A DNA stretch of 60,041 nt, filler included, from Squatina squatina (taxonomy: Eukaryota): assembly GCA_031763465.1 (NCBI GenBank). It is 3 parts of 3 records of this genome, joined end to end, with 100 filler letters (N's around TTAATTAATTAA, not from the genome) between each part and the next. Parts side by side here need not be neighbours in the genome. Positions count along the whole stretch, not along the records: positions 35,358 to 60,041 come from JARFOE010000013.1; 2 more parts are not named here. One strand, 5' to 3'. Shown piece after piece: positions 1 to 60,041 of the stretch; within the stretch, counting starts at the first letter, position 1, and each line of letters starts with the position of its first letter. Under the pieces are notes generated by a model, which searched no databases, had not been told where the DNA came from, and saw nothing but the letters and a program-made list of their open reading frames with translations. The translations under genes were made by a program, and so were the position numbers.

Positions 1-1239
1 AGCTAAGGGTGGCAAAATAGATTCCCTCATCTGTATCTATTGTGTGGTCTTGAGGGTTTCAATGCTCAAAATTCAGTCAGCCATTTAACAGAGCCACTCC
101 AGTTTTGTATAGAATTATACATGGTTAGGTGTGAGTAATAAAGCTGGTGTAATGAGGGATTCAAATGTATCATAAGCCACAAGAGGAAAGCCTGAATGAC
201 TTAGACGTCATTTGAACCAAGAGGTTAAATTGCAGTCTTGTTACTCACTCCCACCCATCTATTATGTTTATATATATGAGTCAATTATAACTTTATGAGT
301 TACCTCTTGGCTAAGAATGCCCTTGAGACCAGAGATGCAAAATTAATTTGAGGCATTTAAAAGGGAGACAGATACTTGGAAAATAAGGATATGAAGGAAC
401 ATGGAGAAAAAACAGGGAACTGATCTTTCAAGAAAGAGCTGCCATAGCTAACAAACGGCAAAGGAAGATTAATGTCTGAATGAACTGCCCCTTCGACAGT
501 CAAGTCTATGGAAAAGGGTGATCCAGAAACGGAGCCAGGCAAACTCCTCCCCCCACTCTGGGCTGAAGCATCCCTCTAAAGGGGATGGGGAATTTGCAGT
601 ATCTCTTTTCCAAACAGATTTGGCCATTGTAAAAAAAAAAGTCAGTCAAAATGGCTGCCTAGCCCCAGAATGCATTTTCTCATTGGTCACGTGGTGAACC
701 AAGCCACTCGTGACTCCTTTACATTCAAGACCGTGATTTTAACGATCTGTTTAATTGGGCTCGATTTTAGCAGTGCGCCTCTTGCAAAATATGTAATTTA
801 AAATTGTTTGGCGGGGGTGGAAGAGGGTAAAAGTTAAATTACTGGCAGCAAGTTCTGAATGGCCTCTGTGCCGCAAACTTCTATGATTCTATGGCCTGCT
901 CCACTTCCTCTGCTTCTCTATTCCATAACTGACAAGTTTCCTGAGTTCTGATGCAAGGGAGAGAATGAAGAAAAAGCACTCAGAGGTGAGCCATGAAGAT
1001 ATAGAAGTTGGCATTGCAATCTGCATCAGGGGAACAAAAAGGTAATGAATGGCTGGGAGCAATAAGGTGGAAATTCACTGTCTGGCTTCAAATGAAGTCT
1101 ATAAACCACATTGGCTTTCCTCTCATGATTTATGATGCCATCTGAACAGAGAGATATTTCATAATATTTTAAAAAGTAAAAATAATTATGCATTTTATGT
1201 TTAGTTCTGAACATTTTTGTTCAAATTTCACCTGCCTGC

Positions 1240-1640
1240 AATCCAACTCAGTATGCTGAGGTTGTGAACAGTCTGGTTCAGGCTGGGAAGGGGAATGGAA
1301 TCGGTGTCACGGCTTTGGAGTTTGTGGCAGGACCTTTGGTCTTACCCATGCTTAGCTGGAGGATATTCCAGCTCATTCAAGACCTGATGTCGGACAATCG
1401 TCTGACAGCACAGAGGCAGTGGAGGGGTCGAGAGAGATGTGAAGAGGTAGAGCTGGATATCATTAATGTACATATGGCAGCTGACCCCATATCTTCTGAT
1501 GGTCTCACCAAGGGGCAGCAAATATAATGGGGACGAGGAGGGGGCCAAGGATAGATCCTTGGATGATTCCAAAAGGTAACAGTGCAGGGGCAGGGAGATA
1601 AGCCATTGCTGGAGATGCTTTGGCTATGATTGCATAAACA
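1240..1640 (-). mobile_element. L2-clade LINE reverse transcriptase fragment, degraded
   Basis: Frameshifted minus-strand pieces: QGSILGPLL (PQG motif), LYLLPLGETIRRYGVSCHMYINDIQLYL (decayed YADD region) and RLSDIRS. Confidence 0.8.
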
Positions 1641-3121
1641 GAAGTTGTACAATAGTAGCTGTACTCAAATATCTTGTATTCTTGGTCCAATAACTATTGA
1701 AGTAGTATACTGTGACCCCGACTCTATTGACTGTAGAAAGAGATCCCAAATTTTTAAATTGTTATGAATGCTGCACGAAATCTGGTAAGTCACCAACAAA
1801 TTCCCAAATTCTTTTAATCCAGAGTTGGGCTTGCACCCGATCAAGTACCTCATTTAAGCTATATCAGATATGTGAATCAAGTCACATTTTCAATAACATT
1901 ACAGTCATTTACTTGATTGAATATACAGTGCTGCAGTTGCTGAAAATTACAAAACATAGATCTTGAACTGAATTAAAATGGAAAAAAAGAGTTTTCAGCC
2001 AGATAGAAATACTATTGTCTTTTTGATGCTGTTGCTTATGATGTCTCCTTGCCTCCATTGATTCACTGTAACCAGTCAACGTGTCCTCCGTATAGAGGTC
2101 AGGTTTTACTGGGAATGCATGTCACAAAATGCGACTGTACCTTGACCAACCTCCACAAGTCAAAATAACACAAATTGAAGGAAGATGTTTCACAAATCAT
2201 TATTTGATTATAACAGAACCCTCCTGCCCAAAATACATAGGAAAAAAAAGGAAAACTATATTTTTATTGAGACCTTGCATGGACCTCAGTTGATTGTTTT
2301 TGTCTTTTCTGTACCTTCTCCAGTGCCTGTGTATCTTTTTTTGTAAAATAGCTGCAGAAATTGACCCAATTACTGGGAAATGCTGGATGAGAAATCATTC
2401 CACTTAAAAGTTAGTTGGGCTGTATTTATGAAATTCTAGCTTCTTTAAGTAGTGTGTTGCTCCTTTTTTTGATGGTACCAGACTAATTACTCATCCAAAA
2501 TGAAGACATGTCTATTTTTAAGGCAACATTGTTTTATTACTTTACATTGTTGAAATGTAATGCTTGGGTCTGTTACAGATCAGGTGGGCTACAAATGAGA
2601 AACCTGGCTTTATGGGTAGGTCAATTGAAACTGAAGATATTCTAGCTCCCATAAAGTATAATACAGGAATTTACATTACAGTGTTACATCTGGAATGTTG
2701 GCATGCTGTTTTTTGGGAAATGGACTTTGGAAGGGAAGAAGTGACAGAAGGGCAGAGATAGTAGTAAAATATATGGGAGTGATGAATCGGATCAAAGAAA
2801 AACAACTTGCTCACATCAAACAGATTATTTTGGTAAATCTGGGCATTGTAACTCCAGATGTTACTCCTTAAAAGTGAGCCTACCTATGCTATTTATAATC
2901 TGCCAGTTGTGTGCACTACAGATTATGGAATATATTTTAATTTTGTAGTTTCTTATTTCATTAACTTGAGTTGGAGTGGAAAACGCTGGAACTAATATCC
3001 TAGTTTAAAATCAATGTAGGTNNNNNNNNNNNNNNNNNNNNNNNNNNNNNNNNNNNNNNNNNNNNNNNNNNNNNNNNNNNNNNNNNNNNNNNNNNNNNNN
3101 NNNNNNNNNNNNNNNNNNNNN

Positions 3122-3700
3122 TCTTTTTATGGCCTTGTTAACCTTCGTTGCTACTTTTAGTGATTTGTCTATTTGTACTCCGAGATCCCTTTGCACCTCA
3201 ACCCCACCCAGACTCGTGCCCTCCAAGTAAAATGTGACCTCCCTATTCTTCCTACCAAAATCTAATACCTCACATTTATCGGTGTTGAAATTCATTTGCC
3301 AATTCTATGCCCATTCTGCAAGTTTATTAATGTCTTCCTGTAATTTGCAGTCCTCCTCAGTACTGACTATTCCCCCCACCCAAAAAAAAAATTTGGTGTC
3401 ACCCGCAAATTTAGAAATCGTGTTTTTGATTCCAAAGTCTAAATCGTCAATATAAATTGTGAACAGTGGTCCCAGCACCGATCCTTGTGGGACACCTTCT
3501 GCCACTGTGAATAGCTACCTTTTATCCTTACTCTCTGCTGTGTGTTGAAGCCAGCTAGCTATCCATTTTGTAACTTATCCCCTGACTCCGCATTCTCTGA
3601 CCTTATTCATTAGTTTATTATGTGGTACCTTATTGAAGGCCTTTTGGAAATCTAGATAAATTATATCTGTTGTATTACCCTTGTCTACTCTCTGTTACCC
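3122..3700 (-). mobile_element. CR1-clade LINE ORF2 reverse transcriptase fragment
   Basis: GVPQGSVLGPLFTIYIDDLD..ISKFAGDTK..LQEDINKLAEWA, then MNFNTDKCEVL..RDLGVQID across a frameshift; classic CR1 RT motifs. Confidence 0.9.
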
Positions 3701-4324
3701 TCACCAAGAGGGTGACTAGCGCGGGTCGCACCAGAAGTGGGCATAAGCCATTTTATTCCAAAACTGGCCTTAATTGACGGTGCAAAGGTGCTGAATTTCG
3801 CGTCCAAAATGTGTTACAGTATTGCACGTCTGCGAAGCTGTTTTCTACTAAAATTATAGCATCATAATTCAATTTGAAAACTGCAATATACTGAACCATA
3901 ACGCTAGCATTTTATTTTACTGAAAAAGCTTGAAGATTTGCTATCAGCACCTCTTTCCAACAGCTTGACTGAGATCAGCAGCCCACATTGTGGGCAATGC
4001 TTTTCCTCCATTCTTCCTTTAATGCCAATTTTCACCCGACATCTGCTGAAGGCATTGCCTAGGGTATGGTTCCATAGGTACCAATTGGCCATTCTTCATG
4101 CTTGGCAGTGAGCATCAGGAGTCCATTCAAAAAGGAGGGGCATCACAGCTGAGTTCCTTGTTGCCACCAACTGAAATCATATCGATCGATAGAATCACTG
4201 GACAGTAAGCATGTGGGATGTGGGGTGCAAAGGGCTATTGTTCCATGAGGCAGCAGGCTGGCATACCAAAATACTAGTCACTGGGCCATCCTCAATGGAC
4301 TAGAGTATTAACCAGAAAGATTAA

Positions 4325-4560
4325 TAACTTCTGTACAGCATACAACATTTATGTAGGACCGTTAACATAATAAAGCATCCCAAGGCACTTCAAGGAGTGT
4401 TATAAAAGAATGTTTAGACACCGAACAATATAAGGAGATGTTAGGGCAGACAACCAAAAGCTTGGACAAAGAGGTAGGTTTTAAGGAGCATCTTAAAGGA
4501 GGAAAGAGAAGTGGAGAGGTGGAGAGATTTAGGGAGAGAATTCCAGAGATTAGGATCGAG
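4325..4560 (-). mobile_element. L2 LINE 3' end
   Basis: Contains ccaaaagcttggacaaagaggtaggttttaaggagcatcttaaagga, which recurs at about 38636-38690 and in degenerate form near 49900. Family assignment is from memory. Confidence 0.65.
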
Positions 4561-7500
4561 ANNNNNNNNNNNNNNNNNNNNNNNNNNNNNNNNNNNNNNN
4601 NNNNNNNNNNNNNNNNNNNNNNNNNNNNNNNNNNNNNNNNNNNNNNNNNNNNNNNNNNNNNTATTTCTGGGCTCTTTATTCCACTTGTCTTTCCTACTTA
4701 ATGGATAGGAAACATCATTTGCAGCTTAGGACTCTATATTCAGAAGGCTGTAAAAGTCAATGATCGGGACAGTATGGAGGTTTTCTTTTCCCAGGCTTCT
4801 TTATTGTCCACGCTAGAGCTTCTCGATCAATAGGACACTTATTACCATTTGGGATCATAAAACGGACAGGGTAAGATAGAGCTAATAAGTATGCTATACA
4901 TAAATATATGGCTAGCTGGGGGTTGTGATATCTTCACAGCAATTCCACATTTCAAAAAACACTAAGATTAAGGGAGTATTTCAGCAGGACAGCTGACAAA
5001 GCAGATACAACAGCTCAAAACTGGTCATAGAAAGTCTCTACTGCAGTAAAGCAGACAAAAAAGAGAAGACAAGTGTGAATGTAGATGCAGACACACACAG
5101 CTCAGGCTCACTAGCTTAAAGTGATGTGGCATTTCTCTAAAACAGACAGAGAATGCAGTAAATGTAGGATTGGAAAAGAATAATTCCCCCAGGAATGACA
5201 ATTCCCTGTTTTCATTCAGTTTATTGATTTCAGTCAGTGCTACTGGCATTAACAATAGAAGTGCAGAATTTGTGAATATTGCAAAAAGGTCAAGAGCATC
5301 AACCATGTTTAATATACATTACTGTCACACAAGATAAGTCAGACACATAAGTAAGTGCTCTGCCAAATGATACTGCCAGTGAAAAACTTTACAGCAAAAA
5401 TTATTGGAAATTTAATCAAGCACAATATTTGATAGATGAAATCCTAAAAATATAACTTTCTGGTACAACTGGCAACCTTGCGCAGAACAGACCTTGCAGC
5501 TTCAATCCACGTTCTGTATGTAATGTGGATATAATACCAGGCTCGTACTGGTTTGCTGTTCATCAAAATCAATCTTTTCTGGCCATTAAAGCCTCTCATT
5601 AATTATTTGCCAGCTTTGGACAAATGTCAAAGACTGTTGTCTAATGACCAGATGTTTAATGGCCAGTGGGATTTCCTTCTTTTGTCACAACAGACTACAT
5701 GGAGCATGGAGTGATGATCTTTGAAGATTTTCTTTAGTGACCCATACAGACATGTTTGACCCCTGGTTTGTTTGAAATTAGGGTTGGGATAATAGAGGCC
5801 CCAGTGCCTTGGTGGGGGGCGGGGGGAGGGAGGAAAGAGGGGCAAGAGCCAAGGTTTCTACTCCTTACTATACAGTGACATTTGCTAGAAGTCTGCTTCC
5901 AGTGAATGCTAGATGAGGGTAGATTGGGTTCAGTTGCGATGGCCCCATGTAGCCTAGCCCATCAACACGATCGGTCAAGGATCACATGCAGATAATGGTC
6001 ACTTGGGCAAGATACTGGAGACTGCCCGGCCTCTACAGAACCAAATCTCTTAAGGCGCTACATCCTTTAAGAGGGGAGGAAAGAAGTGTGACATACAAGT
6101 AAAATAAAGGGGCGGTCAAAAGAGTTTGACACGAGTAAGTTAGCATACAAACCTTTTTGCCTCAAGCTTTGCAGAAGCCCTAAAGATATGTCAGGTTTAT
6201 GAATACTCCAATACAGCTCCACTGATGGTGCAGCAGGCAAAGACATATTGTGGTGTGACACTAAGCCATATAAACTAGCAGGTCTTGGATTCAATCTGTG
6301 CAGTTAGTCTCAACAAGTCGCCTCAGTGCACTGTGGGGGTGGGGAAATTAGCTAGGTTTTACTCTAGTCATCCNNNNNNNNNNNNNNNNNNNNNNNNNNN
6401 NNNNNNNNNNNNNNNNNNNNNNNNNNNNNNNNNNNNNNNNNNNNNNNNNNNNNNNNNNNNNNNNNNNNNNNNNCTATGTCGAGAGGTTTTAAAATGTGCA
6501 ATGTGAAATTTGTACAGGGTAGAAATGGATTTAGGATTACATAAGTGTGTCAGTCAGTCTCTTGTTAACTGCAAGATCTCTCTCTCCCTCCCTTTTGCCA
6601 GCTCTTGAAGCTATGCTGGTTGGCAATCTTTCACTTAGATCTTCACATACGCAGATTCACCATTCTAGCTTCAATGATCCAAGTGTTCTTTTCACAGTTC
6701 AGATCTATTTTAATCCATTATTAGTTCTGTTATTCCACACAAGCCACTCCAGTATTTGTCACACAGTTTGAGGTCTCCATACACAAAGACAGTGCGCACC
6801 CATTTCTTGCTCATACTCAAAGTGGCCCCTTTGTCAATGGTTACACCTCAGGTCATGACACTACAAACTCTTGGTGTCCATCTCTGTGACCAGACTAAAA
6901 GGTTCACTGCAAAAAGGAGCTATATTATGGACTCCACAAGGTTTAAACTTTTAATGTTATATTTATGATTCATTACAAACTACTTATTTCATTACTCAAA
7001 GAATACTTTAATAAAAATCATCAATATTGGTACCAAGACATTGAGTATCAAAAGTATTAAGACAAAACACGCCATTCACAAATTTCCATAAAAAAGGATA
7101 TCCCATTAATGCTACTGTAATTGGGATCTAATAGTCAAGAAACAAAGCAAACAGAACTCTTCAGAACTAAGAACACAGGGGTAGGGCTGGGCTAGGCTAG
7201 AGAAAGGGCAATTTGGGCCATTCTTGCCCTGTTTCTTTCCACAGTTCAACAAGANNNNNNNNNNNNNNNNNNNNNNNNNNNNNNNNNNNNNNNNNNNNNN
7301 NNNNNNNNNNNNNNNNNNNNNNNNNNNNNNNNNNNNNNNNNNNNNNNNNNNNNNCAGGTACCTCATGTGATGTCGGTGGAGTTTCCAGTCGACCACAAGC
7401 GCAGCACCCATGGAGAGAATGGCCGATTTTGTCAAACGTTACACAATCTCAAAATTACTACAAAAGTTGGAAGTATACTAAAGGGAGGCAGCAATGCAAC

Positions 7501-7961
7501 AAAACATCTGTTTTGAGTGTAAGGGGAGTCACAATCCACTTTAACTTTTACAGAGAGTCCGTTAGCACTGGAAATCAGGAGCTCAAGCTTGTCAACGCCT
7601 AAAAAAAACGGGACATTGACATCGCTACTTTTAAGTGTCTGCAGCGTTTCTGAATTCAGCAACGGGTGTCCATTTTGGGCGTTGCGCCCACTGATGACAT
7701 CATCCAGACCACCTAACACCAAAATTAAAGTTTCCAGCCTTACCAGGTTTGCGCCTATTTGGCGCCATTTTTTTGGGGACTCGAATTGTCCGACACTAAA
7801 GTTAGCGCCAAAAATGTGCTTCACGCTGATTTAGTGCTCATTTAGCGCCCAAAAAACCCCCGAATTGGGCAACCATTATCTATCCGCCGGAATTCAAAAA
7901 AATTTGAGCCCATTTAGCCAGTGTGGGATTGTTCCTCCCACTTGTCTTACTTCTGAATTTC

Positions 7962-8108
7962 AGAACATAGGAACGAAGGAACAGGAGTAGGCCATTTAGC
8001 TCCTCGAGCCTGTTCCACCATTCAATGAGATCATGGCTGACCTGCGACCCAACTCCATATACCCACTTTTGCCCCATATCCCTTAATACCTTTGGTTAAC
8101 AAAAATCT
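7962..8108 (-). mobile_element. CR1 LINE 3' tail
   Basis: ggaacaggagtaggccatttagctcctcgagcctgttccaccattcaatgagatcatggctga; similar copies at 31383 and 35199, and in the opposite orientation at 35358-35563. Confidence 0.75.
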
Positions 8109-10139
8109 GAACGCGGTTTCATACCTACAACCCGAACTGCCGTCTTTTACTCTGCCACACCTGATGAACATGGCCCCATTCTAATTAACTGTGATTGTGG
8201 AAAATTGCTCACTGGAGAAAATGTGGGCTCTCAAGACATCTCCTGCCAATTCAGACAAGGGAAAATTTCATATCTTTAGATCATTTTATTCATGCTAAAC
8301 TGCAGTTCTGATTTATTTACAAATAAATGATGCACAGAAGGAAAGACAGACGTAAAATACTATGCTGTACATTGAACAATTTATACTAAACTGGGTCGAC
8401 AGTTTGAAGAGTCCATAGTCTCCATCTCTCGGAAAACTCTGGAATGGTCAGTCTCTGCTGATACATGTGTAAGCACTACTTTAATAAAAAACTATTCAAC
8501 CCCACCTATAATACGTATGGAAAAAAAATGAAGAATGCTTTTTTGTAGCTGCAGTTTGTTTGAAGACTGTCACTGAATAATTGCCACTGTTTTCAGCCAA
8601 ACATTCATACAAAATAGCTTACTCAAAACTGGAAATCAGATTTAAAAATATTTTAAAAATGCAGCATTAATCATACCTTCAGAAACTTCTTTGTACTGCT
8701 ATGAAACTTATAATGGCCCATAAGCCATAAAACCATCATGGGTTTATATGCATTGGGATACTCTCAACTTCAAATCAATTTCATGAATTTCAAATGAAAC
8801 AGCCTAGCTCTCTGTGGAATCACTCCAATTTCAATCTGAACCACAAAGCCACCAATAACAGCACAATTAACATCAACTCAGATGGTAGTTGATGTTAATA
8901 GTAGTTGATGGTAGTTGTAGTTAATAAACACACCGACAAGCTGATGGACTCCAAATTGTGTTTATTGTACCGTTCAAACTTCAACTCTACTGGTTCCAAC
9001 ATCCAACAGTTATATATTTAGATTAGCAAAATTAATTCATAAAAACTAGTCCTGCGACGATCTCATAGAAACCAACAATAAGCTGTAATTTTGGGAACCA
9101 GACAGCTATGAAATAGTACATTTTAGTCAAACATTCACATTGAATACAATGGCACTAGGGTACATCTTTGTGAAATTCCCTTTGTTCTGCAGTAATATCA
9201 GTCCATAGATGTCTGACCCACGTGACTGCTGCCCTGGTGGAATTTTTAACCGTAGCTATTTAAAAACTTCTAATCTAAAGATAAGAAGCCCCTATTTTTG
9301 TCACGGACATTTCTGCAAGGCATCATTATAGTGACTTGAACCATGTTGCTTTGCAACGGATTAGTAAAACACAAAATATATAATGAATAGAAAATGCTGG
9401 AAATACACAGCAGGCCTCTTGAAAACAAAGAGAAAAAACAGACTAAAGTTTCAAGTAAGGCCCTTTGTCAAACTAAAGAAGCTTCACACCCAAAGTGTGT
9501 CATTCCCATTCAGATGTATTTTCAGCATTATCTGTTTGATTTCACATTTTCTTTTTATCTTTATTGTATAACCTTGCACAATCTGTTAAGTGCACAAACC
9601 TCTTTCACATTTTGCAGAAATGTTTCTGAAGCCTTTGCCACAATCATTTTTGTTCCACATCACAACAATCCCTGCTCTAGTGTGAAGCAGAATCAACTGC
9701 TTCTTCGTATAAATGCCAAACCTTTCAAATTTCCAGTATCTCAAGTGGTCTCCTTGGCAACACTTCCATCCACACATAGATTAAACCTAAATTAGCCTGT
9801 TGTTTCCCTCTGCTCATCTGGTCATCTCCACACCATGCTCCCTCGATACTATCTCTACTGATATAAACCTGGCTTCAAAGCAATGTGCATTCTACCGCAG
9901 GCTATTCAGATCAGGAAGGTGGAATTTCATTCCAACAATAACTCTGCTAGTCCTCACTACCAGAAACAATCTATCATTCANNNNNNNNNNNNNNNNNNNN
10001 NNNNNNNNNNNNNNNNNNNNNNNNNNNNNNNNNNNNNNNNNNNNNNNNNNNNNNNNNNNNNNNNNNNNNNNNNNNNNNNNCCAGCATTTTTTGTTTATAT
10101 TCTAGATTCCAGCATCTGCAGTATTTTGCTTTTGAGGTA

Positions 10140-10600
10140 GTTTATAAAGGAGGTTTTTGAAGGAGAGGAGAAAGACAAGGCACATATGGTAGAAAGAGCA
10201 TTCCAAAGTGTAGGAATAAGGTAGCTGAAGGCTTTATTACCAAAGGTGGAGTATGAAGGGAAGAGTGAGATGCAAACGAGGCCAGAGTTGGAAGAAAGTA
10301 GAATGCCTGTAGGAACATAGGTTGCAGACGTATGGATGGGCTACAGAGGGATGTGCTGTGGGAACCAAGAGTCAATGAAGGTAGGAAGGGGTGATAGAGG
10401 AGCAGAACTTACTTCAGGATAGAATGCAGCCAGTGGAATTTTGGATGATTCGCAACTGTTAAGTGCAAAACCTGGGAGAAAGCTAGAGGGATTGAGTGTA
10501 CATGTGACAAATCCATGGATAGGAGAGTAAGTGGGAGTGAGACTGGGACACTCTACAGGTGACATTGAGAACTCAAGGACACTCCCAAGCTAGACACAAG
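10140..10600 (-). mobile_element. Degraded L2-like LINE fragment
   Basis: Purine-rich tract (aggaggtttttgaaggag..ttccaaagtgtagg..agctgaaggc..ttttggatga) resembling the other L2 3' copies in the window. Confidence 0.45.
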
Positions 10601-13089
10601 GAGGTGCACAAGAATTATACAAATTATCTTAATTTTTCCTCTCTAGTGTGGGTTGCCTTCACTCAGCACCTCCCTCTCTTCCTCCTACCAAAGGACTGGC
10701 TAAGAGCAGGATGCCACTGAAAAAAAGCAGCAGGCATGAGTCCAATCTACATCATTCCTTTCAAATATACCAATTCACTGCACCAAAACTGAATTGTGTG
10801 AAAATATATGCCATTTTAATATACAACACTGTGCATCTATTTTCGGAAATTAAGTTTCTGAAAGATTTTTTCACTATTTCTCTCTTACTCTCCATGGGTC
10901 AGGCAAATCACAAGTACAGCGCTCAATGGACCATTCTTTGTGGGTTACTAGATAGGGATCAGGAGCTGGAATCTCGGCTGTTCCTAGTTCGGGGAAGCCA
11001 ATTGTAGTACCCCAACTGAGCTCAGTTACTTCATCATAGAGCAGCATTCAAAGCTGTGACCCTCAGCACTACACCAGCAGGGAAGGTTTCCTCTGCGTGC
11101 TAGGTGTAGCTAACTCAAGTGCATTTTTACAAACAAATTTATGATTTTGCTTCATCTAGCACACAAAGAAAATCTACCACCCAGGTGACACTTCACTTCC
11201 TAGGTCACTGAGAAGCCTCTGAAACAGTGGCCATCCTGCACTAAAGTTAAAGGTAAGATTGGAATATTTATCTTTATTTAAATACTGTGAATTAAGAAGC
11301 TTCTCATGGTCTTAGATAGTTCTCTGATTTCACATGATCATAGCGTCAGAACACAAAATATCAGACTCTTGTATATTGCAATAAGCTAGCTATACTTTAA
11401 AAAGCATTAAAAATAGCTCTCCAGGGAAGTCAACAATACAGACTCAGCAATTTATAATCAGTCATTGTTGAAAATAAAAGGCTGGCAAATCATGTAAACA
11501 GAAGCTGTGTTTGTATTAAGCAGACAAGTTCAAACACCATCACAATCATTGTTTATGTTATATACGCTAAACCTAACATGTCGATATTTACCACCATGAG
11601 TTCATATCTAGCTGCTTTAAGCCAGTGGTATGATCCACACTCAAAAGGTCATAATTTAAGACAGCTTCACAGTATAAAAATTTATCAACCTCTCTGCTGT
11701 TGTAGGTTGAGAATGACAGGGTCACTGGTTTACATTGTCTACAAAAAGTAAAATTTTATTTTCATCACAATAAACAGATTTTCACTGATGTTTTGCAGAA
11801 CATACTGTTTGATACTACTTAATTGGAGGAGAGCCAATTTCAGTGGGTTGAGAATGGATCTGGCNNNNNNNNNNNNNNNNNNNNNNNNNNNNNNNNNNNN
11901 NNNNNNNNNNNNNNNNNNNNNNNNNNNNNNNNNNNNNNNNNNNNNNNNNNNNNNNNNNNNNNNNCTTATTATCCAAATCAACACGAACAGAATGGCCTGG
12001 TACTGGAATATACACCAAACAGGACTAAAGATTTAATCTTCATCCTGCCACATGCAGGTTGGTGAACATGGATTAAGAATTTTCTACAAATGAAAGGAAA
12101 TCAACAAGTTCGGCACAACATCGTGGGCCGAAGGGCCTGTTATGTGCTGTATTTTCTATGTTCTATATATCCTGTTGCAATGCTTTTATTCATTTTTCGC
12201 TGTAGATCAATGTCTTGATGTATGTGCACAGGGAGAGGCAGAAATAGGAAGAGAGACAAAAGCCACAGAGAGAGGAGAGATAAAATATGACTCATTCCTT
12301 AATTCATAAATGAGGGCAATTTCAATCACTTGCTTTGAGCACTATTTCAGATGGTAAACGACAGCTGTTTTTAACTGNNNNNNNNNNAAATCAGTTTTCA
12401 TGACAAATTGTATTTGAGAAATGACAGGCTCTCACTGATTGTGCAGATTAAAGCAATTCAGGCACTGATGTCAGCAACTGCACACTGGAATAAAAAAAAC
12501 ACAAATCCCATACAACATTTTAAGGGATTAGTAAACCAATCAGAAATATTAAGCCTACAGCAGCACTGCAAATCTAACTGGGTATTCTGGGACTTGCTGG
12601 TCGAGAGGGAGAGGACATTGTGAACCAGAAGTGGAGAAACAGTCAGCAAAAACACTAGCTTTCTCTGTGGNNNNNNNNNNNNNNNNNNNNNNNNNNNNNN
12701 NNNNNNNNNNNNNNNNNNNNNNNNNNNNNNNNNNNNNNNNNNNNNNNNNNNNNNNNNNNNNNNNNNNNNNGCTGGTTGGGCTGTCAATCGATGGCACATC
12801 AGAAGATTTGATTCAAAGTTAATTATCAATCATTTTAAATGATCAGTTTTACCCTCGAATCGCTGGAGTGTACAAGATTTAAAACAGAGAGGAAACTAAA
12901 AGCTGCTAGGAATAAATCCTCACAGTCCGAGCATTCGCTCTCATTCTGCACACTGGAGGCGTTGTTGCAGCCGCAGCTCGTGGGATCGCCCTCTGCTCTC
13001 TGTGCTGAATACTGGGTCATACCTGAAATGAGGCCTCAGCTTATAGAGAAGCAGTCAGGGAATTACCGTGTACAGGTCCCCAAGTGTCA

Positions 13090-13284
13090 GTGTGACTCAC
13101 CCAGTACTGTCTGTAGGTGTGTGAAAGTGTGGGTGTGACTGTTACCCATTACTGTCTGTAGGTATGAGAGTGTGGGTATGACTGTACCCAATACTGCCTG
13201 TAGGTGGGAGAGTGTGGGTGTGTCTGTACCCAGTACTGCCTGTAGGTGTGTGTAGGTGTGACTGTTACCCAGTACTGCTTGTAG
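13090..13284. repeat. Minisatellite, about 42-43 bp unit, about 4.5 copies
   Basis: Consensus gtgtgactgttacccagtactgcctgtaggtgtgagagtgtgg. Confidence 0.85.
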
Positions 13285-14191
13285 TTCCCACTCTGTGTTT
13301 GCCTTCAGTCTCATTCCCCTACCTCGTCTCCCTTCCCTACTTGGTGTTTGATTTTAGTCGTGTGGAGCCCAGCTGGTCATTTCACTGGATGACAGGCTCA
13401 GTGTCAGTGACAGGTGTTACTATAAAGTTCAAGTGGCTTATTTCCCCCTATTTCGGTCAAACTCGGAATACTGCATGACTGCAATGGTGGTGTGTCTGTA
13501 ATTACCACCGTCAGTAAGTTAAGACGTTGCATATACAGGGGCCTGGTCAGTCAGGCAAGTGACCCTGGTCCCAGAGGACAATGGGACGAAGTCTTTCGGT
13601 TTGTAAATTGTGTGTGGAGTCTTACGACTGACGCCAATCGAATGATCTGTTGTAGTGAGCGAGAAGTGAATGGGATCTTCCTGTGCTGGAGACTGAAGGG
13701 CCAAAAGAGTGGCGGATCACAGAACACAGGCAGACACAAGCCACAGTGAGATAGTTTATTTTTGAAAATACAATTGTTACAAATATAAGCTGGCCCGAGG
13801 GATGGTTGCACCACTGTGAACAGCTGGGGGGGCTTGGAATTACAGACCAACACAGAAACTAAAGGAGCCTGTTCACAGGACAACAGGCTGCAAGTTAAGC
13901 ATCAAATCTCTCCTAATTTTAACTACTTTTAATATCTAACCTGTTTGAAAATTAAAGGAACAAGATAGATCATTTGTTCTTTATACATTGTGCAAATTGA
14001 ATCCTTGATCAGTTACTCTGTCCTGCCCTCACACATCAGGTTGGAAAGACTGAAAGGGAAGAAGGTTGGGATAGTCCTGCGGAAAGATCCAGGCAGAACG
14101 TTTATCGTGTACACAATATGTCGAGCGAGTGCCACTGAGGCTTGGGAACGAACCATGGAAAGCATCTCAATCTATGTGGGTGAACGGATGG

Positions 14192-14472
14192 CAGAGAGCA
14201 AGAACATTCTCAGTCAATCTGTACAGAGCGCGAACGTTCTCAGTCAGTCTGTAGAGAGACCGAGAACATTGTTATTCAGTCTGTACAGAGCGCGAACGTT
14301 CTCAGTCAGTCTGTACAGAGTACAAACGTTCTCAGTCAGTCTGTAGAGATCAAGAACATTGTTATTCAGTCTGTACAGAGCGCGAACGTTCTCAGTCAGT
14401 CTGTAGAGAGCGCGAACGTTCTCAGTCAGTCTGTAGAGAGAGCGAGAACATTGTTATTCAGTCTGTAGAGAG
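14192..14472. repeat. Minisatellite, about 30 bp unit, at least 9 copies, running into a gap
   Basis: Units tctgtacagagcgcgaacgttctcagtcag and a variant ending gaacattgttattcag. Confidence 0.9.
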
Positions 14473-15536
14473 NNNNNNNNNNNNNNNNNNNNNNNNNNNN
14501 NNNNNNNNNNNNNNNNNNNNNNNNNNNNNNNNNNNNNNNNNNNNNNNNNNNNNNNNNNNNNNNNNNNNNNNNCGATCGACACCGAGGAGCCGAGGCAGAG
14601 CTGCTCCTGCTAATGTAGTCGGTGAGCTCATCGCCCCTGGCTGGAAACGTGACGGCTGCTGTTGTCAGCGCTGATGTGAATGTGTAATGAGGGAGCTAGT
14701 GAATGAGCATGCAAGCCCATGTCTCACGGGAACATGTCTGCGAATGGAGAGGGCTGTGCTGATGCTTAGACACCTCAGCTAGCAGCCGGCTCACTCCTTT
14801 GACATGCTGACCCCTCCACTGCAGACTGGTAGCTGTGCTATGTAGCTTTAGCAAGGACAACAGCAAAANNNNNNNNNNGCACTGTTCAGTGTCCAGCCTC
14901 CTCGACACTCAGTGCTCTCCTTTATTCTCGCTCCCTCAGTAAATTTGGCACACTGAGAGTCAGGTTTAGTTCTAACTCATTGCTTTGTGGCTGCCGTTTG
15001 AAGTTAGTTTGTGACTATAATGTGGATTTTCTTTATCCCTGTGGGAATAGCCATGCTACATCCAGTAATCCGGCTATCCCTGTGTGCTAGGTCTCTGTGT
15101 CTGCCAGGGTTCTTCATGCATGTCAGGTTATTTTGCAGTGACCAGATTCTCCCTATTCCCCTTTCATTATTTCACTGACATGGCACATTTACTCTGAAGT
15201 CTCAGAACCCAATGGCCTAGTACATAGCTGCCTGGTGTGGTACTGAGCCAGAACCAGGGGGATCAGGAGCCCGGACAGAGAACCTGGGGGTCTATACAGA
15301 GCAGTCTTAACCGGAGTGTTTTAAAAAGAGTGTTTTCTTTGGGAATTTGGAGAAGAGCGGGGAGGAGATGCTGCTTTTTGCTGGCACTACCTGTAGTGCT
15401 GAGTGTTACAGATAGATATTTAATTTCATTATCCATNNNNNNNNNNNNNNNNNNNNNNNNNNNNNNNNNNNNNNNNNNNNNNNNNNNNNNNNNNNNNNNN
15501 NNNNNNNNNNNNNNNNNNNNNNNNNNNNNNNNNNNN

Positions 15537-15770
15537 AACTGGAGGAGCAGTATCCGTGAAGGCGCCGATCACTGCGAGCTTCTTCGACAGGAGCACGTGG
15601 AAGCCAAGCACAAGCAGCAGAATAAGCGTGTGACAATCCGAGTAGCCCACCCACTCGCCCCATCAAACACCACCTGCCCCACCTGTGGTAAAGTTTGTGG
15701 ATTCCGTATAGGGCTATTTAGTCACCTCAGAACCCACAATGCTGGAGTGGAAGCAAGTCATCCTCGACCC
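15537..15770 (+). mobile_element. RTE-clade LINE ORF C-terminus and 3' end
   Basis: WRSSIREGA..HVEAKHKQ..TTCPTCGKVCGFRIGLFSHLRTH, the CxxC...SHxRxH tail typical of RTE LINEs. Confidence 0.8.
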
Positions 15771-15779
15771 CTAAGGAAT

Positions 15780-16034
15780 GTGTACACGGGGTGTGGAAGG
15801 AGATTAAATGGGTGGGTAGAGTCTGTGATAGGATAGTGTGTACATGGTGTGTGGAAGGAGATTAAATGGGTGGATAGAGTCCATGATAGGGTGGAGTCTA
15901 CATGGTGAGTGGAAGGAGATTAAATGAGTGGGTAGAGTCTGTGATAGGATAGTGTGTACACGGTGTGTGGAAGGAGATTAAATGGGTGGGTAGAGTCTGT
16001 GATAGGGTAGAGTGTACGTGGTGTGTGGAAGGAG
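15780..16034. repeat. Minisatellite, 58 bp unit, about 4.4 copies
   Basis: ggaaggag recurs at 15795, 15853, 15911, 15969 and 16027, an exact 58 bp period. Confidence 0.95.
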
Positions 16035-16689
16035 TAGTTTTGAAGAGTTGAATGGACTCAATCCAAGCTTTCTTTGTTCCAAAGTCTGTAGCAATGTTTT
16101 CGTTTTCAGTCCAATCTGGTAAACCTTAATTGCCACTTCCCTCGGCAGTTCAACGCAAGAGAATGGAGGCCACAAAGGTCACAACAAAAGCTGGTAATTC
16201 TGCCAGCACAGACTCTCTTCTATCTTTAGAATTATTCATTTCCAACAATGGCCCTCACACAGAGCTCATCAATATATCATCAAATGTCTAGTTAAACAAA
16301 CCTGTGATAGAAAAATGCGCCTCACAAAAGCAAGACTGCACAAAAGCTCCGACTGGAAATCAATCGATCTCAAATCAAACCATATCAATCCACTGTTGGT
16401 CCAGCAGTTTCACACATCCCAACTTGTATAACCAGTGCAGTGGTCAAGAGGGTGATGCACTGTGTTAGCGCAAAGCGAAACCAATGTTGGCGCTAGCTAG
16501 GTTTAAAATTTAGGGAAGAGCAGGAAGTGTTAAGTGAGATGGAAACAGATGCGTACGTATATGGATTTGATCATATGTGCTGTTATAAGGAATGAGCACA
16601 ATGTGTGATTAAAAGAAGTTGCTCAGCTCCCTCAATGGCCGAGCAACTAAAACACCAGCCACCATAAATTTAGTGCCTTTCTTGGCCTC

Positions 16690-17000
16690 AGGAGGTATCA
16701 AAGCGCTTTACAGCCAATGACACACCTTTGAAGTGTAGTCACTGTTGTAATACAGGAAATGCGGCAGCCAATTTACGCACAGCAAGGTCCCACAAACAGC
16801 AATGTGATAATCACGTAATCTGTTCTGGTGATGTTGGTTGAGGGGTAAATATTGGCCAGGACACTGGGGAGCACTCCCCTGCTCTTCTTCGAAATAGTGC
16901 CAGGGGATCTTTTACATCCAACTGGGAAGGCAGATGGGGCATCCGTTTAACATCGCATCTGAAAGATGGCACCTCCAACAGTACAGCAGTCCCTCAGAAG
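16690..17000 (-). mobile_element. Deu-domain SINE (SacSINE1/AmnSINE1-related)
   Basis: Reverse complement contains gtgccatctttcagatgcgatgttaaacgga..gatgtaaaagatcccctggcactatttcgaagaagagcaggggag..gtcctggccaatattta, matching the Deu central domain as I recall it. Confidence 0.75.
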
Positions 17001-17819
17001 TGCTAAGTAAACAGACAGAAGGCCGTCGGACCTAACTGACTTCACTTGAAGCAGCAGTTGAGTGTTACAATTGGCCTCAGTTGCCTGTAACCTAGGGATG
17101 GAATATCGGGAAGTGATGTAAAGTAGCCAGNNNNNNNNNNNNNNNNNNNNNNNNNNNNNNNNNNNNNNNNNNNNNNNNNNNNNNNNNNNNNNNNNNNNNN
17201 NNNNNNNNNNNNNNNNNNNNNNNNNNNNNNAAAACAAGCAGCAGTTCTGAGTACTCTGATCTTTAATCTCTGGCAAAGTAACTGCTCAGGGGTTTTCTAG
17301 TTCTCTACTGGGGCTGGATGGCCTACATGAGCATTCTTTGAAGTCTCTCTGTTCAATCTGTTACGAATGCAGGGTGCCATGCTTCATTCTGTTCTAGTGC
17401 GATGTGAATGATTCATCCAGTCTTTGATATTGCCCTCGCTCTGTCCTACTTATGAAGACGACTCTCAGGGGAAGGGCGGTGGGTGGGGGAAAAGAAGAAC
17501 ACAAGATGAAATGAAATGCCCTGATTCTGACGAATGACTTGCTCAGTTCACTGATCCATATCTCAATTCCTTAATATGTTTAAATGCAGCAGTGTTTAAC
17601 TGAGTCTGAGAGAATGCAGAAAGAGCAATAGTGAAGGGGTCAGAGAAAGAAACAGGAGACCAGGTTGCTGATGTAGAGAAAAACACCAGCACAGACTTGA
17701 TGGGATAAATGATCTGTTTCTGCACTGCAACCTTATATGATTGTACGAGAACTATCAGGACAACGACCAAATTGCCATTATAATCATTTCAAGGACAGCT
17801 TATACGTTTGCTATTCTTT

Positions 17820-18005
17820 GCAAAAGAGATTTACCAGAATGGCACCAGGACTGAGGGATTTCAGTGATGTGGAGATACTGGAGAAGCTGGGATTGTTCTC
17901 CTTAAAGCAGAGTAGGTCATTGGCAAATTTAATAGAGGTGTTCAAAATTAAGAGGAGATTTGATAAAGTAAATAGGGAGAAACTGTTTCGATTGGCAGCA
18001 GGGTC
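17820..18005 (+). mobile_element. CR1 LINE ORF2 C-terminal fragment
   Basis: LQKRFTRMAPGLRDFS..LEKLGLFSL..LIEVFKI..FDKVNREKLF. Confidence 0.85.
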
Positions 18006-18196
18006 GATGCTGAGGACATCGTGGATAGCACTGTAGAATTCAATACAAAATGGAGAATATTTGGGCAAGCCAGTGACACAAAATGGAAGACGAGGCNNNN
18101 NNNNNNNNNNNNNNNNNNNNNNNNNNNNNNNNNNNNNNNNNNNNNNNNNNNNNNNNNNNNNNNNNNNNNNNNNNNNNNNNNNNNNNNNNNNNNNNN

Positions 18197-18304
18197 ATTT
18201 GCCCTAATATGACTCAATGTCAAATTTTGTTTTGTAACTCTCCTGTGAAGCACCTTGGAATGTTTTACTACGTTAAAGACACTGTATAAATACAAGTTGT
18301 TGTT
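18197..18304 (+). mobile_element. L2 LINE (or L2-tailed SINE) 3' terminus
   Basis: ctcctgtgaagcaccttggaatgttttactacgttaaag..tataaatacaagttgttgttg; similar to the reverse complement of 38518-38600. Confidence 0.65.
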
Positions 18305-19234
18305 GAGGACATTGCATTGTACGAGGGCTACGTGGCAGAGGGCTGCATTGTATGAGAGCTCAACGTCAGGGGGTTGCGATGTGTGAGCTGCACGGCAGGG
18401 GGCTGCAGGGCAGAGGTTCGCACGGTCGGGGGCCACATGGTAGGGTGTAACAGTTTCTTTGAGAAACCAAGTACAGAGCACCGTCAACACTGAAAATAGG
18501 GAAGGAGACAAGATAAATCAAGGAGCAGTGATTAGCTGACACCTAGCAGGAGGGAAACTTGGGGAGTGAGCAGTACTGCAGGGAGCTGATTCTAGAGGGG
18601 AGCTGATTCTAGAGGGCAGATCCATTGCAGGGAGGCTGCACTGCAGGAGGGGCTAGGCTGCCAGAGGGAAGAGGACACTGTAGAATGATATGCACTGGAA
18701 CGTGGCTGAAGCTGAAAGGAGCGCAATGCTCCTTGGACCAAGAATAATGGAAAACAGTGAGAAAATAGACTATTTAAAAGGCCTGGCCCAATAAGCACAT
18801 TTGCTTTTATTGGGCAAAACCAGACCGAATGTTCACAAGAAGCAACGGAAGCCTGCAGCCGCCTGCAGTGCACTGGAAGACAATCACACTCGTTCAATTC
18901 AGGACTATCCATTTATTAAACCTTATCAATACAGGCTGCTCAAATATGTATTATATAGATAGATATATATAAAAATGTCAATTATTTTTTAATGTAAAAC
19001 AGTGTACAATAAATCAATATATTTTTTAAATAACTTAACATTACATTCTTACAGCTTAACTCTTCCATATCACACAGTACATAACCCTTCAAGTACTGCA
19101 GCAACATCTTTGCACCCGGTGGATAAATGAAAAATCAGTTTCGGGATGTGGCGCTGAAAGTGGAGGGAGGCTCCAAAAATTCCACTCCAGTCAGTGCTGG
19201 TCGACTGAAAGGGCCGGCTGCAAAGGAACTGGAG

Positions 19235-19334
19235 NNNNNNNNNNNNNNNNNNNNNNNNNNNNNNNNNNNNNNNNNNNNTTAATTAATTAANNNNNNNNNN
19301 NNNNNNNNNNNNNNNNNNNNNNNNNNNNNNNNNN
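19235..19334. other. Artificial scaffold linker (N44-TTAATTAATTAA-N44)
   Basis: Palindromic six-frame stop linker at 19279-19290, centred in exactly 100 positions. Confidence 0.95.
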
Positions 19335-19698
19335 TGATCGTCACTGCAACGACTGCAGAACCATCTTCAGTAATTTAACAAATCAAGAGTCAACATACAC
19401 AATACCAATAAATATGCACAATTTCTTAGCAAGGAATGAGGGATGGCACTGCAATTTGTGCCACAATTTTCCACTCTAAAAAGTGTTGAAATGTTGAGTA
19501 CAAGTGTAGCTTAAATCCTTAAAAGCCCATTACATTTTTGGTTTGACTATAGTCAATAGACCTACATCAGGGCTGTTTTTCAATTGTCACCTTTTCTGGT
19601 GCTGTAAGTTAGCTTTTGCAAGTCTTTCAGGTTCGCATGTACAGAACAAAAGTTGCAAAACAGCTCATCCCCAATTAGATGTTGAAATAGTTTCTTAC

Positions 19699-19905
19699 CC
19701 TGTTAAATTGGGACCAAGAGATGGTCATATTACTGTAATCATCTGCATGTATGGCCGAACTGCTGAATGCTTTCTGAGCCAGGAAAACAAGATTTTCTTC
19801 TGACAATCCTCTGTTGCTCTGAACCTCTGCTTTGAACTTCATGTTGAGAGCCTCACACAACTGTGGCCAGAGTACTTTGTCAGGGACTACAAAGGGCACT
19901 CTACC
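19699..19905 (-). CDS. STAT5B: STAT5 exon (about human STAT5B exon 13; linker domain)
   Basis: 207 nt with ttcag acceptor and gtaag donor; [69 protein letters not shown]. Confidence 0.93.
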
Positions 19906-21091
19906 CTGAAATTACGAACAGAAAACTGTTTCTAAACTTCTAATCATTTCTACCAATTTATTTTTTCCATTATTACCCAATANNNNNNNNNNNNNNNNNN
20001 NNNNNNNNNNNNNNNNNNNNNNNNNNNNNNNNNNNNNNNNNNNNNNNNNNNNNNNNNNNNCAGTGTGAGTTACACATTTGTTGACTGAACTTCAGCCAAA
20101 GCAGACAGATGACTACAAAAATATTGAAGGCCTCTATTAATACCACTGTGGTAAGCCAGTGATGGGCACTAAAATATGATGCAAGGGGCATTGAATTATG
20201 ATGCAAGCTGCAACACCTCTTGACTTTATTATTGCTCTATCTCCCAGTTGGTGGAACTGACCACCAGGCCAAAATCAGTACCATTTTACTGAGATTATGC
20301 ATAAGTGAATGACGTCTGAAACTGAGATACAAACTGGTCTCTCAAACTATGATACAGTTTGAGGTTAAAGTTGGTAACAATATATTTTTGAAATAAGTTT
20401 TCTTTGCGTGTTATTTAAAAGGGAAAAGAAGTTCTCAGGGAGCCATTTTTGCTCCAATCTTGTAGGATTAAAAAAAACTGATAAAACGAATTTAAGCATT
20501 TTAGTTTCTTATTAACATGGAGATTCTGGAGCGGGACCTACCTTGCCGCTCTGGAGCCATGGACATCTTGAACTAGGATATAGCTTGGGAAATCCGTACA
20601 CTTGCTTATAACATGGTTTCCCAAGTAGAACATGGCATGGAATACCCCACATGATCATTTCCAGCCAGGAGGAAACTTGACATATTTACAAAAATATCAA
20701 AAGAGTGCTCCGACTATTATTTTATTCTATTAAATGGAGGGGTTTGCTTTGAACACAAGTACCCTTCCGTTAACAAACTTATACAAGTATTTTACACATC
20801 TTCCACAGGAATAAATAGAAACTCACTGGATTCAGAAGATGACTCCATGAATGTTTTTCCAAGCAAAATGCAAGGATCATGCATAATTTAAAAAAAAGTA
20901 ACAGCATTCCCACAGAATATTCTGTTTTGATTTTACTAAAGCACAAATACTGCCTAAATTTAATGTATTCTTTTTGATAAATTGAGGGAGGTTGGCATAT
21001 GCGTGCAATCTCACTGATCCACATTCACTATAGCCCTGGTCAAATGGCCTCAAGTACTGCTTAAATAACAATAAGCTTTCATATGGATTTA

Positions 21092-21432
<341 letters not shown>

Positions 21433-22329
21433 CTATGAAGAAGCAAAATTTAATCAAATTCTAAGTGGAGTCAAAATATTTTTGTTTTGAGCGCTAACAT
21501 AACCGACTGTACTAGAATAAATGGAAACATAGACTGTTCAAAAATTTCAGATCTATGAGCAAATAAAATAAATGTTCTTGCGTTCAAAGCAGCATATTTG
21601 GTGAAGTTCTATTTTCCAATGAGTAAGAAAAATTTGCTTCATGATCAGAAAAATATCAAAAGAATAGAAAATGTAAATACTCAAGACAATTAGAAGCAAA
21701 GTATTCCTCAGCTCTCCTGAAAGCAGCATATGAGAGAGAGCAGTTCCATAGGTGCCAGATCCTTACAATGTGACCAATTTGCACATCTGAGCTGGACAGC
21801 AAGTGTTGCAGGCTATGAGATTGTGGGCAGCAGTAACAGCCAGNNNNNNNNNNNNNNNNNNNNNNNNNNNNNNNNNNNNNNNNNNNNNNNNNNNNNNNNN
21901 NNNNNNNNNNNNNNNNNNNNNNNNNNNNNNNNNNNNNNNNNNNNNNNNNNNNNNNNNNNNNNNNNNNNNNNNNNNNNNNNNNNNNNNNNNNNNNNNNNNN
22001 NNNNNNNNNNNNNNNNNNNNNNNNNNNNNNAATCACTGCCATTGATAAGCTCCTCCTATCAATCTATTATCCTGTTTAGGCCTTATATTTCACTAATAGT
22101 AGTGAATTTCCTTGAAGGGAATAGATAAATAGAAACAAAACATTGATTTAAAATTGTACCTTTAACTTCAGGATTAGTTAAAACTTAAATTTGTAAATAT
22201 TAGGTAGCATTCTTAATTCTCCAGCTCTAAAAAGGCAAACGGAATACTGTAGGCTTAAACTATATATAAAGGTTTGGCAGTAAGCAGTAATAACATTCAT
22301 GTTCTGAGAAACTTAAGGAATATACAGGA

Positions 22330-23110
22330 ATATATACAAAATCCTCAAAGGAATAAGAGGAGGAACGGGTGACGTTCTGGTTAATACTTTAAAAAAATTT
22401 CCATAAATAGGGGTGCTGTATCTGAAGGCTGAAGGATAGTGAATGTTACACTCCATTCAGGAAGCGGGGTAGGTATAAAGCAGAAACTAATAGCCAATTA
22501 ATCTTACTTGAATTATGGGTAAACTTCTGGGAGCACATAACACAAGATGTGAACTAATTAGGATCAGGCAACATGTATTTGTAAAGGGCAGGTTAAGCTT
22601 AATTAATTTTTTAATGAAATTAGAATGTATAAAGGGAATGCAGTGGATGCTGTATATATGTGTTTTGATACGGTGCTACATAACAGACTTCTTATAAAGT
22701 GAAATGGTAGTAATGGGGACACATCTTCATGGATAGAGGGATGACTGGGAGGAAAAGTAAAGAATAAAAGTACATTCATGTTTTTCAGGTTGCGTGGTCA
22801 TATGCCCCAATGATGTGTCTTGGACTCCCTCTAGTCTCCATTTATATTAAATGATTTGAATATAGTTTGCTGATACCAGATATGGAGGCAATGGGAAATT
22901 TAAAGACTGCAGGAGGAGAGGCAGATACAGTTCAATGCAGAGAAATGTGCAATAGTATTAGCAATGAAGGGAAGAATAACCTAAATGGCAAAACTGAGGA
23001 ACAGAGACATCTAGGAGTACAGATAAATATCTTTAAATTGGAAATGGATAGAAAAGGCTCGGAAAAGGTAAACTGAATTCTGGATTCTTTATATATGGGG
23101 TGCTGGATAT
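22330..23110 (+). mobile_element. Highly degraded CR1 ORF2 fragment in a STAT5 intron
   Basis: Residual motifs QHVFVKGRLSLINFL and EEQRHLGVQI in CR1 order. Confidence 0.6.
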
Positions 23111-23154
23111 TAAAGCAAGAAAAAAGAAAAAAGAGACTGTTAGGAGTTCCCTTA

Positions 23155-23394
<240 letters not shown>

Positions 23395-23744
23395 TTAATC
23401 TGATTTCATAAATTAAATGATCTAAAATAGTTGATGTCCATGAATAGTATATTTTCCTACAATTATCGTGGATAATACAATATCTAATAATATTATTGAC
23501 AATCTCTGGGTGTGGAGCATTTCTACACAATTATGTTTATGTAAGAATTCAGATTTTATGATGACTGCTTGATTTTAATGAGAATTTGTTCGAATTAAAT
23601 TGATACTATACAGCAACTGCTTGCCATTTCTCGAGCCATATTAAATACAACTATTAGGTGCTTTATCTGGCGGGTGAAGCTGAATGTACATTTAAACAGT
23701 GTTTACAGTGAATCGTTATATACAGTTCTATTAAAGTTGCTGAC

Positions 23745-23900
23745 CTTGTGACTAGTGCAGATATTACATCTGTAATTGTTGCATTAAGCTCTGTAAGTAA
23801 CTCCTCCACTGGGCCTGGGATGGGTAGCTGTTGCCTTTGGTGCTCAGCTCGCCTGATCTGCTGACGATTCTGCCATATTGTCTCTGCTAACTTCTCACAC
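23745..23900 (-). CDS. STAT5B: STAT5 exon (about exon 8; coiled-coil)
   Basis: 156 nt, tgtag/gtcag; [51 protein letters not shown]; phase matches the next exon. Confidence 0.95.
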
Positions 23901-24218
23901 CTACAAGTACAACAAATTTTCCACTAAACAGTATAGTAAATATAATAAAAGACACTTCTAATTGTTACATACCATTAAAATTGTGTCACTGTTTAACAAT
24001 GCAACTCGGTAGTTGGGGCATAGACAGACATTTCTGCTACATTAGACTCGAGTTGCCCCCCTGGTGCCAGGGTAGAGGATGCCATAGAACAGGTACAGAA
24101 CATTGTTTTGGGGGGGGGNNNNNNNNNNNNNNNNNNNNNNNNNNNNNNNNNNNNNNNNNNNNNNNNNNNNNNNNNNNNNNNNNNNNNNNNNNNNNNNNNN
24201 NNNNNNNNNNNNNNNNNN

Positions 24219-24510
24219 TTTATAAATAGGAACAGAGTGCAAGAGGTAATGTTAAATCTACACAAATCATTGGCTGGGCTATAGTTAGAATGCTGTGCCT
24301 GCTGTGGCCACAATGTGAAGGGCAATGGAGAGGGTACAGAAGAGATTTATTAAACTATGACATGATGGTAAAAGGTTTTAATTATGTGAAAAGACTACAG
24401 AAACTGGGCCAATTTTCAGCAGAACAAAGGTGGTTAAAGGGCTATCTAATGGAATTATACGGGGGGGGGGTTTGACAAGATAAATCGATGAAAACTATTT
24501 CCACAGGTCG
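24219..24510 (+). mobile_element. CR1 ORF2 C-terminal fragment, degraded
   Basis: gaggtaatgttaaatctacacaaatcattgg followed by GFNYVKRLQKLGQFSAEQRWLKGYLMELY. Confidence 0.7.
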
Positions 24511-25106
24511 ATAATTAAGCAATATTAGCCAGCCACTGCTCAAAGAATCAGAAATTTTGAACATGCTCGATCACTCCATTGATCACTTTGCTTTGCTATG
24601 GAAAATGGGTTGCCTGCTTAGTTTCTTGTTATACGCCATACATCAGAATATTTTGGTGGTAGGCGAGTCGGGTACAATAGCAAAAAGTTTCTATTGGAAA
24701 GAAACGCCAGATGTTCATCTGGAAATTACACCGTACCACAAGAGTCAAGATTTGAATTTGTTTCTTGTATTAAAACATGTATGCTGAATGGAAACTAAAT
24801 TTTATCAGCTCATTTTCTTCCCCCTTATTTTTCAGCTTCTGCTAAACAGACACAGGATAGTATGCACAAAATGGATCACTTAGTCTCCTCTTCACCCGAG
24901 CTTCTTCGGAGGTGACAAATTGCTGAACACATGAAATGTGATACAATATACACACATCTAGCAGTTTTTAAACAGTAGCAGTACACATACTTAATGACTA
25001 GTTTCTTTGAAAATACACAATTTTAAAGTAAAACTATTAGACCAAACTTCATTTGAGGAAAAAAATGAAAAAACACAAAATTCTGTGAAAGAAAAATTCT
25101 AATTAC

Positions 25107-25278
25107 CTTGTATGCGTAGACTTTCTTGATATTGAATGATAAAATATTCTTGGGTATGTTGTAGCTTTCTTAGTTCATTCTCGGTGTCTTGAGTCATTAG
25201 CCTTAGTTCCTCAAATGTTTGGTTTATTTGAAGGTGTTTCTGAGACATGGAATCCAGCAAACCGACTGGTGAACTTGG
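25107..25278 (-). CDS. STAT5B: STAT5 exon (about exon 5; start of coiled-coil)
   Basis: 172 nt, tgtag/gtaat; [57 protein letters not shown]. Confidence 0.93.
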
Positions 25279-26131
25279 CTACATTTAAAAAGAACCAATC
25301 ATGTTGTGAGCTCAGTGGTGCTAGCCCAGCAGTTTTATCGCAGAAAACCATGCTCTGCCATCAACTCACTTGCTTTTTAATCAACTAAACCCAGGACAAG
25401 AATTAAAAGCAAAACGTTTANNNNNNNNNNNNNNNNNNNNNNNNNNNNNNNNNNNNNNNNNNNNNNNNNNNNNNNNNNNNNNNNNNNNNNNNNNNNNNNN
25501 NNNNNNNNNNNNNNNNNNNNGAGGCCATTCGGCCCATCATGCCTGTGCTGGCTGTTTGGTCGAGCTATCCAATTAATCCCAGCCCGCTGCTCTTTCCCAT
25601 AGCCCTGTAAATTTTTCCCTTCAAGCGATGTAAAAAAATGCTTCATCATTTCTCCCTTAACTGGCCTAGCTCCAATTTTAGGAGTTATGAAAAACAATTA
25701 TTTCTACAAGATAGATTGGTTTTTAAACTGCCTGGAACTGTACATTGAAAGTACATTCTCAACTTGCCCTCTAGTTTAGGCAATAAAAGTACCAAAGAAT
25801 TGAAGATAGGTTTGTTGATTGAAGGACAGGAGTACAACATAATGTATACATTCAAGTGCATTATGATCATTTTGTTCAGACTGTCAAAATGTTGATGCAA
25901 GAAACTCCTTTCTTCAAGAAGCTGACCACATTTTTGTTCAAATATAGTGCTGGTTGCATCTTAGGCAAGGAACAGAGAAGTAAAACAGCATTGTGTCTCA
26001 TAAGAATATTCTCAGCTTTTTTTTAAAGTTTGAAGGGATGGTCAAGAGCATAACTGACAACACTACCATACCACACTCTAATACTGACCAGATTATCAAT
26101 AGCCATTTGAAGAATGTGTCTTGAACAATTA

Positions 26132-26278
<147 letters not shown>

Positions 26279-26816
26279 CTAAGATCTGAAACACAAATCA
26301 AAATCATTAAACAAGCTACAAACATTCACAAAATTACCAATTCAATGAAGTGAGTATCTAGTTGCAGAAATCACTTTTTTTTTTAAAAGCCAAAAAAGGT
26401 AGCATTCTTAAAAGCAAACATGTCCTAAATACAACAGGATTTGAAACTACTAAAAATGTCATGAAGCACATTTTATTTAATTTTTAAATTGTAATATGCA
26501 TTAAATCTTGTAGAACCATTGAAGTCTACTACAGCTGCTGAAATGAGACACCAGAACAGGAGTAGGCAATTATCTGGGCTGGAGGACCATTTAAGTTTTG
26601 GTGAGCTATTGAGGGCTGCACAACAATGCTACCACAAAATTGCGCGGCTACGCTCCAACTGCGAAGTCCTGTGCAGGCCGCTCACCAGCTCCTGCCGCTG
26701 GAAGAGATACTGTGCGTGTAGTATTGTTAAGTGGCCCTTCAGCCCAAATAATTGCCCACCCCTGAGTAAGAGCTTTTGAAACCAACCAACTACATTTGCA
26801 CTGTCTTTGAAAGCAT

Positions 26817-26869
26817 ACAGGGGTTTACATGTTTGACTGCACACAGGGGTTTACATGTTTGACTGCACA
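26817..26869. repeat. Perfect 26 bp tandem duplication
   Basis: acaggggtttacatgtttgactgcac occurs at 26817 and 26843. Confidence 0.9.
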
Positions 26870-29800
26870 GCTGGCTGTTTGCCATGTTATTTCCGGTACC
26901 CCATGCAGGTATCCATTGTTCCTCATTTTGATACCCGATTTCAAGGCTAGCTCTGTACGACGGTGTTCTCGAAATNNNNNNNNNNNNNNNNNNNNNNNNN
27001 NNNNNNNNNNNNNNNNNNNNNNNNNNNNNNNNNNNNNNNNNNNNNNNNNNNNNNNNNNNNNNNNNNNNNNNNNNNTACAACTCAAATAATAATCTAAAAA
27101 CACACAAGCACGTACAGCAGCAGAAGTTGCTACTACTTGCTCGTACAAGAAATTAGAAAACGCTGCATGTATCACTTTCAAAGACAAAACAATAAGATAA
27201 TTATTTTTTTACATTTCTGGAACTATAAAATTACACTCCAAATCAAAAATCTACTGAAAATATAGGATTTTTTAATGTGAATTATAAGCTTCCTAGATAC
27301 CATGCATGCTAAAGAATTAAAATTAATTCTCTCTACCTCCACAGATCCCTACCATTAGTTTACTGACCTCATTGAGCTGTTTTACGCCAATCCAACATTA
27401 AGTCTCTGTAATGCTTCAACAGTCTGCCAGGCTATCCATCTGTGCCAGTAAATAATGACAGCAATATGCTAGATATGGAAAATTTCCTGTTTAACAGACA
27501 AAATGGTTGAAGTTCAAAATTTAACATAAATAGTGTTTGTAAACACTATCACACAATTGTCTCAAGAAATTATTTGTAAAAATCTGTTTTTGGTACCTTT
27601 ATTAAAAAGGCATGTTGAGCACCAACAAATCTTCAAACTGCAGCATTTAAATGTAACCCATTACAAAAATGAAGCTGAAACCAATGCAAAATTATAGTTT
27701 AGCAACTATGGCTCAGAATGTGTGGTGGTCATCACTGACCGAAACTTCAGGATGTAGCGCATGTGTATCCTAACGTTGCGGTCCGTCATTCTTTGCTCCA
27801 ACACTANNNNNNNNNNNNNNNNNNNNNNNNNNNNNNNNNNNNNNNNNNNNNNNNNNNNNNNNNNNNNNNNNNNNNNNNNNNNNNNNNNNNNNNNNNNNNN
27901 NNNNNNGAAAAGTGCTATATAAATGTAAGCCTTTCTTTCTTAACAAAGTTTCTATCCTCTTTAAAAATTCTCACTTTCATGTCAGCTTGCCATTTACAAG
28001 TACACTTTCTCTGTTCTGTTATATATCAACCAATGTGTTCCTATCAGCTGTTGCTTCACTCCCCCGATGCTGATATTTAAATGGAAACTCTCTTGCCCAA
28101 CTTCAGCCTTGGCTCCAGCTGCTGTTATTAAATCTCCTCACCCTTTATCTATCCCGCTGGGCTGCCCTTGATATTAAATCAGCAATGGAAGCTTGCGCTG
28201 AAGATGTGAGGGAAAGTTGCCATTTAAATATCAGAGCTCTGTGAGAGCCGACAGGAATGTGAGGCCTGGTGCTGCTGAGTCCTCCATTTTTGGCGAAATT
28301 GCTCTGCCTGAAGGAGGATACGACCTCTGCATCAAATGACTGGCAGCCTATTTTAGCCCTGAACAGGGCCCTTAATTCCTCGTCTCTTTGTCTCTCCCTC
28401 TCTCTTATATCTGAACTTATACAGGTATTTTTTAAACTATTTAAAATTGTAACTTTTTAAAATNNNNNNNNNNNNNNNNNNNNNNNNNNNNNNNNNNNNN
28501 NNNNNNNNNNNNNNNNNNNNNNNNNNNNNNNNNNNNNNNNNNNNNNNNNNNNNNNNNNNNNNNCCCTTCAGGTTGAGGGGAGTTTCTAGGGCAGGTCCAC
28601 CACCAGATTTGAGGGACTCCCATGCTTCAGGGTGTCATAGGTCCAGGAGATAGATGGGAAGTCAGAAAGGCCCCATTCATGAGACTGTTCTGCCTCACGT
28701 CCGGGGAATCCCTTAAAATCCCAGGGCAATCTACAGAAGGTTGAGACTTGTGGTAATGGGTCTCTTGCCCCTTTTTATGCTGCCCTTTGCGCCCAGGGAA
28801 TGGGCATTTCACAACTCTCCAGTGTGGGTTTGGATTACACCACAGGTGTCTGTCAACTGAGACACTGAGAAATGATTTAAGGGTTGGAAAAACCTGTTGA
28901 CAATCTCAGGAAAATAACAGGAAGCAGTTGCTGTGGTTGGCTTTGTATTATGTTATGTCATTGGGAGGAAATAGCAGGAACAAAGGATATTTATTTTATC
29001 TTTAGTGGAATCTTTGACAGTGTGTTCCACAGATCCTGCATCATGCCATAGCTGAGTGAATAGAATGGTGTTAGTGCATCTAAGAAAATAATCTTGTAAA
29101 ACAGGTCTTGCCTCTCACATATCTAATTTCAACAGTTACTTGTACATTTATCTGGCTCACGCCCTTGCAAGGAGACAATGTAAACAAAAACTGCTACAAT
29201 AATGGAAACACATAAGGCAACTTAACGATCCTAGGTATTTAGATCAGACACGCAGCCTGCTCTGTCTACGGCACACTGGCAGGACATTGCACTGCTCAGA
29301 TAAGCAGCTGCTTCTAGCTGAACCAAGCAAGTGTCCGCCAGCAAATTTCATACAGCCAATTCCGCGACCACATTGCGGCTTCCCTCCCCCACCCCACTCC
29401 CCCGTCCCATTGGCCCCTTGCAAGCCTGTGCTCGTTACCCTCTCACCAATACCACCTTCACCAGCTGCTACCCTTGGCAGGGGAACCGTCAGCCGTCACG
29501 ACCTGCTGCTACCCGTCAACGCGAAATGAAATAAACAGCTGAAATATCAACAGTTGCTCTGATGACAAGTGTGGGGCACAGTTAGAACAGTTCTGCTCCA
29601 AATAAAAGGCTTTACCTTAAAAAACATTTTACAGAAATTTTTGTGCCCTGTAAACTCTAACCGACCTCAATTAGGCATCCTGTTGAACTTTACCATCATG
29701 GTTAATGGTGCCATCCAAAGCANNNNNNNNNNATATTTTTCCCGAATTTGGATCAAAAGGTAAGGGGCAATCAGCAGTGAACAAGTATGCGCATTTTCAT

Positions 29801-30254
29801 TGATCAAAGAAAAAGAGGTTTGATCTGCAAAATTCATTGAAAGGAACCAATATGCAATACTTGATGTAAAAACGATGGGCGCCCCCTCATATGTATATAT
29901 GTCTTCACAGAGCACAATGCTCAAAGGAGTACAAAGTCTCATCAGCTGCACCCTCAGTGCTTCCTTTTCCATAGACCTTTGGTCAGCCATCTGTATTTGG
30001 GCAGCTGACTGAAGGTATTCTCTGGAACGATGCTGAGCGTCAGTAGGGAGTGAAGATAAAACGCTCCCTGCTTCAAACAGGGACACAGGGACAGCACGTG
30101 TCACATCAGAACTGCAGGTTGCTAATGTCAATGTTTTTGGGTTTTGTCACATTTAATCCTGATTTTGGAATTCATCTTTCTGAACGGAGCTCCTGTCCCC
30201 GCAATGGATTCAACTTAAAATCTTCAAACTTATCTTCACTTCACATCTCTGCAA

Positions 30255-30588
30255 ACTGCTCCAACCTTGCATCCACACCACACCCTTCCACCTGTGGCCT
30301 TCTGCGTCTCCCTGCTCCTTTCACTGCACTATTAATAGCAGAGCCTTCAGTCGCCTGAGTCGCACTCTCTAAAACTCCCTCCCTCAACCCCTCTGAAACT
30401 CTACTTCTCTATCGTCCTTTAAAAACCTTCTTGAAATTTGTCAATTTGACCTTACNNNNNNNNNNNNNNNNNNNNNNNNNNNNNNNNNNNNNNNNNNNNN
30501 NNNNNNNNNNNNNNNNNNNNNNNNNNNNNNNNNNNNNNNNNNNNNNNNNNNNNNNTTAAAGGCGCTATAGAAATACAAGTTGTTGTTG
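30255..30588 (+). mobile_element. L2 LINE 3' end, interrupted by a gap
   Basis: gccttcagtcgcctg..aactccctccctcaacccctct..tcctttaaaaacctt..tttgacc, then ttaaaggcgctatagaaatacaagttgttgttg. Confidence 0.65.
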
Positions 30589-31382
30589 GTTCTTAGACTC
30601 TATACAACTGTTGCATGGAAATAGCACTTACAAAAAAAAGCCCAAACCGTTGCACAGTCTCCTTTTCCTTTACATAGTGATGTATATACTTTTTAGATGG
30701 TTGCAATGCAAATATCCTTTTCGATTTTGCTGCATAACGGAGGGCAATATAAAAACAATTTTGACAAACACTAACTTAACAAAAAACACCGGAACAACTG
30801 GACAGTTAAAGCTTGGCCTTTTAATCAGTAAAAGGGTAAGGAGATAGTTTTCAGTATTACAGCAATAAAATTTACAGCATAAATGAATGCTGCCTATTTC
30901 ATTTATACACACTTTTCATATACACAGAACTTGAATACAGTCAAACCATACATTTCACAAATGAAATTAATTCAAAATGCTTACAGCAAAACTGGATGCA
31001 CTGGAAGAGAATGTATTATATCTTAACAGTGATAGTCAACCAGTTTCAGAATTCATTACATCGTGCATTTTTTCATTTCTCCATGTACAATGGAGGGGAT
31101 TAAAAATATGCCACAGTACTTCCGAAAAGCAATCATTTTTGAATAAGACAGTGGAGGTGCACAGTCGGCTTTACGGCACAAAGACACTGAACTGCATTAT
31201 ACTGAAGCAGGCATCCCCATGAAGAGTATCGTTAGATTGTTTGTTCATCAGCCATTTTTATGAAGTAGTTTTACTTTCTCCATAATCGCTTGTGAAACAG
31301 TTTTAATGCAACATCCTAACTGGAGGGTCCTTATGACATTTGACAAATACAGCAACGATGCAACACAATGAGTGACTGTTTT

Positions 31383-31533
31383 TAGAAACAGAAACATAGA
31401 AAATAGGAACAGGAGTAGGCCATTTGGCCCTTCGAGCCTGCTCCGCCATTCAATATGATCATGGCTGATCATCCAAATTCAGTACTCTGTCCCTGCTTTC
31501 TCCCCATATCCCTTGATCCCTTTAGCAATAAGA
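31383..31533 (-). mobile_element. CR1 LINE 3' tail
   Basis: agaaacatagaaaataggaacaggagtaggccatttggcccttcgagcctgctccgccattcaatatgatcatggctgatc. Confidence 0.75.
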
Positions 31534-32589
31534 NNNNNNNNNNNNNNNNNNNNNNNNNNNNNNNNNNNNNNNNNNNNNNNNNNNNNNNNNNNNNNNNNNN
31601 NNNNNNNNNNNNNNNNNNNNNNNNNNNNNNNNNGTTAACACTATAGTGCGCTCTTCACACAGAAGCTTCGCATAGCAAAAGAAAAAAAACTCATCTTGAA
31701 CAGACCATTTTACTAACGCTTAGGCTAAAAGGCCTGGGTTCAAATGGGATTTCTAATCCTCTCCCCTCCCCAGCCCAAACACCAGACTTTCAAAAAAGGT
31801 TTTGATGGTCCAATATATACAAACCTTTGCCAGCGTTGTCATACTTGACATTTTATTTGCACATTCCATTTACTTCAGAACAACCTCAAGCATTAGGGCA
31901 ACATCAAGAATTCTTAAAAATGCATTCCCACTGTTAGACCAAGCATTGCTCCGTATATACTTTTATCAATAATAAACATGGCATTATTGAAATACATAAT
32001 GATTGCAGACCTTAAATCCTTAGCCAAATGCACTCCACTGAATTGTGATCTTCTACCTCTGGCCCAGGCTGGTCCAAGCAGTTTCCATTATTGTTCACTT
32101 TCTACAATGCCATCAATAGCTTTTTAAAGTTCAAATCACAGACATATTACAATTCCCTGCAGCTTAATGCAATTTACATTTTCAAACATTTCTCAATTTA
32201 TTAGTAATGTTGGATTGCTCTTTCCTCAGGGCAATACACCACATGGATGCAGTTTTGTCTTTTAGGAACCTCGTTTAAGAGTTAGAACAAAAAATGCTTT
32301 TAATATAAAAACAATTAATCTACTTTAGATAACAACTTTTCATTATTTACTTAACAACCAGCCTCATTAACATCCCACTGTACTGCTAAATTTAGTATCG
32401 CACTACAATATCCATTTACTCATCAAGAAACTTAAAACAGACTCTGGAAATAAATTGAGCACAGTCAGCTTACCCAGTGCACCATAACAACATGCTTCCC
32501 TTGTGGGAAGTGGTGAATAGCCAGGTGATAGAAGAGCTGATTAACACAGAGATTGACAGCCTCAGTACTGTCATCCCCTCCGAACTCTA

Positions 32590-32850
32590 TTCAGTGCACA
32601 TAATGGAGAGGTCTGGGCTAATAATCCAGAGAACGCAAGTTCAATTCCCATTATGGCAGTTTGAGAATTTGAATTCAGTTTTTAAAAATCTGGAAATAAT
32701 AAGCTGCTATCAGTGAGTGACCATAAGGCTTTGGACTGTCGTAAAAACCCAACCGATTCACTAATGTCCTTTAGGGAAGGAGACTTCCTGCCATTACCTG
32801 GTCTGGCCTAGGAGAGTCCATTTCCACACCAACGTGTGTGACTTTACAGT
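32590..32850 (+). mobile_element. SINE-like interspersed repeat; second copy at about 49275-49590
   Basis: gtcgtaaaaacccaaccgattcactaatgtcctttagggaagg..ctggtctggccta matches tcgtcataaaacccaactgattcactcatgtcctttcgagacggg..ccagtcttgccta near 49390. Confidence 0.65.
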
Positions 32851-32984
32851 CTGCNNNNNNNNNNNNNNNNNNNNNNNNNNNNNNNNNNNNNNNNNNNNNN
32901 NNNNNNNNNNNNNNNNNNNNNNNNNNNNNNNNNNNNNNNNNNNNNNNNNNNNNNCTTAAGACCGCTACAGAGGCATCAGCCAAT

Positions 32985-33450
32985 TTCACCCCCATAGAAT
33001 GTAAAAGTCTAGATGAAATAGTGAATCTATATCAAACCTTTGCAATACTGCAATTGGAGTACTGCGTGCTCCATACAATAGAAGGATGTTGAAGCAATGG
33101 AAAGGGTACAACACAGATTGAGTAGAATGCTGTCTGGTGTGAGGAAATACAAATATGAAGACGTGAAAAATTGGGGCTGCTTTCATCAGAACAATGGAAA
33201 TTATGACATGCAGGAGAAACCCTTTTACAAAGAGGGTTTTGAGGCTGTGAAATGCTTTACTGGAGTTAATGATTAAAGCAGAGACCAGGTCAACATTTAA
33301 GAATACTATAGATGGCGGAAGGAAATGGGAATAAAGGGATATGGGAACGGAGCAATCACATAAGATTAGGACTATTACTGTCAAAGATAAACACCAACAT
33401 TGACTAGTTGGATCAAATGGCCTGTTTCCAAATTGAAATTTCTATGTAAT
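32985..33450 (+). mobile_element. CR1 ORF2 C-terminus and 3' tail, degraded
   Basis: ECKSLDEIVNLYQTFAILQLEYCV, ending in ggatcaaatggcctgtttcc..tttctatgtaattct. Confidence 0.65.
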
Positions 33451-34682
33451 TCTCTGCAACTCTACAGAAAAAAATTTTCTTTGAATATATAGCTGAGCTC
33501 ATTTGTGGCTATCAGTACCACATTATGTGAGTCAATGCTTGCTTACTAGTCAGCTGTCACAATACCTTCATTTTAAGGTTGTTCAACACCTCACTAATAT
33601 TTTACCCACTTTTGGATGATCAAGGCTGTCTATAGCAACCACAGCTCACATTAATTCTCTGTGATCTCCCAGGATAAACACTGGTGAGCTGTATGCATTC
33701 AGCAAAGTAATTACCAAACTCAACACCAAAATGTCAATACAGCACTTCAGGTGCCTGGATAAATTTGGGGTGTGGGGGTGCTAAAGTTTCAAGGGTTGTA
33801 GTGCTCTACATGCTGCACAGTTTCACTCTTCAAAGAGATATCACATCAGATCAGAGGTCCAGAGTATTAAGGCAAGTATCAATAGGAACAAGGAGTCTGG
33901 AAAGGCTGCAGAGTAAAACTTGATTCTGGCTGAGAGATTGGAAAATTCTCAAAGGACACTGCCCCTTAACTTGAAAATATGGGCACTGTATTAACAGCCC
34001 TGTCGCCATATTCCTTTGTCCCTCAGAAATAGGCCTTCATCTATAATGCTTTAAATCTTTCAGTCAATCCACAAATATAACATTTCTGTTACCTGATGAA
34101 ATATGCTCACAAACCTCTACAAGAACATTCTGCACTCACACTTTCAGTGCAATAAGATTTTCAATGTCATACAATGTGTGTGAAAGTGTAGTGTTTGTTT
34201 CCACAGTACCTCCTCTTGGTGACAATGTGTGAAGAATATACTTTTAATCCCACTATGAATTGGGATCGTGTACTGAATCTGTTGATAATACACATCTACT
34301 AAATCCACATGAAAAAGGACAGTGTTAAAGGGTAGCACATTGCCATAGTGCATCAGAGCCTTGCAACATACTGCAGAAGAGTGTTTCTTTTGAACCATCT
34401 GCGATTGCCAAGGACTAATAGGATCCATATTGAAGCACTGGACTGGTGTAAAACAAAGCTTTCTTTGTTGGGTTAAATTTGAAATAAGCAGCTTGAAATT
34501 AACATGATACAATGCAGTTAAAGCATTATATGCAACAGAGTAGTAACATTATTAAAGTACTAATTTTCAGAAGACAATAGATATAAACAAATAATTCTGT
34601 AAACCATTGTAACTAGTGGTTAATCATACTGAAGATATAACCAAGAACAATAGATCTGCGTTGGCTGAATGGCACACAGACT

Positions 34683-34738
34683 TTACATTGGAGAAGCAGC
34701 ACATTCTGTGCCAAATTCCATGTCCAGAGTAATGGAAT
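34683..34738 (-). CDS. STAT3: STAT3 terminal coding exon
   Basis: ttacag acceptor, then (D)SITLDMEFGTECAASPM-TAA (56 nt). The human C-terminus is ESLTFDMELTSECATSPM. Absent from the ORF track. Confidence 0.92.
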
Positions 34739-34876
34739 CTGTAAAGCAACAGAAAAATAAAACAGTAAAATTTAAATAGTTTGCAAAGTTCATTGAAAAC
34801 AAGTCACTGGATCAGAGTTTCACTCTTTTTCCGAGTGAAAAGTAGGTGTTTGGAGACGATCCTGTATGCCACTTAC

Positions 34877-34969
34877 CAAGGCCACCTGCTGCTCCTTGTT
34901 CGGCTCCTTCACTGTTGCTCCCACAATGCATTAGAGAGTCTAGTGTTCGAGGNNNNNNNNNNGTTTGTT
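34877..34969 (-). CDS. STAT3: STAT3 penultimate exon (transactivation domain), containing a 10 N gap
   Basis: gcacag acceptor, A ACA AAC [gap] [25 protein letters not shown], gtaagt donor in phase 1 matching the last exon. Human has [25 protein letters not shown]. Confidence 0.9.
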
Positions 34970-35198
34970 CTGTGCAAATTAGATACATAAAACAGCATAG
35001 ATTTTCAAGTCAGAGCCAATTTTCAAGTTGAGATACCTGTATCATAAATCTAAATAATGCAGTTTATTAATTTCTGCAAATGATGTGCCTTAAATAGCAT
35101 TACAATATACATAAAATTCTGTTGTTACAAAGTTGCTCAGTTAAGGTGGTTAGGTTATATTACAAAACTTACCACTAAAACACATGCAGCAAACTCGT

Positions 35199-35257
35199 AA
35201 CATAGAAATATAGAAGATAGAAGCAGGAGTAGGCCATTCGGCCCTTCGAGCCTGCTC
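35199..35257 (-). mobile_element. CR1 LINE 3' tail, truncated by the linker
   Basis: catagaaatatagaagatagaagcaggagtaggccattcggcccttcgagcctgctc. Confidence 0.7.
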
Positions 35258-35357
35258 NNNNNNNNNNNNNNNNNNNNNNNNNNNNNNNNNNNNNNNNNNN
35301 NTTAATTAATTAANNNNNNNNNNNNNNNNNNNNNNNNNNNNNNNNNNNNNNNNNNNN
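35258..35357. other. Artificial scaffold linker (N44-TTAATTAATTAA-N44)
   Basis: Same construct as 19235-19334, with the core at 35302-35313; separates the STAT and CHD7 loci. Confidence 0.95.
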
Positions 35358-35563
35358 CACTTCTACACACAAAGGGTGGTAGAAGTTTGGAACTCTCTTC
35401 CACAAATGGCAACTGATGCTAGATCAATTTTAAATCCGAAATTGATAGATTTTTGTTAACCAAAGGTATTAAGGGATATGAAGTTAGGTCACAGATCAGC
35501 CATGGTCTTATTAATGGCGAAACAGGCTCAAGGGGCTAAATGGCCTAACGCCTGTTCCTATGT
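35358..35563 (+). mobile_element. CR1 LINE 3' end
   Basis: ttctacacacaaagggtggtagaagtttggaactctct (F.TQRVVEVWNSL) and a tail complementary to 7962-8108. Confidence 0.75.
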
Positions 35564-35757
35564 ATTTGTATTGCCTTAGCTGAAATTTACAAAATTATAT
35601 CTTGTTGATTCTTACCCACTCTGTTCTTAAAGCTTAGAATTATATTTAGTCATCAGTGTATTGTTTTCAGTGTTTCAGGACATCTAGGAAAATTGCACTT
35701 AATCTTTCCTTTGCACATCAATAAGATAGGTTTATAATAACGTGAATTCAAAAATAC

Positions 35758-35957
35758 CCGAGTGGTTTTGCAGAGCTCGAGTCTGTCCATCCTCAGTAGG
35801 AGTAATCAGATCCCATATAAATCCTTTGATCTTTTCATCTCCTCTGTAATGGTTCAAACAGTACACAAGGATAGTGCGGCAGATGGTCTCCACATCGTGT
35901 TCTGTCAACTGTCGTTTAAAACGGCCATGTGACAGTATATCACTCCATCGGCCCCAA
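35758..35957 (-). CDS. CHD7: CHD7 exon (about exon 22)
   Basis: 200 nt, ttcag/gtatt; [66 protein letters not shown]. Confidence 0.93.
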
Positions 35958-36337
35958 CTGAAGGATAAAAATAGTGGTAGTTGGATTTAGTCAATTAAAT
36001 CTTTGTAAAATCTTGGAAATTCAGTCTGCAGCTTATTCAAACAAACAGAAACTGGTCCCATTGTGCAAATTTAAAAGAAATTGTGCATGTTTAAAAAAAT
36101 TGTGCAAGTTNNNNNNNNNNNNNNNNNNNNNNNNNNNNNNNNNNNNNNNNNNNNNNNNNNNNNNNNNNNNNNNNNNNNNNNNNNNNNNNNNNNNNNNNNN
36201 NNNNNNNNNNGGACAAGGATTTTAAAATTGAGGTGTTGCTGGACCGGGAGCCAGTGAAGGTCAGCAAGCACAGGGGTGAAAATGAACAAAATGGGATGTG
36301 TCAAATTTTATACAAATGTATTGTGCAACTTACTCAC

Positions 36338-36540
36338 CCATATACCAACAGGTTCTTTTCCACTCTAAAACACTCAGTCCTTGGATAACCGTGGGACCTA
36401 TCCTGTGGCCTACGGGGCTTTCCAGTCTTTTCTTCAGACTCACTTTCCAAATCAGAAAATTCCATTAGTTCATCTTCCTTGATAGCATTGTAGTGTCTTG
36501 TCTGCTTTCTTACCCTTGGCGTATCAATCACCAAATTGTT
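36338..36540 (-). CDS. CHD7: CHD7 exon (about exon 21)
   Basis: 203 nt, tgtag/gtgag; [48 protein letters not shown]. Confidence 0.95.
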
Positions 36541-36621
36541 CTACAACAAAGGTAGTACACATGAGCAAACATGCATTTAGCTGCTTTTAACATAATACAC
36601 GTGACACAATATATTGCTTAC

Positions 36622-36732
36622 CCTTCCATTTATTGCATCAATATCCAATTCAGCTTTCTTTGCCCACTTTTGCCAAAAGTTGGGGTCATCAAGGGAAATA
36701 TCTGTTCTATTCCCAGAAGCTACAAAGCTGGC
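36622..36732 (-). CDS. CHD7: CHD7 exon (about exon 20)
   Basis: 111 nt, ttcag/gtaag; [37 protein letters not shown]. Confidence 0.95.
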
Positions 36733-37503
36733 CTGAAGAAATTTATACAAAAAAGTTCTGTAATTGTTTAGGATAATTCTGCACATATTTTTTTCATATC
36801 AATGTCATCAGATATCTCAAAGATTAGGACNNNNNNNNNNNNNNNNNNNNNNNNNNNNNNNNNNNNNNNNNNNNNNNNNNNNNNNNNNNNNNNNNNNNNN
36901 NNNNNNNNNNNNNNNNNNNNNNNNNNNNNNNNNNNNNNNNNNNNNNNNNNNNNNNNNNNNNNNNNNNNNNNNNNNNNNNNNNNNNNNNNNNNNNNNNNNN
37001 NNNNNNNNNNNNNNNNNNNNNNNNNNNNNNNNNNNNNNNNNNNNNNNNNNNNNNNNNNNNNNNNNNNNNNNNNNNNNNNNNNNNNNNNNNNNNNNNNNNN
37101 NNNNNNNNNNNNNNNNNNNNNNNNNNNNNNNNNNNNNNNNNNNNNNNNNNNNNNNNNNNNNNNNNNNNNNNNNNNNNNNNNNNNNNNNNNNNNNNNNNNN
37201 NNNNNNNNNNNNNNNNNNNNNNNNNNNNNNNNNNNNNNNNNNNNNNNNNNNNNNNNNNNNNNNNNNNNNNNNNNNNNNNNNNNNNNNNNNNNNNNNNNNN
37301 NNNNNNNNNNNNNNNNNNNNNNNNNNNNNNNNNNNNNNNNNNNNNNNNNNNNNNNNNNNNNNNNNNNNNNNNNNNNNNNNNNNNNNNNNNNNNNNNNNNN
37401 NNNNNNNNNNNNNNNNNNNNNNNNNNNNNNNNNNNNNNNNNNNNNNNNNNNNNNNNNNNNNNNNNNNNNNNNNNNNNNNNNNNNNNNNNNNNNNNNNNNN
37501 NNN

Positions 37504-37671
<168 letters not shown>

Positions 37672-37859
37672 TTAAAAAAAACGTAAAGCATACTAGCTGA
37701 CAGTAAATCTGTCAAAACTCAAATATCTCCACTTGCCAGATTTCTGTAAATATTGACCACAATCAGAAACCCCCAGCTTTTTCATTAGTACATAACATTT
37801 ATCTCACGATCAGATCGCAAAATAAATTAGGATGAAAAAGGTGTTTTCGCATATCCAAG

Positions 37860-38155
37860 CTCAGTCACCCATAAAGACTGTATAGTCTCCTAATTACAGT
37901 ATTTAATTGTGCCTTAAAAGATTCCAGGGTTTCACCTCCACCACTCCACCTGCAAATCCATTCCAAGAATAACTTCTTGACCACCATCCTAAATTTAGTG
38001 TTTACTAGTTTGAAACTGTGTTCCTCAATCGTATTTTCATGGCTTAGTTTGAAGTAAATTTCTGAACTTACCTTTTCCATGTTCTTTACTAAATGATACA
38101 CCTCTGTAAGGTCATCTCGGAGATGTCTCTTGCTAAAGCTGTAGAGCCCAGCTTA
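37860..38155 (-). mobile_element. CR1 LINE 3' fragment, degraded
   Basis: Minus strand reads agatgaccttacagaggtg then MEKVSSEIYFKL..HSFKLV..SFKAQLN. Confidence 0.55.
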
Positions 38156-38517
38156 TCTGGCCGTTCCGGAGAGCTATAAAAAGTCTTCTGTTAGTCATTT
38201 TGGTTGTGGGTTTATGCAATATTGTCTGTAATATTGTTTTATATCACAATTACTTGGGTGTCATTTTAATTGAAACAATTAATAAATAATAAGTGCATTT
38301 GATTTGAATACTAATCCAGGGATAATACCAAGTGCTGTCACTGGATGAAATAAAGAGCAATAATGTTTTTTTGTATGATCAGCTGCTGTTCAATAAAGTT
38401 TTCTTTTTAAAATGGAGAGCATGTCTGCCATGTGTGTATATTTGCTCAAACTGGAGAATTACAAACAGGGGAAAGTTGGCTGAGTGAAATACTTCAGGTT
38501 ACTTTCAGAGATCGACA

Positions 38518-38760
38518 CAACAACTTATATTTATATAACGCCTTTAACGTACTAAAATGTCCCAAGCTGCTTCCCAGGAATGTTATATTAAAACAAATTG
38601 ACAGCAAGTCGTATATGGAGATGTTGGGGCAGATGACCAAAAACTTGGTTGAAGAGGTAAGTTTTAAGGAGCGTCTTAAAGGAAGAAAGAGAAGTGGAGA
38701 GATTGAGGGATGGAATTTCAGAGTTTAGGGCCAAGGCAGCTGAAGGCATGGCAGCCAATT
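38518..38760 (-). mobile_element. L2 LINE 3' end
   Basis: caacaacttatatttatataacgcctttaacgtactaaaatgtcccaag..gaggtaagttttaaggagcgtcttaaagg..cagctgaaggc. Confidence 0.7.
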
Positions 38761-39069
38761 CACACAGTTACCCTGCTGAAGAACTCTTATAGTTATGTAA
38801 TGGTGTATGATTTTCTGTTGTTGGTACTCTGGGGGAAGGAACTGTGCTGAGTTCAGAGTTGTGCTCTGCGCATCCCTTTCTGTGGAAACTCCCAGTGTGT
38901 GATGTCACTCATTAAAGGGATTCAGCAGCCATGTGAAGAGTTCCTTCATCANNNNNNNNNNNNNNNNNNNNNNNNNNNNNNNNNNNNNNNNNNNNNNNNN
39001 NNNNNNNNNNNNNNNNNNNNNNNNNNNNNNNNNNNNNNNNNNNNNNNNNNNTACCATGAATTTACACCA

Positions 39070-39460
39070 TCAGCCTGGGTCATCAGTGGTACTGTTGCCT
39101 GAATCCGAAGGTTGTGGGTTCAAGCCCCACTCGAAGCTATAACTTTATTGCTGTGGGAATTCTGCATTGCTTGAGGTACGAACATTGTTGGACGAGACAT
39201 TATACCGAGACCCTGCCTACCTGCTTGTTTGGATACAAAACATCTCCTGGCACTTTTTCCTCAAGAGCAGGGAGTTCTCCAGTGTCTTGACCAACATTCA
39301 TGCCTCCAGCAACAGAATATCTGGTCACTCATCTTTGCTGTGTACAAACTGGCTGCCACATAACAATGGGTATATGCCAAAATTGGTTTTGAAGTTGAAA
39401 ATTAATTGGTTGTGAAGGGTTTTGGGACATCTTGAGAACATGAAAAGGTGCTATATGAGC
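39070..39460 (+). mobile_element. Deu-domain SINE, degraded
   Basis: tRNA-like head (gaaggttgtgggttcaagccccactc), gacgagacattataccgag and aagagcagggagttctccagtgtcttgaccaacatt; opposite orientation to 16690-17000. Confidence 0.65.
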
Positions 39461-39963
39461 GCACCTCTCTCCCTGTTGATATTCGGAGCACCAGCGCATG
39501 CACAAGACTGCAATATTTCTGAAAATCTTTCTTGCTATAGGTCTTTTCTGTCGTTAGTGGAAGGTTTGCACAGACCATCAATGCAAAAATCTATATGACG
39601 AGTCTGTAAATGCAGACTTCGAGTTCAGCCCAGCTGGAGGTGGAATATATGTTTGCTGCTGTTGCTTTGCTCCTAACAGGGAAAGGATAAACCAACTCTT
39701 GAATTGGCTCTTGATTTTATTGAATGCACTACTGTATTTATATTATGGCAATGTTGTAACATAAATGCAAGTTGCTACCCATTCAACAAATACCCACACC
39801 ACTCAATTTGGCTTCAAAACTGACCATTGTTGCTGTGCCTCAGATGTCATGAATTTTAGAGGGTATGGCATACAACAAATGTCTGAACAATGATTAGATT
39901 TAACCAATTGCTATACTAGAGAATGAAAGCTGTCCAAAGAATGGTCAGTAAAATTGTGCTTAC

Positions 39964-40219
39964 CATTAATTAGGTATGGATGATTACAGCACTTTCTCAG
40001 TTCCATCATAGTGTTCAGAAGATTGGGCACATTGGTTTGACCAGCTCCCTTAGAGAGGAAGGCAAAGTTTCTCTCCAAGATAGCTCGGTAATATTTCTTT
40101 TGAATGTTGGTCAGTTCTACTTCAATGATGGTTTCTTCTTTTGGAGCCAGATTTTTTTCCACATCTTCCTTCAAGCGCCTCAACATCATTGGTTTCAAAA
40201 TAGCCTGAAGCTTTTGTAC
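39964..40219 (-). CDS. CHD7: CHD7 exon (about exon 15; SNF2 ATPase)
   Basis: 256 nt, tacag/gtaag; [52 protein letters not shown]. Confidence 0.95.
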
Positions 40220-41184
40220 CTGTAATAGTTATTCAAACCTTTGAGTGTGCAGAATACTAAACAGCCTCTGAAAACACAAACTGGAAGTAATACTTATAAG
40301 GTTGTAATTTGAGTCCAATGCAATAATTACAAAAGCAAAGTCTTCTGTGAGTTTACAATAAACGGTGTTTATGAGCAGCTCTCAATAGAGCTCTGTCGTA
40401 AAAAATACTTTCAGAGAAGGAATCCACAATCAAGCCCTTATACATAATGCTGTTTAATATAATAAATTTGCAGATTGGACTTGTCTGTTGCCACCTTGGC
40501 TGTTATAAAAATAAAGCATCGTTATTAAGCAGCAAAGGGTTACAAGCTGTAAATGTGTATCGAAGGGAATTTCTTGCTTCAAAGCAAGAATTTCCTGAGA
40601 ATGCAAAGGCTCCAACATGTGCTCCACACAGTACATTCCAGAATGTGCTTGGAGGTTTTTCCAAAAGTACCGCAGATTAAGTATGATTCTTGTATCAGTA
40701 AAGTTTCCACAGTGGAGTTTGGGAAAAGCGTGCCAGAATCTTCTACGGATCTATCACATTTAAGGAATAAACTAAGTAAAATTGTGGACAGTGGTTGCTT
40801 CATTGGGTGAAAAATGGAAAGGATATAAATCCAGTAATATTTCTCTTAGTTTTATTTTGTTACCCGATAAAGGGATCACTGCAATCCAAAAACTTTATGT
40901 AATTCTCCAGTATTAAATTGCTGCTCTACCTTTGGGCTAGTTAGTAGAAGCATCACCCACTATAGAACTGAGCTGTACAGATTAGCAAGATTCCAGATTT
41001 TAGCTGTTTCCTGATCTCAGCCAAGGAGGGTTTACTGGAGGCGACAGAGGCTGGGATGAGATTTCCAACAGTCGATGGANNNNNNNNNNGGACTTAGGGC
41101 AAGGCGAAGGCAGGTGATGTTTTGAAGGTGGAAGAAGGCGTAGTCTTTGTGATGGAGAGGATATTATTAAAAATTATGGCATAA

Positions 41185-41428
41185 ATACCCACAAGATCAG
41201 GTCAGAGGGTGGGTATTTTGCGGCGAGTGTCTCACCTCCTGATTTCCCAAAGCCTTTCCACTGTCTGCAAGTCACGAATCAGGAGTGTGACTGAATACTC
41301 CCCACTTGCCTGGATTTGTGCAGTTCCAACAACACTCAAAGAGCTCAACACCATCCAGGACAAAGCGGCCAGCTTGACTGGCACCCCATCCACCATCTTA
41401 TACATTCACTCCTTCCACCACCGGCGCA
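41185..41428 (+). mobile_element. RTE-X-like LINE ORF C-terminal fragment
   Basis: GILRRVSHLL..LSTVCKSRIRSVTEYSPLAW..LKELNTIQDKAA..SFHHRR, a post-RT region motif. Clade assignment is from memory. Confidence 0.65.
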
Positions 41429-42168
41429 NNNNNNNNNNNNNNNNNNNNNNNNNNNNNNNNNNNNNNNNNNNNNNNNNNNNNNNNNNNNNNNNNNNNNNNN
41501 NNNNNNNNNNNNNNNNNNNNNNNNNNNNCCCCCCCCCCACGGGCGCAGAATCTAGTCCCGAGCTGGAGGCAGATCCCACCTCCACCCTCTCTGCACACAG
41601 TGCAAGCCTCCCAAATGCGTCATGGGTGAGTCAGCCCCGGATTTCGCACACCGTCCCAACCTTATGGATAATAACCAGGTTTATTTTCTGGGCGGGCGGA
41701 TGGCTCCTCCGCACGTTCTGCTGTGACTGCCTGGAAAGGGCAGCCTGTTGCTCGAGTACCTTTCGCAGTCTCCACGGACTGCAGGAGCATAGCAACCACT
41801 AAACATGACAGTTCGCGGCTCGAGGAATGCACCACGAGGCCAGCAGGCCTATCAGATTCGGAAGCAGTCTGCTGTGGAGGTCGGATGACTACCTGCCTCA
41901 TTCCTCCGGCCCAGCCGGCAATCAAAACAGGACTAGGGTGACCAGATCTCAAGATTTCCAAATCAGCAAAAAGAAACACGAAGCTGCTGTTGAGAGCCAA
42001 ATCTCTCACACCTGTTAAATGTACAAAAATCTAAATCATAATGTGGCAATATATGTTCTGCATGTCTAACAAATGTCAGAGGGTACATATCTCATTTTTG
42101 GTAGATGCAAAATAACGTTACTCACCAACAATGTACATTTCATTCAATGTTACAGAAAATGTACTGAC

Positions 42169-42345
42169 CAGATCCATTAGCTTTAGTCCTTCCAAAAGTT
42201 TGCAGTTTCTGTTCTTCAGTCTGTGGGCTTCATCAATTATCACGCAACGCCATGCAATATTGCGCAGTTCAGGGCAATCAGTTAAAATCATTTCAAATGT
42301 AGTGATGATGGCATGGAACTTGTATGCTCCCTGAATTATATGACC
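42169..42345 (-). CDS. CHD7: CHD7 exon (about exon 13; DEAH Walker B)
   Basis: 177 nt, ttaag/gtcag; [59 protein letters not shown]. Confidence 0.95.
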
Positions 42346-42688
42346 CTTAAAATAGGACAAGCTAGATTAATTTCCTTTTGTAGTTGAAAATTTAAACCAA
42401 AAAAACTTCTGTTTTGATACATTTATAAAATCAAGGTTAGTATTAATTTGTTACAATTTAAGTGAATGGATCCCTGATCAGNNNNNNNNNNNNNNNNNNN
42501 NNNNNNNNNNNNNNNNNNNNNNNNNNNNNNNNNNNNNNNNNNNNNNNNNNNNNNNNNNNNNNNNNNNNNNNNNNNNNNNNNCATGCTTCTAAGACAGTGA
42601 AAAAGCTCTGAATGGAAATACTGATGTAAAAGTTTCAAATGCACAAAACACACTCTATAAAGGCAAGTTTAAAAATTATACAATCATA

Positions 42689-43052
42689 AAGGCAAGATAC
42701 TGTGGATGCTGGAAATCTACCTTCAATTCCTGTCAACTACGGTGGCGCCACTTTACAGCCTTCCGGACGCAACATCGAGTTCAATCATTTCAGATCATAA
42801 CCACTGCTCCCATTTGTTTCAGACACCAGATGCTGGAAATAATTCTGCTGTTCATTAAATCAGTCCTGCCTTCCATCCTATCACAGACCTTTCCTTTTGT
42901 TCTTTCCTCCTCTCCCCCACCCTTCCCTGCACCTGTATCTGTACTTGTTTAATACCTGTTACATCTGTAACATTTTCCAGTTCTGAAGGTCACAGACCTG
43001 AAAAGTTAACTGTTTCTCTCCATAGATACTGCCTGACCTGCTGAGTACTTCC
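42689..43052. mobile_element. Penelope-like element terminal repeat fragments in inverted arrangement
   Basis: Forward gaaggtcacagacctgaaaagttaac..ctgcctgacctgctgagtacttccagcattttctg; reverse gatactgtggatgctggaaatct at about 42697. Related copies at 45225-45360 and 10081-10135. Confidence 0.55.
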
Positions 43053-43641
43053 AGCATTTTCTGTTTATATTTAACATATGTTAGAGACCTTATTTTTAAT
43101 ACTAAGATCACTGGTTATTGACAGAAGATGGCAGCCAAAAAGTGTTTTTTTTGTTGTTGAGTGATTTAATTAATCTCCTTTCTGCTCCTTGTTAATTTTA
43201 TCGGTGTTTGCTGCTGCTATTTTTTTTTTAAATTTATTTCCTACTTCTTTGGTACTTCTTGATGGGTAGTTTTTGTCTTTTTTTGCTACTTGCTCATTGG
43301 TATATTTCCTACCTGTCCATTTGTAATTTGTGAAATGTTTATGAAAATAATAGTGGAGTTAATTGTAAGAGATACAGAGGTGTAAAACATTAGTAAGTTT
43401 CTCAGTTAATATGAGGTAGCCACCAAGTCTTTCATGAGAACATTGAGAGGCACACAAATTGAGTCTGAGGCTACTTATTTTTCCACTCAGTACCTCCCAA
43501 AACCATGCTCAGGGCAGGAACCCTTATGGGCTTCAACAAGGACATAATTTTCATCAATCTACTTTATCGTACAGTATCAATAATGTGGGGAAAGTATACC
43601 AATGCATTTCAGCTTTAAACTAAAACCACAAATATACTTAC

Positions 43642-43697
43642 TAGTTTTTGTATTTGACAAATAATTCTTCTACTTCCACTTCTTCTCCGGACTCGGT
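43642..43697 (-). CDS. CHD7: CHD7 exon (about exon 7; chromodomain 1)
   Basis: 56 nt, ttcag/gtaagt; TESGEEVEVEELFVKYKN (human KESGEEVEIEEFYVKYKN). Absent from the ORF track. Confidence 0.9.
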
Positions 43698-45224
43698 CTG
43701 AAATCAGAAGCACATTTTAGAATCTGATGTTAGCACAAATCATTTCTCACTGTCATTTAAATCTCTAGGCACTTCACTACTATGAAGTGGTTAGGGACAC
43801 AGTTGTAATGTGCTTAAGTAGAATTAGAAAGAAAAGAACACCAAAAGTTTCCTTTGGCGGGGATTACTTTTTTCCCCTGCAAAACCCCTACAAAAAGCTA
43901 TCAATTCCAACTACTCTGCTTACTGTGTCAACCAACTCATGAATCATTTTATCTCCTCCTTAACCACCAGCTACTCCATTCACAATAACCTGACCTCGAC
44001 CTGGCTTCCTGCCAAACCCACAGCGTTAAGCAGATGCCAAATGTACCATTTCCTGAGGCAGCAGCCAGTTTGCAGCTGCACTACTGGAAGCCACATGTAT
44101 TATTGTTGGCAATCTTAAAAACTAATCTCAAAAAGTGTTACTATTTAAAATATAGCCCCTGCTTTACCAGTGAAAATTTTACACTCAAACAGAAGCTAGT
44201 AAACCCAGAATTATGTATTATTGTTGTAGTATAGGTACATTTTATATTGATACGTTTCAAGTATATGGNNNNNNNNNNNNNNNNNNNNNNNNNNNNNNNN
44301 NNNNNNNNNNNNNNNNNNNNNNNNNNNNNNNNNNNNNNNNNNNNNNNNNNNNNNNNNNNNNNNNNNNNGAACAGGCAAGACAATGCCTCATTTTTACATT
44401 TCATCCAAAACATAGCACTAACAACAAAACACTCCCTCAAAAATGCACTGAAGTGTCAAATTAAATTGTGATCATGTTCTGGAATGGGGCTTTAGCCTGC
44501 AACCTTCTGTCTCAAAGGACGGTCCAACCACCGAGCCAAACCGATGCTTGCTGACAGGATTTATTTTTAGTTGGTTGCCCTCCTTAGGAAATTGAGTAGG
44601 TTGGATAGAGCCTGTGATAGAGCACATTTTGTACATGGTATAAGGAAGAAGCGGGTTTGATAGACCAAATAAGCTGTTCTTGTATATAGTGCAAGCCTTT
44701 TATAATGCACTAATTTGATTTCTCTGGTTTAACTCATGAATAACTCACCCAGGGAAGGGACCACCCAATGACAGATATTCTGAACCTTTAAAAAAAAAGC
44801 CTATGAGGTGCACTCAAAGTAAATGGTTAAGTTCTGAAGTTGAAGGCAAACTCTAGATATAGCATTGCTTCATTAGCATGACAAAATCACATTGTTTCAG
44901 ATAATCAAATCGTGGCTAATTTACCTATATTTTCTGCAAACACTTTATTAAACTGGAAAAAGATATTCCTGTCCACGAAAACCAATGAAACACTCATTAC
45001 TTTTAATACATTTTGTTGGGGACTGATTTTGCCTGGTTTACTCAACTGTTTGGACACATGGACAAAAAATCTTTTAACAAATAAAGTCGATTACTTATGC
45101 TGTGTACAACAGACAGAGGTAATCGTGCCCTTCTTGTGGATGGATCTTTTAAAAAACAGGACACTGCAGGCACAAATAAGTGTAGTTAATGAAAATCCTC
45201 TGATTTCCTTGAGCAGCATTTCTC

Positions 45225-45360
45225 AAAAGAATGAAAGATCATCAACCGGAAATATTAAATTTCTCTCTCTCCACAGATACTGCCCGACCTGCTGACCGTT
45301 TCCAACATTTTCTGTTTTTAATTCAGATTTCCAGCATCCGCAGTATTTTGCTTTTTGTTT
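45225..45360 (+). mobile_element. Penelope-like terminal repeat fragment
   Basis: ctctccacagatactgcccgacctgctgac..tcagatttccagcatccgcagtattttgctttt; same family as 42980-43052. Confidence 0.55.
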
Positions 45361-45640
45361 CTCAAAATATAGGGGTCTATAACACCAACTTCACCAAGGT
45401 TCCCCACTTATTATCACAGACCACCCACAGTAACCCATCACTGCGAGTAACAAAATGTTTTTACATGAACATAACAGAAGTTAAAACCAACTGCAACATA
45501 AAGCAGTGCGTTAATTATTTCATCAAAAAAACACAGCCCATGCAGGTCACAATATTCAAGTAATCATGTATCCTGTATGCAAAGTTCTTATAAACCTATA
45601 TTTTAAATTTATACTTGTTTAAGTTAGAGATTGCATTCAC

Positions 45641-45776
45641 CTGTACCCCCAATTCATCCTCTTCCTGTGGAGATGGAGGTGGCGTTTTGTCCATGTCTGA
45701 ATTTTCAGGAGAAGATTCATGTTTCCTTTTGCCTTTTTTCTTTCCAACAGTTGATTCTGGCGCATTTTTCTTGTTG
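45641..45776 (-). CDS. CHD7: CHD7 exon (about exon 4)
   Basis: 136 nt, tgtag/gtgaa, phase 2-0; NKKNAPESTVGKKKGKRKHESSPENSDMDKTPPPSPQEEDELGVQ. Confidence 0.9.
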
Positions 45777-47999
45777 CTACAAAATATTAACATCTGTTAG
45801 TATAAAGCAGAACAGTAACCAAAACCGTTCATAATATTCCAAATAATACTTTAGATTCCATTAGCTTTTTTGGAAACAGTATTTTGCCCCACAAAGAAAT
45901 CTAACCCCAAACATGCAACAGCAGCACAATCAGGTGGTGAAATTAGGCAATTGGAGGCCGACTTGCATTTCTATTGTTTTCACTTCACTCTGGCTTAAAC
46001 ATGGAGATTCTCAAACATAGTCAAGATTACTCACAATAGGTGCAACCTACCCAATCCAGCAGAATTTNNNNNNNNNNNNNNNNNNNNNNNNNNNNNNNNN
46101 NNNNNNNNNNNNNNNNNNNNNNNNNNNNNNNNNNNNNNNNNNNNNNNNNNNNNNNNNNNNNNNNNNNCCACGTTACTCAAGATCTCTTTTCTAAATGTAG
46201 GGTTTCTGTGGCTGGGACATGCATTCTTCTCTCATTTGAATGTCAACTCTGCTACAGTGCTGAGCTCTGTCCACATCAGGCAGAATTGTGGCACACTGCA
46301 ATGTAATTTAAATGTTCGAGCTTCAAATTTTCTAGCTTAAGTATAAATTTCACTAAATAGCTTTTTCTGAAGCACATCAACAGGTTTGGCCAGATTATGT
46401 GAAAGGGAGGACCTAACTTAAAAAAACATTAAACATAACATTTTTCTAATCACTTTGAATATTGTTCAATTTATTGAGGCCATTAGACATTTGCAGCAAC
46501 TGGTACTGAATTTCGTTTAACTAAGTACTTGTGTCTTAATTTATCAAGTTTTGAGTATTTTTCTTCCAATTATATCAGATGAAAAATGTGTTTGCTGCCA
46601 TTTATCCATAGGTGTTTAACTGAAGTGTTTGCTATTCCATAGTGAAAGAGATACAGTCGAGGAATTCAGAACAGACATCAATGATGCTGGTAACTGTAAA
46701 TCCTAAGGCTTACTACTCAAATGTCAACTGTTCTATAAAATATGTATGCATTTGATTTGTACAGCTACAATTTATGTAATAAGTTATTTCAGTTCATATT
46801 TTAGACATATTTCCTTGAATATCAATTCATTTTAAATAACAAGTTTAGCAACTTCAGTACATTCATTATACTCAATACAAAATAATTAGAAAAGCGAGGA
46901 GGAAGATTTTTTCAATCCCCAAGCACGGTGCTGGACCTTCAGAGATATAGCAGAGAAAAGATAAACGAAGTAACAAGTAAAATTAATTCCAGCAACAAAT
47001 TCATAGCATATTCCATTCAATTTAAGTAATTTATTGATCATGGAAATCATGATTCTGTCTGACTCGAGTAATTTAATCGTGTCTCATGGATCAAGCTCAC
47101 CGCTCTGAAAGATTGGCAACACCTAGTTTAACCTGTTGCAGCCTTCAACAAAACTTGTTACCTTGACCAACCACAAAGGTTATCAGTGTGTAAACAAATC
47201 ACAAAGACAACAAAAATTACTTCAGATTATATCTGTTTTAACCCTGCATTGCTCCCAAGTACCGCGAGAATAAAATCACTTCCGGAAATTTACAACGTTG
47301 AACTGATGTCTTTACTGTACGCAGTGCCGATACAATGTCAAAATTTACCATCAGTGTTAAGTACCATTACTCCTGTATAAATACTAAGACAATAGTTACT
47401 GACTAAGAGAATTTACTTCATGAAACTGCAACTCATACATAACTCAACATACAAGAAAATCTGAATTTGATCCCGTCTTCTCCTTCCTTCCTCCCCCTTC
47501 CCCAATACAGTTGTTCTTGTATATATTGGGTGTAGCAATAGCTTTGCTAATCTTGATCTGCTGTGGGTATCCAGGTGCCAGTCTGAAAGCACCAACTTGT
47601 TTAGAAGAGGTTGTTTATCATAGCAGTGTTTCTCTGGTACTTTATGAACATCACCGTATTCTGAACCTTTGATTGGGCCAGGGTCAATTCCTTTTTGGGC
47701 ATCAAATTTATATTAAAATGTTTGACTTTCCACAGTAATGTTATTTCAGCAGCTTTCACTTCTGGCAACTATATGCAATGCTGAATTATTTACACAGGAT
47801 ATTATTTTTCTAACACCTTATTACATTTGCAATAATTAGTAGATTGGAGGAACGCACCCCAATGAAGCATAAGTCAAACACAAATATCTCAGACAGCCTC
47901 TAGATTGTTATATGATAAAAGTGCAGCACTTCAACATTGCCAGAAAACAAAAATGCAAAAAATCTAATCCTGTGATCAAACAAGATTAACTTTGCCTAC

Positions 48000-48361
48000 C
48001 TTGCATTCTTGTTGCTTTTGATCTTAGCAGTCGCTGTTGACTTGGTTTTTTTTTCCTTGGCTTCTTTGGGCTCCTTGGGGTCTTTCTTTTGTTTTGGTTT
48101 TTTCTTCTTTTTGTTTTTCTCGTCATTTGAACCATCCACTGCAGTGCTAGAGATCACCAGCTGGTCAATTACCTTGGGAATATTCTGCTCACCCCGAGCT
48201 TTAGCTTTAGCAATGGCCTCAGCCACAATGCGATTGGCCTTCTCTTGCATGCGCTGCTGGTCCAGTGACTTCTGTCGCTCTTCTCCACTTGCTAACTGAG
48301 AATTTTGTCCACTAATCTGAGTCATGTCTGACTGAGTATCAGCCAACGTATTTGAAAGCGA
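48000..48361 (-). CDS. CHD7: CHD7 exon (about exon 3; lysine-rich region)
   Basis: 362 nt, tttag/gtagg, phase 0-2; ..QEKANRIVAEAIAKAKARGEQNIPKV..KKKKKPKQKKDPKEPKEAKEKK. Confidence 0.9.
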
Positions 48362-49274
48362 CTAAAAGGTAGGAGGAAAAGAGACAAATTAAAATAATCT
48401 TTTAAAGAAATTGCTTGAACAAAATAATTACAGCATCATTACATCTGATGTTATTTGCAATGAGGTGCAAGTATCAGATTCAAGAAGTAGCCCAAGATGT
48501 TTTCATTTTTACATGACAGAAATTTCAGCCCAATTGTTAAAACCAGNNNNNNNNNNNNNNNNNNNNNNNNNNNNNNNNNNNNNNNNNNNNNNNNNNNNNN
48601 NNNNNNNNNNNNNNNNNNNNNNNNNNNNNNNNNNNNNNNNNNNNNNNNNNNNNNNNNNNNNNNNNNNNNNNNNNNNNNNNNNNNNNNNNNNNNNNNNNNN
48701 NNNNNNNNNNNNNNNNNNNNNNNNNNNNNNNNNNNNNNNNNNNNNNNNNNNNNNNNNNNNNNNNNNNNNNNNNNNNNNNNNNNNNNNNNNNNNNNNNNNN
48801 NNNNNNNNNNNNNNNNNNNNNNNNNNNNNNNNNNNNNNNNNNNNNNNNNNNNNNNNNNNNNNNNNNNNNNNNNNNNNNNNNNNNNNNNNNNNNNNNACCT
48901 CCTCGCCGCAGGTACTGGTACATCCTGATCTGTGACTCCAAAAGGTGTCAGTAGTCCACATGTACTACTTAGACAACACCTTCAACGCAAAAATCCCAAG
49001 ATGTTGCACAAAGGGGCGACAAGGCACAGAACAAGGACAGGGAGACAGTAAGGAGGCGACCAAAGGCATAGTTACAGAAGGAGGTTTAGAGCAGGCTTTT
49101 GAAAGTAAAGAAAATGCAGTAAGCCAATAGCAGCATCAATTGGAGAGGCGATAGGTGAAAGGAATGGTCAACAGTATAGAAGCTCTTGAGGGATAATCCT
49201 GTGATTGCAGCAGCTCAGAATGTTGAGGAGTCAGACGAAAAGCAGACAAGGGCAACTCAAATAGGGTACCAAAG

Positions 49275-49590
49275 ACTAGTGGCTCTAATACTGGACTAGC
49301 AACACAGTCGCAACTTCAAATCTCATGCTGGGAAAATGAATTCAATAAATCTTGTAATTCGTGGGATGGCACCAGACAAAATGACCAGATCGTCATAAAA
49401 CCCAACTGATTCACTCATGTCCTTTCGAGACGGGATGTACCTTCCCCATCCAGTCTTGCCTACATGCAACTCCAGTCTCATACTACATGGTTGACTCTTA
49501 ACGCCCTCAGGGAATCTAGCAATGGCAGTAAATAGTAGTGGTGAGCAGGAAATACTGCCTTGCCAGTGTCACCCACATTCCAAGAACAAA
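49275..49590 (+). mobile_element. SINE-like repeat, same family as 32590-32850
   Basis: Shared core as noted for 32590-32850, ending gccttgccagtgtcacccacattccaagaacaaa. Confidence 0.6.
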
Positions 49591-49804
49591 TAATAAGAGT
49601 GAGCTAGGAAAGATAGCGAGGAAATTGGGTGGACCAGAAAGGAAAGTCGGAAGTGGGATGGTAGTTGAAGAGGACAGAGCGTAGTTTTTTTTTTAATATA
49701 TAAAAGGGACTTTATAATGACAGTACCTCACCGAGTGGCCATTTTTCACTTCCAAACCTAAACAATTCATGTCAGTAGGCTATATTCTAGCCCATGCAAA
49801 GTTA

Positions 49805-50390
49805 CACTTATATAGCAACTTCAAATGTGGAGAAACATCCCAACTTAGTTCACAGAGGAGATAAAAATAAACAGCGAACATAAATGGAGGAATTAAGAAA
49901 TACTGTACATGGTTGAATAAGTAGGTTTTAAAAGGGGGAAAGAAATGCAGAGAGCTTTAGGGAGGAAAAAGCTCCAGTAAGTAGGGTTCAGACAGCTGAA
50001 AGCTCTGCTACAGATAGTGGAAAAGAGAAGTGGTGCAGAGGCCAGAATTAGAGAAAAAGTTCTTAGGACAAGTATAAGGGGGTTGGCATGAGACCATGGT
50101 GGGGTGTGTATGAGGGAAAGGTTTTGAAATGTGGTGTTGAGTAATAGAGAGCTAATGCAAGTTAACTAGGATGTAGTGCAGGACATGATGTGGGTGACAG
50201 AATTTTGGTGAGTTGAGGTAGGGCTTGGCCAAGCGGCAAGAAATCAAGTCTGGAAGTGACAAAAAAGCATGGATCAGATTTTAGGCTTCAGTGGTAGTGA
50301 CGTAGGGGCCAGGAGAGCAATGTTGTAGAGATGGAAGGAATCTTGGCAGTGGCCAGGTAATGAGCTTTGTCGCTCAGCTCTGGGTTAGCC
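49805..50390 (-). mobile_element. Degraded L2 LINE 3' region
   Basis: cacttatatagc..gtaggtttta..tttagggagg..cagctgaaagc..aagtctggaagtgac; homologous to the 38518-38760 copy. Confidence 0.5.
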
Positions 50391-51996
50391 TAACTTAAGC
50401 TTAAATTTAAAATTCAAAGATTATCCAGGTTATCTTTGTTTAAATTTTTTAAAATGTCATTCACGCATCAGAAATGAATAAGTAAAGCTACGCACATGCA
50501 TTTAGTAATGTACATATATGGTTAAAAAAGTTCCCTGACACCATGGTTGAGTGAACAGCCAAGATAATTCGGCTGCCCATTCACACTATTGTTTCTGCTT
50601 GAATTTTATTTCCGAACAATAAAGAGGGAAGGAGAGAAGTTAAAACCCAGATAACTCTTCTGCCATAAGAGTTTTATTCATGAAACTTGGATGATTCAGC
50701 ACTTGTATGGAAAAAAAATCGATACAATAATTCTCTCAGTCAATGGGTCCATGCTCATATTTGCAATTAGGGCCAATCTCGCATGTTAATATTAAACAGT
50801 GTATCGCTACAATTTTTAAAAGGGGGCATTTGCTATTGCTGAAGTCTTTATTTTTTTTTTATCAAGTTACGAAATGGATCCCAGAAGTGTAAATATTTTT
50901 GAAGAAAAAAAAAAGTTTTTTGTAAACAAGNNNNNNNNNNNNNNNNNNNNNNNNNNNNNNNNNNNNNNNNNNNNNNNNNNNNNNNNNNNNNNNNNNNNNN
51001 NNNNNNNNNNNNNNNNNNNNNNNNNNNNNNAGGGATATGGTAAGACAAAGAGGATGAGGAAAGACATATTCACAGAGAATATCTTTTGTGATTATGACTA
51101 GTGCACTCTCAGTAATGTGGACGACACAGAAGCTAGACTAAAGTGCCTCAAACAAGTAGTCATGGGACCACTGTCAAGAGGTAACGATGCACTTAAGTGT
51201 TCAGAAAGAAAGGGAAGGCTGAAGATGGGGTAGATTTCTTGAGGGGAGATAACATTTTGAAGGAAATAAGCACAGTGCTGAAGGAAGATTGGTTGGCATC
51301 AGCAAGCATGAAGCTGAGGAGATAAAGTGTAGTCAGGAGCTGGGACAGGAAGGGAATTGAGGAAGCAAATGGTAGGTTTCCTGCTGAGATGGAGAAACTG
51401 CAGAATTGGATAGTTGAGGCTTCAGCTCGATAGAGGGCAGAGAAAGTTGGAATTGCAGAATGGAGGATTCAAGGGCAAGTCACAAAAAGCAGTCGCAATT
51501 ATGCAGATGGCTTCAATTTTGAACATGAAAAAGTTCACTTTACTTCATAGCACAAAAATGGCAAGCAACATTGATGGCATAAATGTAACCATTGATCAAC
51601 AGCATAGTTGAACACTGTTTCAAGCAGGTAATGTGTCCTCACCTGTCCTATGATTGGAGGATTTAATCCAGAATAGCAGATGTGTAAAAATAATCTACCC
51701 TGGGATTTGCATGCTGAAACCGTGTTCTCCATTTCAACCACATATTAACTCATAGATTTTCTTCAAAACATTTAATTCCGAGCTGTGTGTACATGTGTTG
51801 TTTAAAAAATAAAATTTCAAGCAACATAGGAGCTGGAAATTGCATTATTTAATTCACAATCATTTTCATGCTAAACAACTCATGATGCAGATTTTGATAA
51901 CTATCCATACTTTAACAGCTGTTAACATGCAGCAATGGAGCACATTTTGCATACTCAAACTGCAATTAAACTCAGCCATAATTCAGATACACTCAC

Positions 51997-53646
51997 CTGA
52001 TGTTGAGCAGGCACTTGTTGTGATGTAGCCTTAGGTGATGAATGTTGTGACTGTACCCACGGCTGATGCTGATGAGGTGTAGGAGAAGTTTGATGATGCA
52101 CTGTTGGATGCTGTTTCACAGGTGGACAAGTTGGCAATTGAGGCTGAAAAGGCTGATTCGGGTGCTGCTGGCCTGACATTCGGCGCTCCTGCATCACCTG
52201 ATCTGCATGATTTCCACTGGGACCCAGTGCGCCGACTGGTCTTGGAAGGTTGCCAATATCCCTTGGCACAGAAGAGCTCATGTATTGTTGTGTCTGCATG
52301 CTTCTAGGGCCCATGCTCCTCTGTCCAAGTCCCATGGTACCCGGGGACTGATGTGGCTGTTGAGGCAGGGGCATGTTTGAATAGCTTCCAACTTCGAGCT
52401 GCATTCCAGCACTGCCAGGCCTAACTTGTGGTGGAGGGGTGCCTGCTGGGTTACTCATAGCTTTCATAGGTGACATTGGAGGTGGAGAAGCATAAGTTCC
52501 CTGAGACTGTGTGGGGTGCATAGTTTGTGCATTAATTTGGTTAAGTGGACCACCTGGATGTATAGGCTGCTGGTGCATTAGTCCTTGGCTNNNNNNNNNN
52601 NNNNNNNNNNNNNNNNNNNNNNNNNNNNNNNNNNNNNNNNNNNNNNNNNNNNNNNNNNNNNNNNNNNNNNNNNNNNNNNNNNNNNNNNNNNNNNNNNNNN
52701 NNNNNNNNNNNNNNNNNNNNNNNNNNNNNNNNNNNNNNNNNNNNNNNNNNNNNNNNNNNNNNNNNNNNNNNNNNNNNNNNNNNNNNNNNNNNNNNNNNNN
52801 NNNNNNNNNNNNNNNNNNNNNNNNNNNNNNNNNNNNNNNNNNNNNNNNNNNNNNNNNNNNNNNNNNNNNNNNNNNNNNNNNNNNNNNNNNNNNNNNNNNN
52901 NNNNNNNNNNNNNNNNGAGCGGGACGCACGGAAGGGCCCCTGTTGGGGGTGTGCTGGGGCATGTGAGATACGTGGCCTGGTCCTGAAGTTCCCATGAAAG
53001 GATGTCCCTGACTGAGGGCCTCTTGACCCTGAGTGAATTGGTTCACCCTCTGCTGCTGAGGCTGGTTGTGCTGTTGCAATGAATAATCACTACGCGTCAG
53101 GTAATTCCCCATCTGTTGCATATGCTGAGCATGCCCTTGCCCCGGAGGAGGTGGCTGTGGTTGCTGCTGTTGCTGGAAGGCAGGTCGGGTCTGTTCTGGC
53201 ACCTGGACAGCACGTGGTCCCCACATGGAGCTGCTTTCCACAAATTGCTGCCCACACCTTTCATTCTGCATAGTAGGGTATACTCCCATCTGAGCACCAC
53301 TGTGAGGGACTGGTGGAACTGAAGGATTGTGGTACTGCGAGTGAGGCGATGCCATGCCATTCCCAGGAGCATTACCAATCATTCGATTAGGCTGGTCTAC
53401 CAGATGCATTTTCTGCTGTTCAAACGGACCAAAATGATCATAATGTGTCAGCTTAGTTTGAGTCTGAGTGGGTGGGGGATGATGGAGGGGAGACTGCATG
53501 GAGCCAAATCCTTGATCCATGGGTAGTTGTTGCCCAAGAGCATTCACTGGATTCTCTGAAAAACCACATTCTCCAAGACCTTCAAGCCCTTCACTGAAAA
53601 TGTTCCCATCATCACCAAACAAACTCAGCATACCAGGATCTGCCAT
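51997..53646 (-). CDS. CHD7: CHD7 first coding exon (exon 2), Q/P/H-rich N-terminus, with an internal gap at 52591-52916
   Basis: ATG at 53646 (gaagATGg); [66 protein letters not shown] is diagnostic of CHD7; donor cag|gtgagt after 51997. Confidence 0.96.
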
Positions 53647-53833
53647 CTTCCTTGTGCTCACAGCTCCCCTAGTGGCACAAAAAGTGAACTATTCTGTGCT
53701 TCACCTCACCCACTTCCTTTCGAGGTGTACGTCCTCAAAGCCTTAAATCCTATGACTAATCTCCTGCATGTCACTCCACATTTCCTTAATTCTTTTGGAC
53801 AATTCAGTGTCAGGCAAAGTCTGGATAGAAGTC
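53647..53833 (-). other. CHD7: CHD7 exon 2 5' UTR portion
   Basis: Polypyrimidine tract and ccctag acceptor at 53834-53835; begins gacttctatccagactttgcctgacactg, close to the human exon 2 start as I recall it. Confidence 0.75.
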
Positions 53834-56800
53834 CTAGGGAGAAAATGAAAATAAAAATAAAATTTGGGACAAATGGAATGAATGTGACATAACACACAAA
53901 GACAAATCAATAAGGCCACATTAAGATGTCACTTCCCTCTATATGGACTGACAGAGCTTTCTAGGAAGTTAAAAAAGTTCACTGTCAAATTCAGTAACAC
54001 ACATTCTCATTCTTTCGCTTACAGTTTGTACCAACAGTATCCTACATGATATGACTAGTGCGAGCACTAACCTGACCCAGTAATTCATTCTCCATTACAC
54101 TCCTCAGTTCAACATTCTTGGTTGCAAAGGAACAAAAGAACACAAACTGCAGCCACAGCAGCTGCCACCACACCAGGCAGGCAGCTGTAGGAATACAGCA
54201 GAGCACTCCATCTGCTACTGTAAAGCCTAGAATATGCTCCAACCTCTTCCATTGCGTCCTTAACCCCATCATCCCTCGGTGCAACATAAATACATATGCA
54301 AGCAGAATTATAGATGATAAACAAAATTCAAATACAATCTACAGGACAGAGTTATCTACAGAAAATTGTTTACAGAACTAGTGTGCCTTAAATTATTTAA
54401 GTATCACAGCAGAGCCTGGGTAAATGCATATCCCACACCTGAAAATAAAATTCTAACCTTTATGCTAATTTTACAAGCGTTGATCCAAGTATATCCTTAG
54501 ATTATTTATAATTGGACATGCATTTGTCCAAACTCAACTGCTGCTAACACTGCAGTTAGATTCAATTGACATTTCAAATGTAAACATTTCAGAGTTGTAT
54601 AATATTTGATATAGCTTTAAAGTTACTGTCTAACAAGTGTACAAATATCAGCATTTTTGCCTTTCCATCCAGATGTCAGAAATGAATTACGACAATGGAT
54701 TTACAGATTCCAGGCCACAGTTTCGAAGTGATCCTGACAAAGGAAGCACAGCCACAGGGTTCATCACTCACCCTGAGGCAAACAGATTACCAGTGATGTA
54801 ACAAGCTCCATTTGTGACTAAGTGCANNNNNNNNNNNNNNNNNNNNNNNNNNNNNNNNNNNNNNNNNNNNNNNNNNNNNNNNNNNNNNNNNNNNNNNNNN
54901 NNNNNNNNNNNNNNNNNNNNNNNNNNCCAGCTGGAGTCTCTGGCAGATTACTCTTTCACTACTTCTTTACCATTCAGACAAAGCTAAACAGCAGGATGAC
55001 CATTTACTTGTGCACCCTAACCTCTATAAAGTCAGAACTATCACACTGCCCCCACAGTACAATACAAGGAGAGAAAATTGAAGAACATGGCGATCTTATT
55101 ACCTTTTATTTTTGTTTTACAGCTACATTCTAAATCTCATCAGGACCAAGTTAGTACTTGTAGCTCCACTTCAACGAACCTGAAATGGACGTCATTTCTT
55201 GAGCAACAGAGCTAAGTGTTTTCTCTCCACCCAAAAGTTATCTTTTCCCTTTTTCATCAACAAGAATAGGAAACCAGGGTATTTGTCAACCATAACTACT
55301 TTACTACTAGTTTGAACAAAGAGCATCATCATCATCTCTCAATTTGACACTGTACATTGCTCAACACCATTTCAGAGCATCCTGGCCAGCTATGACATTC
55401 ACAAGTACAATTACACAGCATGAAGCAAAGCAGCTTCAGAGCCATCTGCCCCTACTGACCTAGTTTTTTTTATTCAAGTGCAATGATCCTTAATCACTTG
55501 CACTGGAAGGAAGGAATGTTTTCACATAGAAAAATGTACAAATCTAGAAAATATACACATTTCCGCAAGGCCTCCCATCTGAAAGGAAGGGTGGAAAGGA
55601 AGCAACTAAACACAGGCTCATTTTAGCGCTTTAAAAAAAAATACGAAGCCAGCAATCTAATCACAACATACTTTAGTATTTCAGTCTAATACAAAAAAAG
55701 TGGATAGAGGAAAGGGTGAAGGGGGAGGTGATTTCACTACCAAAATCCTAGTGACAGCTCTACATCAAGTGATCGCCAAGCAATTACATTTGATTATAAA
55801 GCAGAGATTAAATTACGAGAGGACCAAGGGGTGNNNNNNNNNNNNNNNNNNNNNNNNNNNNNNNNNNNNNNNNNNNNNNNNNNNNNNNNNNNNNNNNNNN
55901 NNNNNNNNNNNNNNNNNNNNNNNNNNNNNNNNNNNNNNNNNNNNNNNNNNNNNNNNNNNNNNNNNNNNNNNNNNNNNNNNNNNNNNNNNNNNNNNNNNNN
56001 NNNNNNNNNNNNNNNNNNNNNNNNNNNNNNNNNNNNNNNNNNNNNNNNNNNNNNNNNNNNNNNNNNNNNNNNNNNNNNNNNNNNNNNNNNNNNNNNNNNN
56101 NNNNNNNNNNNNNNNNNNNNNNNNNNNNNNNNNNNNNNNNNNNNNNNNNNNNNNNNNNNNNNNNNNNNNNNNNNNNNNNNNNNNNNNNNNNNNNNNNNNN
56201 NNNNNNNNNNNNNNNNNNNNNNNNNNNNNNNNNNNNNNNNNNNNNNNNNNNNNNNNNNNNNNNNNNNNNNNNNNNNNNNNNNNNNNNNNNNNNNNNNNNN
56301 NNNNNNNNNNNNNNNNNNNNNNNNNNNNNNNNNNNNNNNNNNNNNNNNNNNNNNNNNNNNNNNNNNNNNNNNNNNNNNNNNNNNNNNNNNNNNNNNNNNN
56401 NNNNNNNNNNNNNNNNNNNNNNNNNNNNNNNNNNNNNNNNNNNNNNNNNNNNNNNNNNNNNNNNNNNNNNNNNNNNNNNNNNNNNNNNNNNNNNNNNNNN
56501 NNNNNNNNNNNNNNNNNNNNNNNNNNNNNNNNNNNNNNNNNNNNGTGCAAAGACAGGCTGAGTGTCACAGGATACAAAAGGGCAAAGGTCATAATAGTAA
56601 GCTAGAGGGCTCTGGCTGTTGTATGTATGCATGGCTGCCTCTTTCTGACAATGCTATACTGCAATTAATCAAAAACATTAATTATATATAATCTACCTCA
56701 AAACTAAATTGGATACAAGGATGCTGCTTAGACGAGAAATTACACTTGTATGCTAAATGTGCTGGTCTGCTTCTGGAATTTGTACAGCTGCATTCTCTTC

Positions 56801-58546
56801 AACACCCCCAACCCCTCCTCCTATTACTCATACTATCATAGGCCTCAGTTTCCATCATAAGGAAACCTATTCAGCAACTCTACAGACAAGGGCTCTCATA
56901 GAAACCTAAATCTTCTTCTACTTTTGACTTGAACCCAAAAGTTACTTCAGAGTATAAAAAGTTTAAGTTCTAAAAAAATTCAACTTTTGTTCAATCACAC
57001 AATACACAAACACACCTGCCCACCTTAAAAAATGCCTAATATACTGGAATCTTCTTTCCAATAAAAGCAACTGAGACCTACTTTGCGAGCATTAAAATAG
57101 TACAGTTACAAGACAGAAAGTATCAGTAACCCTTGCATCAAACTATGGCAACATTATTACTGAATAGAGCACAACAGCTGTCAACTTAAAAGTCAGTTAT
57201 ATTATGTAACTGGTCTGTTTGTGAGCATTTTACAAGTATCAAGCTCAAGTTTAACACCAAAAACATTTCAATTGCCATAACACAATTCAGGTAAAATTAC
57301 TTAACCAGGCTATGACAAAAGCTTTGTGTAATGCTCATAACAGACTGATAACGTAAAGAAAGCAAGAACTTGCANNNNNNNNNNAAAACCAGCTTCTGAT
57401 GGCATTACATGATCACTGTATGGTGCAGTGGCCATTATATTCTGTATCCAATTTCTAACACAGGCCTTCTAAAGATTACATTCTGTTTGTGGGAAGAATA
57501 ACCCGAACTGAACGTGTTCCCAGGATTTATACAGTGCTTCCCAGATTCAGGTCAAGCAGAGGGCAATGTTAAATTACCAGTTTGACGTATGCAGCTTCCA
57601 TTCTGCAGAACATCGGCAGGAGANNNNNNNNNNNNNNNNNNNNNNNNNNNNNNNNNNNNNNNNNNNNNNNNNNNNNNNNNNNNNNNNNNNNNNNNNNNNN
57701 NNNNNNNNNNNNNNNNNNNNNNNAATTGTTTTTTAAAGCCTCTTCCCTCCCTTATCGCATCTCTCCTTCGCCCCTTTATCTCTGCCCCTTGGACCCCTCT
57801 CCTTACCCATTCCCTCCCCCTGACCCTCAGAGCGGCGGCAGCCACCGCGGTGCGTGTGTGAGAAACTAGTTCAAACCATTCGAGTCCACGCCAATGACCT
57901 CAGGGAACCACCAAGTACCCAAACCACACACACAGACAGATACACAGCGAGAGACAGAGGAGAAACTTACACGAAACCCACAATCATAGCACACAAAATA
58001 TAGGACAGGGCGCCGACACTCATTTATTACCAGAGAGAGAGAGAGACAGTAAACTCACTGCTGGCTGTGATGAGGACAGCGCTGCTCTATTAATGAAATG
58101 TTAATGGCTGCTTTTGCCAGCGGCAACGCACTCTCTCTAGTAGTGGTAGTTAGCAATCGCTGACCGCCTGCCCCCACCTCCTCCTCCCAGTCCTTTCATG
58201 TTTATTTACAGTCAAATTTCTTCTAACTCGACCCAAACGCCGACTCTCACACACTTTCTCTCCGTACTTACTTTGTTGGTGTTCCTTTTTTTTATTAAAT
58301 TGTTTTTTTTTCCTCACTCTTCTTTCGCTCTTGTGCGTTTTAAATTTAATTAAAATTCTGTTTTATCTTTATTTTTTTTTAGAAAAGGGTTTATTATAGA
58401 CTTTTCCCCAGCGGCGCTTCACTGGTGTTTTATAGTTGTGATAATCNNNNNNNNNNNNNNNNNNNNNNNNNNNNNNNNNNNNNNNNNNNNNNNNNNNNNN
58501 NNNNNNNNNNNNNNNNNNNNNNNNNNNNNNNNNNNNNNNNNNNNNN

Positions 58547-58620
58547 TAAAGGGTGGTAGGGGTTAGGGGGGGTAAAGGGTGGTAGGGGTTAGGGGGGGTA
58601 AAGGGTGGGGGTGAAGGGTA
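58547..58620 (+). repeat. G-rich 26 bp tandem repeat in MAP3K6 intron 1, running into a gap
   Basis: taaagggtggtaggggttaggggggg at 58547 and 58573, with a partial copy at 58599. Confidence 0.85.
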
Positions 58621-58646
58621 GCGAGACTCGGGGAAGGGTCGCCCAC

Positions 58647-59103
58647 CTGCGTTGTAGAAGCTGTCCAGGGTACCGGTCTCTCCCAGCACCAGTCTGCCGA
58701 ACGGCACGGTCTCCAGCACGGCGTGGGCATCTTGACAAGCCTCCCGGAGGCAGCGCAGCGACAGGCTGTCCTCGGAGTGCGGGCTCGGCGTCTCGTTCAG
58801 CACATAGACGGCTGTGAGCGGTCGGCTGCGGAGCCGGGGCGTCGGCACGGCCCTGCGGCTCATGTCGATGGCCAGCGGGTCCTGCCAGTAGCTGCCGGCG
58901 GACACGGACTGGGGCTGGTGCTGGCCGCCCGGGCTCTGCGCTCTCTCCGGGGCTCCGCCGCTGCTGGCAGTGCTGGTCCGGCGGCTCGCCGAGCCCCCCT
59001 GCTCGCTGCCTAGCCGCGCCGAGCCGCTCAGCTCTGCCGTGCCCCGGGAACTGGCCCCAAACTCTGGCCCAGCTCTCCGCTCTCCCTCCCTGTCCTCACT
59101 CAC
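58647..59103 (-). CDS. MAP3K6: MAP3K6 (ASK2) first coding exon; start codon uncertain
   Basis: AGSYWQDPLAIDMSR..RSRPLTAVYVL..LSLRCLREAC..VPFGRLVLGETGTLDSFYNA, then a G|gtgggc donor in phase 1. It matches human MAP3K6 (AGSCWQDPLAVALSR..RSRPLSVVYVL..LPLRCLREAC..LDAFYNAD) better than MAP3K5 or MAP3K15. Confidence 0.82.
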
Positions 59104-59700
59104 TCACTCCTTTGTGTTATTTCTCTCTCACCAGAAGTTGGAGCCCCGGCTTCCCCCGCGCGTTCTCGCGGCTTTCCTCCTCCTCTCCCCCCGTAACCCA
59201 CTCCACACTGTGCGTGCGCGCACCCGGCTCCCCGTTCACGTGCTCAATAACTCACGTCAATGAATCTCATTTGCATATTTCTATGCCACCTCCGGATTGG
59301 ACGTCCACCTCCCCCACCCGAGCACGCGGCCACGAACGCAAGGAAGGGGCCGAAAGAGAAAAAAAAATTCAAACGTCAAGATTCCGACTTTTAACGGCGC
59401 GGCTCGTCCGCCGACCGGGTAAAGTTCTTTCGCTTCTTTTTTTTTCCGACGCGTGATTTTTAGATTTTTTTTTATCTCTCGGTTTTCCAACGCTGGAAAG
59501 GGAGAATAAAAAGGAAATGTTGTCCTCTTTGACGTTTACCAATGGGATGAGTGCTTAGTAATGTGAAGGTTGGGTTGACGTGAGCCTCTGATGGATCGGA
59601 GCCAATCGGCCTTGACGTATGTTTACACGCACAAGGGCCCGGATTCTGCCACCGCCGTTATGTTACGTAGATGAGAGTGTGAGGGGATCCTGAAGTGTGA
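59104..59700 (-). promoter_or_regulatory. MAP3K6 CpG-island 5' UTR and promoter
   Basis: CpG-dense from about 58620; E-box CACGTG 59237-59242, octamer ATTTGCAT 59269-59276, CCAAT boxes at 59296, 59539 and 59602, and several TGACG sites. Confidence 0.7.
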
Positions 59701-60041
59701 GGTGGAGGCAGAGCCCCGTTAGACCGGTCATCCAACGAACAACTATCGAACCCTTGCATGTAAAATTATATACATTGTAATTAAACCAAGCTTTTTAGGT
59801 TGCTTGTAATGCTTTAAAAAATCAATTTAATTTGAAACCGCGCCACATTGTGTTGCGTAATTATCATTGTTTGTCTCGGCTCCTGAATGACGCAAGTGAA
59901 CAATAAAATGGACTCGTCTCCCCACGCGTACAGTCTGAGCCACGCACAGCTTTGTACTGTGTTGGCAGCAGGCGCAGCACATTGAAGTGTTAGATTAAAT
60001 GAAGCAGGTAGATTTTTAAAAATACATATTAAATGTGCATG

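Follow-up and report, generated by a model that had tools for sequence, protein, structure and literature searches.

A CTG at the orthologous start of MAP3K6 (ASK2) exon 1, close to a very probable mis-join with CHD7, in a draft assembly of Squatina squatina

MAP3K6 exon 1 and its start position

The window (the whole stretch of DNA analysed, 60,041 nucleotides with filler, from Squatina squatina assembly GCA_031763465.1) carries on its minus strand the coding part of exon 1 of MAP3K6 (ASK2). The exon occupies 58647..59031, that is, 128 codons and one base from the orthologous start to the splice donor, as delimited by tblastn and by the splicing of relatives. It sits on a contig of ~1.5 kb (58547-60041) that is flanked by N at both ends, with 100 N at 58447-58546 on the lower side; the assembly as a whole has a size of 1.5 Gb and is split into 1,152,659 contigs. 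Below the exon, the start of intron 1 (58547..58646, minus strand) opens with a GT donor at 58646 and ends at the contig end in a tandem repeat (58547-58608; 26-base unit, 2.4 copies). Above the exon lie 57 bases (59032..59088, minus strand), presumably a remnant of the MAP3K6 5' leader, which are in frame, open and contain ACG 59040. The segment from 59089 to 60041, again on the minus strand, is CHD7 sequence: exon 1 in its 5' part, up to about 59180, and then the promoter. It holds TGA 59106 and GTG 59103.

The assignment to MAP3K6/ASK2, made in the original prediction, is backed by a tree and by exon identity. The exon finds its best matches in 13 proteins of sharks and rays that carry the names MAP3K5 or MAP3K5-like. 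In a quick IQ-TREE tree of 29 full-length proteins (midpoint-rooted, with the Squatina squatina exon left out as too short), the shark "MAP3K5-like" clade joins turtle and lungfish MAP3K6 with an SH-aLRT of 100, and this MAP3K6 clade stands apart from true shark MAP3K5 and from teleost MAP3K15. By tblastn the exon is 71% identical to sawshark protein P0003 over 128 residues, with residues 1-118 of P0003 aligned to 59031-58648; identity to sawshark MAP3K5 (P0040) is 51% over 96 residues. Database names mislead in this family: many shark, ray, coelacanth and bony-fish proteins called "MAP3K5" or "MAP3K5-like" group with MAP3K6 (P0002-P0014, P0033, P0041, P0083, P0119 and P0131).

Cartilaginous-fish MAP3K6 proteins (XP_067867221.1; sawshark UniRef100_UPI00398E5E85) present the same exon 1, the same motif SAGSYWQDPLA and the same splice position, and have the N-terminus SGSARLGSEQGG in common with the Squatina squatina exon. 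They differ from it in that the first codon is CTG in Squatina squatina and the upstream DNA is CHD7 in the assembly. Contigs of four relatives splice at 58647 into exon 2, the letters of which translate as DVAVVEM. The coding conservation that had been noted above ATG 58863 is seen both in the protein alignment and in the relatives' contigs. The frame above this ATG is kept up to 58986 in runs X1 and X3, with net differences of -12 and -15 bases; the motif SAGSYWQDPLA is almost invariant in 18 orthologs and intact here, and the motif is also present in coelacanth and turtle proteins. The exon retains 41 of 41 invariant residues and departs from conserved columns at 6 positions (range 1-9 in the other 15 rows), and its substitution rate is no faster than that of sawshark.

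Residue 1 of the sawshark protein maps to 59031 in tblastn. The minus strand there reads CTG (59029..59031), in a column that is M in 8/8 shark genera and in all 10 shark proteins (from RefSeq and from one gene set outside it) among 18 aligned orthologs, and the next 12 residues are identical to those of sawshark. The first in-frame ATG (58861..58863, minus strand; MSRRAV) corresponds to residue 57 counted from the CTG. Its column reads ATC in 4/4 relatives' runs, and of 15 genus rows, 6 have Met there and 9 have Ile, so ATG 58863 is not the conserved start. The shark Met1 column, the 12 matching residues and the unconserved ATG 58863 together point to 59031 as the start position, one base from ATG and 57 bases from the join described below. 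A hidden upstream coding exon, which had been proposed, is not needed, since the orthologs start inside exon 1.

The start of MAP3K6 has moved in the rays and skates. Five of their 8 proteins start six columns down, two start ten columns down and one starts in the same column with gaps (P0007, P0010-P0014, P0163 and P0168); these shifts of 6 and 10 codons imply that real start changes occur. In S. canicula, Met stands at the start positions of sharks and of rays alike.

CTG 59031 was among the candidates for non-AUG initiation put forward in the original prediction, and it stands exactly on the orthologous start. To that extent the proposal holds. As to a near-cognate codon conserved across relatives, the annotation of all 10 shark orthologs gives Met (a comparison at the protein level only, the relatives' contigs ceasing to align at 58986 or below); the CTG is therefore at most a change in one lineage and may be a base error.

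The join between MAP3K6 and CHD7 sequence

The letters of the segment are as originally described: 58863 is the first in-frame ATG, no minus-strand ATG occurs in any frame at 58864-59267 (the next one is at 59270), an in-frame TGA is present at 59106-59104, and 80 codons are open from 59103 to 58866, with ACG 59040 (GGGGGC ACG G), CTG 59031 (GCAGAG CTG A; the purine G at -3, A at +4) and GTG 59103 all in frame. Against 2000 dinucleotide shuffles, the absence of ATG across 404 bases gives p = 0.04. In such shuffles the CHD7-derived part (59089-59267) gives p = 0.048 and the MAP3K6-derived part (58864-59088) gives p = 0.63, so the rarity over the 404 bases is owed to the CHD7-derived part. The frame is open over the 57 bases above the CTG, for which the chance expectation is 84% (5000 shuffles).

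What the relatives carry at this place is different. The comparison drew on contigs from 8 runs (8 organisms, 8 studies) among 21 listed; all of these sequences are contigs, of presumed RNA origin, and two are probably DNA. In 8/8 runs the relatives' contig leaves the stretch at 59089, adds 13 letters and then continues with 17 letters equal to 58446 downward, and in none of the 8 does it continue from 59089 into 59088. Two of the contigs that cross 59089 are 10-11 kb long, and MAP3K6 is found on a record separate from CHD7 in 7/8 runs. No difference from the window occurs at 59089-59179 in X1, X3 and X4, at 59089-59160 in X6 or at 59089-59140 in four further runs. The 13 bridging CHD7 letters have no match anywhere in the assembly, and no N marks the 59088/59089 join, which lies in GA-rich low-complexity DNA. 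Records of X11 at 58977-59014 and 59073-59116 were examined and set aside as unrelated look-alikes.

The 3' part of CHD7 exon 1 lies on the next contig (58272..58446, minus strand), the first 17 bases of which equal the relatives' loose end in 8/8 runs. With a GTAAGT donor at 58271, the exon would end at 58272. CHD7 exon 2 runs over 52957..53833 (minus strand) up to the next gap, with its acceptor at 53833 and ATG at 53646; its homologs are named CHD7 (E down to 1e-102). As a hint only, a short contig runs from 59131 straight into sequence that agrees with the exon at 53833 in 28/30 letters; its upper side is 30 letters long, one below the bridging threshold. About 22 kb above the stretch, on the same strand (minus), is a Ras-family exon (L004:2328-2600; G000:C13:8815578-8815850), which we take to be RAB2A, presumably the neighbour of CHD7. 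The continuity of relatives from 59089 to 58446 implies that 58547-59088 interrupts CHD7 exon 1.

The CHD7 sequence has features of its own. Over the part compared, exon 1 at 59089-59180 is the same in 8 other organisms, against a divergence of 11-17% in the MAP3K6 coding exon, and this very conserved piece of UTR may contain a second splice donor, at 59131. At 59265-59550, in the CHD7 promoter, two relatives have short low-depth contigs that match at ~90%, either promoter transcripts or DNA.

The 59088/59089 join is very probably an artefact of assembly. A mis-join in GA-rich and, we suppose, thinly covered DNA would be the simplest reading, and the scaffolder may have placed the 1.5-kb contig at this locus owing to its CHD7 half. 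The situation is like that of chimeric contigs in fragmented drafts, with two unrelated loci on one 1.5-kb contig, a low-complexity join, the remainder of the gene scattered and a locus that is unbroken in relatives. It differs from chimeric contigs proven by reads in that the join is recognised through comparison with relatives. Among the sequencing runs listed, none is of Squatina squatina and in none do half of the sequence words occur (best share 0.10), which speaks neither for nor against the join. A metagenome scan for shark DNA gave no match.

Since relatives carry 59089 upward into CHD7, the TGA, GTG 59103 and part of the "80 open codons" belong to the CHD7 5' UTR; these elements and the purine-rich upstream strand, first taken as the context of MAP3K6, are CHD7 exon 1. 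The long ATG-less open leader above the conserved motif is thus largely a product of the join. GTG 59103 was rejected as a start, being CHD7 sequence. ACG 59040, earlier named as a candidate with a strong Kozak context, does stand in a good context; it is placed three codons above the orthologous start, however, and finds no support. The 57 bases at 59032-59088 occur once in the assembly and probably belong to the MAP3K6 leader; no relative's contig from the 8 runs aligned to them. The true leader above 59088 is absent from the assembly.

The other exons of MAP3K6 were sought with the sawshark protein against the genome. Among 35 scored of 188 candidates, no other match lies on C13; 11 of 15 loci examined match MAP3K6 better than its paralogs, and 10 exon loci are on unplaced contigs of 620-1942 bases. 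One exon is on C168 (G000:C168:7989267-7989449; L009:4768-4944; sawshark residues 321-385) among NHL-repeat, SOCS-box, LOC400499 and VWD exons, and is probably on a misplaced or mis-joined contig. Because the C168 exon has these unrelated neighbours, no home locus of MAP3K6 was found (100 of 374 open frames were scanned). Neither a second copy nor another allele of exon 1 occurs in the assembly.

Readings of the CTG codon

The account that we favour would have an ordinary shark MAP3K6 exon 1 on the 1.5-kb contig, the part from 59089 on being the front of CHD7. CTG 59031 would be a miscalled or private ATG, and translation would begin with a standard AUG at that position. The probabilities given to the readings of the start are matters of judgement and were not computed. 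We place this account as a whole, mis-join and altered ATG together, a little short of an even chance, and a miscall or private allele at CTG 59031 is, taken by itself, likewise nearly but not quite an even call.

Several points bear on a base error. A single base is concerned, 57 bases from the mis-join, and the GC content around the exon is 71-78%. On the plus strand the ATG/CTG change is T to G, the most frequent error class on HiSeq in the part of PMC4787001 cited here; the class would fit if the assembly came from that platform. Counted against an error is that the base at 59031 is neither preceded by GG nor a copy of the preceding base, whereas error signatures of the GG-preceded and lagging-base kinds are described (PMC4787001 and PMC3141275, in the parts cited). 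The exon is, besides, otherwise intact, and the CHD7 bases beside the join show 0 differences from relatives. CTG is also a near-cognate codon such as is expected from a real start switch.

If the join is an artefact but the CUG is real and fixed, there would have been a lineage-specific switch from AUG to CUG, yielding full-length ASK2 at lower efficiency. We regard this as rather unlikely, and an added leaky scanning to AUG 58863, which would give a form 56 residues shorter, as similarly doubtful. The CTG lies exactly on the orthologous start position, the next 12 residues equal those of sawshark, the exon is under normal constraint and a purine stands at -3. There are also precedents in the conserved CTG-predicted extension of the human paralog MAP3K5 (PMC9789052 supplement file 9) and in genes with AUG in some species, such as UFSP1 (PMC3105428, in the part cited). 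Yet the case is a single base of a single fragmented assembly, 57 bases from a mis-join and seen in no other shark (10/10 Met); the +4 position is A, and the hairpin below the CTG is ordinary, the folding of 59045-58950 being no better than that of shuffles (z -0.41). A real CTG might instead go with an in-frame AUG that has arisen higher up, in the missing leader above 59088, and has taken over as the start, giving an extension of at least 19 residues. The frame is indeed open from 59088 to the CTG, but 57 open bases are expected by chance (84%); starts have shifted in rays, but by at most 10 codons and downstream. Two turtle MAP3K6 models have long upstream AUG extensions (P0017 and P0132), but the leader is absent from the assembly and nothing shows such an AUG, and we consider this reading unlikely. 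It is more improbable that the ancestral start was lost and AUG 58863 used, with the loss of the first 56 residues including SAGSYWQDPLA. Residue 69, below Met 57, is where the match to the solved ASK1 chain 8QGY sets in, and six other shark genera also have Met at the position of Met 57; these six, however, retain the Met further up, SAGSYWQDPLA hardly varies among 18 orthologs and is intact here, and the residues above 58863 show no decay.

Two further readings are less probable again. The join could be real, a copy of MAP3K6 exon 1 having been pasted into the CHD7 5' UTR by templated insertion, dead and with its ATG lost. The lack of N at the join and the absence of the bridging CHD7 letters from the assembly agree with this, but it is very improbable: no second copy of exon 1 exists, so that the live gene would lack the exon, and the exon shows no decay. 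The insertion would, moreover, cut through a UTR that 8 relatives carry unaltered; splicing to CHD7 exon 2, should it take place, would set a 114-codon frame ahead of the CHD7 start. Least credible of all, to the point of being nearly negligible, is a non-AUG start (CTG, ACG or GTG) conserved in MAP3K6, the database Met being an annotated CUG. Room for it is left in that relatives were compared as protein and the two closest contigs end their alignment at 58986. Against it, 18/18 orthologs start with M, and do so in three different columns, the start column of the rays holds an internal Met in S. canicula, the non-RefSeq model GCC36176.1 gives the same Met, and GTG 59103 is CHD7 sequence. The three start columns, the internal Met and the agreement of GCC36176.1 suggest that the relatives' Met is ATG. 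Gene predictors, as a rule, write Met for ATG.

On the favoured reading, a mis-join with a miscalled or private ATG, the locus serves as a warning: in this assembly, promoters and exons that are unrelated stand joined with no gap between them, and findings of a "missing ATG", a "stray exon" or a "captured exon" therefore need to be checked against relatives. What remains is a difference of one base, CTG for ATG, at the orthologous start. Should the CTG prove real and fixed, the main initiation site of a stress kinase would have changed cleanly from AUG to CUG in a single lineage; the sister sharks would all serve as AUG controls, and the birth of non-AUG initiation could be tested in reporters. 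That one shark lineage swapped the ASK2 initiator AUG for a tunable CUG, with the N-terminus intact and the next AUG as a leaky fallback, is of rather low probability in our judgement. If true, it would, with the human ASK1 CUG extension, make start-codon stringency a recurring control point of the ASK family.

Comparison with known non-AUG starts

N-terminal extensions from non-AUG codons, and starts exclusively at such codons, form an established class (PMC3105428 and PMC9789052, in the parts cited here), with UFSP1, EIF4G2, TRPV6, STIM2 and TEAD1 among its members (Ivanov 2011, PMC3105428; Fedorova 2022, PMC9789052). As these sources describe it, the class has in common with the present case the coding conservation above the first AUG and the in-frame near-cognate codon, and in UFSP1 an AUG is present in a few species but missing from others (PMC3105428). 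The class rests, however, on many species or on ribosome profiling, in contrast to one base in one draft here, and the annotation gives Met for all other sharks examined. By sequence comparison, then, the cross-species conservation that would place CTG 59031 in this class is not seen.

In the literature searched, no report links MAP3K6 with non-AUG initiation. MAP3K6 has 0 matches in the 13 supplement files of PMC9789052 that were searched, and MAP3K is absent from the main text of PMC3105428. MAP3K5/ASK1 is absent from the main text of PMC9789052, though listed in its supplement file 9. The entry (row 26) gives human MAP3K5/ASK1 an 80-codon upstream extension, assigned to PhyloSET, with a PhyloCSF of 305.7, CTG as the predicted start and rank 1113. 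The human gene belongs to the same kinase family and has a CTG candidate, as in the MAP3K6 case; it is a paralog, and its extension lies above an AUG that is kept, whereas CTG 59031 replaces the AUG position.
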